Below, piece after piece: positions 1 to 64,000 of a stretch of 64,000 bases of DNA. The stretch comes from Octopus vulgaris. Its lineage: Eukaryota. The position numbers and the translations under genes are program-made. The stretch's first letter is position 1; every line of letters starts with the position of its first letter. The stretch spans positions 211,792,001 through 211,856,000 of the forward strand of contig OX597814.1 in assembly GCA_951406725.2 (NCBI GenBank). The letters are read 5' to 3'. Under the pieces are notes generated by a model that saw only the letters and a list, made by a program, of their open reading frames with translations, was not told the DNA's origin and did no database searches.

Positions 1-249
1 GAGAATTACCACTAAATACGGAAGTTGTAAAATTGTGGCATCATTTGCAAATTTAATGCGTCGAGTAATTGAAACATAACGTTTCTGAACAGTTGTTATA
101 AGAATTTCGTTCCATTCGTGAATTAAAAATTGTTTTAGCTATTTCAACGCTGATGGCAGATGGAATTAAGCAGCTCCGTGACACAAGCTATGAAGTTATA
201 GTCAGAAAACTGTGGCGTTAGTTAGTGGACTTTGTAAAAGACAGAAGTC

Positions 250-1380
250 ATCGGAGCCCTCTCTATAGAGACAGTAATAGCGGGAGAACTTCTTCAGAGA
301 ATTGTCTAGCAGTGACTGCTCCGTGTAGTATCTCCAGTTACGCTGACCGCCACACTTACTAGCTGTGGCGAATACAAGTGGTCCAAGAACTTTAAGCTTC
401 CTAGTTATCGGAAGCTGTCAACTACTTTTAGTTTTTCTCCCTGGAATGTGACAGAAGTTGTTCTCTGCACATTTCCAGTGTTTATTGCTCCTGAGCATCT
501 TCCACATACAAAAATCTATCTTCCCAGTTGGCTTTCCTTTGAAATTGCTGCAACACTTATGTATCCATAACTTGCACAGGGTACATCTTATATAGTTTCT
601 ACCTACGCCTTATCTACAGATCGAGTAGGGCCAATTACCTGAAGACTCTAGTTTTAGCTACATTGACTCTAAGGTCCTTCGATTCTAATCCTTGTTCCAC
701 ACCTGAAACTTCTCCTTGAGTTCTGATAGTGACTCAGCAATAAGAGCAAGTGATCAGCAAATGAACAGTCAGGTAGAGGTAGGGGTCCAGCAATATTTTG
801 CGGGTTGTGTTTTGGAAAAGTAGCTGAATGACATTTCGACGTAATTTCACTCATGCTTTTCCCAGCCAAGTTAGTGCCATCTCTATCATTATATAGTCGG
901 AGTTTATCATGGAGGAGAATATGTGGTTTCCCGTCGATGGATTCTGTCTTGAATTCCTCTGTTATTGCCTTGAGGACTACGATAAATGGGAGGGGCTGAG
1001 GACTGAACATTGGTGGACCCCTACCTCTACCTGAAATTCTTCACTACTCGTTGCCCATCCTCACCTTACTGACAGCGTCCCTGTACATGGCTTGCACAGC
1101 TCTCACTAACCATTCTTGTAGCCCTAGTTTCCTCACTGACTACCAGATGAGGGATAGCGAAAGCCAGGCACAAGGGTTTATATTTGGCTAGGTATTACAC
1201 CTGCAACTGTCTTACCAGAAATATAGCATAAGTGATACTTTTCCCTGGCACAAACCCAAACTGCATCTTGTCTAGACTGACCCTCTCCCTAAATAGTTGG
1301 GCTACAACCCTCTCCGTGCCTTTCATTACCTTATCCAACAGCTTGATACCTCTGTAATTATTTGTATCTAATACGTCGCC
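250..1380 (-). mobile_element. Decayed RTE-clade LINE, reverse transcriptase region
   Basis: Manual minus-strand translation gives NYRGIKLLDKVMK...MQFGFVPGKS...IFLVRQLQ, SLIW*SVRKLGLQEWLVRAVQAMYRDAVSKVR, FIVVLKAITEEFKT, ADHLALIAESLSELKEKFQVW and KLKVVDSFR*LG, with stops and frameshifts. The YADD region is interrupted by an insertion at about 754-947. Confidence 0.9.
792..947 (+). repeat. About 155 bp direct duplication of 1415-1570, inserted in the RTE
   Basis: aatattttgcgggttgtgttttggaaaagtagc...atgtggtttccc..gatggatt occurs at both positions with few mismatches. Confidence 0.95.
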
Positions 1381-3397
1381 ATATTTTTTTTTTATTCACT
1401 GTTCATTTGCTGAGAATATTTTGCGGGTTGTGTTTTGGAAAAGTAGCAGAATGACATTTCGACGTAATTTGACTCATAATTTTCCCAGCCCAGTTCGTGC
1501 CATCTCTATCATTATATAGTCGGAGATTATCATGGAGGAGAATATGTGGTTTCCCTTTGATGGATTCCGTGTTTTAATGTTAGATTTCTATGTGTAATTT
1601 TTCGATTACGCTTTAAAGTATTTTTTCACCTTTTCATTTCTCAAGTAAGTGCGTTAGTTGATTCCCTGTTTCATTGCAGCCTCTGTGTAGATAAATGTTA
1701 TTTCTGTTGCTGATCTAGCATCTACGGAGAACTTCATTGGCTGTTGTGTAGAAGATACTTAGGCGGCTTTGAGAATACATTTTTAAATACCGTCTTAAAT
1801 AGCTCAGGTATGTAATTAAGACGGTATTCTCAGAACCTGTGAAATGATCTTAGCTCATGCTCATGTTGCTAAAGCCCTAGAGTAGAAAAACATTGGACTC
1901 GAAAATTAAGCATTAAGAACAAGCTTTTCAACAATCTACAAGAGGTTAATTACAATAATGCAGGAAAGAAATATCTTTAAGAAAGAAGTATTTTTCCGAA
2001 AGAGACAAGACGATAGTATAAAAGCTGCCACGGGTCTCATATCAGAAGAATGCGGGGGAAATAAAGCTCCGAATACAGCTTAAAGCCGTCTAACTGTATT
2101 CTTCATATATAGGTTTACGAATTAATAGGCGTAAGTAATGTAGCAGTAATAACAATCTGGTACAATAATTATATCTGGAGTGAATGAAATTCGGATAAGA
2201 AAACTCACAAGTTGAACGTTAAGAAAAAAATTAAGAGCAGAAATTCTACTGGGGATTAAAAACTGCATTAGAGAATTAGACGAAAAACAAAATTACAAAT
2301 ACTTAATAATCGATGAAAAAAAATGAATGAAAACATTAATAAGAAACATTTTAGACACTTTAGATTTACACAAAATACAGAAAGAATTTCGAAGCATACG
2401 AAATAGTTTACAATTACAATATTTTCAATTGAACCTAAATAAAGGAGTGATATACGAGAGACCCCGCAAAAAATTAAATAGAAAAAAACATGAAAAATTT
2501 GACTCCGAAACATACTTATCCTCAAAACCAATTATTATGTAATTCATGCAACATGAACAAACCAATTATAAAATAATTCACTATAGTTAGACGTCGTAAA
2601 TATTTATTGACCCACAAATATCTATTAATTTATCGACAATTAATACAAAGAGCAACAGAAGCGGAAAACCAAAAAAAATATATATTTTCTTTTTCTGAAG
2701 AGCCGATATTTGATTCATAGATCTTTCTTAGAAGAAGAAAATGATGAAAAGAACTGAAGTGGAAATGTCGCTACAGAGTCTCATATGAAGTGATAACAAA
2801 ATTAGACCCTACATAGCAAGCATTTGAAAAGCATGAATGCACGAAAAATAAGGTTGCTAGGAGAATTGAGGTTGAAAAATTTAAATTTATCACGGAATAT
2901 CAAAGCCTTCCTTTTCAAACCGTGAAAGAGTATAATAAATAACATTACGCTACATAAATAAAGACATGGAGGCAGGGAAGAATGAATTAATACTTAATGT
3001 ATTTCAGGCGATAGAATCGCTGCTAGACTTCGAGGTTTAAAACCCTGGAAGTAATGACATCTTTTCGGAAAAAGAAACAGAAATTAGGTTGTATAAAGAT
3101 ACACTAACAATTGTTCCTTGAGAAAGGGAACGACCGACTATACTCGAGAATTTGTCAATCAAATCACAAATATAACGATCAAATTTGATCGGCATGCTGT
3201 CGTTGTCAGGACAACGAAGTAAATGAAGATATCTACATATAAATATCTAGAAAGGAGAGGAAATACGCCTCCTATGATAACTCATTAGAAAGTTTTAATT
3301 GAGCAGAAAGATATGAGTGTAAACAAAGAAACACACCTAGATACATGCATGAATGTATATAGAGAGATAGATAGGTAAATACATGCATGCATGCATG

Positions 3398-3444
<47 letters not shown>

Positions 3445-3483
3445 GTGTGTGTATGTATCTATATATCTTTCGTGGTGATCCGC

Positions 3484-3772
3484 CGGTTACGGCGAAGATG
3501 GTCCCAGTTGATCCGATCAACGGAACAGGTTGCTCGTGAAATTAACTTGCAAGTGGCTGAGCAGTCAAAGACACGTGTAACCTTAACGTAGTTCTCAGGG
3601 AGATTAAGCGTGATACAGAAAGTTCTGGTGAAAGACTACAGTAGGGTTCGCCTGTCGGTGCTTCGGGGAGGATTAGGTGTTTTCGCTCAATAAACAATCA
3701 CAACGAAGATCGAAACCGCAATCCTATGACCGCGAGTCTGCTGCCCTAACCGCTGGGCAATTGCACCTCCAC
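3484..3772 (-). mobile_element. tRNA-derived SINE family A, internally deleted
   Basis: Reverse complement matches the copy at 34575-34960 (gatccgatcaacggaaca, cgtgaaattaa, aaaccgcaatcctatgaccgcgagtc). Confidence 0.85.
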
Positions 3773-3870
3773 ACACAGACACACACACATACACACATAC
3801 ATACGCGCACTCATATATATTTATGTATTTACATATATAATCAAAATAAGCAACAGGATATCAAGGGGTG

Positions 3871-3950
3871 ATGCCGTTTCAAGCGGCTCTATTTAATTAT
3901 ACAATACAATCATTACATCAATTGCAAAGCAGGACTATCCTCAGCTGCAT
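3871..3950 (-). ncRNA. Broken type-I hammerhead ribozyme motif with long stem II
   Basis: Minus strand reads atgcag-CTGAGGA-[57 nt hairpin]-GAAA-cg-gcat; the stem III/cleavage triplet appears deleted. It has the same flank (tcaaaataagcaaca) as the 39136 element. Confidence 0.45.
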
Positions 3951-4619
3951 AAATAATTAAATAGAATTTTTAATCAGTTGGACATGTTAATATAATTTTA
4001 CTCAAATACTCTAAAAGAGCAAGAAGATGGAACGTGTCTATGTCGCCACTAATGTAGCTAAGAATATACTACACTTGTAAGAATTGCATGAAGTTTGTTG
4101 GTATCGCAGCTTGTATAGGATTGTAGTTTATTTTGAATATATTAGTCTTTTTATCAACTTCCATATCTAAGATTAGAGGACTGTGTCTGTTAAGAATGGA
4201 GGGCAGGAGTGATTTGATAGGCCATAGCTGGATATCGTCATAAATATTGTCAAGATTCCTAGGATTAGTATAGAGTAACTCTCTATAAAGGAGGAAGGGT
4301 AGGGGAAGACTCCAAATAAATATGTTAATTACCAGTCAGAGGGTCAAGACGCTAATAAATCCTATATGTTAATACAGAGGAAATTATTATGGGGTACTAA
4401 GGGTGATTGCATATAAATACTTTTGTTATGTTGTATTAAAGTAAAACTTAAGATTATTAAAAATGATATTATAACCGAAATAAATAAACGTGCATATATA
4501 CCAATTTTCAAAATTGGAAAGGGAAGATTCCATAGAATTTGTTTTCAATATTTATGTACTTAATTATTTACTTGTTAGTTTATATATATATTCTTATATT
4601 TATATACATTTATATATAT

Positions 4620-5688
4620 TCATTGACATTGAGTAAACTTTATCTTTCAACATACCCCAGACAAAGAAATCAAGGGGAGAAAGGTCTGCTGAACGAGGGG
4701 ACCATTCCATATGACCCCTTCTTCCAATCCAGTGAGAAAAAGTGTCATTAAGCCACTCTCTAACAGCTGTGGCAAAATGGGTAGGGGCCCCATCCTGCTG
4801 AAACCAGTTCGGAAAGCCCTCGCCTAAGTGCTCAATTTGAGATATTAATTTGTCTCTCAATATGTTTACATAAGTCCCATCCGTTAGATGTTCAATGAAG
4901 AAGGGTCCTAGAACATGAGCTTTCCACAAACCACACCACACCATCACCTTTTTGCTGCCTTGCTGTTTGGATGGATCCATCCAATGTGGATTACCTCGAG
5001 ACCAGTATCGAAGATTCTGTCTGTTGACCTCACCATTTACTTAAAACGTAGCTTTGTCAGTGAACAACACAAAGGTTTTCGTAAAACTGATATTTTCATC
5101 CAATTTATTCGAAAGCCATTCGCACGTCTACATTCGTCTATCAGGGTCGTCTTCATTTAAGTGATGCAATATCTGTAGGTTATATCGATGAAACCTTTCC
5201 TCAACCAGCATTGTGTGGATGGTTGGTTGGTTTTGGAACACCTAACACCGTGGATGTCCGACGAAGTGATTTCTTTGGGCTAGCAGAAACTTTAGCCATG
5301 ACAGCCTCTTTCGTTTCATCTGAAGTCGTTGGTCACCCGCAACAGGGTTTATCCAAAACACTGCCTGTTTCTTTAAATTTCTTGATCAATTTCCCGACGG
5401 CAGTAAAATAAATAGGTTGCCTATAAGGGTGTCGAAAATTAAATTCTTCTGCAATTTTGCGATAAGACCGTCCCTCTCGTCCACTTAATAATACTAACTC
5501 GATTCTTTCTTCTTTAGACAGATCCATCATTCGATCATCTGTAGAAAAAATAACAAATAAATTTAGAAAAGTAACGTATTTTTTTTATTTGATTTAACCA
5601 AAAGTAAAAAAGGTAAATTATTATTTCTTATATTTATTTGTTTACGTTATGATTTTATTCCATGTACCCAGACTTCGTGGACACCCTA
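4620..5688 (-). mobile_element. Tc1/mariner-superfamily transposon remnant, DD40D spacing (rosa/DD41D-like)
   Basis: MDLSKEERIELVLL...KKFKETGSVLDKP; FTDKATF; FQQDGAPTH...WIGRRGHMEWSPRSADLSPLDFFVWG, with 40 residues between the Ds. End sequence agggtgtccacgaagtctgggtac at about 5665-5688. Contains stops and frameshifts and is 3'-truncated. Confidence 0.9.
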
Positions 5689-5689
5689 A

Positions 5690-6760
5690 AATTGCTTTGA
5701 TTAAAACCTTTTCAACATGGAAGTATCCAAGGAGCATTTAAGGTACATATAATTCTTTATGAGTACAATAAAGTTAACTCTGCAGCCGAAGTGACTCGAA
5801 ACATACACTCAGTTTATGGGAAAGTGCTTGAATGAAAGAACTTGCAGGAGATCGTTTGCAAAATTGAAGATGAAAAGCGAACAGGACGTCCAGTTGAGTT
5901 TGATGATAAGTTCCTTGAGGCATTACTTGAAAAAAATCCGTCATCATCAGTTGAAGAATTGGCAATAAAGCTTACTTCAAACCATACAACAGTTCATCGT
6001 CATCTTCAACAACGTGGAAAGATTCCTAAACTTGGAAAATAGGTGCCTCATGTATTGTCCGAAAGCAACCGCAAATCCCGAGTTGACATCTGCTCTTCTC
6101 TTCATTCTCGCAAACTAATTTCACCCCTTTTCGATAGACTTGTGACGAAAAATGGATTTTCTATCGAAATGTTAAACGTCGTAAAGAGTGGATTGATAAA
6201 AAGGAAAATGCTCAACCACAACCGAGAAGGGAACTTCATGGGAAAAAGGTTCTTCTCTCTATGTGGTGCGATTGCAAAGGCGTAATTCACTTTATATTGT
6301 TACCACCAAATGCAACAATCAATGCTCAAGTCTACTGTCAGCAATTAGAGTATTTGAACCAAGCTTTGAAGGAAAAAAGAGCCGCTTTAGTGAGTCGAAA
6401 TCGAGTGATGTTTCATCAGGACAATGTGCAACCCCACACTGCAAAAATTTCTTCATCCAACTTATTCTCCCGACCTTACTCTTTCAGGATACCATTCGTT
6501 TCATAGTTTACAGAATTATTAGGTGGAGGGGCACAAGTTTCGCAAGCCAAGAGGAGGTCGAACCTGACATTTCACAGTTCTTCGTTTGAAACCAAAAGAG
6601 CTTTAAATTAATGGGATTAAGAAGCTTGTAAATAGATGGAAGTAAGTCAGAGATAATCAGGGAAAGTACATTGATGATTGACTTTCAATTAAATATAACA
6701 TTTGATCACTTGTATTCTTTATCCAAAATTCGGACAGAAATTATGGGATGACCTGAGATA
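5690..6760 (+). mobile_element. Decayed mariner (DD34D-type) transposon
   Basis: MEVSKEHLR.. from 5718; RTGRPVEFD, K*VPHVLSE (WVPHEL motif), LHGKKVLLSMWCDCKG, FHQDNVQPH, YSPDL; right TIR aaattcggacagaaattatgggatgacctga at about 6726-6756. Confidence 0.93.
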
Positions 6761-6764
6761 TATA

Positions 6765-7320
6765 CACTGGCGAAAATATATTTAAGACCGACGATAAAAG
6801 TTCTATTTCTTACAAAATATTTTGTTACTAACACCATACAAATTATTTTTATCTTTTACACCTTATGCAAAATTTATTTTTCTTTCGAATGATGCAGACA
6901 ATAACTATTTTTATACAACTTCAAGAATTATAATGCTAAATATAAACATTTCAAATTTAACACTAAAATTAGTTTAAGACCATGTAATATGTATGCAAAT
7001 TTTTGGCCAAAATGGGTGGTCACACAACGAGCCTAAATGTACCATATAAAGTTATAATTTAATGTTATCATACAATTTATTAATAATGGGAAAACAACGT
7101 AGCCTTAGTCCAGTCACGAGAGCAAAAATCGTATATTACAGCAAAAAGTTTCCTTTTCGAACATCAGCAAGCAACTAAAGTGCAGTAAAACGGGTTGCGT
7201 GCAGGCGTGAAAGTTATACTCGGAGACTGGTTAATATAAAAATCGGTAATGGTCTAGTAACAGAATATTTTGTAAGAAATAGAACTTTTATAATCGTTCT
7301 TAAATTTATTTTCGCCAGTG
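6765..7320 (+). mobile_element. Internally deleted Tc1-like element (MITE-sized)
   Basis: About 65 bp TIRs: cactggcgaaaat...ttctatttcttacaaaatatt / aatattttgtaagaaatagaa...attttcgccagtg. TA on the left flank; residual N-terminal transposase MGKQRSLSPVTRAKIV at about 7087. Confidence 0.88.
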
Positions 7321-7322
7321 TG

Positions 7323-7409
<87 letters not shown>

Positions 7410-7486
7410 GGATATATAGTATATATATACATTTTTGTCTCCGTATATATACGAGAATATATATAATATATACCTATAGTATATAG

Positions 7487-7562
<76 letters not shown>

Positions 7563-7776
7563 CATAATTAAATCTCAGAATGAGATTGAAACAGTAATCG
7601 CTCGATAATGTAAAGTATAGAAGCCATCTTATCATGGCTAACCACATTGGGGAGGGGGTGTTACTGTAGCTTTATAGCCCCAAGAGATCTTCGTCTCTAG
7701 CTGGCTAGACACAATATCTGTGTCCTTGGAGTATTTGCAAAGGGAGGCCATCCCTTCCTCGCAAGCCTGAGTGATA

Positions 7777-7819
7777 CGCTCGAACTAGTTTCGGGATTTT
7801 TGTCCCTCGTCAACGGGCG
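7777..7819 (-). ncRNA. Minimal type-I hammerhead ribozyme motif
   Basis: cgcccg-TTGACGA-ggga(caaaaa)tccc-GAAA-c-ta-GTT-cgagcg: stem I 5/6 bp, stem II 4 bp, palindromic aactagtt stem III, C3U core variant. Confidence 0.75.
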
Positions 7820-8168
7820 GTAATCAACAGGTAGCGATGAAAGAGAAGGCTCCTTTGCAAATAGATATAAGTTTTTCTAATGGCATCTGCCACTGATTTC
7901 GAAAAACGAACTGTAAGCATAATTAAATCCCAGAATGAGATTGAAACAGTAAAGGCTATAAAGCTACAGTAACACCCCACTCCCCAATGTGGTTAGCCAT
8001 GATAAGATGGCTTCTATACTTTACATTATCGAGCGATTACTGTTTCAATCTCATTCTGAGATTTAATTATGCTTACTGTTCGTTTTTCGACATCAGTGGC
8101 AGATGACATTAGAAAAACTTATATCTATTTGCAAAGGAGCCTTCTCTTTCATCGCTATCTGGTGGTTA

Positions 8169-8211
8169 CCGCCGTTGACGAGGGACAAAAATCCCGAAAC
8201 TAGTTCGAGCG
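8169..8211 (+). ncRNA. Minimal type-I hammerhead ribozyme motif (inverted copy)
   Basis: ccgccg-TTGACGA(8175-8181)-ggga caaaaa tccc-GAAA(8196-8199)-cta-GTT-cgagcg. Confidence 0.72.
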
Positions 8212-8369
8212 TATCACTCCCTTTGCACATACTCCAAGGACACAGATATTGTGTCTAGCCAGCTAGAGACGAAGATCTCTTGGGGCTATAAAGCTACAGT
8301 AACATACCCCCACCCCAATGTGGTTAGCCATGATAAGATGGCTTCTATACTTTACAATATATATATATA

Positions 8370-8590
8370 TATATATACAAAACTGAGAATGTGTGTCTGT
8401 CTGCCTGTTTCCCTAAAACTTGAGAACTACACAACCAATTTCATTCAGATTTTACACATGCCTTACTTAGGGTCCATGTAGTGTCATCGCTTCTTGCCTA
8501 GGGCGAGTCCACAGCAATCGCATATCTTCTCCACTATTTCAGTCTTACGTGTTAAAAGTGAAACAAAATCATCTTTCTATTGTATGTATA
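8370..8590 (+). mobile_element. Possible Helitron/DINE-1-like non-autonomous 5' end
   Basis: (TA)n-caaaactgagaatgtgtgtctgtctgcctg followed by ccaatttcattcagattttacac resembles HINE/DINE-type 5' ends. Recognition only. Confidence 0.35.
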
Positions 8591-8596
8591 TGGATG

Positions 8597-8647
<51 letters not shown>

Positions 8648-9370
8648 TATATAGATATATATTTTTATATATATATATATATAGCTGTATATGTATACAT
8701 GTATATGTATAGCTGTATATGTATAGATGTATTTCTATAGATCTCCGTGTATGTCTAGTTGTATATATATATATATATATGTATATATATACACAATTCA
8801 TAATTTTTTGGGAAAAAACTTTTATCCTTCATTAGGTATAAATATATATATATCTATATATTTATAAAACATTGTTGTTGAACCGATACTTCAAGTAACG
8901 ACTAGGCTAGGGTAACTGACTGCTTATTGTGATCATTCGTCTTTTGTTTTCCTGTAGCTTTGCTCTCTTTTACAAACCCAGTGAACATATATTTCCTATT
9001 TCAAAGAAACTCAAACAATAGTTATAAGACCCAAGTTAAACCGATTTTCAAGAATTCATATTCTCTGGTTGACATTAAGATGCCCACTCCCAACATGGGC
9101 CTTAACTCTCACATTTTAGAGCTCCATGACCTTAAATGTTTAGGAGCAAAATCTTTTTAAGAGGTTCAATAAGACTGGAATTTTGGAATATGCGCATAAA
9201 AATCAGTAGTATGGGATACATGTGGCACGATTACAATTTTTTTACGGTGTGTAAAGAGGGAAATAACCCTAATCTGCAATTTTGATGAAATTCGAAACAT
9301 AGATATTCCAGTTAGATATTCCATATCTTTCTGTTATATTTTCTGTAATGAACTGGAATATCTATGTTTC

Positions 9371-9428
<58 letters not shown>

Positions 9429-9429
9429 C

Positions 9430-9506
<77 letters not shown>

Positions 9507-10019
9507 ATGAGCGTGTGTGTGCGTGTGTATAAAATAGTGTACGTATTTATACACAAAAGAGGTGACCTTTAACAGAATACTTTACATGATGGGAAAAGCA
9601 GTAAACCAAGATTAAGCGTAAATTGAAAAGGAATGAAAAATAAAAATATTTCCATAGTAACCCTCTAGAATCGAGTTTCTGCATTAATGTGCAAATAGAT
9701 TAATTAGCGCTCGTGTTTCTTTACTAAGGGCGCTAAGATTAATGCATATTTATGTATCACTGAGAGCGCAGGTGCTACATACTATTTTCATTATACGTCT
9801 CCAAATACAGTTACATTCGGCAGCAAATAATAATAAAAATTTAAAACTGCATAACCATCAGCTATCATTCTATTCATAACTTGAATTTCTTTTTCTTTTC
9901 TCTGATCAGCGGCAGGGATAAGACGCATTCTTGTGTGTCTCATTACAGAGTTTTTTTTTCAGCCTTCACTAGCTCAACGTTCAGGCTTAGCAGCCCTTCC
10001 TGTTTCTATTCACTGACCT

Positions 10020-10460
10020 GTTATTGTTACCGATTTTGATCCTCCGCAAATTCACAAATTTTATGTAATTTGCTTTGCAGGGGCAACTGTTTTTCGAACA
10101 CGTATCTCGTCGTTAATTGTTCGAAATATAAAGTAGAAAAACAGCCGACAACTGATGAACTGTCGTTTTGTATGTTGCTTGTTTTGTTTTATGCTTGCTT
10201 CTTTCGTTGTTGGGAAGAATGTTCGCATTCCACGTTTTCCTATTTCATGTTGCTTACGTTCTGTGGTATCCTGTGTCCATATATGCATGTGTATATACAT
10301 ACATACATATATATATAAAGTTAATCCAAACAAGAAAGTACAAAAAAACACAACAACGCAAGGACGTGAACAAATATAGTATTATTGGACGCTCAGGAAA
10401 GAAGGAAAGATCCAGAGAAGGGAAGACAGAGGAAAAAATCGCCAACGGTACACACGAGAT

Positions 10461-10507
<47 letters not shown>

Positions 10508-10510
10508 GTC

Positions 10511-10566
<56 letters not shown>

Positions 10567-10667
10567 TGTGTATGCATACATATGTATGTATGCATATATA
10601 TATGTGTGTATATATATAAATTTAGTTGGAAAGAGATGCGTCACGACAAATTAAATGACATAATAAA

Positions 10668-10725
<58 letters not shown>

Positions 10726-11045
10726 AATACCTGATGTTAACATTGGTGCAAATAATAGACAATACTTAAACAAAAGAGGGAAAAACGAGGGAAATACGTA
10801 AACAACGAGAAACAAATGGGAAACTGGACCAGTAATGATAGAAAGGGGACCCGTCAGGAGTTGTCGGCTGTGTCTCTACTACTGATTTCGAGCATTCAAC
10901 GAGAATATGAATCTTCAAAGACAGTAGCTCTCATAAATTCTAAAATAAAATGTAGTATTTATAGACGGTCTAAGTTGGGAACAAAAACATGACAGTGGAG
11001 ACATACAATGAAACCGAACGAAACCAAACATGGATCGCCATTAGA
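10020..11045. repeat. Two oppositely oriented copies of an unclassified interspersed repeat (10020-10280 and 10740-11045); a third copy lies at about 39530-39830
   Basis: Shared blocks acagccgacaact, gcaactgt / acagt(a/t)gct, tttcgagcatt..aacgagaa.atgaatcttc.aagacagt and acagtggagacatacaa. Confidence 0.65.
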
Positions 11046-11378
11046 AGACAACGAGAGGAAAATAGTGTACGGGGGTGGAAACTCTTTTTGGGAAAATATA
11101 GAAGAGAGAGAGAGAGAACATGTCCGCTGTTTTAACGTCCGTGCAGGAAGAAAGGTGTTCACGTAAGGAAAAGAATGATGGACGATGGTAACGTCTGAGG
11201 AACGAGAGAGAGAGAATATGAGAAAGAGGGGTGAGAGACGCAGAGAGAGGAAACGGCGAAGGAGTGAGAAGTGGAAGATAGAAATTAGAGAAGGATGGAG
11301 GAAGAAAACAGTATAGAGTGAAGATAAACGTACTTGCAAACGGTTGTGTCGCGTTCAATTAAATAATGAATAATAAAC

Positions 11379-11411
<33 letters not shown>

Positions 11412-11555
11412 ATGTTTTTTTTTATTTTCGTATATTTTCATTTGTCTTATTTTTAAACTTTGGTTTTTGCTGAATTTTATTTTTGAGAACACATTCTTCG
11501 TGGTAAATGGCGAGTTTGACGTCTATATCTAGCATACAGGCTGTCGTCTTAATTT

Positions 11556-11599
<44 letters not shown>

Positions 11600-13349
11600 A
11601 GATATTAAAACTCGGAGCGGAGTTCACTTCGCAAAGGGGAAAGAATAAGGGGAGACTAATTCTAGAAAGGGAGATGTTATGGAAGGACTCGAACCACTCA
11701 CCATGTGACTTAAGATGGACTGACTCATTGCTATAAAACAAACAACAGTGAGCTATTGGCAGTTCAGATTGGTAAGCAGTTCACAGTGATTGAGGCCGTT
11801 GAGTCTCGCATATACATGCCTCGTGTAAACATTTCTTAGTAGTCACTTCTCCCTTGAAAGCCAGATGTAATGCAGCAAGTGATTGCGTCAAACACTCAAA
11901 CTAAATGAAAAGTAAATCATAATCCTTTCTACAATAGGCACAACACCTGGAATTTTGACGGATATGCTTTCTCGATTATATCAATCCCAGTCCCAAATGG
12001 TGTTTATTCTATGGATGCCTCTGCTTCTGTCCCTGTTGTTGTTGCTGTAGTTGTTGTTATTGATGGTGGTGGTGGTGGTGGTGGTGGTGGCATTGGTGGT
12101 GGTGTTGGTGGTGTTGTTGGCTGTGTCTGTGACCATGTCAATTAATAGCGGAGAAAATAATGTTTTTATGGCTATTCCAACAGCCATCACTTTCCTCGAT
12201 TTGCGAAGTTTTATAGCTGCTGGATCTCATATTGAGGAACCCTGTCTTGAATGGTAAGTTAAAATTCGAACGTTCAATTTCATTTCAACAAACTTTCTAA
12301 CACGTGTTAAGTGTTATATACATTTTAAAATATCCTATCGCTAAAATTGAAGCTATATGATTGATTTCTATTATATATCCATATTACAATACAGTTTTGC
12401 AGTCATATAATACCCGTGTTAATATACATTGTATATTGATGTGTATTCTTCCGTTTTCCTACTATTTATGTTAACTTTTCCACTGGCTTCGAAATCCATA
12501 TGATCCTAATAATCTATATTCTACAAAGATACCGGCATCTATTTTACACCCCTCTAGAAAATATTATATGCCTTTAATATGTAAAACCATACTCATATGA
12601 ATAGCGTGTTTTGTTAGAAGTTACTTCCATGCATTCAATTATATTTACAGCGTAGGCCAGCTAAGGTTAAAATTCTTAAAATAAGCATTATTCTTATGAA
12701 TGAGTAGAGAATTGAAAAGGTATTGTGAAGGTGTCATGGACACGTTCAATCTAATCAAGCGAGTTTGACATTCACTAATCAAATCTTGTAAAACACACGA
12801 TGCAGAATTGCAGACTACTCTCAATAATCTTAGATTAGATAGGTATCATTATGTCAAATAACAGTCGAAGATTTGACATTTGACCTAGATTAACATCATT
12901 CATTTTAGATTTCGTGATCGTTAATGCTATCAAGAAATAAATAGGTTTATTTGAAGAAGTACGTGTGCCCTAAGACATCAATAACAGCGAAGAATGGTGC
13001 TTAATTGAAGTTATAATCGTCAGCAATAAATTAGTGCCTTCTAAAATCGTATGGAAGTTTAAACGACCGGTATACTATAATATTCACGTACATTCATGTG
13101 AGAAATATATCGGAAGTTTATTTATGTCTCCAAATAAATAATAGACAACAAAAATGAAATAGACATTCATATACATTTTCTTGTTGAAATATATCATACA
13201 ATATCACTTTGGATGATACAACAATGCCGATGATACAAGCATCGGTTCACCTATACACACGAGGATAGATATATTATATATAATTAACACTCATCTTATA
13301 TGTATACTTTGTTAATATACATTATATATTAATGTGTATTCACATTATC

Positions 13350-13658
13350 AGACGGGTAGTCATGATGGGTATGTTGGGCTTCGTATATTTTACTCCGGTG
13401 TAACTTTGATGGCATCCACCGCTCACTCATTCAACAATAATAATAATAATAATAATACGAAGAAGAAGAATGTCTCATGGAAGGCTGCAACATTTTAACA
13501 GATAATTTTAACAGATGGTTCAATATTTTGAGCGGGACAGGCATTTGAGGGGAACGGGCTATTCGGGCTGAAGAGAATTTTAACTGCAAGGTATTGTATA
13601 TTTATATCCTAGTGTCACTTTGATGACATGCGCTACTCTCTCACTCAATAACAACAAC

Positions 13659-13709
<51 letters not shown>
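13350..13709 (+). mobile_element. Two retroposon 3' tails ending in (AAT)n
   Basis: tatatttt...gtgt.actttgatg.cat...ctc.ctca.tcaa(taa)n at about 13385-13457 and 13595-13709. Confidence 0.55.
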
Positions 13710-13710
<1 letters not shown>

Positions 13711-14059
13711 GCACTGATGCTTCTGAGTGAGATTGGCCACCCTGCTTGTCTTCTCGCCCCAGTTCTTCTCAACCTGAATATCCTGACCAAACCATAGACC
13801 GAGGAATTTTGGCGGTCACTCCGTCCCTTGATGTTTTTCGAGGACATAGACCTGCCTCTCAACGTGCAGACTCACTGATTTTTCTTGTTTAGTTTTTGCT
13901 CCTCTTATTGCCTCAAAGTTTATTAGAACAGTACTGAGTAGATGTTCAACAATGTGACTGTGAAATCATTTGCGTTTGCTGACACGATTTATTCACATCC
14001 TAGTTTGCACCAGATGCTTCAAAACGCCTCCAATTTACTCTGTAATCGTTCTGAAACCA

Positions 14060-15300
14060 GTACGTATAGGAGAGACGGATTGAGTGCGTGATACAAGATG
14101 GTTCCGATATAATACCATTCACCCGAACCGAGCAGATGCCCCTGAATATTTCGGAGATCCAGCCAGAGAAAATGGGATCGAAAGTGGCTGCTGTGCGTAC
14201 CACGCCAAGTATTGGTGGGTACCCTCGATTAACCCACACATGGCAGCTTCTTTATTTACCCTTTATACGATGTATCGAATGAGGTGTAAGTCATCGTGGA
14301 TGGACATGCTTCGGATAATAGATGATTGTGCATCACCAATAGGCTCATCGGCGAAAAGCGACAACCTATTTCAAATCTGCATTCAACAGCGTTATAGGCC
14401 TGAAATTTTCTGTTCATCCCACTTTCTTAGCAGTGCGACCGCACCTGAACTCACAGAACTAGGTATATTTCCATTCTGCTGCCAGTTGTGGTAGATATCT
14501 GCTAACAGGTCGTCAAACCGGTCTAGCATAATACAGTAACGCTCGTAAGATAGACCATCCAAACCAGCCGAGTTGCCCCCTTCTGTTTGTGGCCCACCAC
14601 CGCATGTCGTATTTCCGTGTCAATTATCGGTATTTTCGCCACGCTCGCCTCCACTTTTGCCGAGAGACGTGGCATGTCGTCAATGTAGGCACTGAAGTTC
14701 ACCCTTCAAGGGCGAAGTGCTACTGAAATGTTGTATTTTTGTAGGGCCTGTCTGCCATACGCCTATTTAGGTCCACTAAAGAGTGAATTCTTGCTTTGTT
14801 TCCACCTCTGCCAAAAGGGTCCATCGAGCGGATTTCCTTCCCTCGTTTCTTAGAGTACAAGTCACCACTCTGACAATGCTTTCATCGCAATTAACTTGTT
14901 CTAAGGTCAATTTCACCGCAAGCATGTCAGTTGCAATTGACCTCCTAAGTGCCGCTTTGAAATTTCTTACAAACCAAAGCAATTCTAATCTATTTGCCCT
15001 TTCGAGGCTAAACCACCGTTTGTTGTTAACGAGTGACCTTGTCAACGACCACTGAAGTAATTTACTAATCTGGTCTCTCTAAGCTGGGGACAACAGGAAT
15101 GACGTATTCAGCTCCCAGTAAGCGTGTCCATACCTAGGAAGTCTATCTAACCGACTATTTTAAAACTGTGTACAACTTATACTATCATTGTGTACCGGCC
15201 GACAAGATACTCTATCTAAATACAGATGACAGGATGCAGATTGTCTTTGCCTACATTGGCACATTCATGAAATCCAGTTGATATCTTTCAGGCAGTTGAA
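14060..15300 (-). mobile_element. Decayed Tx1/L1-clade LINE ORF2 (endonuclease end to RT)
   Basis: YLDRVSCR..GHAYWELNTSFL; GNSAGLDGLSYERY; NWQQNGNIPSSVSSGAVALLRK; NFRPITLLNADLK; SIHDDLHLIRYI; VRVNGIISEP. Confidence 0.88.
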
Positions 15301-15424
15301 AACATCTGAACGAGTTTGCTACGATTTTGCATACCTCCACCTTTTCTTCAGCTGGAACCAGGCATGGCGCTTCAGACGAAGGAGAAGAAAAGGAAGAAGA
15401 AGAATATATGTATGTATGTATGCA

Positions 15425-15483
<59 letters not shown>

Positions 15484-15599
15484 GCGGAGGAACTCTTGAG
15501 GGTCAACAGCCATCCAATAAATGTCTTAAGGCTGGATCATGCGCGAAGACATAGAAATTCTCGAGCCCATTGGATTGAAAGTAAGTTTCCCCAGACATG

Positions 15600-16030
15600 A
15601 TCAATGTACGTGTACAATTTGGGATCATGACACCGTATTAGGGTCTGTGTTTATAGTACTTTGGCTTCACCTGTTGTACCAACTCTACCTTGTATGGAAA
15701 AAGGTCTACTGAGAACCCTTTGCAGCGAAATTTGTGAAATCCCCTGCTGTCTGGATAGATTTCGAATCGACGGGCCCAGATTCTGTTCAATACTCTCGCA
15801 CCCTCGTACCCTTACCTCATCGGTTCTGACAGTACGAGTTCTCTCAAATCGTGGGACTTCATTTACTGTCCCTTTTTTAAAAACGATGAACTACGTTCCT
15901 AATTATGTTTTCACTTGAGGCAATTCTCTCTTGAGAATGCTAACGATATGGTTTCTGGGTTCGAATAATCGACCTCTGGTACTTAATGGACATTTTTACC
16001 GCTTGGGCGTGTTATTCGGTGCTATATTAT
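15600..16030 (-). mobile_element. Tc1/mariner-superfamily N-terminal fragment
   Basis: SSENIIRNVVHRF*KKGTVNEVPRFERTRTVRTDE..VRESIEQN..SIRNLSRQQGISQISLQRVL resembles the HTH region of DD37D/DD41D-type transposases. Confidence 0.65.
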
Positions 16031-16392
16031 TCCCTGATTACTTTCCAGGATCTAGTACATAAACATCCTTGACAAGAAAAGAAAAATTTCCAAAAATATT
16101 AGAAGTATCAAGAACTGCAATCCCTCAGAGACTTTTAGGCCACGCTGTTCATATATGTGTGTGTTTGTGAGTGTGTGGAGTTCAAATTTACTGAAAAAAA
16201 AAGATGAAGACAAGTGGCAATGGTATGACCTGGGGGCCAGTGTGATTGACATGGTGAATATTCTTTCTCCTTGTACAGTTGCATGTTGACGACTGATGGT
16301 AACAGAGTCAGGGAGAGACTCCCTGAGGGGCTGATCTGCTGCGGGAAGGAAATATCAGGGAGATGAAATATGTAGAAAACGCGTGCGTGTTG

Positions 16393-16430
<38 letters not shown>

Positions 16431-16505
16431 AAAATATATACACACACACATACATGAATATCCATAAATATACACACATATATATGTGTACATATATATG
16501 TGTAC

Positions 16506-16539
<34 letters not shown>

Positions 16540-17099
16540 AAACGTTGGGCTTCCGGATTATCACTTGCGTCATAGTTGCGCAATATTCCAATAATAAACT
16601 ATATGTATGTACATACATACATACATACATACATAAAGAAAAGCACACACGCATACACGCACGCACACATGCACACACAAACGCATACACAGAGTAATTA
16701 TTGAAATACTGCACAACGTTGAAGCCTGTGATAATCCGGAAGCTTAATGAAGTCAACCACGATTTTACTTTTAGTGTAACTTCAAAACGATACATATTTA
16801 CACATAATATGAAGTGATAAGTATATTATGTGTTATTCCAATATATAGCACGTCTATATTTTCATATCACTCTTCGTTTTAATTGTACTAGTTTAGTCAT
16901 ATTAAAGTGTCCTTACAGTAGCTCTCTTCATTTTGCCAGATATATTGGGCACGTTTTTCAAGCAGGTGTATATAGAAAAGTCTTTTATATCGTGAGCCTT
17001 CGCTCTTCGACAGAAAATATTTAAAGGAAGAATGATGGAGAGAGAATGAAAGAAACGACGAAATGTGCAGCGTTCAATAATCGGTTGGTTTTGAGCTCT

Positions 17100-17560
17100 T
17101 TAAAAAATTCCTCGTAGACACTTAGAATTGTAACGGTCACCTTGATGAGTTTAGTATCCACTACTATTACGGTGACATCATTCGCATATGCCATTACAGA
17201 TATTCATTTTACCAGTTTGTGCGGTTTACCGCGAAATCTCTCTAGTTTTTGCAGTATTAATTCAGGAAAAGTGAGAAGTTTGACGGGATGATGGCATGAT
17301 GCTGAATGGTTTCTATGAGTTGCCATTTCCCGAAAACAACGACCACATGAATAGTTCCACTGTTCAACTTATGAAGACGGGGCTATGACCAGTATAAGTA
17401 TACGATCCAATTGAAAGTTTTCAGTTCGTACCCGGCCTCTCTCTATTGGATTTTCTGAGATGAAGGATGTCATTGATAGAGTTGTTCAGAACTTCTCATG
17501 ACAGAGCATCGTCAACATCAAGCGATTTATAAGTCATTGGATGTCATGTTAGTATATTTA
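17100..17560 (-). mobile_element. Tx1/L1-clade RT fragment
   Basis: ELILQKLERFRGKP..ISVMAYANDVTVIV, a degenerate YADD motif. Confidence 0.7.
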
Positions 17561-18476
17561 TTAGACCTTTTTATTTTAACTTCCTGTTTTCAATTATTTC
17601 TTTCACACTCATAAGCAACGTGAATCTGCTACGGGCTTTTTCTTGGGTATTTTTTATTTAAATAGTAGAAACACTATCAAATATGTATTGCGTTTTTAAC
17701 GAGTCGAGGATATGATTTGTACAAGATTTAACTTGTCAGCATCTAGCATGTAGAGCAACGCTTCAGATGATCACTTTGGCACAATAGATCATTAGTGATT
17801 AAATTAAAACTTATAAAGCATCTTTTCAATTTCACTTTCTAATTAAAGAAAGAAATTGCATTACATCAATAATTCCGATAAATTACTAAAAAGAAAAAAA
17901 AAGTATCGTTTAATAAATTCCGTAAAATTATCAAACGTGCATGTTCAAAATTTTGGTAATTTTCAAAATATTTCATTAACTTATTTCTCGAAGGTAATAA
18001 TTTATTATATGAAGCAATGTAAACATTAATAACTTATCTTCTGTTTAAATTTGTGTTTCACAATATTGTGTTGTAATATTACCGGTAATATATTAATATA
18101 GCATGTGGAAAAAAATTAGACACGTATATATGAAAGTTTTATCGTGTAGTTTCAATTCATCTTGAGAATTCATATATGCATTCATACACAAGCAGATATA
18201 TATGCTGATAAATTCGTTGGCATGCACAGGTACATACATCACACTCACATACTAATACACACATACATACATACATACACAGACACAATTAAACACACCT
18301 CCGCGTTCACTGGTAGGCAAACCCACACGCATATATAGGAGTCAAAACCGTTTAAAATATATATGATTTTATAAAATATTGCCTAATATGCAAATTGAAA
18401 TTTATGTAATTATGTGTGCGCTGCACACATGTGCCTGTGTGTACCTAGAGAAAGGTCCATATATATATATATATAT

Positions 18477-18510
<34 letters not shown>

Positions 18511-18804
18511 GAGTGCGTGTGTGTATGTGTGTATGTATATATATATATATATACACATATATATTTATGTATAAATATATGTATATGTATGCACTATGTA
18601 TTTATGTATATATGCATGTCTGTCAGTCAGTCTCTCTCTATTTCTCTCTCTCTCGCTCTGTATGTGTGTGTGGTGTGTGGTGTGTGTGTGTGTTTTGTGT
18701 ATAGGCTAGCCCCAAAAATATATACTAGCTTGGAATCATTACATGTTAGCGTCTATTAAAATACATATTTGTTTTAAAGTTTCATTGAATGTACTGACAT
18801 ATTT

Positions 18805-19560
18805 TTCTAGTTTTCAAGCAAGTGACCGTTCTGATCCAGAGACGGTTGATGACGTGAAGCAATGCAGGCTCTGTTTGTGCCCACTATCACTCAGTGTTTT
18901 CTGGCAAATTAATAGATTTCCTAGTTTTGTACGGCTAATTTAATCTTTCAAGTTTTCCCATAAATAATCTAGTGGTATGAGGTACTATGAAACCGGTGGG
19001 GATTGCATTGAGCCGCTTCCGTTATACACACCTGTCTGGCAAAATATCATCAAGGTTGGGCCATACGTTTAGTATACTAATATGAGGTTGCCCGTATCTT
19101 AATAGATATAAAACTTCATGTCATCAATGTTCTCTTGCATTTAATTGACATATGTATCTTTAGTTTGGTCTCATCAGTGCAAATAATGCTTTTGAAGTGT
19201 TCACATATTCTGCACGTATTGTCAAGCAAAAACCGCACAGCATCACTCTTCGGTTTGAATCACCTTTATTAAGAGCATGGCCTGTTCTTGGATTATAATT
19301 TTTCCAATGACAGCTCTTTAAGTTTTTTTGGATGCTTGATTTTGAAATCTGTATCTCACGATTCGCTTGCCACAGGAATTTCCATGAACACTGGCAATCT
19401 GTCTCTATATATTTTTCTTGGTTTGGTGAGGTTCCACAATATCTGTGGTCTTCCGGAACACCTCTTCTTGGCATTCACAGCATTTCTATCAGCTTGAAAA
19501 ATTATTCCTATTTAAACTGATAGTAGCTCACTTAGTGTATCTGTATGAAACTTCCTCCTA
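18805..19560 (-). mobile_element. Heavily decayed DD41D-like transposase fragment
   Basis: ISKSSIQKNLK..HWKNYNPRTGHALNKGDSNRRV; C-terminus SLDQNGHLLEN*. Confidence 0.6.
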
Positions 19561-19833
19561 ATCTGTCGTTTCGCTTCGACTGTAATTCCAAATTAATAAT
19601 AGCACTTAAGTACATATTTCCTTTATTGGAAGCTTCGTGCGGCTCCATTCATCATTTTTAATGGATTAAATCGAAAGAAATTCAATAGGGAATTACCAAA
19701 TGTTAAAATACGTAAACTCCTTGATGAACATGATATATTCTTTATACAGGTATACACTTATAAACATGGACGTATTCGGATTTAATATATAGTATTGCTG
19801 TAAATGTTATATCCGGATAAGTGAATGCCGAAA

Positions 19834-20252
19834 GGCGCAGGTGTGGCTGTGTGGTAAGTAGATTGCTTACCAACCACATGGTTCCGGGTTCAGTCCCACT
19901 GCGTGGCATCTTGGGCAAGTGTCTTCTACTATAGCCTCGGGCCGACCAAAGCCTTGTGCGTGGATTTGGTAGACGGAAACTGAAAGAAGCCTGTCGTATA
20001 TATGTATATACATATATGTATGTGTGTGTATATGTTTGTGTGTCTGTATTTGTACCCCTAGCATTGCTTGACAACCGATGCTGGTGTGTTTACGTCCCCG
20101 ACATTTAGCGGTTCGGCAAAAGAGATCGATAGAATAAGTACTGGGCTTACAAAGAATAAGTTCCGGGGTCGATTTGCTCGACTAAAGGTGGTGCTCCAGC
20201 ATGGCCGCAGTCAAATGACTGAAACAAGTAAAAGAGTAAAAGAGTAAAAGAG
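19834..20252 (+). mobile_element. tRNA-derived SINE family B with internal (TA)/(TG) microsatellite
   Basis: A box tggctgtgtggtaag, B-box-like ggttcagtccc, tail ggtggtgctccagcatggccgcag...(gtaaaaga)n. Five copies in the window. Confidence 0.92.
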
Positions 20253-20404
20253 CCGATATACAATACAAAATTTCTCTTTGTAGTCGACGATTAGTAGTGA
20301 AACTTTGATGAGGAGAGATTACTATGAAAAGCTGTAAGCACATTTAAATTTATTTCAGTTTATTTAAAGAATGCCATAATATTTATGTTCCCTCTCTCTC
20401 TCCC

Positions 20405-20508
<104 letters not shown>

Positions 20509-20511
20509 CCC

Positions 20512-20630
<119 letters not shown>

Positions 20631-22309
20631 ATGTATATATGGGGTGACATATAATTAATTTAATAAAACCAACAAATTTCAGTTAGTAGTATTTCGATAT
20701 GGAAAAGGACCCTATTCGGTAAAAACTTATATAATTATAATTATATAATTGCAAAATACCTTATTGTTGTAATTATATATATATATGTTATCAAATATCG
20801 AATCATAAAATCATGCAGCTATCACGGAATGTTCCTATTTCAGACTCTGCCAATAGTTCAAATAGTAAACCAATGTAAAGATACATAATGTAGCATGTAC
20901 ATGCAGCTGGAGTCTGGAAGATCTGATCTTCCTAATTATCTCATGAAGTGTATATAAGCCATAAAATGTCTAGAAGTATGAGAGGTAAATATATTTATTT
21001 AACCACTTGACATGCGTGATATTACGGCAGTTTCGTGTCCTTCTTCATGTAGTAACCATTTGAGTGTGGATGAAATTTTGCTTCCATGCTTGCATTAGAA
21101 TGCCTGCTCGGCATTGTACTATATAATTGTATGTCACATTTCAGTGTAAAGAATGGGAACTGTTCAGATCATCATATCATATGAACATCAGTGTTACGCG
21201 AACACTGAACCTCTAAGTGTGAATACAGAAAATATTCTCTTAATACTTGCCATGTATGGAAGCCCGCAATCTTTCATACTGAAATTGCTACTTCGTGAAG
21301 AAGGCGGCGAACATTTCGCAGTCCATAGGATGGCATCATGTACTTGAATAAACGCATACCCCACCCTCTATCTCTGTCTCTACCTATTTGACTGTCTGTC
21401 TGTCAGTCTCCCTCTCTCTCTCTATATATATATATATATGTGTGTATGTGTGTGTGTGTGCTATAGATAGATTGATACTTACATATATATATATATATAT
21501 ATAAAATCATATGGGTAAATATAGGCCAATGTAATCAATGAGTGCTGCCTGTATATGTGTGCGTGTGTGCCTCATGTTTCAATCTGTTGCTTCCATTATA
21601 GAAGCAAACACAACCAATACTGGACTGTTAACATTGTCACTTGCACTGTTAGTAATATCAACAAAATTTATTACAGTCGAGGTCTAACGGTAAAAAAAAA
21701 ATTTAAAGCCACATTAACTAGTACTGCACAAAATAACAAATACTGTTCTGGTCACGACGGAGATGGAAATTTAGGTAGGCTTACAAAACTCTATCAAGGC
21801 TTGATATGGTGATTGGAAATTTCAAGTGCATTAGGAGTATTTTGGCACTGTGTAACAGCTTTCAATTTAGAAATATATTATTCGTGTGCTGTGGAACCGC
21901 TTAATGAATTTGGAAATATTTGAGCTGTGTGTGTGTGTATGTGTGTGTGTGTGTTTCTGGCTTTTATGTGCGTGTGTGTTTGTGTATGTATATGTATGCA
22001 GGTATATAAGACACGGTGAGCACGCTAGTTCCTCGTTATTATTATTTTTTTTTCATCTTTTATTAATTTCACTTCGTTTTATATGAGTTCCATAATTTTT
22101 CTCACGAAATTGATCAGCAAACCTTCATGAAGACATAGGAACACGTGTGTCTTTATATGAATGTTGATAATCGTATCGTACACCTGCTGTTTCATTACAC
22201 ATTCCCATGGACAGAACTCGTATAAATCAATAAGTCTCAATAAAAGCTAAGTATAAAAATAAAGACACCAGCCAATTACCACTAGAAATACTGGCCTGAG
22301 ATTTAAACA

Positions 22310-22345
<36 letters not shown>

Positions 22346-22358
22346 ACACATACACACA

Positions 22359-22408
<50 letters not shown>

Positions 22409-23149
22409 CACACACAAACAGAAAGTGAGTGATTCATGAGACATGCATACATCACAGGCACACACATATTCCATACAGTAACACACATACGCATAGATAC
22501 AAGCATTCACTCACATGCAAGTATATACACGGCAACCACGCATCATGCACACATACATTTATGTACAAGAAGTTTGCTAGCAGTAACTGCGGACACTTAA
22601 TTATCAGTATATTACTCTCTTCAAACCAATTAAAAAGCTTTCATTTTTTTCAGATCACACGTGGCTCATATAATTCTAACACAAGAATTAAACAAAAAAA
22701 GTAACATACAATCATATTTGACGTTCGTGCGGAAACATGATATTTCAAATTTGCTAACTTTGTAAATGATACACGTCTAATTATCCACAAAGTTCGGAGG
22801 AATTGGGAGCCTCACGCAGGGATGTTTATTTGTACCTAAGAGAAAAATTCCATGTAGACGTTTGGAAATCGTATGAACATCACAATTCATACAACAGTTT
22901 CCAGGCATTGTTGGCGATGATCCCTGAAAAAAAAACAAAAACAAGAAAATCAATGCGGACGATCTCCTAATAATCTCAGCTGTTTGGTGCACGGAATTCG
23001 AATAGTCATATGTACAGAGGAATGACACATTCTGCAATACTACAGGAAAACCTTTTTACATTCATGCCATGTAGTAACTTAGTATAATTAAAACCTTTAG
23101 AAACATGGCATAATTTGGTCTTTTAATCTTCTAGCCAGTCCAAATGTTT

Positions 23150-23462
23150 AGAAGGAGAAATAGGAAATGGTCATGTGCAGACCGTTTTGATATGCTCCAG
23201 AGCACTGCACAAATTCAGGCTACTACGATGATTTTAGTATTGGCTAATAATGAGGGTCACACCATGCTATCTAACATATTTCCATAGTTTCAGCAATAGA
23301 GCTGCTGTTTATGTTAATCCCTGAGTAGATGAAGTACACAGTGAAAGGCTATACGAGAGATTTAGTGTTTTACTCCATAACATAACGCACCATCCGGCCC
23401 AGGAATTGAAATTCCGGTTTCTGATCGTGAGTTCAAAAGTCTAAACATTAAACTTTGCACCT
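23150..23462 (-). mobile_element. Old degenerate tRNA-derived SINE
   Basis: cataacgcaccatccggcccaggaattgaaa...gatcgtgagttc resembles a reverse-complemented tRNA-like head. Confidence 0.4.
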
Positions 23463-24795
23463 TTATAAGTATACATCGCATAAAGCTTAAAATGCAAATT
23501 ATTTTTCGGCATTTATGCTTACTATAATTTGGTCCTCATTCTGTATAATAATCTATCTAGAGAATAGATGGCTATAGTCCAAACACATCGCAATTTAAAG
23601 ATGATTAGATATAGGAGCGGAATATTAAGGGACTAGCGTATGGCACTACTTTACCACAATATCAATATTTTAAATTTCTCAACATTTTAAATTTCTCTCT
23701 CCGCATCCCAATTTCTTCAATTTTTTACTTCCCTGAATTTTTTATTGATAATCTAAGGGGGCGGGGAAAGAACAGAGAGTACAAATCTTTAAGAAAGTTT
23801 TCTTTTTTTTTCTTCAGAAACACTAAAATTTCCTTCCAAAACCTCCACTCATCACCACACCACATTCAAAAAGCTACGAACACCCAATGTTTCACTTTTG
23901 GGTTTTTGGAAAGCGGAGAAGTTTCTTCAGAAATAATGTTGTTTACCTGCAGTTTCTAGCATGTCGTGTTTTCTGCTGGTGCTCTAATAATTTTTATGTC
24001 TGCTATTTCAGTAAATGTTACGCATTCGCGGAACACCAGACAAAAGTAAATCATTGTGCGTTTTTAGCTTTTTGAAAGCAGCTATGTGATGGGTGTGCGA
24101 GGTGGGGGAAAGGGGCATTGAATGTTTCTTGAAAATAAATAACTCTTTAAAAGAAAATACATTTCCCAAATTCGTAATATCAGTATTTTTTCTACATGGA
24201 TAAAAAAAATCGTAAAAGCGTTACAAATTCCGAAATGGCGTAGCGGACAGTAAGAAACTAAAATGTTGAAAACGTGACTCCTGGGCAAAACCGTATTTAC
24301 CCACATTATGTTGTGAAACAATACATAGTTTGTTATACTTCAGAATAACAGGAGGCACTTTCATGCAAACCCATGCGAATTGTACCCTTCCCATGCCTTC
24401 ACGTTTAAACAAACATTTACGCCGGTAATCGAATTCCCTATATATCAGCTGTCCTGATCCTGCCCATAAGAAAGGAACAAATATTACAATATGGTTGCAC
24501 TGATAGTTGATGTCTATTAGTATTCGTTGATTTGAAATAATTTTTTTGTTTTAATATGATATTCCTCATATAATATCCACTGTATTAAAAGGCTCCATAC
24601 CAGTGCGCGGTTTCATCAGTTCAAATAAAGTTAAGATTAAATCTACATTCGAAATACAACCGGATGCAATTTGAAATGACAGTTGCTACGCCCGACATGT
24701 TGTCAAATAAAATACACCCGTGCATGGACACATGTAAACACGCATGCGTATGCAAACACACACACACAATACAACACACACAAACACACATTCAC

Positions 24796-24979
<184 letters not shown>

Positions 24980-25079
24980 CGTGAGCCATACACATGACAG
25001 AAGTAATACTCATTCAAATTTCTTGAATTCTGAAATTATACATTCAAATTATTTATTAATTGTTATAATGTGAATATTT

Positions 25080-26185
25080 AATATTTAGTAGACATGCCCT
25101 GTGCATTTTTTAATACAAGGACCCTATTAGGCATGTTACGGATCAGATGACGAATATTCCGTTGCAGAATTTCTTGATAAGTTTCATGCACTAATCTCAA
25201 AATATCTTGCTTCGAAGATGCTTTCTTGTTCTTTTTATGAAGTGTGCTGTTCATTATGCCTCAGAAATGTTCAATAGGGTTTATATCTGGTGACTGACTT
25301 GCCTTTGTAATCTTTTTAATGCTATTCTCATCCAACAAATCTTGGGTCATTTTAGCCGTGTGAAAAGAAGCCCCATTTTCCATAAAGAAATGTTCTTTTT
25401 TAATCATTTCACCACTAGAGAAGTTTGGAAGGATTCCTTTCTGCAATTTGGACATGCATTTATCTGAGTTTATGCTTCCCTCACACTCCAACAGCTCTGA
25501 TCAACCATTGCTCCAAGATTCTCCCCGGGACATTACAAAATAGCTGCCGTGTTTCATTGTTGGCTGCCATATTTTAATATCAAATTCTTGATCACAGTCT
25601 CCAGACACACACTGGAACATTGTCAGGAAATACAGCAAATCTGGACTCATCAGAGAATATGTCAGTGCCCCAAAATACTAGTGGCCTGCCCACCATCTCA
25701 CTGGCCCAATGTTTTTTCCGCTTGATGTTGTCTTGTCGAAGAAGTGGCTCTTGCTGTTCTTCCATAGTAACCAAGTATGTGGAGATATCCGACAGTTGTT
25801 CTGAGACTGATATCAACTTGTTCTGCTATGTCAAAGGCCTTGTAACGAGGATTATCTTCCACACTTCTCCGTCAGAGGGCCTTGGTTGAACTGCGTGAGG
25901 TGATATGCACTCCTCCCTCTCTCTGGTGAATTGCACAATTACTCTATTAATTGTAGAAAGCGGAATCCCACGGTTTTCTGCTATTTTACGCTATGTACAT
26001 TCACCTTCAGAATAACCCACAATACCACGTCTTCGAAATTCATACAGTCCCAAGGCATGAGTAAGCAGTCACATATGCAGCCTGAAACATAAAATTTTCA
26101 ATTAATAAAAGATATGAACCATATCATAAACATAAACATAAAACGGTGTTTTATGGGTTGTCTACTTACTTCTGCCATGTGTGTG
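25080..26185 (-). mobile_element. Decayed Tc1 (DD34E) transposon
   Basis: IFSDESRF, FMENGASFHTAK, SQSPDINPIEHF; end-like tacacacatggcagaagtaagtagaca at about 26160-26187. Confidence 0.85.
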
Positions 26186-27047
26186 TATGTATATGTACAT
26201 TCATTTCAAGAGACACCCTGCAGATTTCAATGTTGTTTTAATGATTTGGAAAGATCTATGTGAAAATGGTAACAAAATATGTAAATATTCGCAAAGTTAA
26301 ACACTAAAACATTAGACTACTGTTAGTTTTCACGTAATATTGACTATAAATCTGCAAAATATTACACTAAATCATCTTAACATAAAAATACATATTCTAG
26401 AATATTTAAGTGTAAATATTTGCGCATATCCAGTAGCTTTCATATTTTCAATGACTTACTTCCCTGTCCACAAAAACAAAAGTAAACAATCATAGTAGTA
26501 AACAGTAAAAAATAGATTAATATTGAGTGAACGCAAATTGCCGTCGGGGTTGGGTACAATTATGCTAATATCTATACCGTTGTTTGTAACAACGAAGCTA
26601 CCTTACATTCACGTATGAACTGCTGAAGGAAGAAAGAAAATATTTGTAGATATAGTTGTAGTGGCATTAGCGGTGATGTTTTTATTATGTTAATGATTAA
26701 ATGTAAAACATAGGGCTGAGGGGAATGTACCTGGGGGTGGGGAACATTTCTGGCTTTAAGGGTATCGCGAAGGCCTGGCTGGAGTCCCAGGGCTTGGAAA
26801 AACTAAATAACCGCTGCAATAAGTGAGTGAATCTGAGAGAGAAATATGTTGAACCAATTCTTAATTAACTGATCCTCCTATGTATTCTTTTGTCCAAAGC
26901 CGGAAGTTCGTCAGTAACCCCTTTGTATTGATATTAGTGAGTGTTTGTTATTTGGGACCCTGTGAGGAACCTAAAAAGATTTCAATGTGGAAGGCGTCGG
27001 TTAGCCATTCAGTAACACACAAAAATCTATCAGCTTCACTAGAGCAC

Positions 27048-27186
27048 TTATTGTTTGTAATTTAGTGTCAAAATTTTCGCCACTTGTTTACTAACAACAT
27101 TATTGCAATGCATGTCAAAAATGTTGTTAGCTACCAGGTCGCACTTTAAAGCGGCGAAAATTTTGACACCATATTACGAACAATAA
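27048..27186. repeat. Nested fold-back (MITE-like hairpin)
   Basis: 38 bp arms 27048-27085 / 27149-27186 with about 4 mismatches; inner arms ctaacaacatt / aatgttgttag. Confidence 0.85.
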
Positions 27187-27329
27187 ATATGTAAGTAAAG
27201 ATAACTGTCTTTGTGTTTCTGAATGACTACCATATGTTGTCAAAATGGCAATCATAAATATATACGTACATACACACGTACACGCACACACATATTCGTT
27301 AATTCTATTATTTATATGCGTTTCAGCAC

Positions 27330-27965
27330 AAGGCTGTGACCATTGGCATTTTGTCATTGGCTTTTGGTGAAGGAAGGAGATCGATATTGCTGCCTTGTTT
27401 CATGTTACTTGCTGTGATTAAGTTCATCTGTGATCTTGGATAGTAGTAGTTGAGTTGTCTCTTGAAATCATCTACCCGTACTCCAACTAGATCTCTCAGG
27501 TATCAAATAACCGTGAGCACTTGTATCTCGAACCATTTCAATATATGCTCCTTAATCTAGATGGCATGACTGGGGCATTTGAATCAGTGTAGATACCTCT
27601 AGTTCGAGGCTAGCATAGCACTCGATGCCAAAGTTTGGTGCAAAGACTCCAGGATCTTCCACGCGTATAACACAGCATATCTCTCACGTTCTCGATCCTG
27701 GGAGTACAGTCGCGGCTCTTTCTGTCTCTCCTAGTGCTGTAGCAGTTCTAATATCGATTCAATGTCCCTGGTGTGGTACGGCTGAAATACTTCTAATTCT
27801 GCTATTAAATCGACACTATGGGTTGACAACATTTGTGAGCTGTAGACTAAATGGCTGAGAACAAATGTCCTCCATAAAAGCTGCCTAATGTCCCGGTCTT
27901 TGTTCTGAATGTTTTTTAGAATACATCTGGCCATTCACCTGCATATTGTCACCATCTTGGTGATA
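27330..27965 (-). mobile_element. Old CR1/L2-group LINE 3' fragment (same family as 30222)
   Basis: LLWRTFVLSHLVYSSQ..IAELEVFQ; RERYAV; PNFGIECY, paralleling 30222-30700. Confidence 0.8.
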
Positions 27966-28503
27966 AGTGTGTGAAACGATGAAGAAAGAAAGAAAAAAAG
28001 AAAGAAAAAGTGAGGGAGAGAGAAACAAAAGAGAGAGAGAGAGGCCGTCTTTTGAGATGGTTGAAATTGTATTCTTATTGTTTGTTGTCATGCTGCCCGG
28101 CTTTAACAAGTAGTCTTTCTTTGGAATGGTTTAAGTTGATTACAATTCAAGATGTCAATTTAATTTTAGTCTTTGTTGTATAAATTTTCATTTTATCCAG
28201 CTATGAAACATAGATTATATCAAAATTGTTTTGGAGGTTATTAAATAAGTGTGAGAGTGTGTGGGTATGTGTGAGTGTGTGTGCGTATGTGTATGTGTAT
28301 GCTATGTGTGTTGCCTGCTTTAAGTGAATTTTTCCATTGTCTATATTTTCTATACTATTTCATTCCCGTTTTTCCTTTTTCCTTTTTCTCCCTCTAGCCA
28401 ACCCTCCAAATGTTCACCACTCACACATACAGACACCCATACATATGCACAAAAACACACACTCACACATATATGCACACACCACACAGAGACACACAGA
28501 CGC

Positions 28504-28561
<58 letters not shown>

Positions 28562-28854
28562 TGTTATTTGCACATATAGATTCAAAATAACAAACAAATT
28601 CTCTTCCAAACTGAAATCCAATTTTCAACTAAATTTCATATATGTAAAGGACAAATATTTTCTGTAAAAATATCATTCTTTATCAATTTCTGAAAGATTG
28701 AATCACTAAAAAAAATCATCCGAAATTCTGATTGCCTGCTTTCGTTGAGAATCCAATAAGATCCTTTAATCGATTAAGTTTCTTCCTAATTTTCTCAAAC
28801 TACGTAGAAATAGTATAATGATCCCTGTGTATATAAGTACTATATATGTTGCCT

Positions 28855-29090
28855 ATTCTACATCATACCTTGATACTGTGTGGGCTTAGCCCTGTTTATA
28901 TAATATTATAATATTACCTATAATGTAACATACTTTTATAATGTTTGGACTTAACCCTGTTTATAAAAGTAATATACATGTTACCTATACTTTATCATGC
29001 CTTGATACAGTGCGGTCTAAGCCCTGTTCATAAAATATTATACATGTTAATTATACTAAATCATACCTTGATACCGTGTAGGCTAAGATC
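28855..29090 (+). repeat. Degenerate minisatellite, about 66 bp unit, about 3.5 copies
   Basis: tcataccttgata..gtg.gg.ctaagccctgtttata.aa.att..a.atgttacctata recurs. Confidence 0.8.
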
Positions 29091-29169
29091 CCCATTAACA
29101 GGCCACTGATGTTTAAAATAAATTGATATCACTATGTGTTAACTCTTTCATTGGATTCCCCACCTCGTC

Positions 29170-29855
29170 GGGTCGCAATTTTTTCCCACGAGAGTTTCGG
29201 AACCTAGTTATGAACTGATTTGCATATAGCCAATGACAGCTCAACGATGAAACTAGTGTCCACCTAGTCACGAAAATAATCTGGTTGAGTTCAGTGGAAA
29301 ATGCGTGTTATAGCAAAATTAAACTGTTCTAAACGGTTTAATAGGGGTGACAAATGTGAAACTTAGTGTATAAAGTGAATGGGGAGCTGCTCACCGATAA
29401 TGCAATACGTGCTGCCAATTTGAGTAATTTACGAGAAAATGTAAATGTGTGTAGTTTCTTAATGTTTTCACTGATCTTGTACATACCTAATTTAAAATGT
29501 TAGTGTTGATCTGGAAACATCGTAATCAATATAGTGTTGTGTCGTATTGCGGTTTCCTTGCACATATAAATGGGTACATGCAGTATCACTCATCTCAGTC
29601 TGAGCGTAGGTAACTAATGTTAGCTCCATATAGAGATGGTGTTCAATTGATCTATGATGATGTTGGAGGGGGTATGTGGTGCTTATGTGTGACCTGCAAC
29701 GCTGTACTCACAGAGTAGCATACACCATTCCATGCCTGGCTGACTGTACTGTAGCAGTAAACAGATTGTAGAAGTGAGCTCTGATTGGCTGTATAGAAAT
29801 GTGTTGATTACTGGAGTCCAGAACACTCGTGGGGAAAAAAAATTGTAGGTGACCT
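29170..29855. mobile_element. Old MITE-like element with degenerate ~75 bp inverted ends
   Basis: aattttttcccacgagagt...tatagccaatgacagctca (29178-29244) versus tgagctctgattggctgtata...actcgtggggaaaaaaaatt (29775-29844). Confidence 0.6.
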
Positions 29856-29896
29856 GCTAGATGCAAGAGGAAACAGTGAGAAAAGGATGGGGTGAA

Positions 29897-30050
29897 TGAG
29901 TCGGCAGACGTTCGCCATTATCTTCTGCCGGGGCTCCGTGGAGCTTAGGTGTTTCGCTCATAAACACACACATCGCACGGTCTGAGATTCGAACCCGCGA
30001 TTCTTCGACCGCGCGTCCGCTGCTCTAACCACTAGGCCATATGCCACCAC
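29897..30050 (-). mobile_element. SINE head related to family A
   Basis: Reverse complement reads tggcctagtggttagagcagcggac...gggttcgaatctc (A and B boxes). Confidence 0.8.
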
Positions 30051-30221
30051 ATTCTGTCTTTATCTATTGTATATTTTTTCCAAACGCCCTTTCAGTTTCA
30101 TAAAGTATTTACTTCAGCTGACTAATACTTTGCTTCATATTGTTACATTGTGGCACAGGTATTTTCCCTCTAAGTTTTCTTATTCGTACACTGTTTGGTT
30201 ATGTAGTTTAAAAATGTATTC

Positions 30222-30787
30222 ACAGAACTTGAGGCGATCCAACGTAGCTACACGAAGAAGATAGCCTCTGTGCAGCATATAAGGTACTGGGAAAGACTCA
30301 AGAGATTTAAACTCTATTCCTTGGAGCGTAGGCGAGAAAGATATGCCATAATATACATCTGGAAGATCCTGGAAGGACTTGTTCCAAAACTTTGGCGTCG
30401 AGAGTTACACAAATGCCAGAACAGGGCGCCACTGCGTGGTGCCAAGGACTCTAATTAGCCATCAAGATGTAGGACAAGATACTGTGATAGCCTGGGCTTC
30501 CGAGGCCCACAGCTCTTCAATATCCTCCCGAAGAACCTACGAGACCTGCATGGGGTGGATGCAGATGTCTTTAAAATGAAACTGGATCTCTTCTTGTCAG
30601 GTATCCCAGATGAACCAACTTCACGGCAGGAGGTGCAGATGAGGGCAGCTGCATCGAACTCTCTCATGCACCAAATGGCAGTTGCTAAAAAGCATTCGTG
30701 AAGTAAAACCATGTAGCAACAGCAGATGGCGGCGCCCCAGCATGGCCACAGCTCGTGAGCTAAACTAGATACAATAAAAAAAAAAAA
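30222..30787 (+). mobile_element. 5'-truncated CR1/L2-group LINE 3' end with A-rich tail
   Basis: ELEAIQRSYTKKI..YWERLKRFKLYSLERRRERYAIIYIWKILEGLVP; GPQLFNILPKNLR; FKMKLDLFLSGIPDEP; stop at about 30700; 3'UTR ggcggcgccccagcatggccacag; poly(A). Confidence 0.92.
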
Positions 30788-31306
30788 TTCCCTCGATTTC
30801 TACATTTTACGTTTTAAATGTTTTATTTCAACATGAAAAGTCGTCACTAAATTTAGACAGCTATCATCCCTGATGACGGCCTGTTTGAATTCCAAGTTGT
30901 TATGTAGTTTAGGCAACTGCTTCAAAGTATACATCTTCAGTTTCACTATGGTCGAATAATACGCTTCGTATGTTTAGCATTTGTCCTTACTTGCACTTGG
31001 GAGTTTTACAGAAAACACGTGTTTATATAATTCTTAAACGTTTTGTCATTTCATATGTCGTATCTGAGCAACTGTCTTTATGAACATTTTAATACATCAA
31101 TAACACGATGTAAAGAGTATTAATATTTAGCAAATAAATCAGCATACCACGTATGAGTGGTATAATTTATTGGTTGATATCAAGATCAAATATATATTTT
31201 TCGGACTATGTAAGAAAGATGCTACTCGGTAAAAGCAGCCTTCTCTCCTTTCTGTATGAAACCAATCTTCTGTAATTTTTTCCAGGTGTTGTGTGTTTTA
31301 CGTGAC

Positions 31307-31425
31307 TATCATCATCATCATCATCATCATCGCCATCATCATCATCATCATACTCACCATTATCATCTTCGGCAGTAGCAGCAGCATGCCATCAACATTA
31401 CTAGCATGTAAGAAGAAGAAAACGA

Positions 31426-31515
<90 letters not shown>

Positions 31516-31530
31516 TGTTGTTGTTGTAGT
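31307..31530 (+). repeat. Compound trinucleotide microsatellite (CAT)n...(CAG)n(TAG)n(TTG)n
   Basis: Directly visible. Confidence 0.97.
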
Positions 31531-31573
31531 TCTTACCAACAATCTGACCGCTTTGTTTCACAAAGATGACAAT

Positions 31574-31733
31574 GGCGCAGGAGTGACTGTGTGGGAAGTA
31601 GCTTGCTTACCAACCACATGGTTCCGGGTTCAGTCTCACAGCGTGGCAAGTTGGGCAAGTGTCTTCTACAATAGCATTGAGCCGACGAAGCCTTGGGAGC
31701 GGATTTGGTACACGGAAACTGAAAGAAGCCCGT

Positions 31734-31769
<36 letters not shown>

Positions 31770-32026
31770 TGTGTGTGTGTGTGTGTGTGTGTATGTGTGT
31801 ATTTATGTGTGTGTGTGTGTGAGCGTTTGCATATCTGTGATTGTTCCCTCACATCGTTTGACAACCGCTACTAGTGTGTTTACGTCCCCGTAACTTAGCG
31901 GTTCGGCAAAAACGACGGATATAATAAGTACTAGGCTTACAAACAAGAAGATTCGTTCGACTAAAGGCGGTGCTCCAGCATGGCCGCAATCAAATGACTA
32001 AAACAAATAGAAAAAGAAAAAAAAGA
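31574..32026 (+). mobile_element. SINE family B
   Basis: Matches the 19834 copy; internal (TA)n(TG)n is expanded. Confidence 0.9.
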
Positions 32027-32515
32027 ATGTAATATCAACTTGATTATTTTCAGAACAAGCGTCACAAAATACACAATGCAATGTTATGCTTTAAATACAT
32101 ATTTGTTTTCTGAACGAGAGATCATTTATAACATATTATATAACATATCAGATTATATAACATATCAAAGCAGCTTTTTCTTCACTTCACAGTTCTAGCA
32201 ATATGATGCAGCAAAGGACAAAAGGAAACCCAGTTCTGCATTATCGTTACACTTGGTTTGTTGATGATACTAAAATAATACGTTTTGTAGTCGTGTTCGT
32301 GAGTATGTAACTGTGTATGAGCGTGCGTATGTTCTGTGCGTGAGTATATATGTGTTATGCATGTATGTATAAATGTATTATGCTTATACATATGCATATA
32401 TATATATATATAAATATATGGATACACACACACACATAAATGGAGACATACTCATGTATGTATAACTAGAAACATAAAAGATACGTATGTATGTATCTAT
32501 ATTTGCATGAATGTG

Positions 32516-32566
<51 letters not shown>

Positions 32567-32681
32567 TTAACAATTTATGTCTTGCTTCGAGAGCTGCATT
32601 CGGTATGATTCGTTAAATTTTGGTAGTAATGACTTATGTCCCTCTTCGCGTGTGGCATTTATGTGTAATAATGCCCTCTAT

Positions 32682-32718
<37 letters not shown>

Positions 32719-32743
32719 TATATATGTGTGTGTGTGTGTGCGT

Positions 32744-32774
<31 letters not shown>

Positions 32775-33160
32775 CGGGTGTGTGGAAGTGTGTGTGTAGG
32801 AGATTATGTTTATCTAGGTATATATATATATAGGAATTGTATTTATCTACGAAATGTCTTTCTATCGGAGCCGATGCAATTAGTTTGTTGAAAATCTCTC
32901 GCAGGTGTCTAAATGCACAAACGTCACTAAGTGTTCGTGACACAGCAGCGACCCTTCGTTTATTTCTCGGCAACTTTTGATACCTATTTAAAGAGATGTT
33001 TCGTACGTCTTAGATATTTATCCGTCTTATTGAACATATATCGACTATGGCTGCCGTGTTTATGTTGAGTGAATCTCGAAGTTTGATAAAAGTTTTTGTT
33101 TGTTACTTGTAAGTTCAATCCAGACCAATTTATGATTTTAGACAAACATAGAAAACATAT

Positions 33161-33236
<76 letters not shown>

Positions 33237-33664
33237 TGAATAACAAGGAAAAACGAGTTACGTAATCACAGTCATTGTCTTACAGACGTTTTTGTGTTAT
33301 AAAGATAGTGCACGACCGCAGCGAAGCGCCAGTGCATCGTCATGTAGCTTCCTCGCAGACTTAGTTTTAAACTCTGGACGGAAGATATATAATGATGCAC
33401 AAGCTCTCAGCTCTTACTGCACTATTTCCTATATCAGAAACAGACATAAGCTAATGAGGTTGATTGCGTAATATCCAGTTCTCTTGTCAATCAGTTCAGT
33501 TATATTACGCTCTGCAATCGCTTAATGCTTCACAACAAAGTATGTGTATAATAACCTTTTCTACCAAGAGGTTATTATTATCGCTAAGCCTTACATTAAT
33601 TAAAATGTACGCACACATTCGTACGTACACTCATACGCGCACATAGATACATATTTCTGTCGCA

Positions 33665-33729
<65 letters not shown>

Positions 33730-33744
33730 TATATATATATTCGT

Positions 33745-34020
33745 CAATTAAAAGCTTTACAGAGGCTTCTCTGCTTCTCCAACTCTCCACGCGACGGGCC
33801 CATCCAGCAACGTTAATACCTTCTCTGCCCTCCGCGCGTAACTTAGCCCTGACTCTACACCCTTCATGTTTGGCTTGGAGGTGCCGGAATAATACCGTTC
33901 TCGCCGTCAAAAATCTGGATGCAGAGCCTGATGCTATGGCCTCCTCTAATTCCTTAGTTAATTGCCCTTCTAATCTAGTTCCCTCTAAACTTAGCTCTTT
34001 TCCTAAATCTGAGAGACTCT
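33745..34020 (-). mobile_element. Tx1/L1-clade ORF2 fragment
   Basis: LEGQLTKELEEAIASG..RHLQAKHEGCRVRAKLRAEGREG..WAR, homologous to the 14776-15045 segment. Confidence 0.65.
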
Positions 34021-34574
34021 AAACGAATTAGAACAAAACCGTGCACGAATCGTAGTTATATTTGTGATTGTACTACAACACATCGATTTGGAACTCGGGG
34101 TAATTTTAATCTTTTCAGGTTAAAAATCATCAAAATTAATTTAATGTTAATTTCCGAGGAGAAGTCTAGTAAAACTACTAATTCAACAGATCGCAGTTTT
34201 TGACGCTTAACGAAGAACCGATGAATATATCTGTCGCTGGTGTTCTAGCTTTCAAGAACACTAACAAAAGAAAAGTAAATCTTTATTTCTCATCTTACAG
34301 AAACAAACACCTGATAATGATCGAGACAATGATGGATTAACTTAAAAACTCGTTGCGCCTCATCTTTCAATTTTCCATTTCCTTATCGTAGTAAGTTGCT
34401 ATTTAGTCTTTTTACGGTTGACTGACTTTTTAGAAACATGCCAAATTCCACACAGCTATACTTGTTAGTAAGCGCTTGCCTTTAGTATATGTGTACCCAT
34501 CTGATGTGTGTAGACGTTTATGTGTCTATGTTTAGTGTTAGCGTCTGTGTCTATATCACTATAACTGCGTAAGT

Positions 34575-34960
34575 GGAGACGCAATGGCCCGGTGTTTAGG
34601 GCAGCGGACTCGCGGTCATAGGATCGCGGTTTCGATTCCCAGACCGGACGTTGTGAGTGTTTATTGAGCGAAAACACCTAAAGCTCCACGAGGCTCCGGC
34701 AGGGGATGGTGGTGATCCCTGCTGTACTCTTTCACCACAACTTTCTCTCACTCTTACTTCCTGTTTCTGTTGTACCTTGTATTTCAAAGGGCCGGCCTTG
34801 TCACTATCTGTGTCACGCTGAATATCCCCGAGAACTACGTTAAGGGTACACGTGTCTGTGGAGTGCTCAGCCACTTACACGTTAATGTCACGAGCAGGCT
34901 TTTCCGTTGATTCGGATCAGCCGGAACCCTCGTCGTCGTAACCGACGGAGTGCTTCCATC
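34575..34960 (+). mobile_element. Full-length tRNA(Arg-like)-derived SINE family A with TSD
   Basis: A box tggcccggtgtttagg, B box ggtttcgattccc; flanking direct repeat ataactgcgtaagt at 34561-34574 and 34961-34974. Confidence 0.95.
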
Positions 34961-35149
34961 ATAACTGCGTAAGTATATTTGTCTTAGTTTGTATAGTTTT
35001 GTATATCTGTTAGCTTATTGGTTCATGTTTCTTGGGTGTATGTTTGTTTGAAATCACTTTAAAATGATATTGTTTATATTTTTAAACAGCTGAAATCTAT
35101 CAATGTACAATAAATATGAATTCCTGCTCGACCGTACACATAAATAAAG

Positions 35150-37095
35150 GGGCAATAACCAATTTCTGCGACAACATCAGTCCTAAGATCAAGTAAGATC
35201 TTAAAGGGCAGTGATGTTGTAATGATTTGGAGCTCTTAACCTTAAAGTAGTAACGTCATTAATTCATGTAGTATAGACAGGCAGAGTTTGCAAGTTGGTA
35301 GCATACAAATATTATGCCTCACCGAGAAACCAGTAAAGAAAGCCTGGGAAAGTTATACAATATAAGCACAGAAGACAGCGCATCCATCTGTGAAACCATG
35401 AAGATTTGAATGCCTAACATACTTTAGTGGACAAGTTAGATCTACTTGGCAAGTTTAAGGCCTGGGTTTACCAGCATGGCATTCTCCTAGATTTGTTTAG
35501 CCACTAGTGCTATGTGAGGCGGAGAGCTGGCAGAAAGGTTAGCACGCCGGGCGAAATGCTTAACGGTATTTCGCTTGTCGTTACGTTGTGAGTTTAAATT
35601 CTGCCGAGGTTGACTTTGCCTTTCATCCTTTCGGGGTCGATAAATTAAGTACCAGTTACGCACTGGGGTCGATGTAATCGACTTAATACCTATGTCTGTC
35701 CTTGTTTGTCCCCTCCATGTTTAGCCCCTTGTGGGTAATAAAGAAATAGGTATGTGAGATACACGTATCCACATTAGCTAGCTTCGCGAGGAGAGTTATC
35801 AGGTTGTTTTGGGAATGGCTAGGAAACGACGTAGTATTGCTGTGTAGAGAGGAAATAACTACATAAATCTCCCCATCAGCAGCCTGAAAGAAGGGTCGAT
35901 GGCAACCTCAGCGGAGTAAGTGATAACATACAATCATTCTTACATTCCAAAGTCTCTCAAGCTGATATTCACCTTAGGATTGCATGAAAGCTGGACAGCA
36001 TATGCTGCCGAGCCTGCAGAGTCGCAGCAAAGACGTAAAGATATAATACCTGTTGAACTTTGTAGATGAGCTGATCTAAGTAGCAGCACAAGGAACAACG
36101 AAGTCAGTAGCAGCACATGGAACAACGAAAGGAGAAGCAACACAAGAGGCTACTAATCTCGAATGCGTTTTCATCGTTGATTGAAGAGGTTTGAACCGGC
36201 AAAACTGTTGAGAAGTAGGGATCTTAGTTTAGGAAGTGTCCTAAATGTTGGTTAGTGGAAACTCCACCGGACAAAATTTCTGATTCAAGTAGTTTACGAG
36301 GCGCTACCAAACTCGTCAAACATGTTCCGCTGCAACATGTTTAGTTATCAGTTTCTCCCTATTTTTCTGAGTGAGAAATTCCAGCACTTCCCCAGTTGCT
36401 GTCGAGTAACTCTGGAAAGCACGGAGTTCTCATTATCACTGCAAGCACGAACCACAGTGTGATTAGCAATTGCGGATTCTTTGGTCAGATTAAGACGATT
36501 ACACCTTTTGTTAAGGCTGGAATGAAGAAGATTCCACCTGTCAGGTTCATCTCCACGGGGTTACAACTAACAATGCAAAAAGCGCAAGTGTAGGACAACA
36601 TAGTGAAGCAGCTGAAATCCCAAAAAGTGTCACCTCAACATCCATAATATTACACATAGAGCTGATGTTGGAAGCAGGTTATTCGGCTGGAACTTTATAG
36701 TTCCTAACTGGACAGTAAGGAGAAGTGAATCATACAACGAAAATGAAATAAGTTCAGGTTGTTCAACTGGGCAGTAAAAGGTTTTGACAAGTAAGCTGTG
36801 AAAAATTTCATGTGGAATGCAATTCGTCTGCATTACTGTCCATGTGCAGAGATTAAAACATAATAGCTATCAAAGAGTCTGCAGACGAGTGGACACCAAA
36901 TTTACTGTGGAGGTAGCAGAAGTTTCCTAATGGTAACAGTGAATCAAGATGTATGAACCCTGGAAATGGTAGTGAAAACTACATAATAAGAGGGCTTTGA
37001 CCTACCCTGACTGAGGTCACCTGGATGAGGGTATTTAACGAAAACCCTACACTCTCAGTAAATCGAGAAAATATCAATGATGATATATCCAGGAA
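35150..37095 (+). mobile_element. Decayed HERO-like (restriction-like endonuclease) non-LTR retrotransposon, 3' half
   Basis: LTEKPVK.SLGKLY; VDKLDLLGKFKAWVYQHGIL; LPISSLKE; SKVSQADI; KFLIQVVYEALPNSSN; FVKAG; KQVIRLEL; the 3' end ggtcacctggatgagggt...atcaatgatgatatatcc resembles HERO 3'UTRs as I recall them. Confidence 0.8.
35518..35750 (+). mobile_element. SINE family C (Meta-domain-like core) with TSD, inserted in the HERO element
   Basis: gccgaggttgactttgcctttcatcctttcggggtcgataaattaagtaccag; TSD tatgtgag at 35511-35518 and 35751-35758. Confidence 0.92.
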
Positions 37096-37902
37096 AGTGG
37101 TAGGGTAATGTAATTAAAAACAATTTGTAATTAAACATGTGTGAATTTGCGAGGTGTGTGTCAGACTTCTTGTGTGCGTGTTTGTACAGAAACATAAATT
37201 GAATCATTGAATTCCAAGATATAGCAAGAGAACTAATTTTATTTCTTCTAAATATTTCATATTACTTAAGCATTTGGATTTCAAATGCATATATTGAAAT
37301 CTCTCTTAAATTTGATATTACTTTAATATCTAATCAAACAAGTGGTGTTGCACAATAAGATGAAATTTTGAAGTGAGATCTGAAAACGGATACGCAGTTC
37401 CCTATCTTTCTGATAACACTAGTTTAATATTAATATAGTTTACCTAATAATTGCATTTCCACTTCAAATTATTTGCGAACATTATCTTCCAAACTAGGTT
37501 ATATGTTGTATCATCCTGTAAACAAGAAGTCCTTAAGCAGCATACACAAACATATAATTGCAATAGATTTCAACTTGTTACCATCTAATTGTCCATTAAC
37601 ATCTGTACAATTTATATATTGATATTGCTGTATCTCAGAAACATTAACATTTAAAATTTAATATTATCTAATTAAGTATTCAAATGCGGAGTTATATATT
37701 ATAATAACATGAACGCTGGACAATTATATAGGTCTCCTTAATAATAATTTTCGAAATAATCAAATCCTGTTTAGGAAAACTGCAAGTATCGGTTGTTGAT
37801 ATAAGGTTTAATGTCCGTTGTGGTCAAGTATAGAAATGATACGAATCGCCTGTTCCAGATCTGGTACACTTTCACATAGATAAGGACAATACCCAACTAG
37901 AT

Positions 37903-38290
37903 GGATATGGAAGCACTCCGTCGGTTACGACGACGAGGGTTCCGGTTGATCCGATCAACGGAACAGCCTGTTCGTGAAATTAAGGTGTAAGTGACTGAGC
38001 ACTCCACAGACACGTGTACCCTTAACGTAGTTCTCGGGGATATTCAGCGTGACACAGAGAGTGACAAGGCCGGCCCTTTGAAATACAGGTACAACAGAAA
38101 CAGGAAGTAAGAGTGAGAGAAAGTTGTGGTGAAAGAGTACAGCAGGGGTCACCACCATCCCTGCCGGAGCCTCGTGGAGCTTTAGGTGTTTTCGCTCAAT
38201 AAACACTCACAACGCCCGGTCTGGGAATCGAAACCGCGATCCTACGACCGCGAGTCCGCTGCCCGAACCACTGGGCTATTGTGCCTCCAC
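37903..38290 (-). mobile_element. Full-length SINE family A with TSD
   Basis: Reverse complement of the 34575 copy; TSD tacccaactagat at 37890-37902 and 38291-38303. Confidence 0.95.
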
Positions 38291-38935
38291 TACCCAACTA
38301 GATAATACATAATGAAACGTACGTGCTTCAAATTTGCTACGTTATATATATATACCATTTTTATTTTCAATTCATGGCTATGGGACCATAAAGATAAACA
38401 TGGCGTCTATAGTGAACAGGGATTAGTTGAACAAGTCAGCGCACGACGTATTCTCTGAAGCTTGATTATAGAAAATGGTGGTTATTCTAGCGTTATATGT
38501 GGAGTTATGTGACTTCACTGATCCCGGATTTTTTCTGTTTTGATGCGTGTTTTATATTTATCAGAACTGAAGAACAAAGGTGATATTCATGATGGTGTTC
38601 GATTATCAATCTGTAGCAGTTACAGGAATAATTTCTCTAATTTTACATTTATGGCAAATAACGGTGGAGTGTACCACATCCCAAAACATGCTGCCTTTCA
38701 ATGTCAGTATATCGGGATTAAACTAAAATTGTGTAATAGGATGATCATTTCGGGATTATTTGATTGCGTGGTGGAAGACCTAAAGTAATATGCGACTGAA
38801 TAAATATCACATACTCACATACGGATAAATAGAGAGATACATGCATAGAAAGAGATAGATAAGTGAGTGTACGTTTTTAAGTGTACGTGTATGTGTGTAT
38901 ATATATACATACATCTAAATATATATATATATGTA

Positions 38936-39038
<103 letters not shown>

Positions 39039-39168
39039 TTCAGCAAAATTTAGATTCAAATGAATATGGTACTTAAGTCAGATGCACCATAATTTTGTAC
39101 GGTGTTATCCATATAAAACCACGGGGTGATTATAGTCAAAATAAGCAACAAGAATATCTTCGGTAATT

Positions 39169-39252
39169 TGGTACGATCGTTTCACGTTACATCATTTTAT
39201 TAAACATTGTAAGTATTACAACAGTTTAAAAATGTTGAGCAATCATCAACCA
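39169..39252 (-). ncRNA. Type-I hammerhead motif with long stem II
   Basis: tgg-TTGATGA-[59 nt hairpin]-GAAA-CGATC-GTA-cca; palindrome acgatcgt. Confidence 0.6.
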
Positions 39253-39331
39253 TTTATAGAGGTTTTCATCAATACGTATTTATTTATAAAGGTTTTCATG
39301 AAAACAGGGAAATAAGTATATGTATTATAAA

Positions 39332-39415
39332 TGGCTGATGATTGTTCAACATTTTAAAACTGTTGTAATACTTACAATGTTTAATAAAATGATGTAGCGT
39401 GAAACGATGGTACCA
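39332..39415 (+). ncRNA. Type-I hammerhead motif with long stem II
   Basis: tgg-CTGATGA(39335-39341)-[catttta/taaaatg, aaac/gttt and ttgtaa/ttacaa helices]-GAAA(39401-39404)-cgatg-GTA-cca. Confidence 0.65.
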
Positions 39416-39449
39416 AATTACCGAATATATTCTTGTTGCTTATTTTGAT

Positions 39450-39511
<62 letters not shown>

Positions 39512-39933
39512 GTATATTGGTAGAGGAAGTAACCAACAGTAAATAACATGAAATACGAAAACAAATGAGTTCAATACGCATACAATGAGGGAAACTAATG
39601 GAAAAGAGGGCATGTACCACAAAGAACGACCTTTCTTCTGTTTATCTCGGGTGTGTACTCTTCTTTTCGAGCATTGAACGAGAAAATGAATCTTCCAAGA
39701 CAGTTGCTCCCTTAAGTACCAAAATAAAATTTTGGACTTATGGAGAGTCAAAGCTGGTAACAAATATAGTACAGTGGAGACATACAAGGAAATCCTTATG
39801 TTCTAAATGCAGCCTAAGAAAAAACAAACCAGTTTTCACTCTTTTGGCCCTGATGAACTGGACTAAGAGAGATAATTCCGTTCTCGCTGACCAAGTAACA
39901 CTTAATTTTTGGTGACTTACTGTCAAAATAACC

Positions 39934-40002
<69 letters not shown>

Positions 40003-40106
40003 AGTCTCCCTTGACCTCAAGTGGCCTGAACTCTTTACATGAACACCACCCTGTACTTAACTCCATGTCCCCCTACATGGCCTTGCTATTTGCTTTTGAG
40101 CCAAAT

Positions 40107-40136
<30 letters not shown>

Positions 40137-40139
<3 letters not shown>

Positions 40140-40322
40140 CAGGTCATCCCATAAGTTCTGTCCGATTTTACCTTTTTTAAAATTGAATGAAATTAGTATT
40201 GTAGAATGTCTAATGTACTTAAAAATTATTTTTATACATTTCTGTACTTTTAAACTAATTAAGTATTATTTTACAGAAGAATAGAGTTAAAATGTAAAGA
40301 CCTTGCAGAAGATGGTTTGCAA
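40137..40322 (+). mobile_element. Mariner left-end fragment (same family as 5690-6760)
   Basis: tatcaggtcatcccataagttctgtccgattt is the reverse complement of the 6726-6756 TIR; ends in TCRRWFAK-like cttgcagaagatggtttgcaaa. Confidence 0.85.
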
Positions 40323-41048
40323 AGCTAGCCTTCAATTAGGTTTTCTGTTCCTAGGTTAATCGAAAACATAGATTGCAGTGCTACGCATAATCTTTGTCGG
40401 TACTTCAGCTATTTGGGGAAGAAAATACCACCAAAGCAACTTAAACCGTCCAAAGGACGGATGCATTTGCTAGTATCTAGTAAAATTTAATTGCCTTCAA
40501 ATCCAATATGTTTAACTTGTAGATTACACTTCTTTAGATATAGCCACAACTTGGATTACCATTTTAATAAAGAATGAACAGCTATGTGTGTGTTCAATAA
40601 AAAAAAATTACAAATGATACACCGTATATATTGTCTTCTTACCTACCTGAATTAGCGTACAAACCAAATGTCCCTCAGGTTTCCAGACTTAGTGAAACTG
40701 ATATAGGAGAATAGCAGACGTATCTACGAATAAATGACGTTCTTGGTGATGAGTAAAATTGTAATATATCTATCATAAGCTTGACAGGCTCTAATGTATT
40801 AGAAGGTACAAAGAAAAATCGAATTCAAACGAATGCAAAAACGTGTACAGAAAAAGTAAAACAAAGACAATTTGGAAATAATGAGTAATACTATAACCCC
40901 AGTACTTTCCAGCACATTTCTAGCACTACACTTATTTCAAAGAAAAGAGTCAGTTTCATGAGCTCCTTAGAAAATCATAAACATTACTGGAGAATGTGAG
41001 GCAAGATATATCATGGTGATTAAGTAAATAAGCCAATATTCGTCACCT

Positions 41049-41265
41049 CTCTTTTACTCTTTTACTCTTTTACTTGTTTCAGTCATTGACAGCGGCCAGG
41101 CTGGAGCACCGCCTTTAGTCGAGCAAATCAACCCCAGGACTTATTCTTTGTAAGCCCAGTACTTATTCTATCGGTCTCTTTTTGCCGAACCGCTAAGTGA
41201 CGGGGACGTAAGCACACGAGCATCGGTTGTCAAGCAATGCTAGAGGTACAAACACAGAAACACAA

Positions 41266-41322
<57 letters not shown>

Positions 41323-41487
41323 TACGACAGGCTTCTTTCAGTTTCCGTTTACCAAATCCACTCACAAGGCATTGGTCGGCCCGGGGCTATAGCAGAAGAC
41401 ACCTGCCCAAGATGCCACGCAGTGGGACTGAACCCGGAACCATGTGGTTGGTTAGCAAGCTACTTACCACACAGCCAGTCCTGCGTC
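41049..41487 (-). mobile_element. SINE family B
   Basis: Reverse complement of the 19834 copy. Confidence 0.92.
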
Positions 41488-41499
41488 TCTCATAACTAA

Positions 41500-42080
41500 T
41501 ATTTAAAGCTCCATCCAGTGATCAGCGCATATTTATGTGAAGTCCTTGTACAACGTGCAATGGTAGCAGGAAGCAAGTTTAAATTGATTTCAGTGTAGAA
41601 CTTACGAAATATTTAAAATCTATAATTGCTGACATTTCTGACACATGTTATGAATGATTTGTCATTGAATAGAGAAGTAAGAACAATATTTGAAATTAAA
41701 ACATTCTACATCAACTCTGACAAAACTAACACTAGGGGCGCCAACAGCACTATACTTGGTCGGAAGATAACACATCATGATGGGAAATCACGATTTACTC
41801 AATGAAAAGCAGGAATTAATATCGAAATACAGAAGGAAAACAAATATTGCCTCACGAATTTCAAATAATTACCGAAAGACTGACAACCCATAATTCAAAA
41901 ACTAATCAGAAAGTTATACGCATACACTGTGTATCAAATATAATCGTTATGGCTTCCCTATCGTTCAACTACTTTACGAAAATATCTGTCTCGCGTCAGA
42001 GAAATTATTTTAAATTTCACAGCTTGAAGTATTATAGTCATGATATTAGCTTCAGTACTGAGTTTTCATTTGTTTGTAGA
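41500..42080 (+). mobile_element. Penelope-like element, C-terminal end of GIY-YIG region plus 3' flank (decayed)
   Basis: HIMMGNHDLLNEKQELISKYRR..NKYCLTNFK* resembles the PLE C-terminal motif LLNKRSELISKCRH. May extend left to about 40330 across the SINE. Confidence 0.55.
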
Positions 42081-42082
42081 AA

Positions 42083-42083
<1 letters not shown>

Positions 42084-42174
<91 letters not shown>
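42084..42174 (+). repeat. (CTA)n microsatellite
   Basis: About 30 perfect units. Confidence 0.99.
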
Positions 42175-42214
42175 AGGTAAAACACTTTTTATACAAATGA
42201 GCAAATAAACACGG

Positions 42215-42263
<49 letters not shown>

Positions 42264-42974
42264 TATATACAGATAAATAGATATATAAATAGGTAGGTAG
42301 GTAGGTAAATAGGTAGGTAGGTCGGTCGGTAGGTATGTAGGTAGGTTGTAGAGGTCGAGAAAGAGCGAGAAAGAAAGAGAGAGGAATATGCGCACATCTA
42401 CACACTCGTGCTATACGTCACGACCAAATAAATTTATTAAAATAAACAATACTGAACATAGAAGTTACTTAATTTTCTTCGATGATATTAAAAACTAAGC
42501 CAGCTAAAATTACAACATTCCACAAAAGCTATTAATGCGACACGTTGGCCGACCGGAATTAACCGAGTGGTCAGCACACAGCTTGTCTTGGTGGGCCGTA
42601 GATATGGGTTTAGAAATACCATATTCAGAGAATTTTATTTTTATGTACAATGAACAAGAAAAATTACAAATGGCTCTCGCTTGCTATTTGCATACATGTA
42701 GGACGTTTCCAACTCAATAGAAAGCCAATAAATTTAGACACCTGCCCTTTTTTTCGGGAAGAAACGAATGTAGAATATTTTACGTATCTGTGTATACAAC
42801 CACGGAAACAATGTACATGAGCAAGCATTCATGTAACAAATTTTCATGTAAGTTCATAAATTATGATAATAAATAAAAACATGCACCATAGACTCGTCGT
42901 AAAAGTATACTTGTTGGTGATCTTCAGTTATAAATGAAATGAAAATAAAATAATATTGAAATCAAGTAGTTACA

Positions 42975-43023
<49 letters not shown>

Positions 43024-44649
43024 TTATTCTGAAATTTGTGCCACACTGTTTGGTGATACTTGGATATTTCTTGAATTTTGTATGTAAAATTGTTCGTGAA
43101 GTATTTCCCTAATTATACTATATCTGCATTTGAAATTTCATTTTCAGTTTCATTTTCAGAAAATTCGAGTCAGGAAAGATTTCATAAATGACAATATTTG
43201 TACGTAGTGAAATTTATTCAGGTCCCTGTTTTATTCATATATTTCGATTATTTGCAACAACGTTTGATTCAATATTATTCTATTTAAGTGATTTGTCTAT
43301 CATCATACGCTGGCTTAACATAGTAGTTGTTGTTCCTAACGACGTGTTAAGCAAAGTAAACAATATTCTTTTCTATTTCCTTTCGGCTTTTCGAACCGAG
43401 TTACTTTTACTAATATTAGACGAAATGGTAATTATATGAAACATAATTTTACACATAATACTACTGAACTGCAATAGTCTAAGCAATGTTTACAGATTAG
43501 GTTGAAGTAGGTGTTAGCTCACTGGTGACCTTAATTTGCAAAATAGGTTATATTTATATGACAAGAAAATTCACTCTTAAATTGTTCTATGTTGTTGTTT
43601 CCATGAAGTTCGCCAGTAATAATTAGTATCGTGTAAATTAACAATCGTAATTGTGTTCCTCAGATTATGTATATGAAGAATATTCACATCTTTTCCATTT
43701 AGCATTAGTTTGTCAATCATATTTTCTATATAGATATTTGATGATCTCCAGCAAAAATTCCAAAATAGAAAGGTAAATTAACAACACAGATAGGCAGCTC
43801 TCAGGTCTCAATCTCTTAGACGGCCATTAAATAAATGAATCAGAGAATACATATAAGTGTATTCATCAAAATCAGAATAGCACATAACTGGCTTTCCCGG
43901 ATCTATTTGCAGTTTTCCTTAGATTATTCTTGCAACACCATGTCTTCAATGTGTTAGGCTTATCTGAAAACATTCAAAGTCTTCATTGATGCAAGATAGG
44001 TTTTTGAACCGAAATAAAAAGCCTCCGGTGCATGATAGAGAAACAATTTTCTGTAAATTTCCAATTCCATTCTTATTTTCTTTGAATTATGTAGTGATAT
44101 GAAACTGAAAATGAGGGTTGGTTCCAAATTTCTCCTTCAGTATAAGGATGTGATTAGTATATCAGATATATTTCACATATTAGCACATTTCTAATTTCTG
44201 TCGAATGATACTGCGGAATAAATTTCCATTCATTCTTTAATGACATGTAAAATTACTTTGAAATACTTCCTAAACATAATTCTGAATCAATTCACCATAG
44301 TCGTTATATTACTGAAATAAGTCATTTTTAAAACGAAGAATGTCAAACACAAACACATACGGTTTAATGTATCTAATTATGTATGTATGTATATATGTAT
44401 ATATAGGGAGTATAATGCAGCACATATTGTGCAGATGTCAGTAATGCGTGTGCAGAGTTTTAGGTCCAATAAGGCTTGAACGACACCTCATAGACCCTAT
44501 CCAATTTATTGACATTATACAGAGACAATCCGCAGCAAGGTGTCTGGTGCCAATATGAGTCGCAGACTCAGGAATGTGGGAGCGCCGTGATCTCTAGCAC
44601 AAACCCCAAATCTCCAAAATGTCCAATATCCAATGCCATTCCCTGCATA

Positions 44650-45035
44650 TCTGCGAACTTGTGAATGGAAAGAAACCCCGGCAGAAACCAATGCTGTGTC
44701 AAGTCTTCATTAAAGGCCTATGATATGCAGGAAACTGACTGGGAGATCATTGCCTGTCATCGCCACAGATGGAGGAATTAGATTAAGTAGGGATCGACGC
44801 TTTTGTGGGAGCACGAATTCTGCATGAAGAACTTAAGCGTGCTGCTTGAAAGTGCACTGCAGGTGAAGTGAATGGGGAAAGCATGGCTTGCAATGTTTGG
44901 AGTCGTATGTGCTTGTCAAGAGCAGGGTTCATTAGCCACCAACATAGCCGCAAATACAAAATATTAGTTAGTCTTAGAACGCACAATGTTCCTGAAGGTC
45001 AGCTATGGTCTTCCTTTGGAGTGGATGGCCATCAT
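44650..45035 (+). mobile_element. RTE (BovB-like) LINE 3' end
   Basis: ELVNGKKPRQKP..VKSSLKAYDMQETDWEIIACHRHRWR..CNVWSRMCLSRAGFISHQHS, a degenerate C-terminal zinc finger. Confidence 0.8.
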
Positions 45036-45044
45036 GTATGTATG

Positions 45045-45096
<52 letters not shown>

Positions 45097-46727
45097 AGCA
45101 TGTATGTATGTGAATTTTTACCAAATCTAACGTAAAATAAATATGGTACTGAACCGCCGCGCAAATACTGAATAATTTATCATGAGTACGGGCATCTAAT
45201 GTGCAACAAATGAAGAGAAGCATTTCGAGTAGCGTATTACGAAGCTTAAGTAACGCAAGACATCATTAACAGTTTTACATTACGACGTCATTAAACGTAT
45301 CTTGTTATAGAAAAACAAATCAGAAAAACAGACATACATATAATATATGTGTACATATAGCCTGATATCGAAAATAGAGTGAAATAGAGACATGTCATTG
45401 GTGTGAGATATAGACGCTTACACTTAGATAGGGAATTAAATACAAACTCAGAAATCCTACAAAACAACACCCTAAAACTTCTACTGAAAATATATTTACT
45501 ATAATACTCTTTGATATATCGATTACTTGTTAATATGTCGGTTTCAAACATATCGATTAGATACGCATAGATAGAACTCGTGTTCATGTAAGAGTCTTTC
45601 CTTTTGTGTTGTTACGTTTTACTGATATGGAAAGTGTATTCTGTATAATGTCTCCGGTTAATAGGAAAAGAATAGTAAATCAATATGAAATTATTACAGA
45701 ATTCGAATTTATCTTGACTATCAACTTCTATAGACACACACATTAATATATATGTATATATGAAGAGATGAAGAGAGCGAGAGAGAGCAAGAGAGAGACA
45801 TCTACACATATACATACATACATACATATATGTGTGTATGTGTGTATTTATATGTGTATATATATATGTTATGAATATATATATAGAGAGATAGATAGAT
45901 ATATTTATATGTATGTATATACTATATGTTCATGCGTGGAGACAAAAGGAAAACTAGGAAATATGTTTAACAAATTCATATACTGATGTATATGTGAATG
46001 TGTATAGAAACATATACATATATACTCACACATACATACATACATACATACATACATACATACATACATACATACATACATACATACATACATACATACG
46101 TAGATACATACATATATACATACATGTGCACACATATATACACGTATCTATAATCATAAGTTCCGATCAGCCATTTCTGTGCTCGAATGTTTGTGCAGCT
46201 TTTACTTTCATATTTTAGTCGAATAACAACTAAAACGCAAACCGACCCAGTAAGAGATTAATCGAGGATAAACAGCATTAAATCTTGAAAACCAAAATCC
46301 GATCTCTCTCAGTTCAGCTAATATAGCTTCTTGTAGCTAAATTCTTACTACGTTTCGTGAACTTAACTGCTGTCCTGTCAACCAATTATTGCAGTTTTGA
46401 ATTGTATCCCCCTCCTACAAAAATAACCATAATTTTCAAGGTGGCTTTTTCACACGCTGATACATTACCTAGATTATGGCTATAACGTAAAATGTTGATC
46501 AACATATTCACATTTACCGTTATTTTGAAGACTTATCTTGCATCGAAGTGAATATTTTCGCCAAAATATAACCTTTGTAGATTAGAGATAAAAAAGGTAA
46601 AAAAATACGCATACATAGAAACGTAAAAATATACATTGATATATGGCATCATTCTATAGCTTATAAGTTATATAAGGCTGCATACATATGTACACACACA
46701 CATATGCATATATATATATATATATAC

Positions 46728-46784
<57 letters not shown>

Positions 46785-48325
46785 TACATACATACGTTCA
46801 TAAATATAGAGTTACACGCATGCTTATACACACGCACACACACAGACATTTATATGTATGTATGTATGTTATAACTCAAGTAGTAAATTTTTCAATTTCC
46901 CTAACACAGAATTCAGAGCGTATTTGTCCTTAACATTCAAAACGAGGTGGTGACTATGGGTGATTATTGGCGCGTTAGATTCATAACCTGGCCTTACTTA
47001 CTGTGGTTCCTTGTGCTATGTGTTCAAATGAAACGAAAATCAGCTTCCTTCTTTATCTCTTTACGGTTGAGATACAAAATGCTTCTCCACTACAGACACT
47101 GAATTGTTACAGCTAGAGAAGTATAGGTCTGTGCACGTTATGAAACACAAGGCCAGCTGTAAGCCAAGATGGTGCTACTTTAACTCAACCTGGAGCCAGT
47201 AGTGACGGAAGGAAAGCATATTTAAGTGTTCCTGTTAAATTGCTGGAGATGTTTGACAATAATGAAATCAGCAAATATTATTTTTTAAAATCTGTTTGCA
47301 AGCCTATCAGATAAGATTTAATATTCCGCTGCCCAAAGAATAAGGATCTTTGCTTGAATCGTATCCTAGTGTCTCTGGGTGCGACAGAAATTGCTCGGCA
47401 GATAGGTTACGTGCTTGCAATCATATTCTTATCTAGCAGCTGCATTTGGCAGTTGGAATCTGTTTGGTATAATGTGAATAACAAAAACATAGTGTCCCAT
47501 AGATAACTGTTTGACATTTGTAGCTACTTAAGACTGTGGTTCAATATTTCCATTCCCTTCGATGCTGCCACCCATCACCACAAAATAATGCTAACATCTA
47601 TTTCGCTACTTCGGTAAGAAAAGTCTAGAATATAGTTTCGGCAATTATGCACAGCTGCATACGGAATGGCACTTGCAAAGCATCATTCACATACAGAACT
47701 CAACAATAGATCTATATACATACTTATATATACAAGCAACTTATCACCAGCTCAACAAGGATAACAATACAGGTGAACCACCGTAATGAAACAAGTGATG
47801 CTGTGTCAATATTCACACGACTTCAGAAGTGCCAGCAATTATTCTCTCTCTGTAATAAATACGCCTCCATATACTGAACAATATATGCTCAATACATACC
47901 TCTTGCATATCTCTCACCAGAATGTCTCTTTATTCCTTCTCTCAGTATTTGAATCTGCTAGCATTCATTTTTCAATACTTTCCCTCTTCTCACCATGCTG
48001 TACCACTTAATTATTTTTTGGGTCCTGGATTTACCTAAAGAAGACTCGATCTTACTGGATTTAATTACACCTTCCGACCCTCCTCGACATAATAAGCAAA
48101 AATAAATATCACTGATGAGAGACATTCTTCCTCTGTCTCACCTAGACGGAATATCCAACATACTGGGTCTTCGCTAGATACGATGTTCCAAAATCAGGGT
48201 TATCACTGAAGCAGCTGTCAAAGACTATATTTATTATTTTGCAAAAATTAATCTCCCTACCCTATATTGCCTAACTGCTTAGATTTCCTCGCTACTTTAG
48301 GCTATATACGTATATACATACATAT

Positions 48326-48386
<61 letters not shown>

Positions 48387-48389
48387 ACG

Positions 48390-48742
48390 GCACTCAGTCG
48401 GTTACAACAAAGAGGGTTCCAGTTGATCCGTTCAACGGAGCACCCTGCTCGTGAAATTAATGTGCAAGCGGCTGAGCAATCCTCAGACACGAGTGACGTT
48501 AACGTTTTTCTCGGGGAGATTCAGCGTGACAGAGAATTTGGCAAGGCTGGCCCTTTGAAGAACATGTACAACAGAAACAAGAAAAAAGAGTGAGAGGAAG
48601 TTGTGATGAGAGAGTATAACAGGGTTCGTCACCAACCCCTGCTGAAGCATTGTGGTGTTTTAAGTGCTTTCATTTAATAAACATACACAACGCCCGGTTT
48701 GGGGGTCGAAAACGCGAGTCCGCTGCCCTAACCACTGGACAA
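48390..48742 (-). mobile_element. SINE family A, diverged
   Basis: gagggttccagttgatccg..cgtgaaattaa..ggctggccctttgaa..cgagtccgctgccctaaccactgg. Confidence 0.88.
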
Positions 48743-49197
48743 TTACATTTCTCTCTCTCTCTCTAACCACACACACACACACACCTATATATATCTGTAT
48801 ACACACACATACACACACACACACACATGCACACACATATATATATATATATATATATGTATATTTACATATACTTGTAATATAGGATAACATTTTTTTT
48901 GCAAAAACATTCCATCAAAAAGGCCATCATATTCAAATACCTTTAAAAGTTAAAATTATAAACAATTATAAGCAAGGACAAAAGAAAGAATGATTTCTAT
49001 GTCAATATTCTGAGAATATATTTGAATCGTCAATCACCACATTACAATATACATTCACTATCAATACACCTCGTGCTGAAATCGAGGAAGGCAAGTTAAG
49101 AGACTTTTTTTTTTAAATTCTTTATCTCTCTATGTATGTATATATGAATGTATGTATATATGCATGTATGTTTGTATATACTTCACTATAATTTACA

Positions 49198-49600
49198 GCT
49201 GGAGTGGCTGTGTGGCAAGTAGCTCGCTTACCAACCACATGGTTCCGGGTTCAGTCCCACTGCGTGGCATCTTGGGCAAGTGTCTTCTGCTATAGCCTCG
49301 GGCCGACCAATGCCTTGTGAATAGATTTGGTAGACGGAAACTGAAAGAAGCCTGTGGTATATATGTACATACATATATGTATGTGTGTGTGTATATGTTT
49401 GTGTGTCTGTGTTTGTCCCACCACCATCGCTTGACAACCGATGCTGGTGTGTTTACGTACTCATCACTTAGCGGTTCGGCAAAAAGAGACCGATAGAATA
49501 AGTACTGGGCTTACAAAGAATAAGACCCGGGGTCGATTTGCTCGACTAAAGGTGGTGCTCCAGCTTGGCCGCAGTCACATGACTGAAACAAGTAAAAGAG
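49198..49600 (+). mobile_element. SINE family B
   Basis: Matches the 19834 copy. Confidence 0.92.
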
Positions 49601-52600
49601 TATAGCTATGTAATATAACTAGAATGTTTTCTTGATGTAAATGGAAGGGCGTTGTTTCTGCATTAAAATTTGGAATTTTATCTTCTGTGAACAAATTCAG
49701 CATATAAGGAAGAAAAAATGCGCATACATACGTAATCACACGCACACCAGTAATGTAAAGTAGGACAGATATTTGTTTACGTTTGCTGTCACTACCCTCC
49801 CTAATAACGTTTCTTAGCATTTTTACTCGCATTGGGAGGTGACATATAAAGAATTATCATACATATAATCACATAGATATATATTGACAGTAAACAAATA
49901 TTTTCAGTTATTTTGAATATGATTAAATAATAATATGGCTGGAAATAGTAAATGTGAGGTTCGAAAATTAGTTCGCCTTATAAAATACAATAAAATAAAA
50001 TAAAATACCTATCATTTCTTATTCACGAAAAAAATTCATATTTATAGAAAGCGAAATTATACCGGGACCTCAAACAGCATTTCAAATATCTGCCCATAAT
50101 GTAACTTATAATTATTTCATAAAAAACCTGTGAGATCAAAGACTCGACAGACTGAAATGTGATATTACAACCTGAAGGAACGAAATGCATTCATTGTGTT
50201 AATAAAATAGGAAAGTATCCAAAGGTATATGTATATGATCACATAGATATTTTCAAATTTGTCTTTCATTTTGTGTTTCTATGTGCGTTTGTGAGTAAAT
50301 ATATATTTAAGTATACATATACATATAAGTATATATATATGTGTGTGCGTGTGGGTCTGTGTGTGTGTGTCTGTGTGTGTGTGTGTATGTGTGTGTGTGT
50401 ATGTGTGTTTGTTTGTAGATACATACATACACGCATACACACTCGCACGCACAAGCACGCGCAAAACACACACACACGCACGCACACACCCTGAGATGCC
50501 TTCACTTGCTCTACTGAACTTCCTTCTAAATATCTGGACCTCAACTTTCTTCCTTTCATCGCTTCCCTCCCGTTTCACATCTATGATACCACTTATGCCA
50601 TTTGCGTATTTAATTCCTTTTACCTCCACTCCCGGCTCCTTCCCTTCCTCTGTACCACGGTCGTCAAATCCCTCTACGCCCTCTTCGCCCAAAATGACAG
50701 TCTCCTGTCCCTCCAATACTTCCTCAGAATCGCACCGTCCTTGAAGTCAGGGCATCTACACTTCTCTGTATCACTGAACCAGTTCTCGCCTATGACTGAT
50801 TCCCGTTGACGGGCGCGGTTCACAACCCACCCTGTCCTTCTCTAGCTACCACTCCCCTATTTTTTATGCACCCAAACCCTACGGATTCCTAGCCTCCTCC
50901 CCTTCTCCGCTCTCACTCATCACATATCTTTCGTTGCTCTTGAACTCGATGCCACACCTGTGCATTTATCACCAACAGAGTTTCGCTCGCAGGTACAAAC
51001 CAACACACTGTTCACATCCGATATGTTTATCATGTATCTCATCTAACATCCGCGGTGATAGGCCCCACATGCTGTGACACCATTTCCAGCGGCAACTTGG
51101 TGTCGTCACCTACCAGCCAAGGCTCCACTACTTGTCAGGTTGATAAAAACAAGCTGTCAAATGAGTGGCTCTCCGACAGATTTTATGTTCGAGTCTGTGG
51201 CACAGGGGACATACGACGTTCTTCGAACACGGACTGTACCTCTACTAACATTTCACAGGGCGGAAATTGCTCCCTGCAAGTGCGAGCCCCGTCAGTCAGA
51301 GTAGCTGTTCCCGTGCAACTCCCTCGCTATCATCCGGGACAGAGTCTTTTCCATATAGTCTGCTGGTACCACGAGAAATGTTTCTATATTGTGAGAGGCA
51401 AGAATCTCTGTTATTCTGCTACTAATACTGACTTACTGCCTTAAATGTACTCTTTGCTGATCTGTAGAAGTCGGGTACACTGGGCACTACTGAACGTTTT
51501 GGAGATATCCACCTCAGAAAACTATCTCAGCTGCCCACACCTTTTGCTCGATTAATCACTCCACACAATACCTGACGGTGTCCTCCCTGTCCTTACACAA
51601 TGACGATTCCGGCAGCAGACTTTGCAAGGAGCAACGATACATCTCTTTACGAACTCATATGCCGATTGGACTTAACACAGCCACTTCCTTCTTTTAAGAG
51701 CCTCTGACGTCATCTCTCTCAGCAATCTCAATCCACTTTCCTCTGATTTCCTCTGTTCCTTTACTCTCCACTTGTCTTCTACATAGTCATATACATAACT
51801 TTCACTTTCACCTAAGACAAACACGCGCGTGCGCACACAGCATAGCACACACATACACACACACACACGTTTAAAGATAATCATAAGCACATACAAAAAA
51901 CAATTCACAAACACCTCTACACTCCTACACACACACTCATACGCACGAACACACATACACACACATACACACACGCAAATGCTTATAACCACAGAAACGT
52001 ACATAGACAGACACAAAATCACATGCCTACAAACACGGTAGCCCACATGCTTTCACAGACATAACGGGGCCCCTCCCCCACCTCATATTGTACTACTGTT
52101 ACTAACCTGTTAGTTCCATCCTCGCACGTACACACTGACACAAACAAACAGAAATACATATGCTATTATCTTACGTAGCACCCCCTATTATACAAACCAT
52201 ATATTGACAAGAATGAATCTCGCTGCAGCCGTCGGCGGACGCGAACTCATTAAAATTAAAATGTAAGAAATACAAACCTATTTCGGATTGATCACCGACA
52301 AAGTCGATGAATCTAGGATAACACAACCAAACGAAATAAAAAATTAAATTAAAGAAAACACTATTGTCTATAAAGTATACAATGTAGAGAAAAAAAAATT
52401 TGAACACCTGGAGGAAAGCACCAGCGAAAAGTGTCTTGGTGCGACTATGAAAGATATCAAGTATCTAACGAGAGGCGGTAAATTCGCCACAATAGAAACA
52501 AGGTTCGAGGCAACGGAGCGTGCAAGGGAATACTCGACTCGAACCTTGCAAAGTGGAAATATTTTATTTTTACCTTTATATCTGGAACGTAGGACGTCCC

Positions 52601-52789
52601 GGATAAACATTTAAAATGTGCCCCCAGATGTAGAGATAGGCTGGATTGTAGCCACACTTCTATACAAGAGGGAGGACAAGATACAATTGATCAAAATTGC
52701 AAGAGACGGGCCTACAATTCCAGTCTGTTATATATTTTGAGTATTGTTATCACTAGCGATATCAAGATATAACTTTGTATTTTGTATTT

Positions 52790-52835
<46 letters not shown>

Positions 52836-52840
<5 letters not shown>

Positions 52841-53066
52841 CTTTACTACCCACAAGGGGCTAAACACAGAGGGGACAAACAAGGACAGACATAGGTATTA
52901 AGTCGATTACATCGACCCCAGTGCGTAACTGGTACTTTATTTATCGACCCCGAAAGGATGAAAGGCAAAGTCGACCTCGGCGGAATTTGAACTCATAACG
53001 TAACGGCAGACGAAATACGGCTACGCATTTCGCCCGGCGTGCTAACGTTTCTGCCAGCTCACCGCC
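52836..53066 (-). mobile_element. SINE family C
   Basis: Reverse complement of the 35518 copy; sits in (TA)n. Confidence 0.92.
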
Positions 53067-53152
53067 TATATATATATAGATGTACATGTAATATGTACAC
53101 ATATATACATGCACTAGCACTATGACCCGGCAACGACGGGTCATAATGATTG

Positions 53153-53185
<33 letters not shown>

Positions 53186-53667
53186 ATTTATGTGTGCGCG
53201 CGCTCGTGACACATTGCATACATAATGTTTATTACACATCTCTCTTTATTGTAGCGAATTTGAATTACAGCTGCTCCCATTGTTCATTATATTTTCATTC
53301 CTGATAGGTTTATTCTCACAGGAGGAAAGTAGCATTAAAAGCCGATTGTGTAGACGTAGTAATAACAAACAAATATTTACTAATGGAAACAACTGTAAGG
53401 CAAATTTACTACAATAAAGAAAAATAGGTAATGACCATTCTTTATAGCTTGTCTTCTATATCTCTCTGTGTAAAAGCCAATATGACTGGAGCACAACCAT
53501 GGATTTACAATATAGAACAGTGATAAACTATAAAGTCAGACACTGCCGCAAGATTACACGCACACGTTGACTAATCTAAACTATATTGCTTGCTTTGTGT
53601 AGCAACACAGAGCTTATCAAGTATAAGCCCAGACTGACAATCCATAAATACACACACACATACTCAC

Positions 53668-53770
<103 letters not shown>

Positions 53771-53965
53771 GCCCTACGTCTGTGTAAGTATCTATATTTT
53801 TGCAAAGACCTCATTTGCTTCTGATTCTGTGGTACAAAATAGCAAGTACGACATGCGACCAATAAAAATGAATACAATAAGGAAACTGCAATGTATCCCA
53901 GGCTCTATACGATCGACGAAAAGCAGTCAATGCGTTGCCACAGAATGAACACAGCGTTTTGGTAG

Positions 53966-54122
53966 CCGAGTGGCTGTGTGATAAGTAGCTTGCTAACCAA
54001 CCACATGGTTCCGGGTTCAGTCCCACTGCGTGGCATCTTGGGCAAGTGTCTTCTGCTATAGCCCTGGGCCGACCAATGCCTTGTGAGTGGATTTGGTAGA
54101 CAGAAACTTAAAGAAGCCTGTC

Positions 54123-54161
<39 letters not shown>

Positions 54162-54387
54162 GTGTGTGTGTATATGTTTGTGTGTCTGTGTTTGTCTCCC
54201 TAGCATTGCTTGACAACCGATGCTGGTGTGTTTACGTCCCCGTCACTTAGCGGTTCGGCAAAAAGAGACCGATAGAATAAGTACTGGGCTTACAAAGAAT
54301 AAGTCCCGGGGTCGATTTGCTCGACTAAAGACGGTGCTCCAGCATGGCCGCAGTCAAATGATTGAAACAAGTAAACGAATAAAAGAA
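53966..54387 (+). mobile_element. SINE family B
   Basis: Matches the 19834 copy. Confidence 0.92.
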
Positions 54388-54832
54388 TATATATACAAAA
54401 TATTAAGTTATATCTTGAGTGATAACAACGCTCAAGATATACAACGGACTGGAAATAGAAGTGCTCCAATGATCTGTATACACTTTTTTTATTCAAGGGG
54501 AGGCAATGCGAGCAACAACCACGGGAACATCACAAAATTCAAAGATAGGCCAAACACATACAAATCTTATATACTAATTTATATTTAAACAGCCCGACAT
54601 TTAAAAAAAAAATTTTATTTCAGTAATATATAAGTATCCTATACAAATAAAAATATAAATATTAATATAATTTTTGCATATAACACGGTTAAAACTGTTA
54701 GAATAAGAGAAATAAATATAATGATAATAAAATAAAAATATGGCATATCAAAAGACGAACAAAATTCCGGCGAATATTACATAGAATATAACACATATAC
54801 AAGTTTACAAAAATATAAGATATACAAAAGTC

Positions 54833-54917
54833 CATCTACGGGCCATTTCGGGGATGTGCCAATTATTATTAGACATATCAGTCAGTACTTAAAATTGGCA
54901 CTCCCCTCATCAGGATG
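54833..54917 (-). ncRNA. Type-I hammerhead ribozyme with extended stem II
   Basis: catc-CTGATGA-gggga-gtgccaatt(loop)aattggcac-a-tcccc-GAAA-tggccc-GTA-gatg: canonical core, G10.1-C11.1 pair, 14 bp stem II, 4 bp stem I. Confidence 0.82.
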
Positions 54918-55499
54918 TCCTATACAAAAACATATAAAACATGAACAACTAACGGTTCGTCATGTCGTCTTTCGCGTATGGAGTAACGGGGTCTTACTGC
55001 TAGTGTATTGATAACCGTATTTGGAATACCGTAAGTATAGTCCACATAGGTCCTCAGACAATTGCACCTGTGGCCAAAGGGGTAGTTGATGAATCTGCAG
55101 GGATGTCGCACAACATGGGCTGTTTTCGCTGATTGCCGGCTTCTGTCGGATCGGTCATGAATGGACTTGCATTATGTCAAGTTCTTCGGTGTTCATGGAA
55201 ATACAGATGGCAGTGATTATCCTTACGTTGAAGTGAAATATTCTCAGGGGACAGATGCTAACACGATTCCTACCAGCTTCTATCTGCAAAGCGTGGGATA
55301 GAAACGTCAGGTAGCTTTTCATTCCAATGACTTTGTGAAACTGGATAATTCAGGAGACCCAGAAAACATTGTCACTTCTCCTGCTATGGATACGGACTTT
55401 TTCTTTTCGTAGTTAGGTAATCTTGGTACTGATGGATTGGTGCGTCTTTAAGTCCCAACTTCAGCAATTTTAAAGAGAGGGGTTTCGTTAATAATATCC

Positions 55500-55590
55500 A
55501 CCTACTTTTTCTAAGGGTATTGTATTTTTATCGACTAAGAATGAATGAAAGGCAAAGTTAAATCAGTCGGATTCTGAACTCAGTGCTTAA
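55500..55590 (-). mobile_element. Degenerate SINE family C core
   Basis: ttttatcgac..gaatgaaaggcaaagtt...cggatt.tgaactca. Confidence 0.55.
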
Positions 55591-58500
55591 AGGCCCTGAT
55601 GAGCTGGGAATAATAATAAAGATAATGGTGTTGTTGATGATGATGATGATGATGATTATGATGATGATGCTAAGGATAATAACGGTGACGATGAGGAGCC
55701 AGAGTAGGAGGACGAAGATTACGACGATGATGATGATGATGATATTAATAATATTTATTTTTTGTTCCTATGAATATTAGTGGCTTTAGTATCATTATTA
55801 GTGGTAGTTGTTCTTGTTGCCCCATATTTCATTCATATACAGCCGGAGATGAATTACTTTTTTGTAATTAATATAATTACATTTAAGACTAGACAGCTAC
55901 TAATAAATTAAATTAGATCTGGAGACTGTGGTATAATGCATGATGAAAGAAACAGTAATAGGAAAAAGAAAGGGAAATATATACACAAATAAACAAAAAG
56001 ACAAGGAAAAAAATTGTGATTGAAATATTCGATTAATAAGAGTACCAGAAATGTGGGAAAATTAAGTTAAAGTGTCTGAAATATTAGCATATTTGTTGAA
56101 CAAGGTTTGAGGCGTAGTTTGAATAGCACCTCTGGAGATTCGGTATCAAGTGTCAATCCCTTATGGGACATGCTGAATGAGATTGAGACGTCTGAAATAG
56201 ACACAAAATACTGCTACAATAGTTGATTAATGATTGTTGAAACACCTCCGAGCCCCGAAGATAAATCAATAAATTCGTACTTAGAGAAACATCATTTTAC
56301 GTTCAGACAAATAGACATTTATACACGAATTTTCAGCGATATTATGTGCTTTAATATTAGTAATAATCTTCAAAATATTTTCGTCTCTCTCTTTGTCTGT
56401 TTGATTCTCGCTGTTTCACCCTCTCAGTTTTTTTTTTTATATATATAGCTTTATCACATTTCCTCTATATCTGTTTTTATGTTCCTTACTTATAGGAACA
56501 CTCATTTATTTATTAGAAAGAAGTATGAGAATATGTTATGCGCATAATGTTCTCAAAGAAATAATTACAATGAGTACCTTTCAAATATGAAACTAAAAAA
56601 TATATTTGTCAATACTTTACAAGAAATCTCCTCGAAGCTACAGATTGCTGTAAATATTATTTTTACAACTGTGCTACTATATATAATTATCTATGTATGC
56701 ATACATTAATGCGAGCATAAGTATGCATACATGCTTGTATGCATATATTTATTCATGTGAGATATTAATTTAATTAATTAATCTTATAAAGAAAGATTTA
56801 ATTTTAAAAATTGCTTCATCACTGGATATTAGGAAATTATTGCAGTGACGTTTCAAAAGAGTTGCAGATTTTTACTGTTCTGACTGCTCACAATGTATAC
56901 TTGAGAAGCATTTGTTAACTGTACACTTGTTTTTCTGAGATTACTATATAGACATATAACACACCCAAGTGTACAAATAAAGATATACAAAGGAGTGACT
57001 TTACAACTTGTGTAAGGAACTCGTATGTCTTAAAACAGTTATTCACTGAGTTCATGAGAAAAATTCACGCGCTCTGCAGTTGAACTATGCATAGTATTGT
57101 TTTTGATATGTATCCATAAAAAAATTGTTACGGGCATACTTAGTAGCACTGTCCGAGAGTATGTTCTTTCAACGTTCTTTGTCTTGTATACGTTTTCAGA
57201 AACAGGAATATTGTGTATATTTATACAAAGTTAGTTTTCCTAGTACACATCTAATCACAACTTAATTCATCAATGGCATTAACAACACTAACAAAGGAAT
57301 TTTACACACTTTAGCTTTTATCTAACAGCCTCACGAAGCATGTAAAAAAAAACACATTGCGATTTCACGGTTTTTACGTTTTAGTTGATGTGGAATTTGA
57401 TAGGTTGTGTACGAATCCTAAAAATATCAGCTTTTAAACTGACATCTTTAATGTCTATACATGCGTGAAGACATGTTAAAAATATGGATATGGAGCATAA
57501 TTCCAATTATGTTCCTAGGAATTCCACAAAAATCATAAAGTCTTACTTCTAAACGTAGTGTGCCTGTGGAAATCGAAATTGATTCGTAACTAGTCTCTTT
57601 TTTCTCTTATTCTTTTTTCTACCTGTTATTACCAGTTGCAATATAAATAAATGTGTATCATTCATTTTGAGGATTCTATTTTTATAAGTGTCTGTTACTG
57701 CAGTTGCTTTGGGTATTTCACTTTTTCAACTGTGTCTCATATGTCTGCAATTCCTTAAAAGTTGTGCTGTTGCAAACAACTACGGCACAGTTGTATCTAA
57801 CTTTGTAGTTGGAATTGGAAAATCAGTGAAAGCAATACTTTAATCGAGAGAACCTACAACAATTGGTGCGGCCAATTACTTCATATACATGCCCGTTCTG
57901 TACTATTCCACTTTATCAATAATTAGTCTATACAAATCGAATTGCATTTATTTTTTCAACAGAAAGAGACATCCCTTTATTGAGTGAAGTAGTTTTGATG
58001 AAGCTGAGAGTACGTTTCAATCTATGGATTCAAAGATTTATTTTGGTAGTGAAGAAATAGATGCAAATGATCCAGATTTTAGGATTAGTGTAAAAAATGA
58101 AGACAGGACCCTGTTAAGTCTAACACAGAAACGTGGCCAAGGGTTGTCCCTTTCAATTTCAAAATCGATTGGATTGAGTCAAATTTACAAGTGAAATTGT
58201 CAAATACCTTCGTGAGGTAGAAATTAGAAGCTTTATTCATTGATGAACGTGTTAGGAAAGGTGACAGCACTTACAAAACAACACTTGAGAAACTTAGATT
58301 CATGTCTTAAACTCTATATTTTTCAAACATTCTAATGCTAAAAATAACTCTCATATATTTATAGAATAAAGATATGAAGCCCACGTATATTTCGAAATTC
58401 AATAGAATGTGGTTTATTAAAGTTATATTGAAGTAACATCCTCATCTCTATGCAGCTGCCGATATTTTAACTGTGACTTCCACCTTAAAAGAACGGCGAA

Positions 58501-60324
58501 TAAAATATGTCTCTGTATAGTAAAAATATGCAGCTTCACGTCCCGTTGTGCTCCTAAAACATATATGCAGTTAGATACTCACGGCTGTGTACCTCCTACA
58601 TTTGGCATAATAATCTCTTGCTATGGCGGAATACAAACCTCCAACCATCAGTAAAGACTGCCTGAAATTCAGCAGCAATATGAGTGTATAAAAATCACCA
58701 CTGATTTCTTGGAGCGGATAGCGTGATGCAAATCTTCCCAGGGTTAAAACATCTGATATCCCACTGGCTTTTGGTTCAATATGCTTGACCTGGCATATAT
58801 TAATGCGCATATTTATAACATGACGAGAAAAACTCACCCACGTTACAAAACAGCTTCTGCTGGAGTTATCAAAGATTTTGTTGCTGAATGCCAGTAAAGC
58901 GAAATGTGTCTGTTATCTCCAAAAGCGACAATGACCACATTACAAGTTAGGTAAATGTACGAATAAAATATTAAGCTTTATTTCAGTTATAGGAGATGAA
59001 TTGCGTTGTAGTAATGCTGCATGATCAACACAAGTCAAATAAAATGCATAGATAGAGGTTGTCTTTATACTTGCTTTGTTTGTAACGTGAGTTCAGAATA
59101 CATTTCATGTTTGATTACGTGAGCATATTTTTTATTTCTTTGAAATGCTTGCTTAAATAAGTAGGAATGATGGAAAAAGATAGCAAAATATAAAAGAAGT
59201 TAGAATAAATGCTTCTATGGTGCTGGTGGATTAAATGACATGTGGTTAATATTGTTACGCAGAAACTGATATAATCTATTGAATATAATTTTTTAAAAAA
59301 GATTCAATTTGCGTTTTGGAATTGTTAATTTGTCTTCAAGAATTCGGAATGTAGAAACTTCAAAGGTTTTTGTAAAACATTTTCTTCAAATATTGATCTA
59401 TATTGATCATATTATTCAAATCGTGTTCATTTATTAAGATGCATGTGGCTGATGTTCTCGTGTGTGACTTGTTAGACATCTGAACTATGAAAGTCGAGAC
59501 ATTGCATTACGACTTTTCCGTTACATTCCAGACAGCCGTATACACGTAAGACGTGATAATAAAATACCTGTTATTACATATTTTCCAATGTTTCCCAGAA
59601 ATACCATTTATAAATTTTATACCAGAGTGGATGATTTGTTTAAAAATCAAAACTTTTCCAAGTGGGTTTATTATTTAATGATAGTTTAGGTAACTTTCAA
59701 ACGAACGATTCAATTGCTTTCACTTTTTATATATTCTAAAATCTCTCTCTGGCCCGATTCCTAAGACGATATGTAAGGGTTGAGTGAAACATTCCTATAG
59801 TTATCGGAATTTGTTTCCATTTTTTATTGCATTTTCCTCCATTCGTTTTTGACCTGTCTGGAGAATGCCGATTACCAAAATAGAGACTGGAATATTTATT
59901 ACTATCTTTGGCAGATGCTATTAGGGCATCGGAGGATTCTTATTGTCGAAATTATATAGTGACATGGTTAAATGTGTAGCTAATGATCGGCTCAATAGAT
60001 TTAAACGCTTCACATAACTGGCAGAATGACTGCCATGGAATTTATTGCTCTCATTGTTTTTTATGTTAGTCGTTAATCTGAAACAGAAATTTCCTGAGTA
60101 AAAAGTATTATTGTGTAAACAGGTATGAATAAGGTTAAATTATTGACCAAAATGTTTCTTTTTATTTGTAACAGTAAACATACAGATGTATGCTTAAGAA
60201 CTTCAGCACGATTTCAGCGGAAAACTTGCCTTTGTAATATGTACTAACCTTCCCACTATGCAACATTACAATTTTCTGTTATAAATAAGGGGAGAGACAC
60301 ATCCACAATATATATATACATATA

Positions 60325-61948
60325 CAGTGGCGGCCAAAATGTTGAGAACGACATTGTTTTCATCAGAAAAGTAGGTATAAGTTTTTATCAAAGTGGTTTT
60401 ATATTCTATAATTTTCATGGACAGTAAATACCATAGGATGTGTTATTGCCTGATATTTTGGTGTAATTTGAGAAGATAATACAAAAGTTATGGATGATTT
60501 AGTGATTTACTGCAAAACCCATGGCGGCCAAAATGATCAAAACGGTTGCTTTTACTCGGTGTTTTAGTATATTTAACCGGCGAACTCTAATGCTTTTAAT
60601 TTGTTTACGTGACGGTTCGTTTACTAAACATTGGTAAGAATATATGCAGTGTACTTTGTTAATATAATGCCACTTACTCAGTTACCAATTCGTCAGCATA
60701 TTATTAAGCTCCGAAGGAAGGATAATTTAAGTATTGGATCTATTGCAATGATTGTTAACAAGTCAAAACGTGTTGTACACGGTATTCTGAAAGTCTACGA
60801 TGATTGTGGTTCGTGTGAAGCAAGAAAGTTTACAGGTAGGCCAAGAAAAACGACCAAGAGAGAAGATCGTGCTATGGTAAAGTTGGTTAAAAAGGACAGA
60901 TTTAAAACTGCTGTTGCTGTTTCTCGGAAAATGAGCATTGTATTGAAGAAAACTTCATCTCGAAAAACTGTGTCTCGTCGTTTAGTTGAACATGACCTAC
61001 AAGCAAGAGCACCTGAAGTGAAGCCACTGATCAGCTCCAAGAATAAAAAAGTGTCGTCTTACCTTTGCAACCGAACATGTGTTGTGGTCTCAAGAAAAAC
61101 GGCAAACGTTGCATTTCAGTGATGAATCTAAGTTTATGTTATTTGGCTCAGATGGGAAAAGGTAGTTCGTCGAAAAGTAGTGAAAAATTGTCGCCTAAAT
61201 GCTTTAAGACTAGTGTTAAATTCGGTGGAAGAAGTGTCATGGTTTGGGGAATGATATATGGAGGTGGTGTGGGCCCTTTGGTGCGATTACATGGAAAGTT
61301 AAATGCAGGAGTTTATAAACAACTTGTAAAAGATCATGTCTTGTCTGTGCTGAGAAATTCAACTAAGCGACCACCCATGTTCATGCAGGACAATGCTCTA
61401 TGTCACAAGGCTAAGTTGGTCATGAACTTCCTCAAGGCTGAAAATGTTATTGTTATAGATTGGCTTGCTCAAAGCCCAGATCTCAATCCTATTAAAAATG
61501 TATGGACTATTCTAGGAGAACGTTCGAAAGTCAGAAATCCTAAAACAACTGAGCAATTATGGAATGCCCTTCAGGAAGAATGGAATAAGATCACCCAGCA
61601 AGAAATTGAAAATTTAATTTCCTCATGCAGTCGAAGATGTCAGAGTGTGATTGAAGTTAAAGGGTTTCACACTAAATATTAAATAATTCCAGCATTCTCT
61701 GTCATTTTTGATTATTTTGTTATTTTTTCAACCGTTCTGATAATTTTGGCCGCCATGGGTTTTGCAGTAAATCACTAAATCATCCATAACTTTGTATTAT
61801 CCTCTCAAATTACACCAAAATCTCAGACAATAACAAAGAATATAGTATGTATTGTCTGTGAAAATTATAGAATATAAAACAACTTTGATAAAAACTTATA
61901 CCTACTTTTCTGACAAAAACAATGCCGTTCTGAACATTTTGGCCGCAA

Positions 61949-61951
<3 letters not shown>
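60325..61951 (+). mobile_element. Near full-length Tc1 (DD34E) transposon with ~223 bp IR/DR ends and TA TSD
   Basis: TIRs 60325-60548 / 61729-61951 begin cagtggcggccaaaatg; internal direct repeat tggcggccaaaatg; TA on both sides. Confidence 0.97.
60667..61682 (+). pseudogene. Frameshifted Tc1 transposase
   Basis: MPLTQLPIRQH..GRPRKTT..; FSDES (about 61116); VKFGGRSVMVWG; QDNA-34-K (catalytic E replaced by K in SPDLNPIKN); frameshifts near 61050 and 61160. Confidence 0.93.
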
Positions 61952-62014
<63 letters not shown>

Positions 62015-62049
62015 TTAAAAGGCGGCTTATTAGCAATTCGAACCAAAAT

Positions 62050-62375
62050 GGAAAATTAATAGAGATCACAAAAGCGACGGAGAGTGCTGACTACCACATC
62101 TTAAGCTAAAATAAGAGTTAAATGAACGCCAAGATCCACCAACGCATTTCAACTAATAACTGACAAAGAAGGTAATTCTATAGCGTATATAGGCGCATCG
62201 CGATTATGAATTCTGGTGTAGACTATCTTACCTCTAATCAGTGGCTTACTTCCCTTTGTCAGTCAATAGGTATAGTGCCTAAGTGGCTTTGGATTTAATC
62301 TAACTCTTATTTTAGCATAAGCGGTGCTAGTCAGTACACTCCGTCACTTTTGTGTCCTCCATTAATTTTCCCTTT
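62050..62375. repeat. About 325 bp imperfect fold-back between (TA)n tracts
   Basis: ggaaaattaat.gag..cacaaaag.gacggag.gt.ctgacta..ac..ctta.gctaaaataagagtta occurs at both ends in inverted orientation; inner actgacaaag/ctttgtcagt. Confidence 0.85.
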
Positions 62376-62593
62376 ATATATATATATATATATATATATA
62401 AAAAGTTGAATTAATTATCCTAGTATGGATAATTCGGTTAACCGATACCCGGGTAGCAAATTCACGTCAGAAAAACACGGTTGAAGCTACATGCCAAGGG
62501 CAGAGATCACGTGCTTTCGTGTGGAAATTTGTGTGTGTTTTTTTAATACAAATAAATGAATGAATTTTGTTAAATCGTCGTTCAACTCCATTC

Positions 62594-63639
62594 TTGGGTT
62601 ATATAGTAAACACATATTTTAACGGTGAGAACCGAAGCAATAGAACAGAGAGGAATGAATTATTATATCAACAATTGAGGGTAAAATTAATTAGTTATTA
62701 ATCAATTTCACCAAGTAGTGTTCAGTATGTAAAAGGACCATTTAAGGCGAATTCAAAATATTATATTATATAATTAGGGCTTAGTAAAGTAAATTACTTT
62801 GCCACATACTGAACTTTCTAGAAATATTGCTTCGGTTCTCACCGTTAAAATATGTGTTTACTAGATAACCCACGTGGGTGGAAGGGGAGAGAGCAGGAAT
62901 CTTCGCTTGCGCATTTTGAATTTGTTAGTACTGGCAGTCTGAGCGTGTTCATCTGAGGTGATACCTCGCCGAAGGGTATGTTCTTCCTTTTAGTGCTTCC
63001 AAATCCAAATTAAGAAATTTTGAGCTGACGAAAGAAATGCTGAGCTTATTTGGCTAATCTAGAAACGTTAACGTTCTCAAATGATCTTTGTACTTGTGAT
63101 ATTTTTCTGTTTTCACCTCCATACCTTCGTGAGTTATTTATGAGTAAACATTATCTGGGAGAAATTTTCTTAAAGTGGTGGAAATGGCTAAAAAACTTTT
63201 TGGCTGCTATTTCTAGAAAGTTCAGTATGTGGCAAAGTAATTTACTTTACTAAGCCCTAATTATATAATATAATATTTTGAATTCGCCTTAAATGGTCCT
63301 TTTACATACTGAACACTACTTGGTGAAATTGATTAATAACTAATTAATTTTACCCTCAATTGTTGATATATATATATATATTTCTGTTTTTACCTCCATA
63401 CCTTCGTGAGTTATTTTGAGTAAACATTATCTGAGAGAAATTATCTTTAAGTAGTGGAAATGGCTAAAAAGCTTTTTTGGCTGCTATTTCTAGAAAGTTC
63501 AGTATGTGGCAAAGTAATTTATTTTACTAAGCCCTAATTATATAATGTACTATTTTGAATTCGCCTTAAATGGTCCTTTTACATACTGAATACTTGGTGA
63601 AATTGATTAATAAGTAATTAATTTTACCCTCAATTGTTG

Positions 63640-63645
<6 letters not shown>
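62594..63645. mobile_element. Penelope-pLTR/retrozyme-like patchwork with inverted and tandem copies
   Basis: About 47 bp IR 62595-62642 / 62825-62872; 62664-62826 is the reverse complement of about 63209-63369; the ~270 bp unit 63100-63370 is repeated at 63380-63645. Confidence 0.8.
63019..63081 (+). ncRNA. Type-I hammerhead ribozyme motif
   Basis: tttgag-CTGACGA(63025-63031)-a.aga...tct.a-GAAA(63062-63065)-CGTTAAC-GTT-ctcaaa: perfect 6 bp stem I and palindromic aacgttaacgtt stem III. Confidence 0.78.
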
Positions 63646-63712
<67 letters not shown>

Positions 63713-64000
63713 CACACATAGCCCCCGCCTGCACACACATACCCTATGAATACCCACTGCCGAGAATGCAATTAACCAGAATGATGAAATGCATCTAAGA
63801 AACAAACTTAATACTGTTAATATATTTCTTTTATTTCTTCTGTATATCGCAAAATATTCATAGTGATAATTAGGATAGTAACCATACCATTTTTTGTGAA
63901 AGGATGTTGGATGCAGATGCTCTAGGTGGAGTTGTATACTCACCAGCTGCAGTCTTATATTTCAAAGTTCGGAAGAAGACATTAAGGTCAGAAAAGACAA

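Follow-up and report, generated by a model that had tools for sequence, protein, structure and literature searches.

A 355-bp hammerhead repeat of Octopus vulgaris: a putative non-LTR retrozyme with insertion ends like those of Penelope-like elements

Here we describe an insertion in a 64-kb window of Octopus vulgaris DNA (the window being the whole stretch that was analysed, AT-rich animal DNA with many microsatellites), in which two arms of a 355-bp non-coding unit, at positions 7562-7952 and 7954-8356, lie head-to-head (5'-5') inside (TA)n. We consider it probable that the insertion represents a non-LTR retrozyme that was inserted in the manner of Penelope-like elements (PLEs), in line with the retrozyme-like unit and the Penelope-type mobilisation brought up in the preliminary description of this DNA, and both its retrozyme-like unit and its PLE-type ends agree with this view. 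Judged by sequence-level criteria, the element is a candidate new family among metazoan non-LTR retrozymes. Non-LTR retrozymes and their proposed mobilisation by PLEs are already in print: the proposal for animal retrozymes dates from 2020 (Cervera & de la Pena, PMC7229834), pLTR homology in frogs backs it (Li, Clavereau & Pollet, 2026, bioRxiv 10.64898/2026.07.22.740005), and non-LTR retrozymes are also reviewed in PMC6155905. A retrozyme family with the tail, inversion and target of PLEs supports this mobilisation from the insertion side, and two candidate start sites of reverse transcription can be named. Our literature search found no account of this family, of any cephalopod retrozyme or of PLE-type retrozyme ends, and Repbase, Dfam or supplements may list the family; in the main text of a 2026 paper on O. 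vulgaris repeats (PMC13282606) the words 'ribozyme' and 'retrozyme' have 0 occurrences.

The locus and its relatives

The two arms were aligned to a concatemer of 7562-7916 as reference. Other copies of the unit and their ends were mapped from short contigs of sequencing runs (X1, X2 and so on); the summed depth of these contigs does not give copy numbers. The features of the locus are as follows.

7562-7952, minus strand: arm A, 391 nt or 1.10 units (unit positions 1-391), 3' end at 7562 and 5' end at 7952
7954-8356, plus strand: arm B, inverted, 1.20 units (unit positions 47-473), 3' end at 8356
7953, no strand: head-to-head junction, a single extra base that is part of neither arm
7562-7608, minus strand: 'tail' of 47 nt that separates the two recurrent 3' ends, on the end of arm A and missing from that of arm B; contains a 7-bp hairpin
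8219/8220, plus strand: 25-nt deletion in arm B; contigs of X2, X3 and X7 have the undeleted form (loose ends at 8217/8219)
7323-7561, no strand: left (TA)n microsatellite, interrupted, the likely insertion target
8357-8377, no strand: right (TA)n run

In the sense of the hammerhead, both arms point outwards, with their 3' ends touching (TA)n and their 5' ends meeting, and each arm reads head-to-tail through the unit junction. The lengths of 1.1 and about 1.2 units, the read-through in both copies, the (TA)n on both flanks and the lack of a meaningful ORF had all been noted before and hold; the deletion, previously put at ~23 nt, is 25 nt in the alignment, and as a family variant it is ruled out for X2, X3 and X7. 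No Met-ORF of the circularised unit is longer than 41 aa. With 355 bp, a GC content of 0.434 and hence below 45%, no coding capacity and no LTR, the unit has the size and composition of a retrozyme. The arms are ~2% apart, with 8 substitutions and 4 indels in an alignment of 400 columns. The locus is one decayed, old insertion of a many-copy repeat; the 64-kb window holds no further copy of the unit, and no tRNA lies in 7000-9000. Following the right TA run, the flank at 8378-8590 resembles the beginning of a Helitron-like element of the non-autonomous kind; on the left side there is a MITE-like 73-nt inverted pair (6758-6830 and 7255-7327, 92%).

The 355-bp unit is a many-copy repeat. It is present, at least in part, in 20 of the 24 listed runs, from 12 studies and 6 organism codes, and in four large runs (X1, X2, X3 and X7) 708, 671, 762 and 482 contigs match arm B; 1097 contigs of X1 match arm A. 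The loose ends of these contigs are described below from the rows listed, which are 24 of 283 for arm B and 24 of 139 for arm A. Among them, contigs enter long unrelated AT-rich flanks at 8026-8029 in X1, X3 and X7 (6, 10 and 7 contigs, respectively), a flank-bearing loose end lies at 8073 (4 contigs in X1), and long contigs of X2 and X3 stop at 8066 and 8076. Placed one unit upstream, the 3' end of arm B at 8356 falls at 8025-8029, and the sites 8026-8029 and 8073 are the 3' ends of arms B and A, respectively, shifted by one unit. Among the rows listed for arm A the same ends appear at 7608 (X1 and X19) and 7564 (X18), the X1 contigs probably being the same ones. The family therefore has two recurrent 3' ends, 'short' and 'long', 44-47 nt apart, and its inner 5' ends vary. 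A counter-case is one X3 contig with a 3' loose end at 8164; X2 has no loose-end row at either recurrent site among those listed, and no pile-up of contig ends came out for arm A or arm B. Because the 3' ends recur in other copies, random circular permutation is ruled out.

Four other opposite-strand joints of the family, with varied inner ends, were found in contigs on arm B, and one of the four could be oriented, as head-to-head. With regard to direct tandems, each arm has one hammerhead and head-to-tail junctions also occur in contigs; no contig spans a whole unit.

The hammerhead

The hammerheads of the two arms and the predicted hairpin that surrounds one of them are as follows.

8158-8227, plus strand: type I hammerhead of arm B (Rfam HH9, 26.7 bits, E 2.9e-4)
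7774-7823, minus strand: type I hammerhead of arm A (Rfam HH9, 25.5 bits, E 7.1e-4)
7735-7860, minus strand: predicted long hairpin of ~125 nt (-51.2 kcal/mol), which extends helix I and has the hammerhead at its tip

Both HH9 matches lie under the 52-bit gathering score, at which Rfam gives 0 matches in the whole window, and theirs are the two lowest E-values among 16 matches at E<=10. A strict motif scan of the window gave one match (7813, minus strand), compared with 0.07 on average in 30 shuffles; the hammerhead of arm B, in which helix I has lost one base near 8171-8174, escaped it. The core positions are U3 8175, G8 8180 and U17 8205 in arm B, with a predicted cut after 8205, the GUU already pointed to as the cleavage site, and U3 7813, G8 7808 and N17 (U) 7783 in arm A, with a predicted cut at 7783/7782. 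In the HH9 alignment, helix I has 6 pairs with one mismatch and bulge motifs on both strands, the 4-bp helix II has a 6-nt loop like that of the model, and helix III is short and palindromic. The preliminary description had assigned one minimal hammerhead to each copy. The number stands, with one per arm, and the type has to be revised: instead of a minimal motif lacking helix III and tertiary motifs, the predicted structure fits a canonical metazoan type I hammerhead, with helix III and helix I bulge and loop II motifs. Canonical metazoan type I hammerheads are thought to need a dimer, in contrast to the minimal PLE motif (PMC4209133). Opening the core within the arm A hairpin has a predicted cost of 0.1 kcal/mol. 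The circularised unit folds with z = -5.5 in the sense and -3.2 in the antisense orientation (60 shuffles each), and the 71-nt hammerhead motifs alone fold no better than shuffles (z -0.01 and -1.32).

The variation among copies bears on the fold as well. N17 is U in both arms and C in 96% of the summed contig depth (X1, contigs on arm A), so that the usual GUC of the family is replaced by a rare GUU at this locus; this family letter rests on the arm A alignment, position 8205 being unlisted on arm B, probably due to contigs breaking at the nearby deletion. Other copies have U at position 3 and either G or A at position 8. The change from G8 to A, which restores a U3-A8 pair, makes up 7-14% of the summed depth in four of four runs (contigs on arm B) and 24% in X1 (contigs on arm A). 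Covariation of U3 and position 8 is already in print (PMC4209133). Furthermore, a sister form, seen in loose ends at 7779 in 4 contigs of X1, 1 of X18 and 2 of X19, has a helix II pair changed on both sides and the helix III palindrome replaced by another palindrome. As read from these changes, the variation among copies is compensatory and keeps the predicted hammerhead fold.

This bears on the possibility that the locus is a product of DNA-level events at a fragile (TA)n site, either a fold-back or the rearrangement of a satellite, and that its hammerhead is due to chance. (TA)n tracts and fold-backs are common in the window, as such an origin would have it; however, the structure-keeping variation of the hammerhead, the recurrence of 3' ends beside unrelated flanks and the strand-consistent orientation all speak against it, and we regard it as very improbable.

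The loose ends at 7779 and 7706 (contigs on 7562-7952) reveal a sister family of hammerheads whose helices II and III differ in sequence and which has the stretch downstream of the cut in common with the 355-bp unit. A search for the hammerhead pattern in metagenome contigs gave 0 matches.

Among the runs listed as containing the unit none is marked as RNA, which speaks neither for nor against a transcript. Three runs guessed to be of RNA (X13, X18 and X19) contain the unit in 39, 77 and 125 contigs, respectively. One X13 contig crosses the unit junction without any difference from arm A, and contigs of X13 and X18 bridge the cleavage site. The ratio of summed depth just downstream of the cut to that just upstream is 14.9, 11.6 and 23.5 in these runs, versus 1.5 in the DNA run X1; further downstream it is 5.9, 3.7 and 12.0 versus 4.1, so that the excess is mostly local. 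We discounted this step as a sign of cleaved RNA: it overlaps loose ends of the sister family and of truncations, and it is not counted because contigs cannot show RNA ends or level.

Insertion in the manner of Penelope-like elements

Insertions of PLEs are described as partly tandem and as including an inverted copy that is truncated at its 5' side; their tail of 30-40 bp is often at one end only, and they prefer (TA)n. Head-to-head inverted insertions are standard among them, and (TA)n-targeting Naiad and Hydra PLEs are listed for Octopus (PMC8557442). A PLE protein has been shown to cut AT-rich DNA on both strands and to extend each of them, and reverse transcription begins at two internal RNA sites, the interval between which is the tail (PMC11167929). 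The locus presents a head-to-head inverted 5'-truncated partner, variable 5' ends, a one-sided tail and an AT-rich/(TA)n target. It thereby resembles the insertions of EN+ PLEs (Penelope/Poseidon, Neptune, Naiad and Hydra) in its partial tandem with inverted 5'-truncated copy, its tail at one end, its two fixed candidate start points of reverse transcription downstream of the hammerhead and its target (PMC8557442, PMC11167929, PMC4209133). Unlike EN+ PLEs, the element is without an RT/GIY-YIG ORF and has a canonical instead of a minimal hammerhead; the tail, which arm A has (47 nt) and arm B does not, has a spacing of 44-47 nt and exceeds the published 30-40 bp. Thus, the element was likely pasted in by a Penelope-type enzyme from both cut strands.

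It follows that the differing phases of the arms probably reflect two start sites of reverse transcription and are by themselves no evidence of a circle. The arms had been seen as different phases of the same circle, which is right as a description, and the outer phases recur in other copies. What no longer stands is the circular permutation as the footprint of a circle, since the outer ends are family-wide sites matching PLE start sites of reverse transcription (PMC11167929). Nor is a single strand switch a special event, as had been supposed, inversions being standard for PLEs (PMC8557442) and the family having four other such joints, besides other fold-backs in the window.

A second explanation is that the unit is the pseudo-LTR of a coding PLE, and that the locus consists of two 5'-truncated, partly tandem PLE ends, with no independent retrozyme RNA. 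The footprint is indeed that of ordinary PLEs (PMC8557442), and Xenopus retrozymes are homologous to pLTRs (bioRxiv 10.64898/2026.07.22.740005). Fixed ends attached to a coding Penelope ORF had been named as the observation that would speak against a retrozyme; the 3' ends are fixed, and no ORF-like loose end is seen beside family copies among the rows listed for arms A and B. Upstream, both arms run into the next 355-nt unit and not into an ORF. A six-frame search of the window gave no PLE RT/EN motif; at this locus no RT plus GIY-YIG ORF is attached to the repeat, and six ORFs of the window, compared with Pfam, gave Tc1/mariner domains only. Furthermore, the hammerhead appears canonical, and most metazoan PLE pLTRs have minimal ones (PMC6155905, PMC4209133). 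A weak test for a sequence link to autonomous PLEs, with ten exact words of 11-15 nt, gave 0 of 10 in the supplement of PMC8557442, and the contig rows listed for the two arms also yielded no such link, which tells against the proposed PLE mobilisation. Taken with its two arguments in favour, we consider the pseudo-LTR explanation unlikely. By its lack of an attached ORF and its hammerhead type, the element falls outside the autonomous PLEs, yet inserts like one.

Compared with metazoan non-LTR retrozymes, our putative retrozyme agrees in its non-coding unit of 355 bp and 43% GC (350-390 bp in mussel, 330/350 bp in axolotl; PMC7229834), in one canonical type I hammerhead per unit, head-to-tail junctions and high copy number, and in a self-paired unit with an accessible hammerhead (predicted here) and a proposed PLE mobilisation. 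It differs in its arms of ~1.1-1.2 units set head-to-head versus a direct array, in a core with U3 and G8/A8 versus C3-G8, and in its PLE-type ends (tail, inversion and (TA)n), no description of which was found in the available text of PMC7229834 and bioRxiv 10.64898/2026.07.22.740005.

The window contains other fold-backs beside (TA)n. At 62595-63640, a second tandem-plus-inverted insert ends in (TA)n and looks like a PLE-type non-coding insertion: 62664-62826 is inverted relative to 63208-63370 (163 nt, 100%), 63099-63381 has a direct repeat at 63376-63655 (94%), the string at 63025 loosely resembles a hammerhead, and the longest stop-free frame has 69 aa. Older fold-backs at 39129-39455, 62046-62375 and 27002-27229 have arm identities of 84%, 70% and 67%, the first two adjoin (TA)n, and they are probably more head-to-head insertions.

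The RNA template and other repeats of the window

The insertion may have come about as follows. The 355-bp hammerhead repeat would be transcribed, and its RNA would cleave itself, probably as a dimer via the palindromic helix III, and would then be ligated. A borrowed PLE reverse transcriptase/endonuclease would bind the RNA, probably a circle, and target-primed reverse transcription would proceed from both cut (TA)n strands, beginning at two fixed places of a single RNA. The two cDNA ends would be joined head-to-head, with point decay afterwards.

Several observations constrain the template. Firstly, measured downstream from the predicted cut, the starts are at 175 and 221 nt, and each arm continues far beyond this cut; barring template jumps, the template was therefore an uncut multimer or a ligated circle. 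Secondly, both arms carry two alleles seldom found in the family, which indicates one source: U17, and the allele at 7885/8104, where 92-99% of the family has the other letter and 1-8% that of arms A and B. The latter is a CpG transition, which could recur independently. These two observations agree with the circular or multimeric template that had been suggested for the locus. The private changes (7824 and 7827 in arm A; 8106, 8158, 8312 and the deletion in arm B) are best read as later decay, and a circle explains the 8 substitutions and 4 indels only as such. The locus alone cannot tell circle from multimer, because both arms cross the cleavage site and have the rare alleles in common under either; this old and short copy is a weaker test of the template than younger multi-unit copies.

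On the one hand, a non-LTR retrozyme inserted by a PLE-type enzyme with a circle as template is a serious possibility that we hold with reserve. A canonical hammerhead should cut multimers, which would favour a circle, and mussel retrozyme RNAs of 350-390 nt are mostly circular (PMC7229834); circular RNAs are known for metazoan retrozymes from the mussel; our element is known from its DNA, with cleavage predicted. Against the proposed course, eight of nine Xenopus retrozyme dimers are reported not to have cleaved in vitro (bioRxiv 10.64898/2026.07.22.740005). In the most specific form of the circle explanation, a PLE enzyme would have made two simultaneous copies of a single RNA ring, primed from both strands of a (TA)n cut and at two fixed sites 47 nt apart; each cDNA would have run for more than one lap, and the common GUC-to-GUU change would be the record of that single molecule. 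We put this forward tentatively; if true, it would provide evidence from a genome that target-primed reverse transcription can use a circle as template, which has been proposed for retrozymes and for which the literature examined, as far as its available text goes, yielded no demonstration.

On the other hand, the same element and enzyme may have used an uncut linear multimer of at least ~2.3 units, from a tandem array, with twin priming, a possibility that is real but rather doubtful. Synthesis of the first cDNA would begin at the long start and halt on meeting the second complex, positioned at the short start of the following unit. A slow GUU, U3.G8 hammerhead would let such a multimer survive; GUU is cleaved more slowly than GUC in hammerheads, and the ribozyme of this copy may be slow. 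The rare U17 is present in both arms. In the concatemer, arm A ends at 391 and arm B begins at 402 (399 with microhomology), leaving a gap of 7-11 nt, and the insert reads as a contiguous 828-nt template with a 5' inversion. In L1 twin priming, 5' inversions arise from linear RNA. The likeness to these inversions lies in the contiguous template, the 5' inversion and the loss of 7-11 nt at the switch point; the differences are that both primings here lie on recurrent sites of the element, that there is no poly(A) tail and that none of the four other joints is adjacent. Published work on PLEs points the same way, since PLE insertion in vitro needs no hammerhead cleavage and uncut RNA is the main substrate of the anole PLE, which favours a linear template (PMC11167929). 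However, in 0 of 4 other inversion joints does the inner end lie within 11 nt of a start site, the adjacency may be due to chance (~3%, for one post hoc observation), and a circle yields the same common alleles without a homogenised array. As a rule for the family, twin priming is rejected, as only one of five junctions fits it.

The window also contains repeats of other kinds. A Tc1/mariner element lies at 60325-61951; its inverted ends measure 224 nt (91%), and its transposase is split between two frames (HTH_Tnp_Tc3_2, DDE_3). A SINE-like repeat of ~160 nt is present in five copies (19830-19991, 31571-31735, 41325-41491, 49198-49355 and 53968-54123), each of which is paired across a microsatellite with a repeat of ~190 nt (20055-20252, 31825-32021, 41049-41267, 49397-49602 and 54176-54389, respectively); we take the SINE-like repeat, as seen at 31571-31735, to be akin to an octopus SINE. 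A minisatellite of 66-67 bp with ~4 copies and 75% matches lies at 28823-29087, and a dispersed family of ~390-nt repeats with 76-95% identity is found at 34572-34959, 37907-38291, 48390-48744 and 3479-3769.
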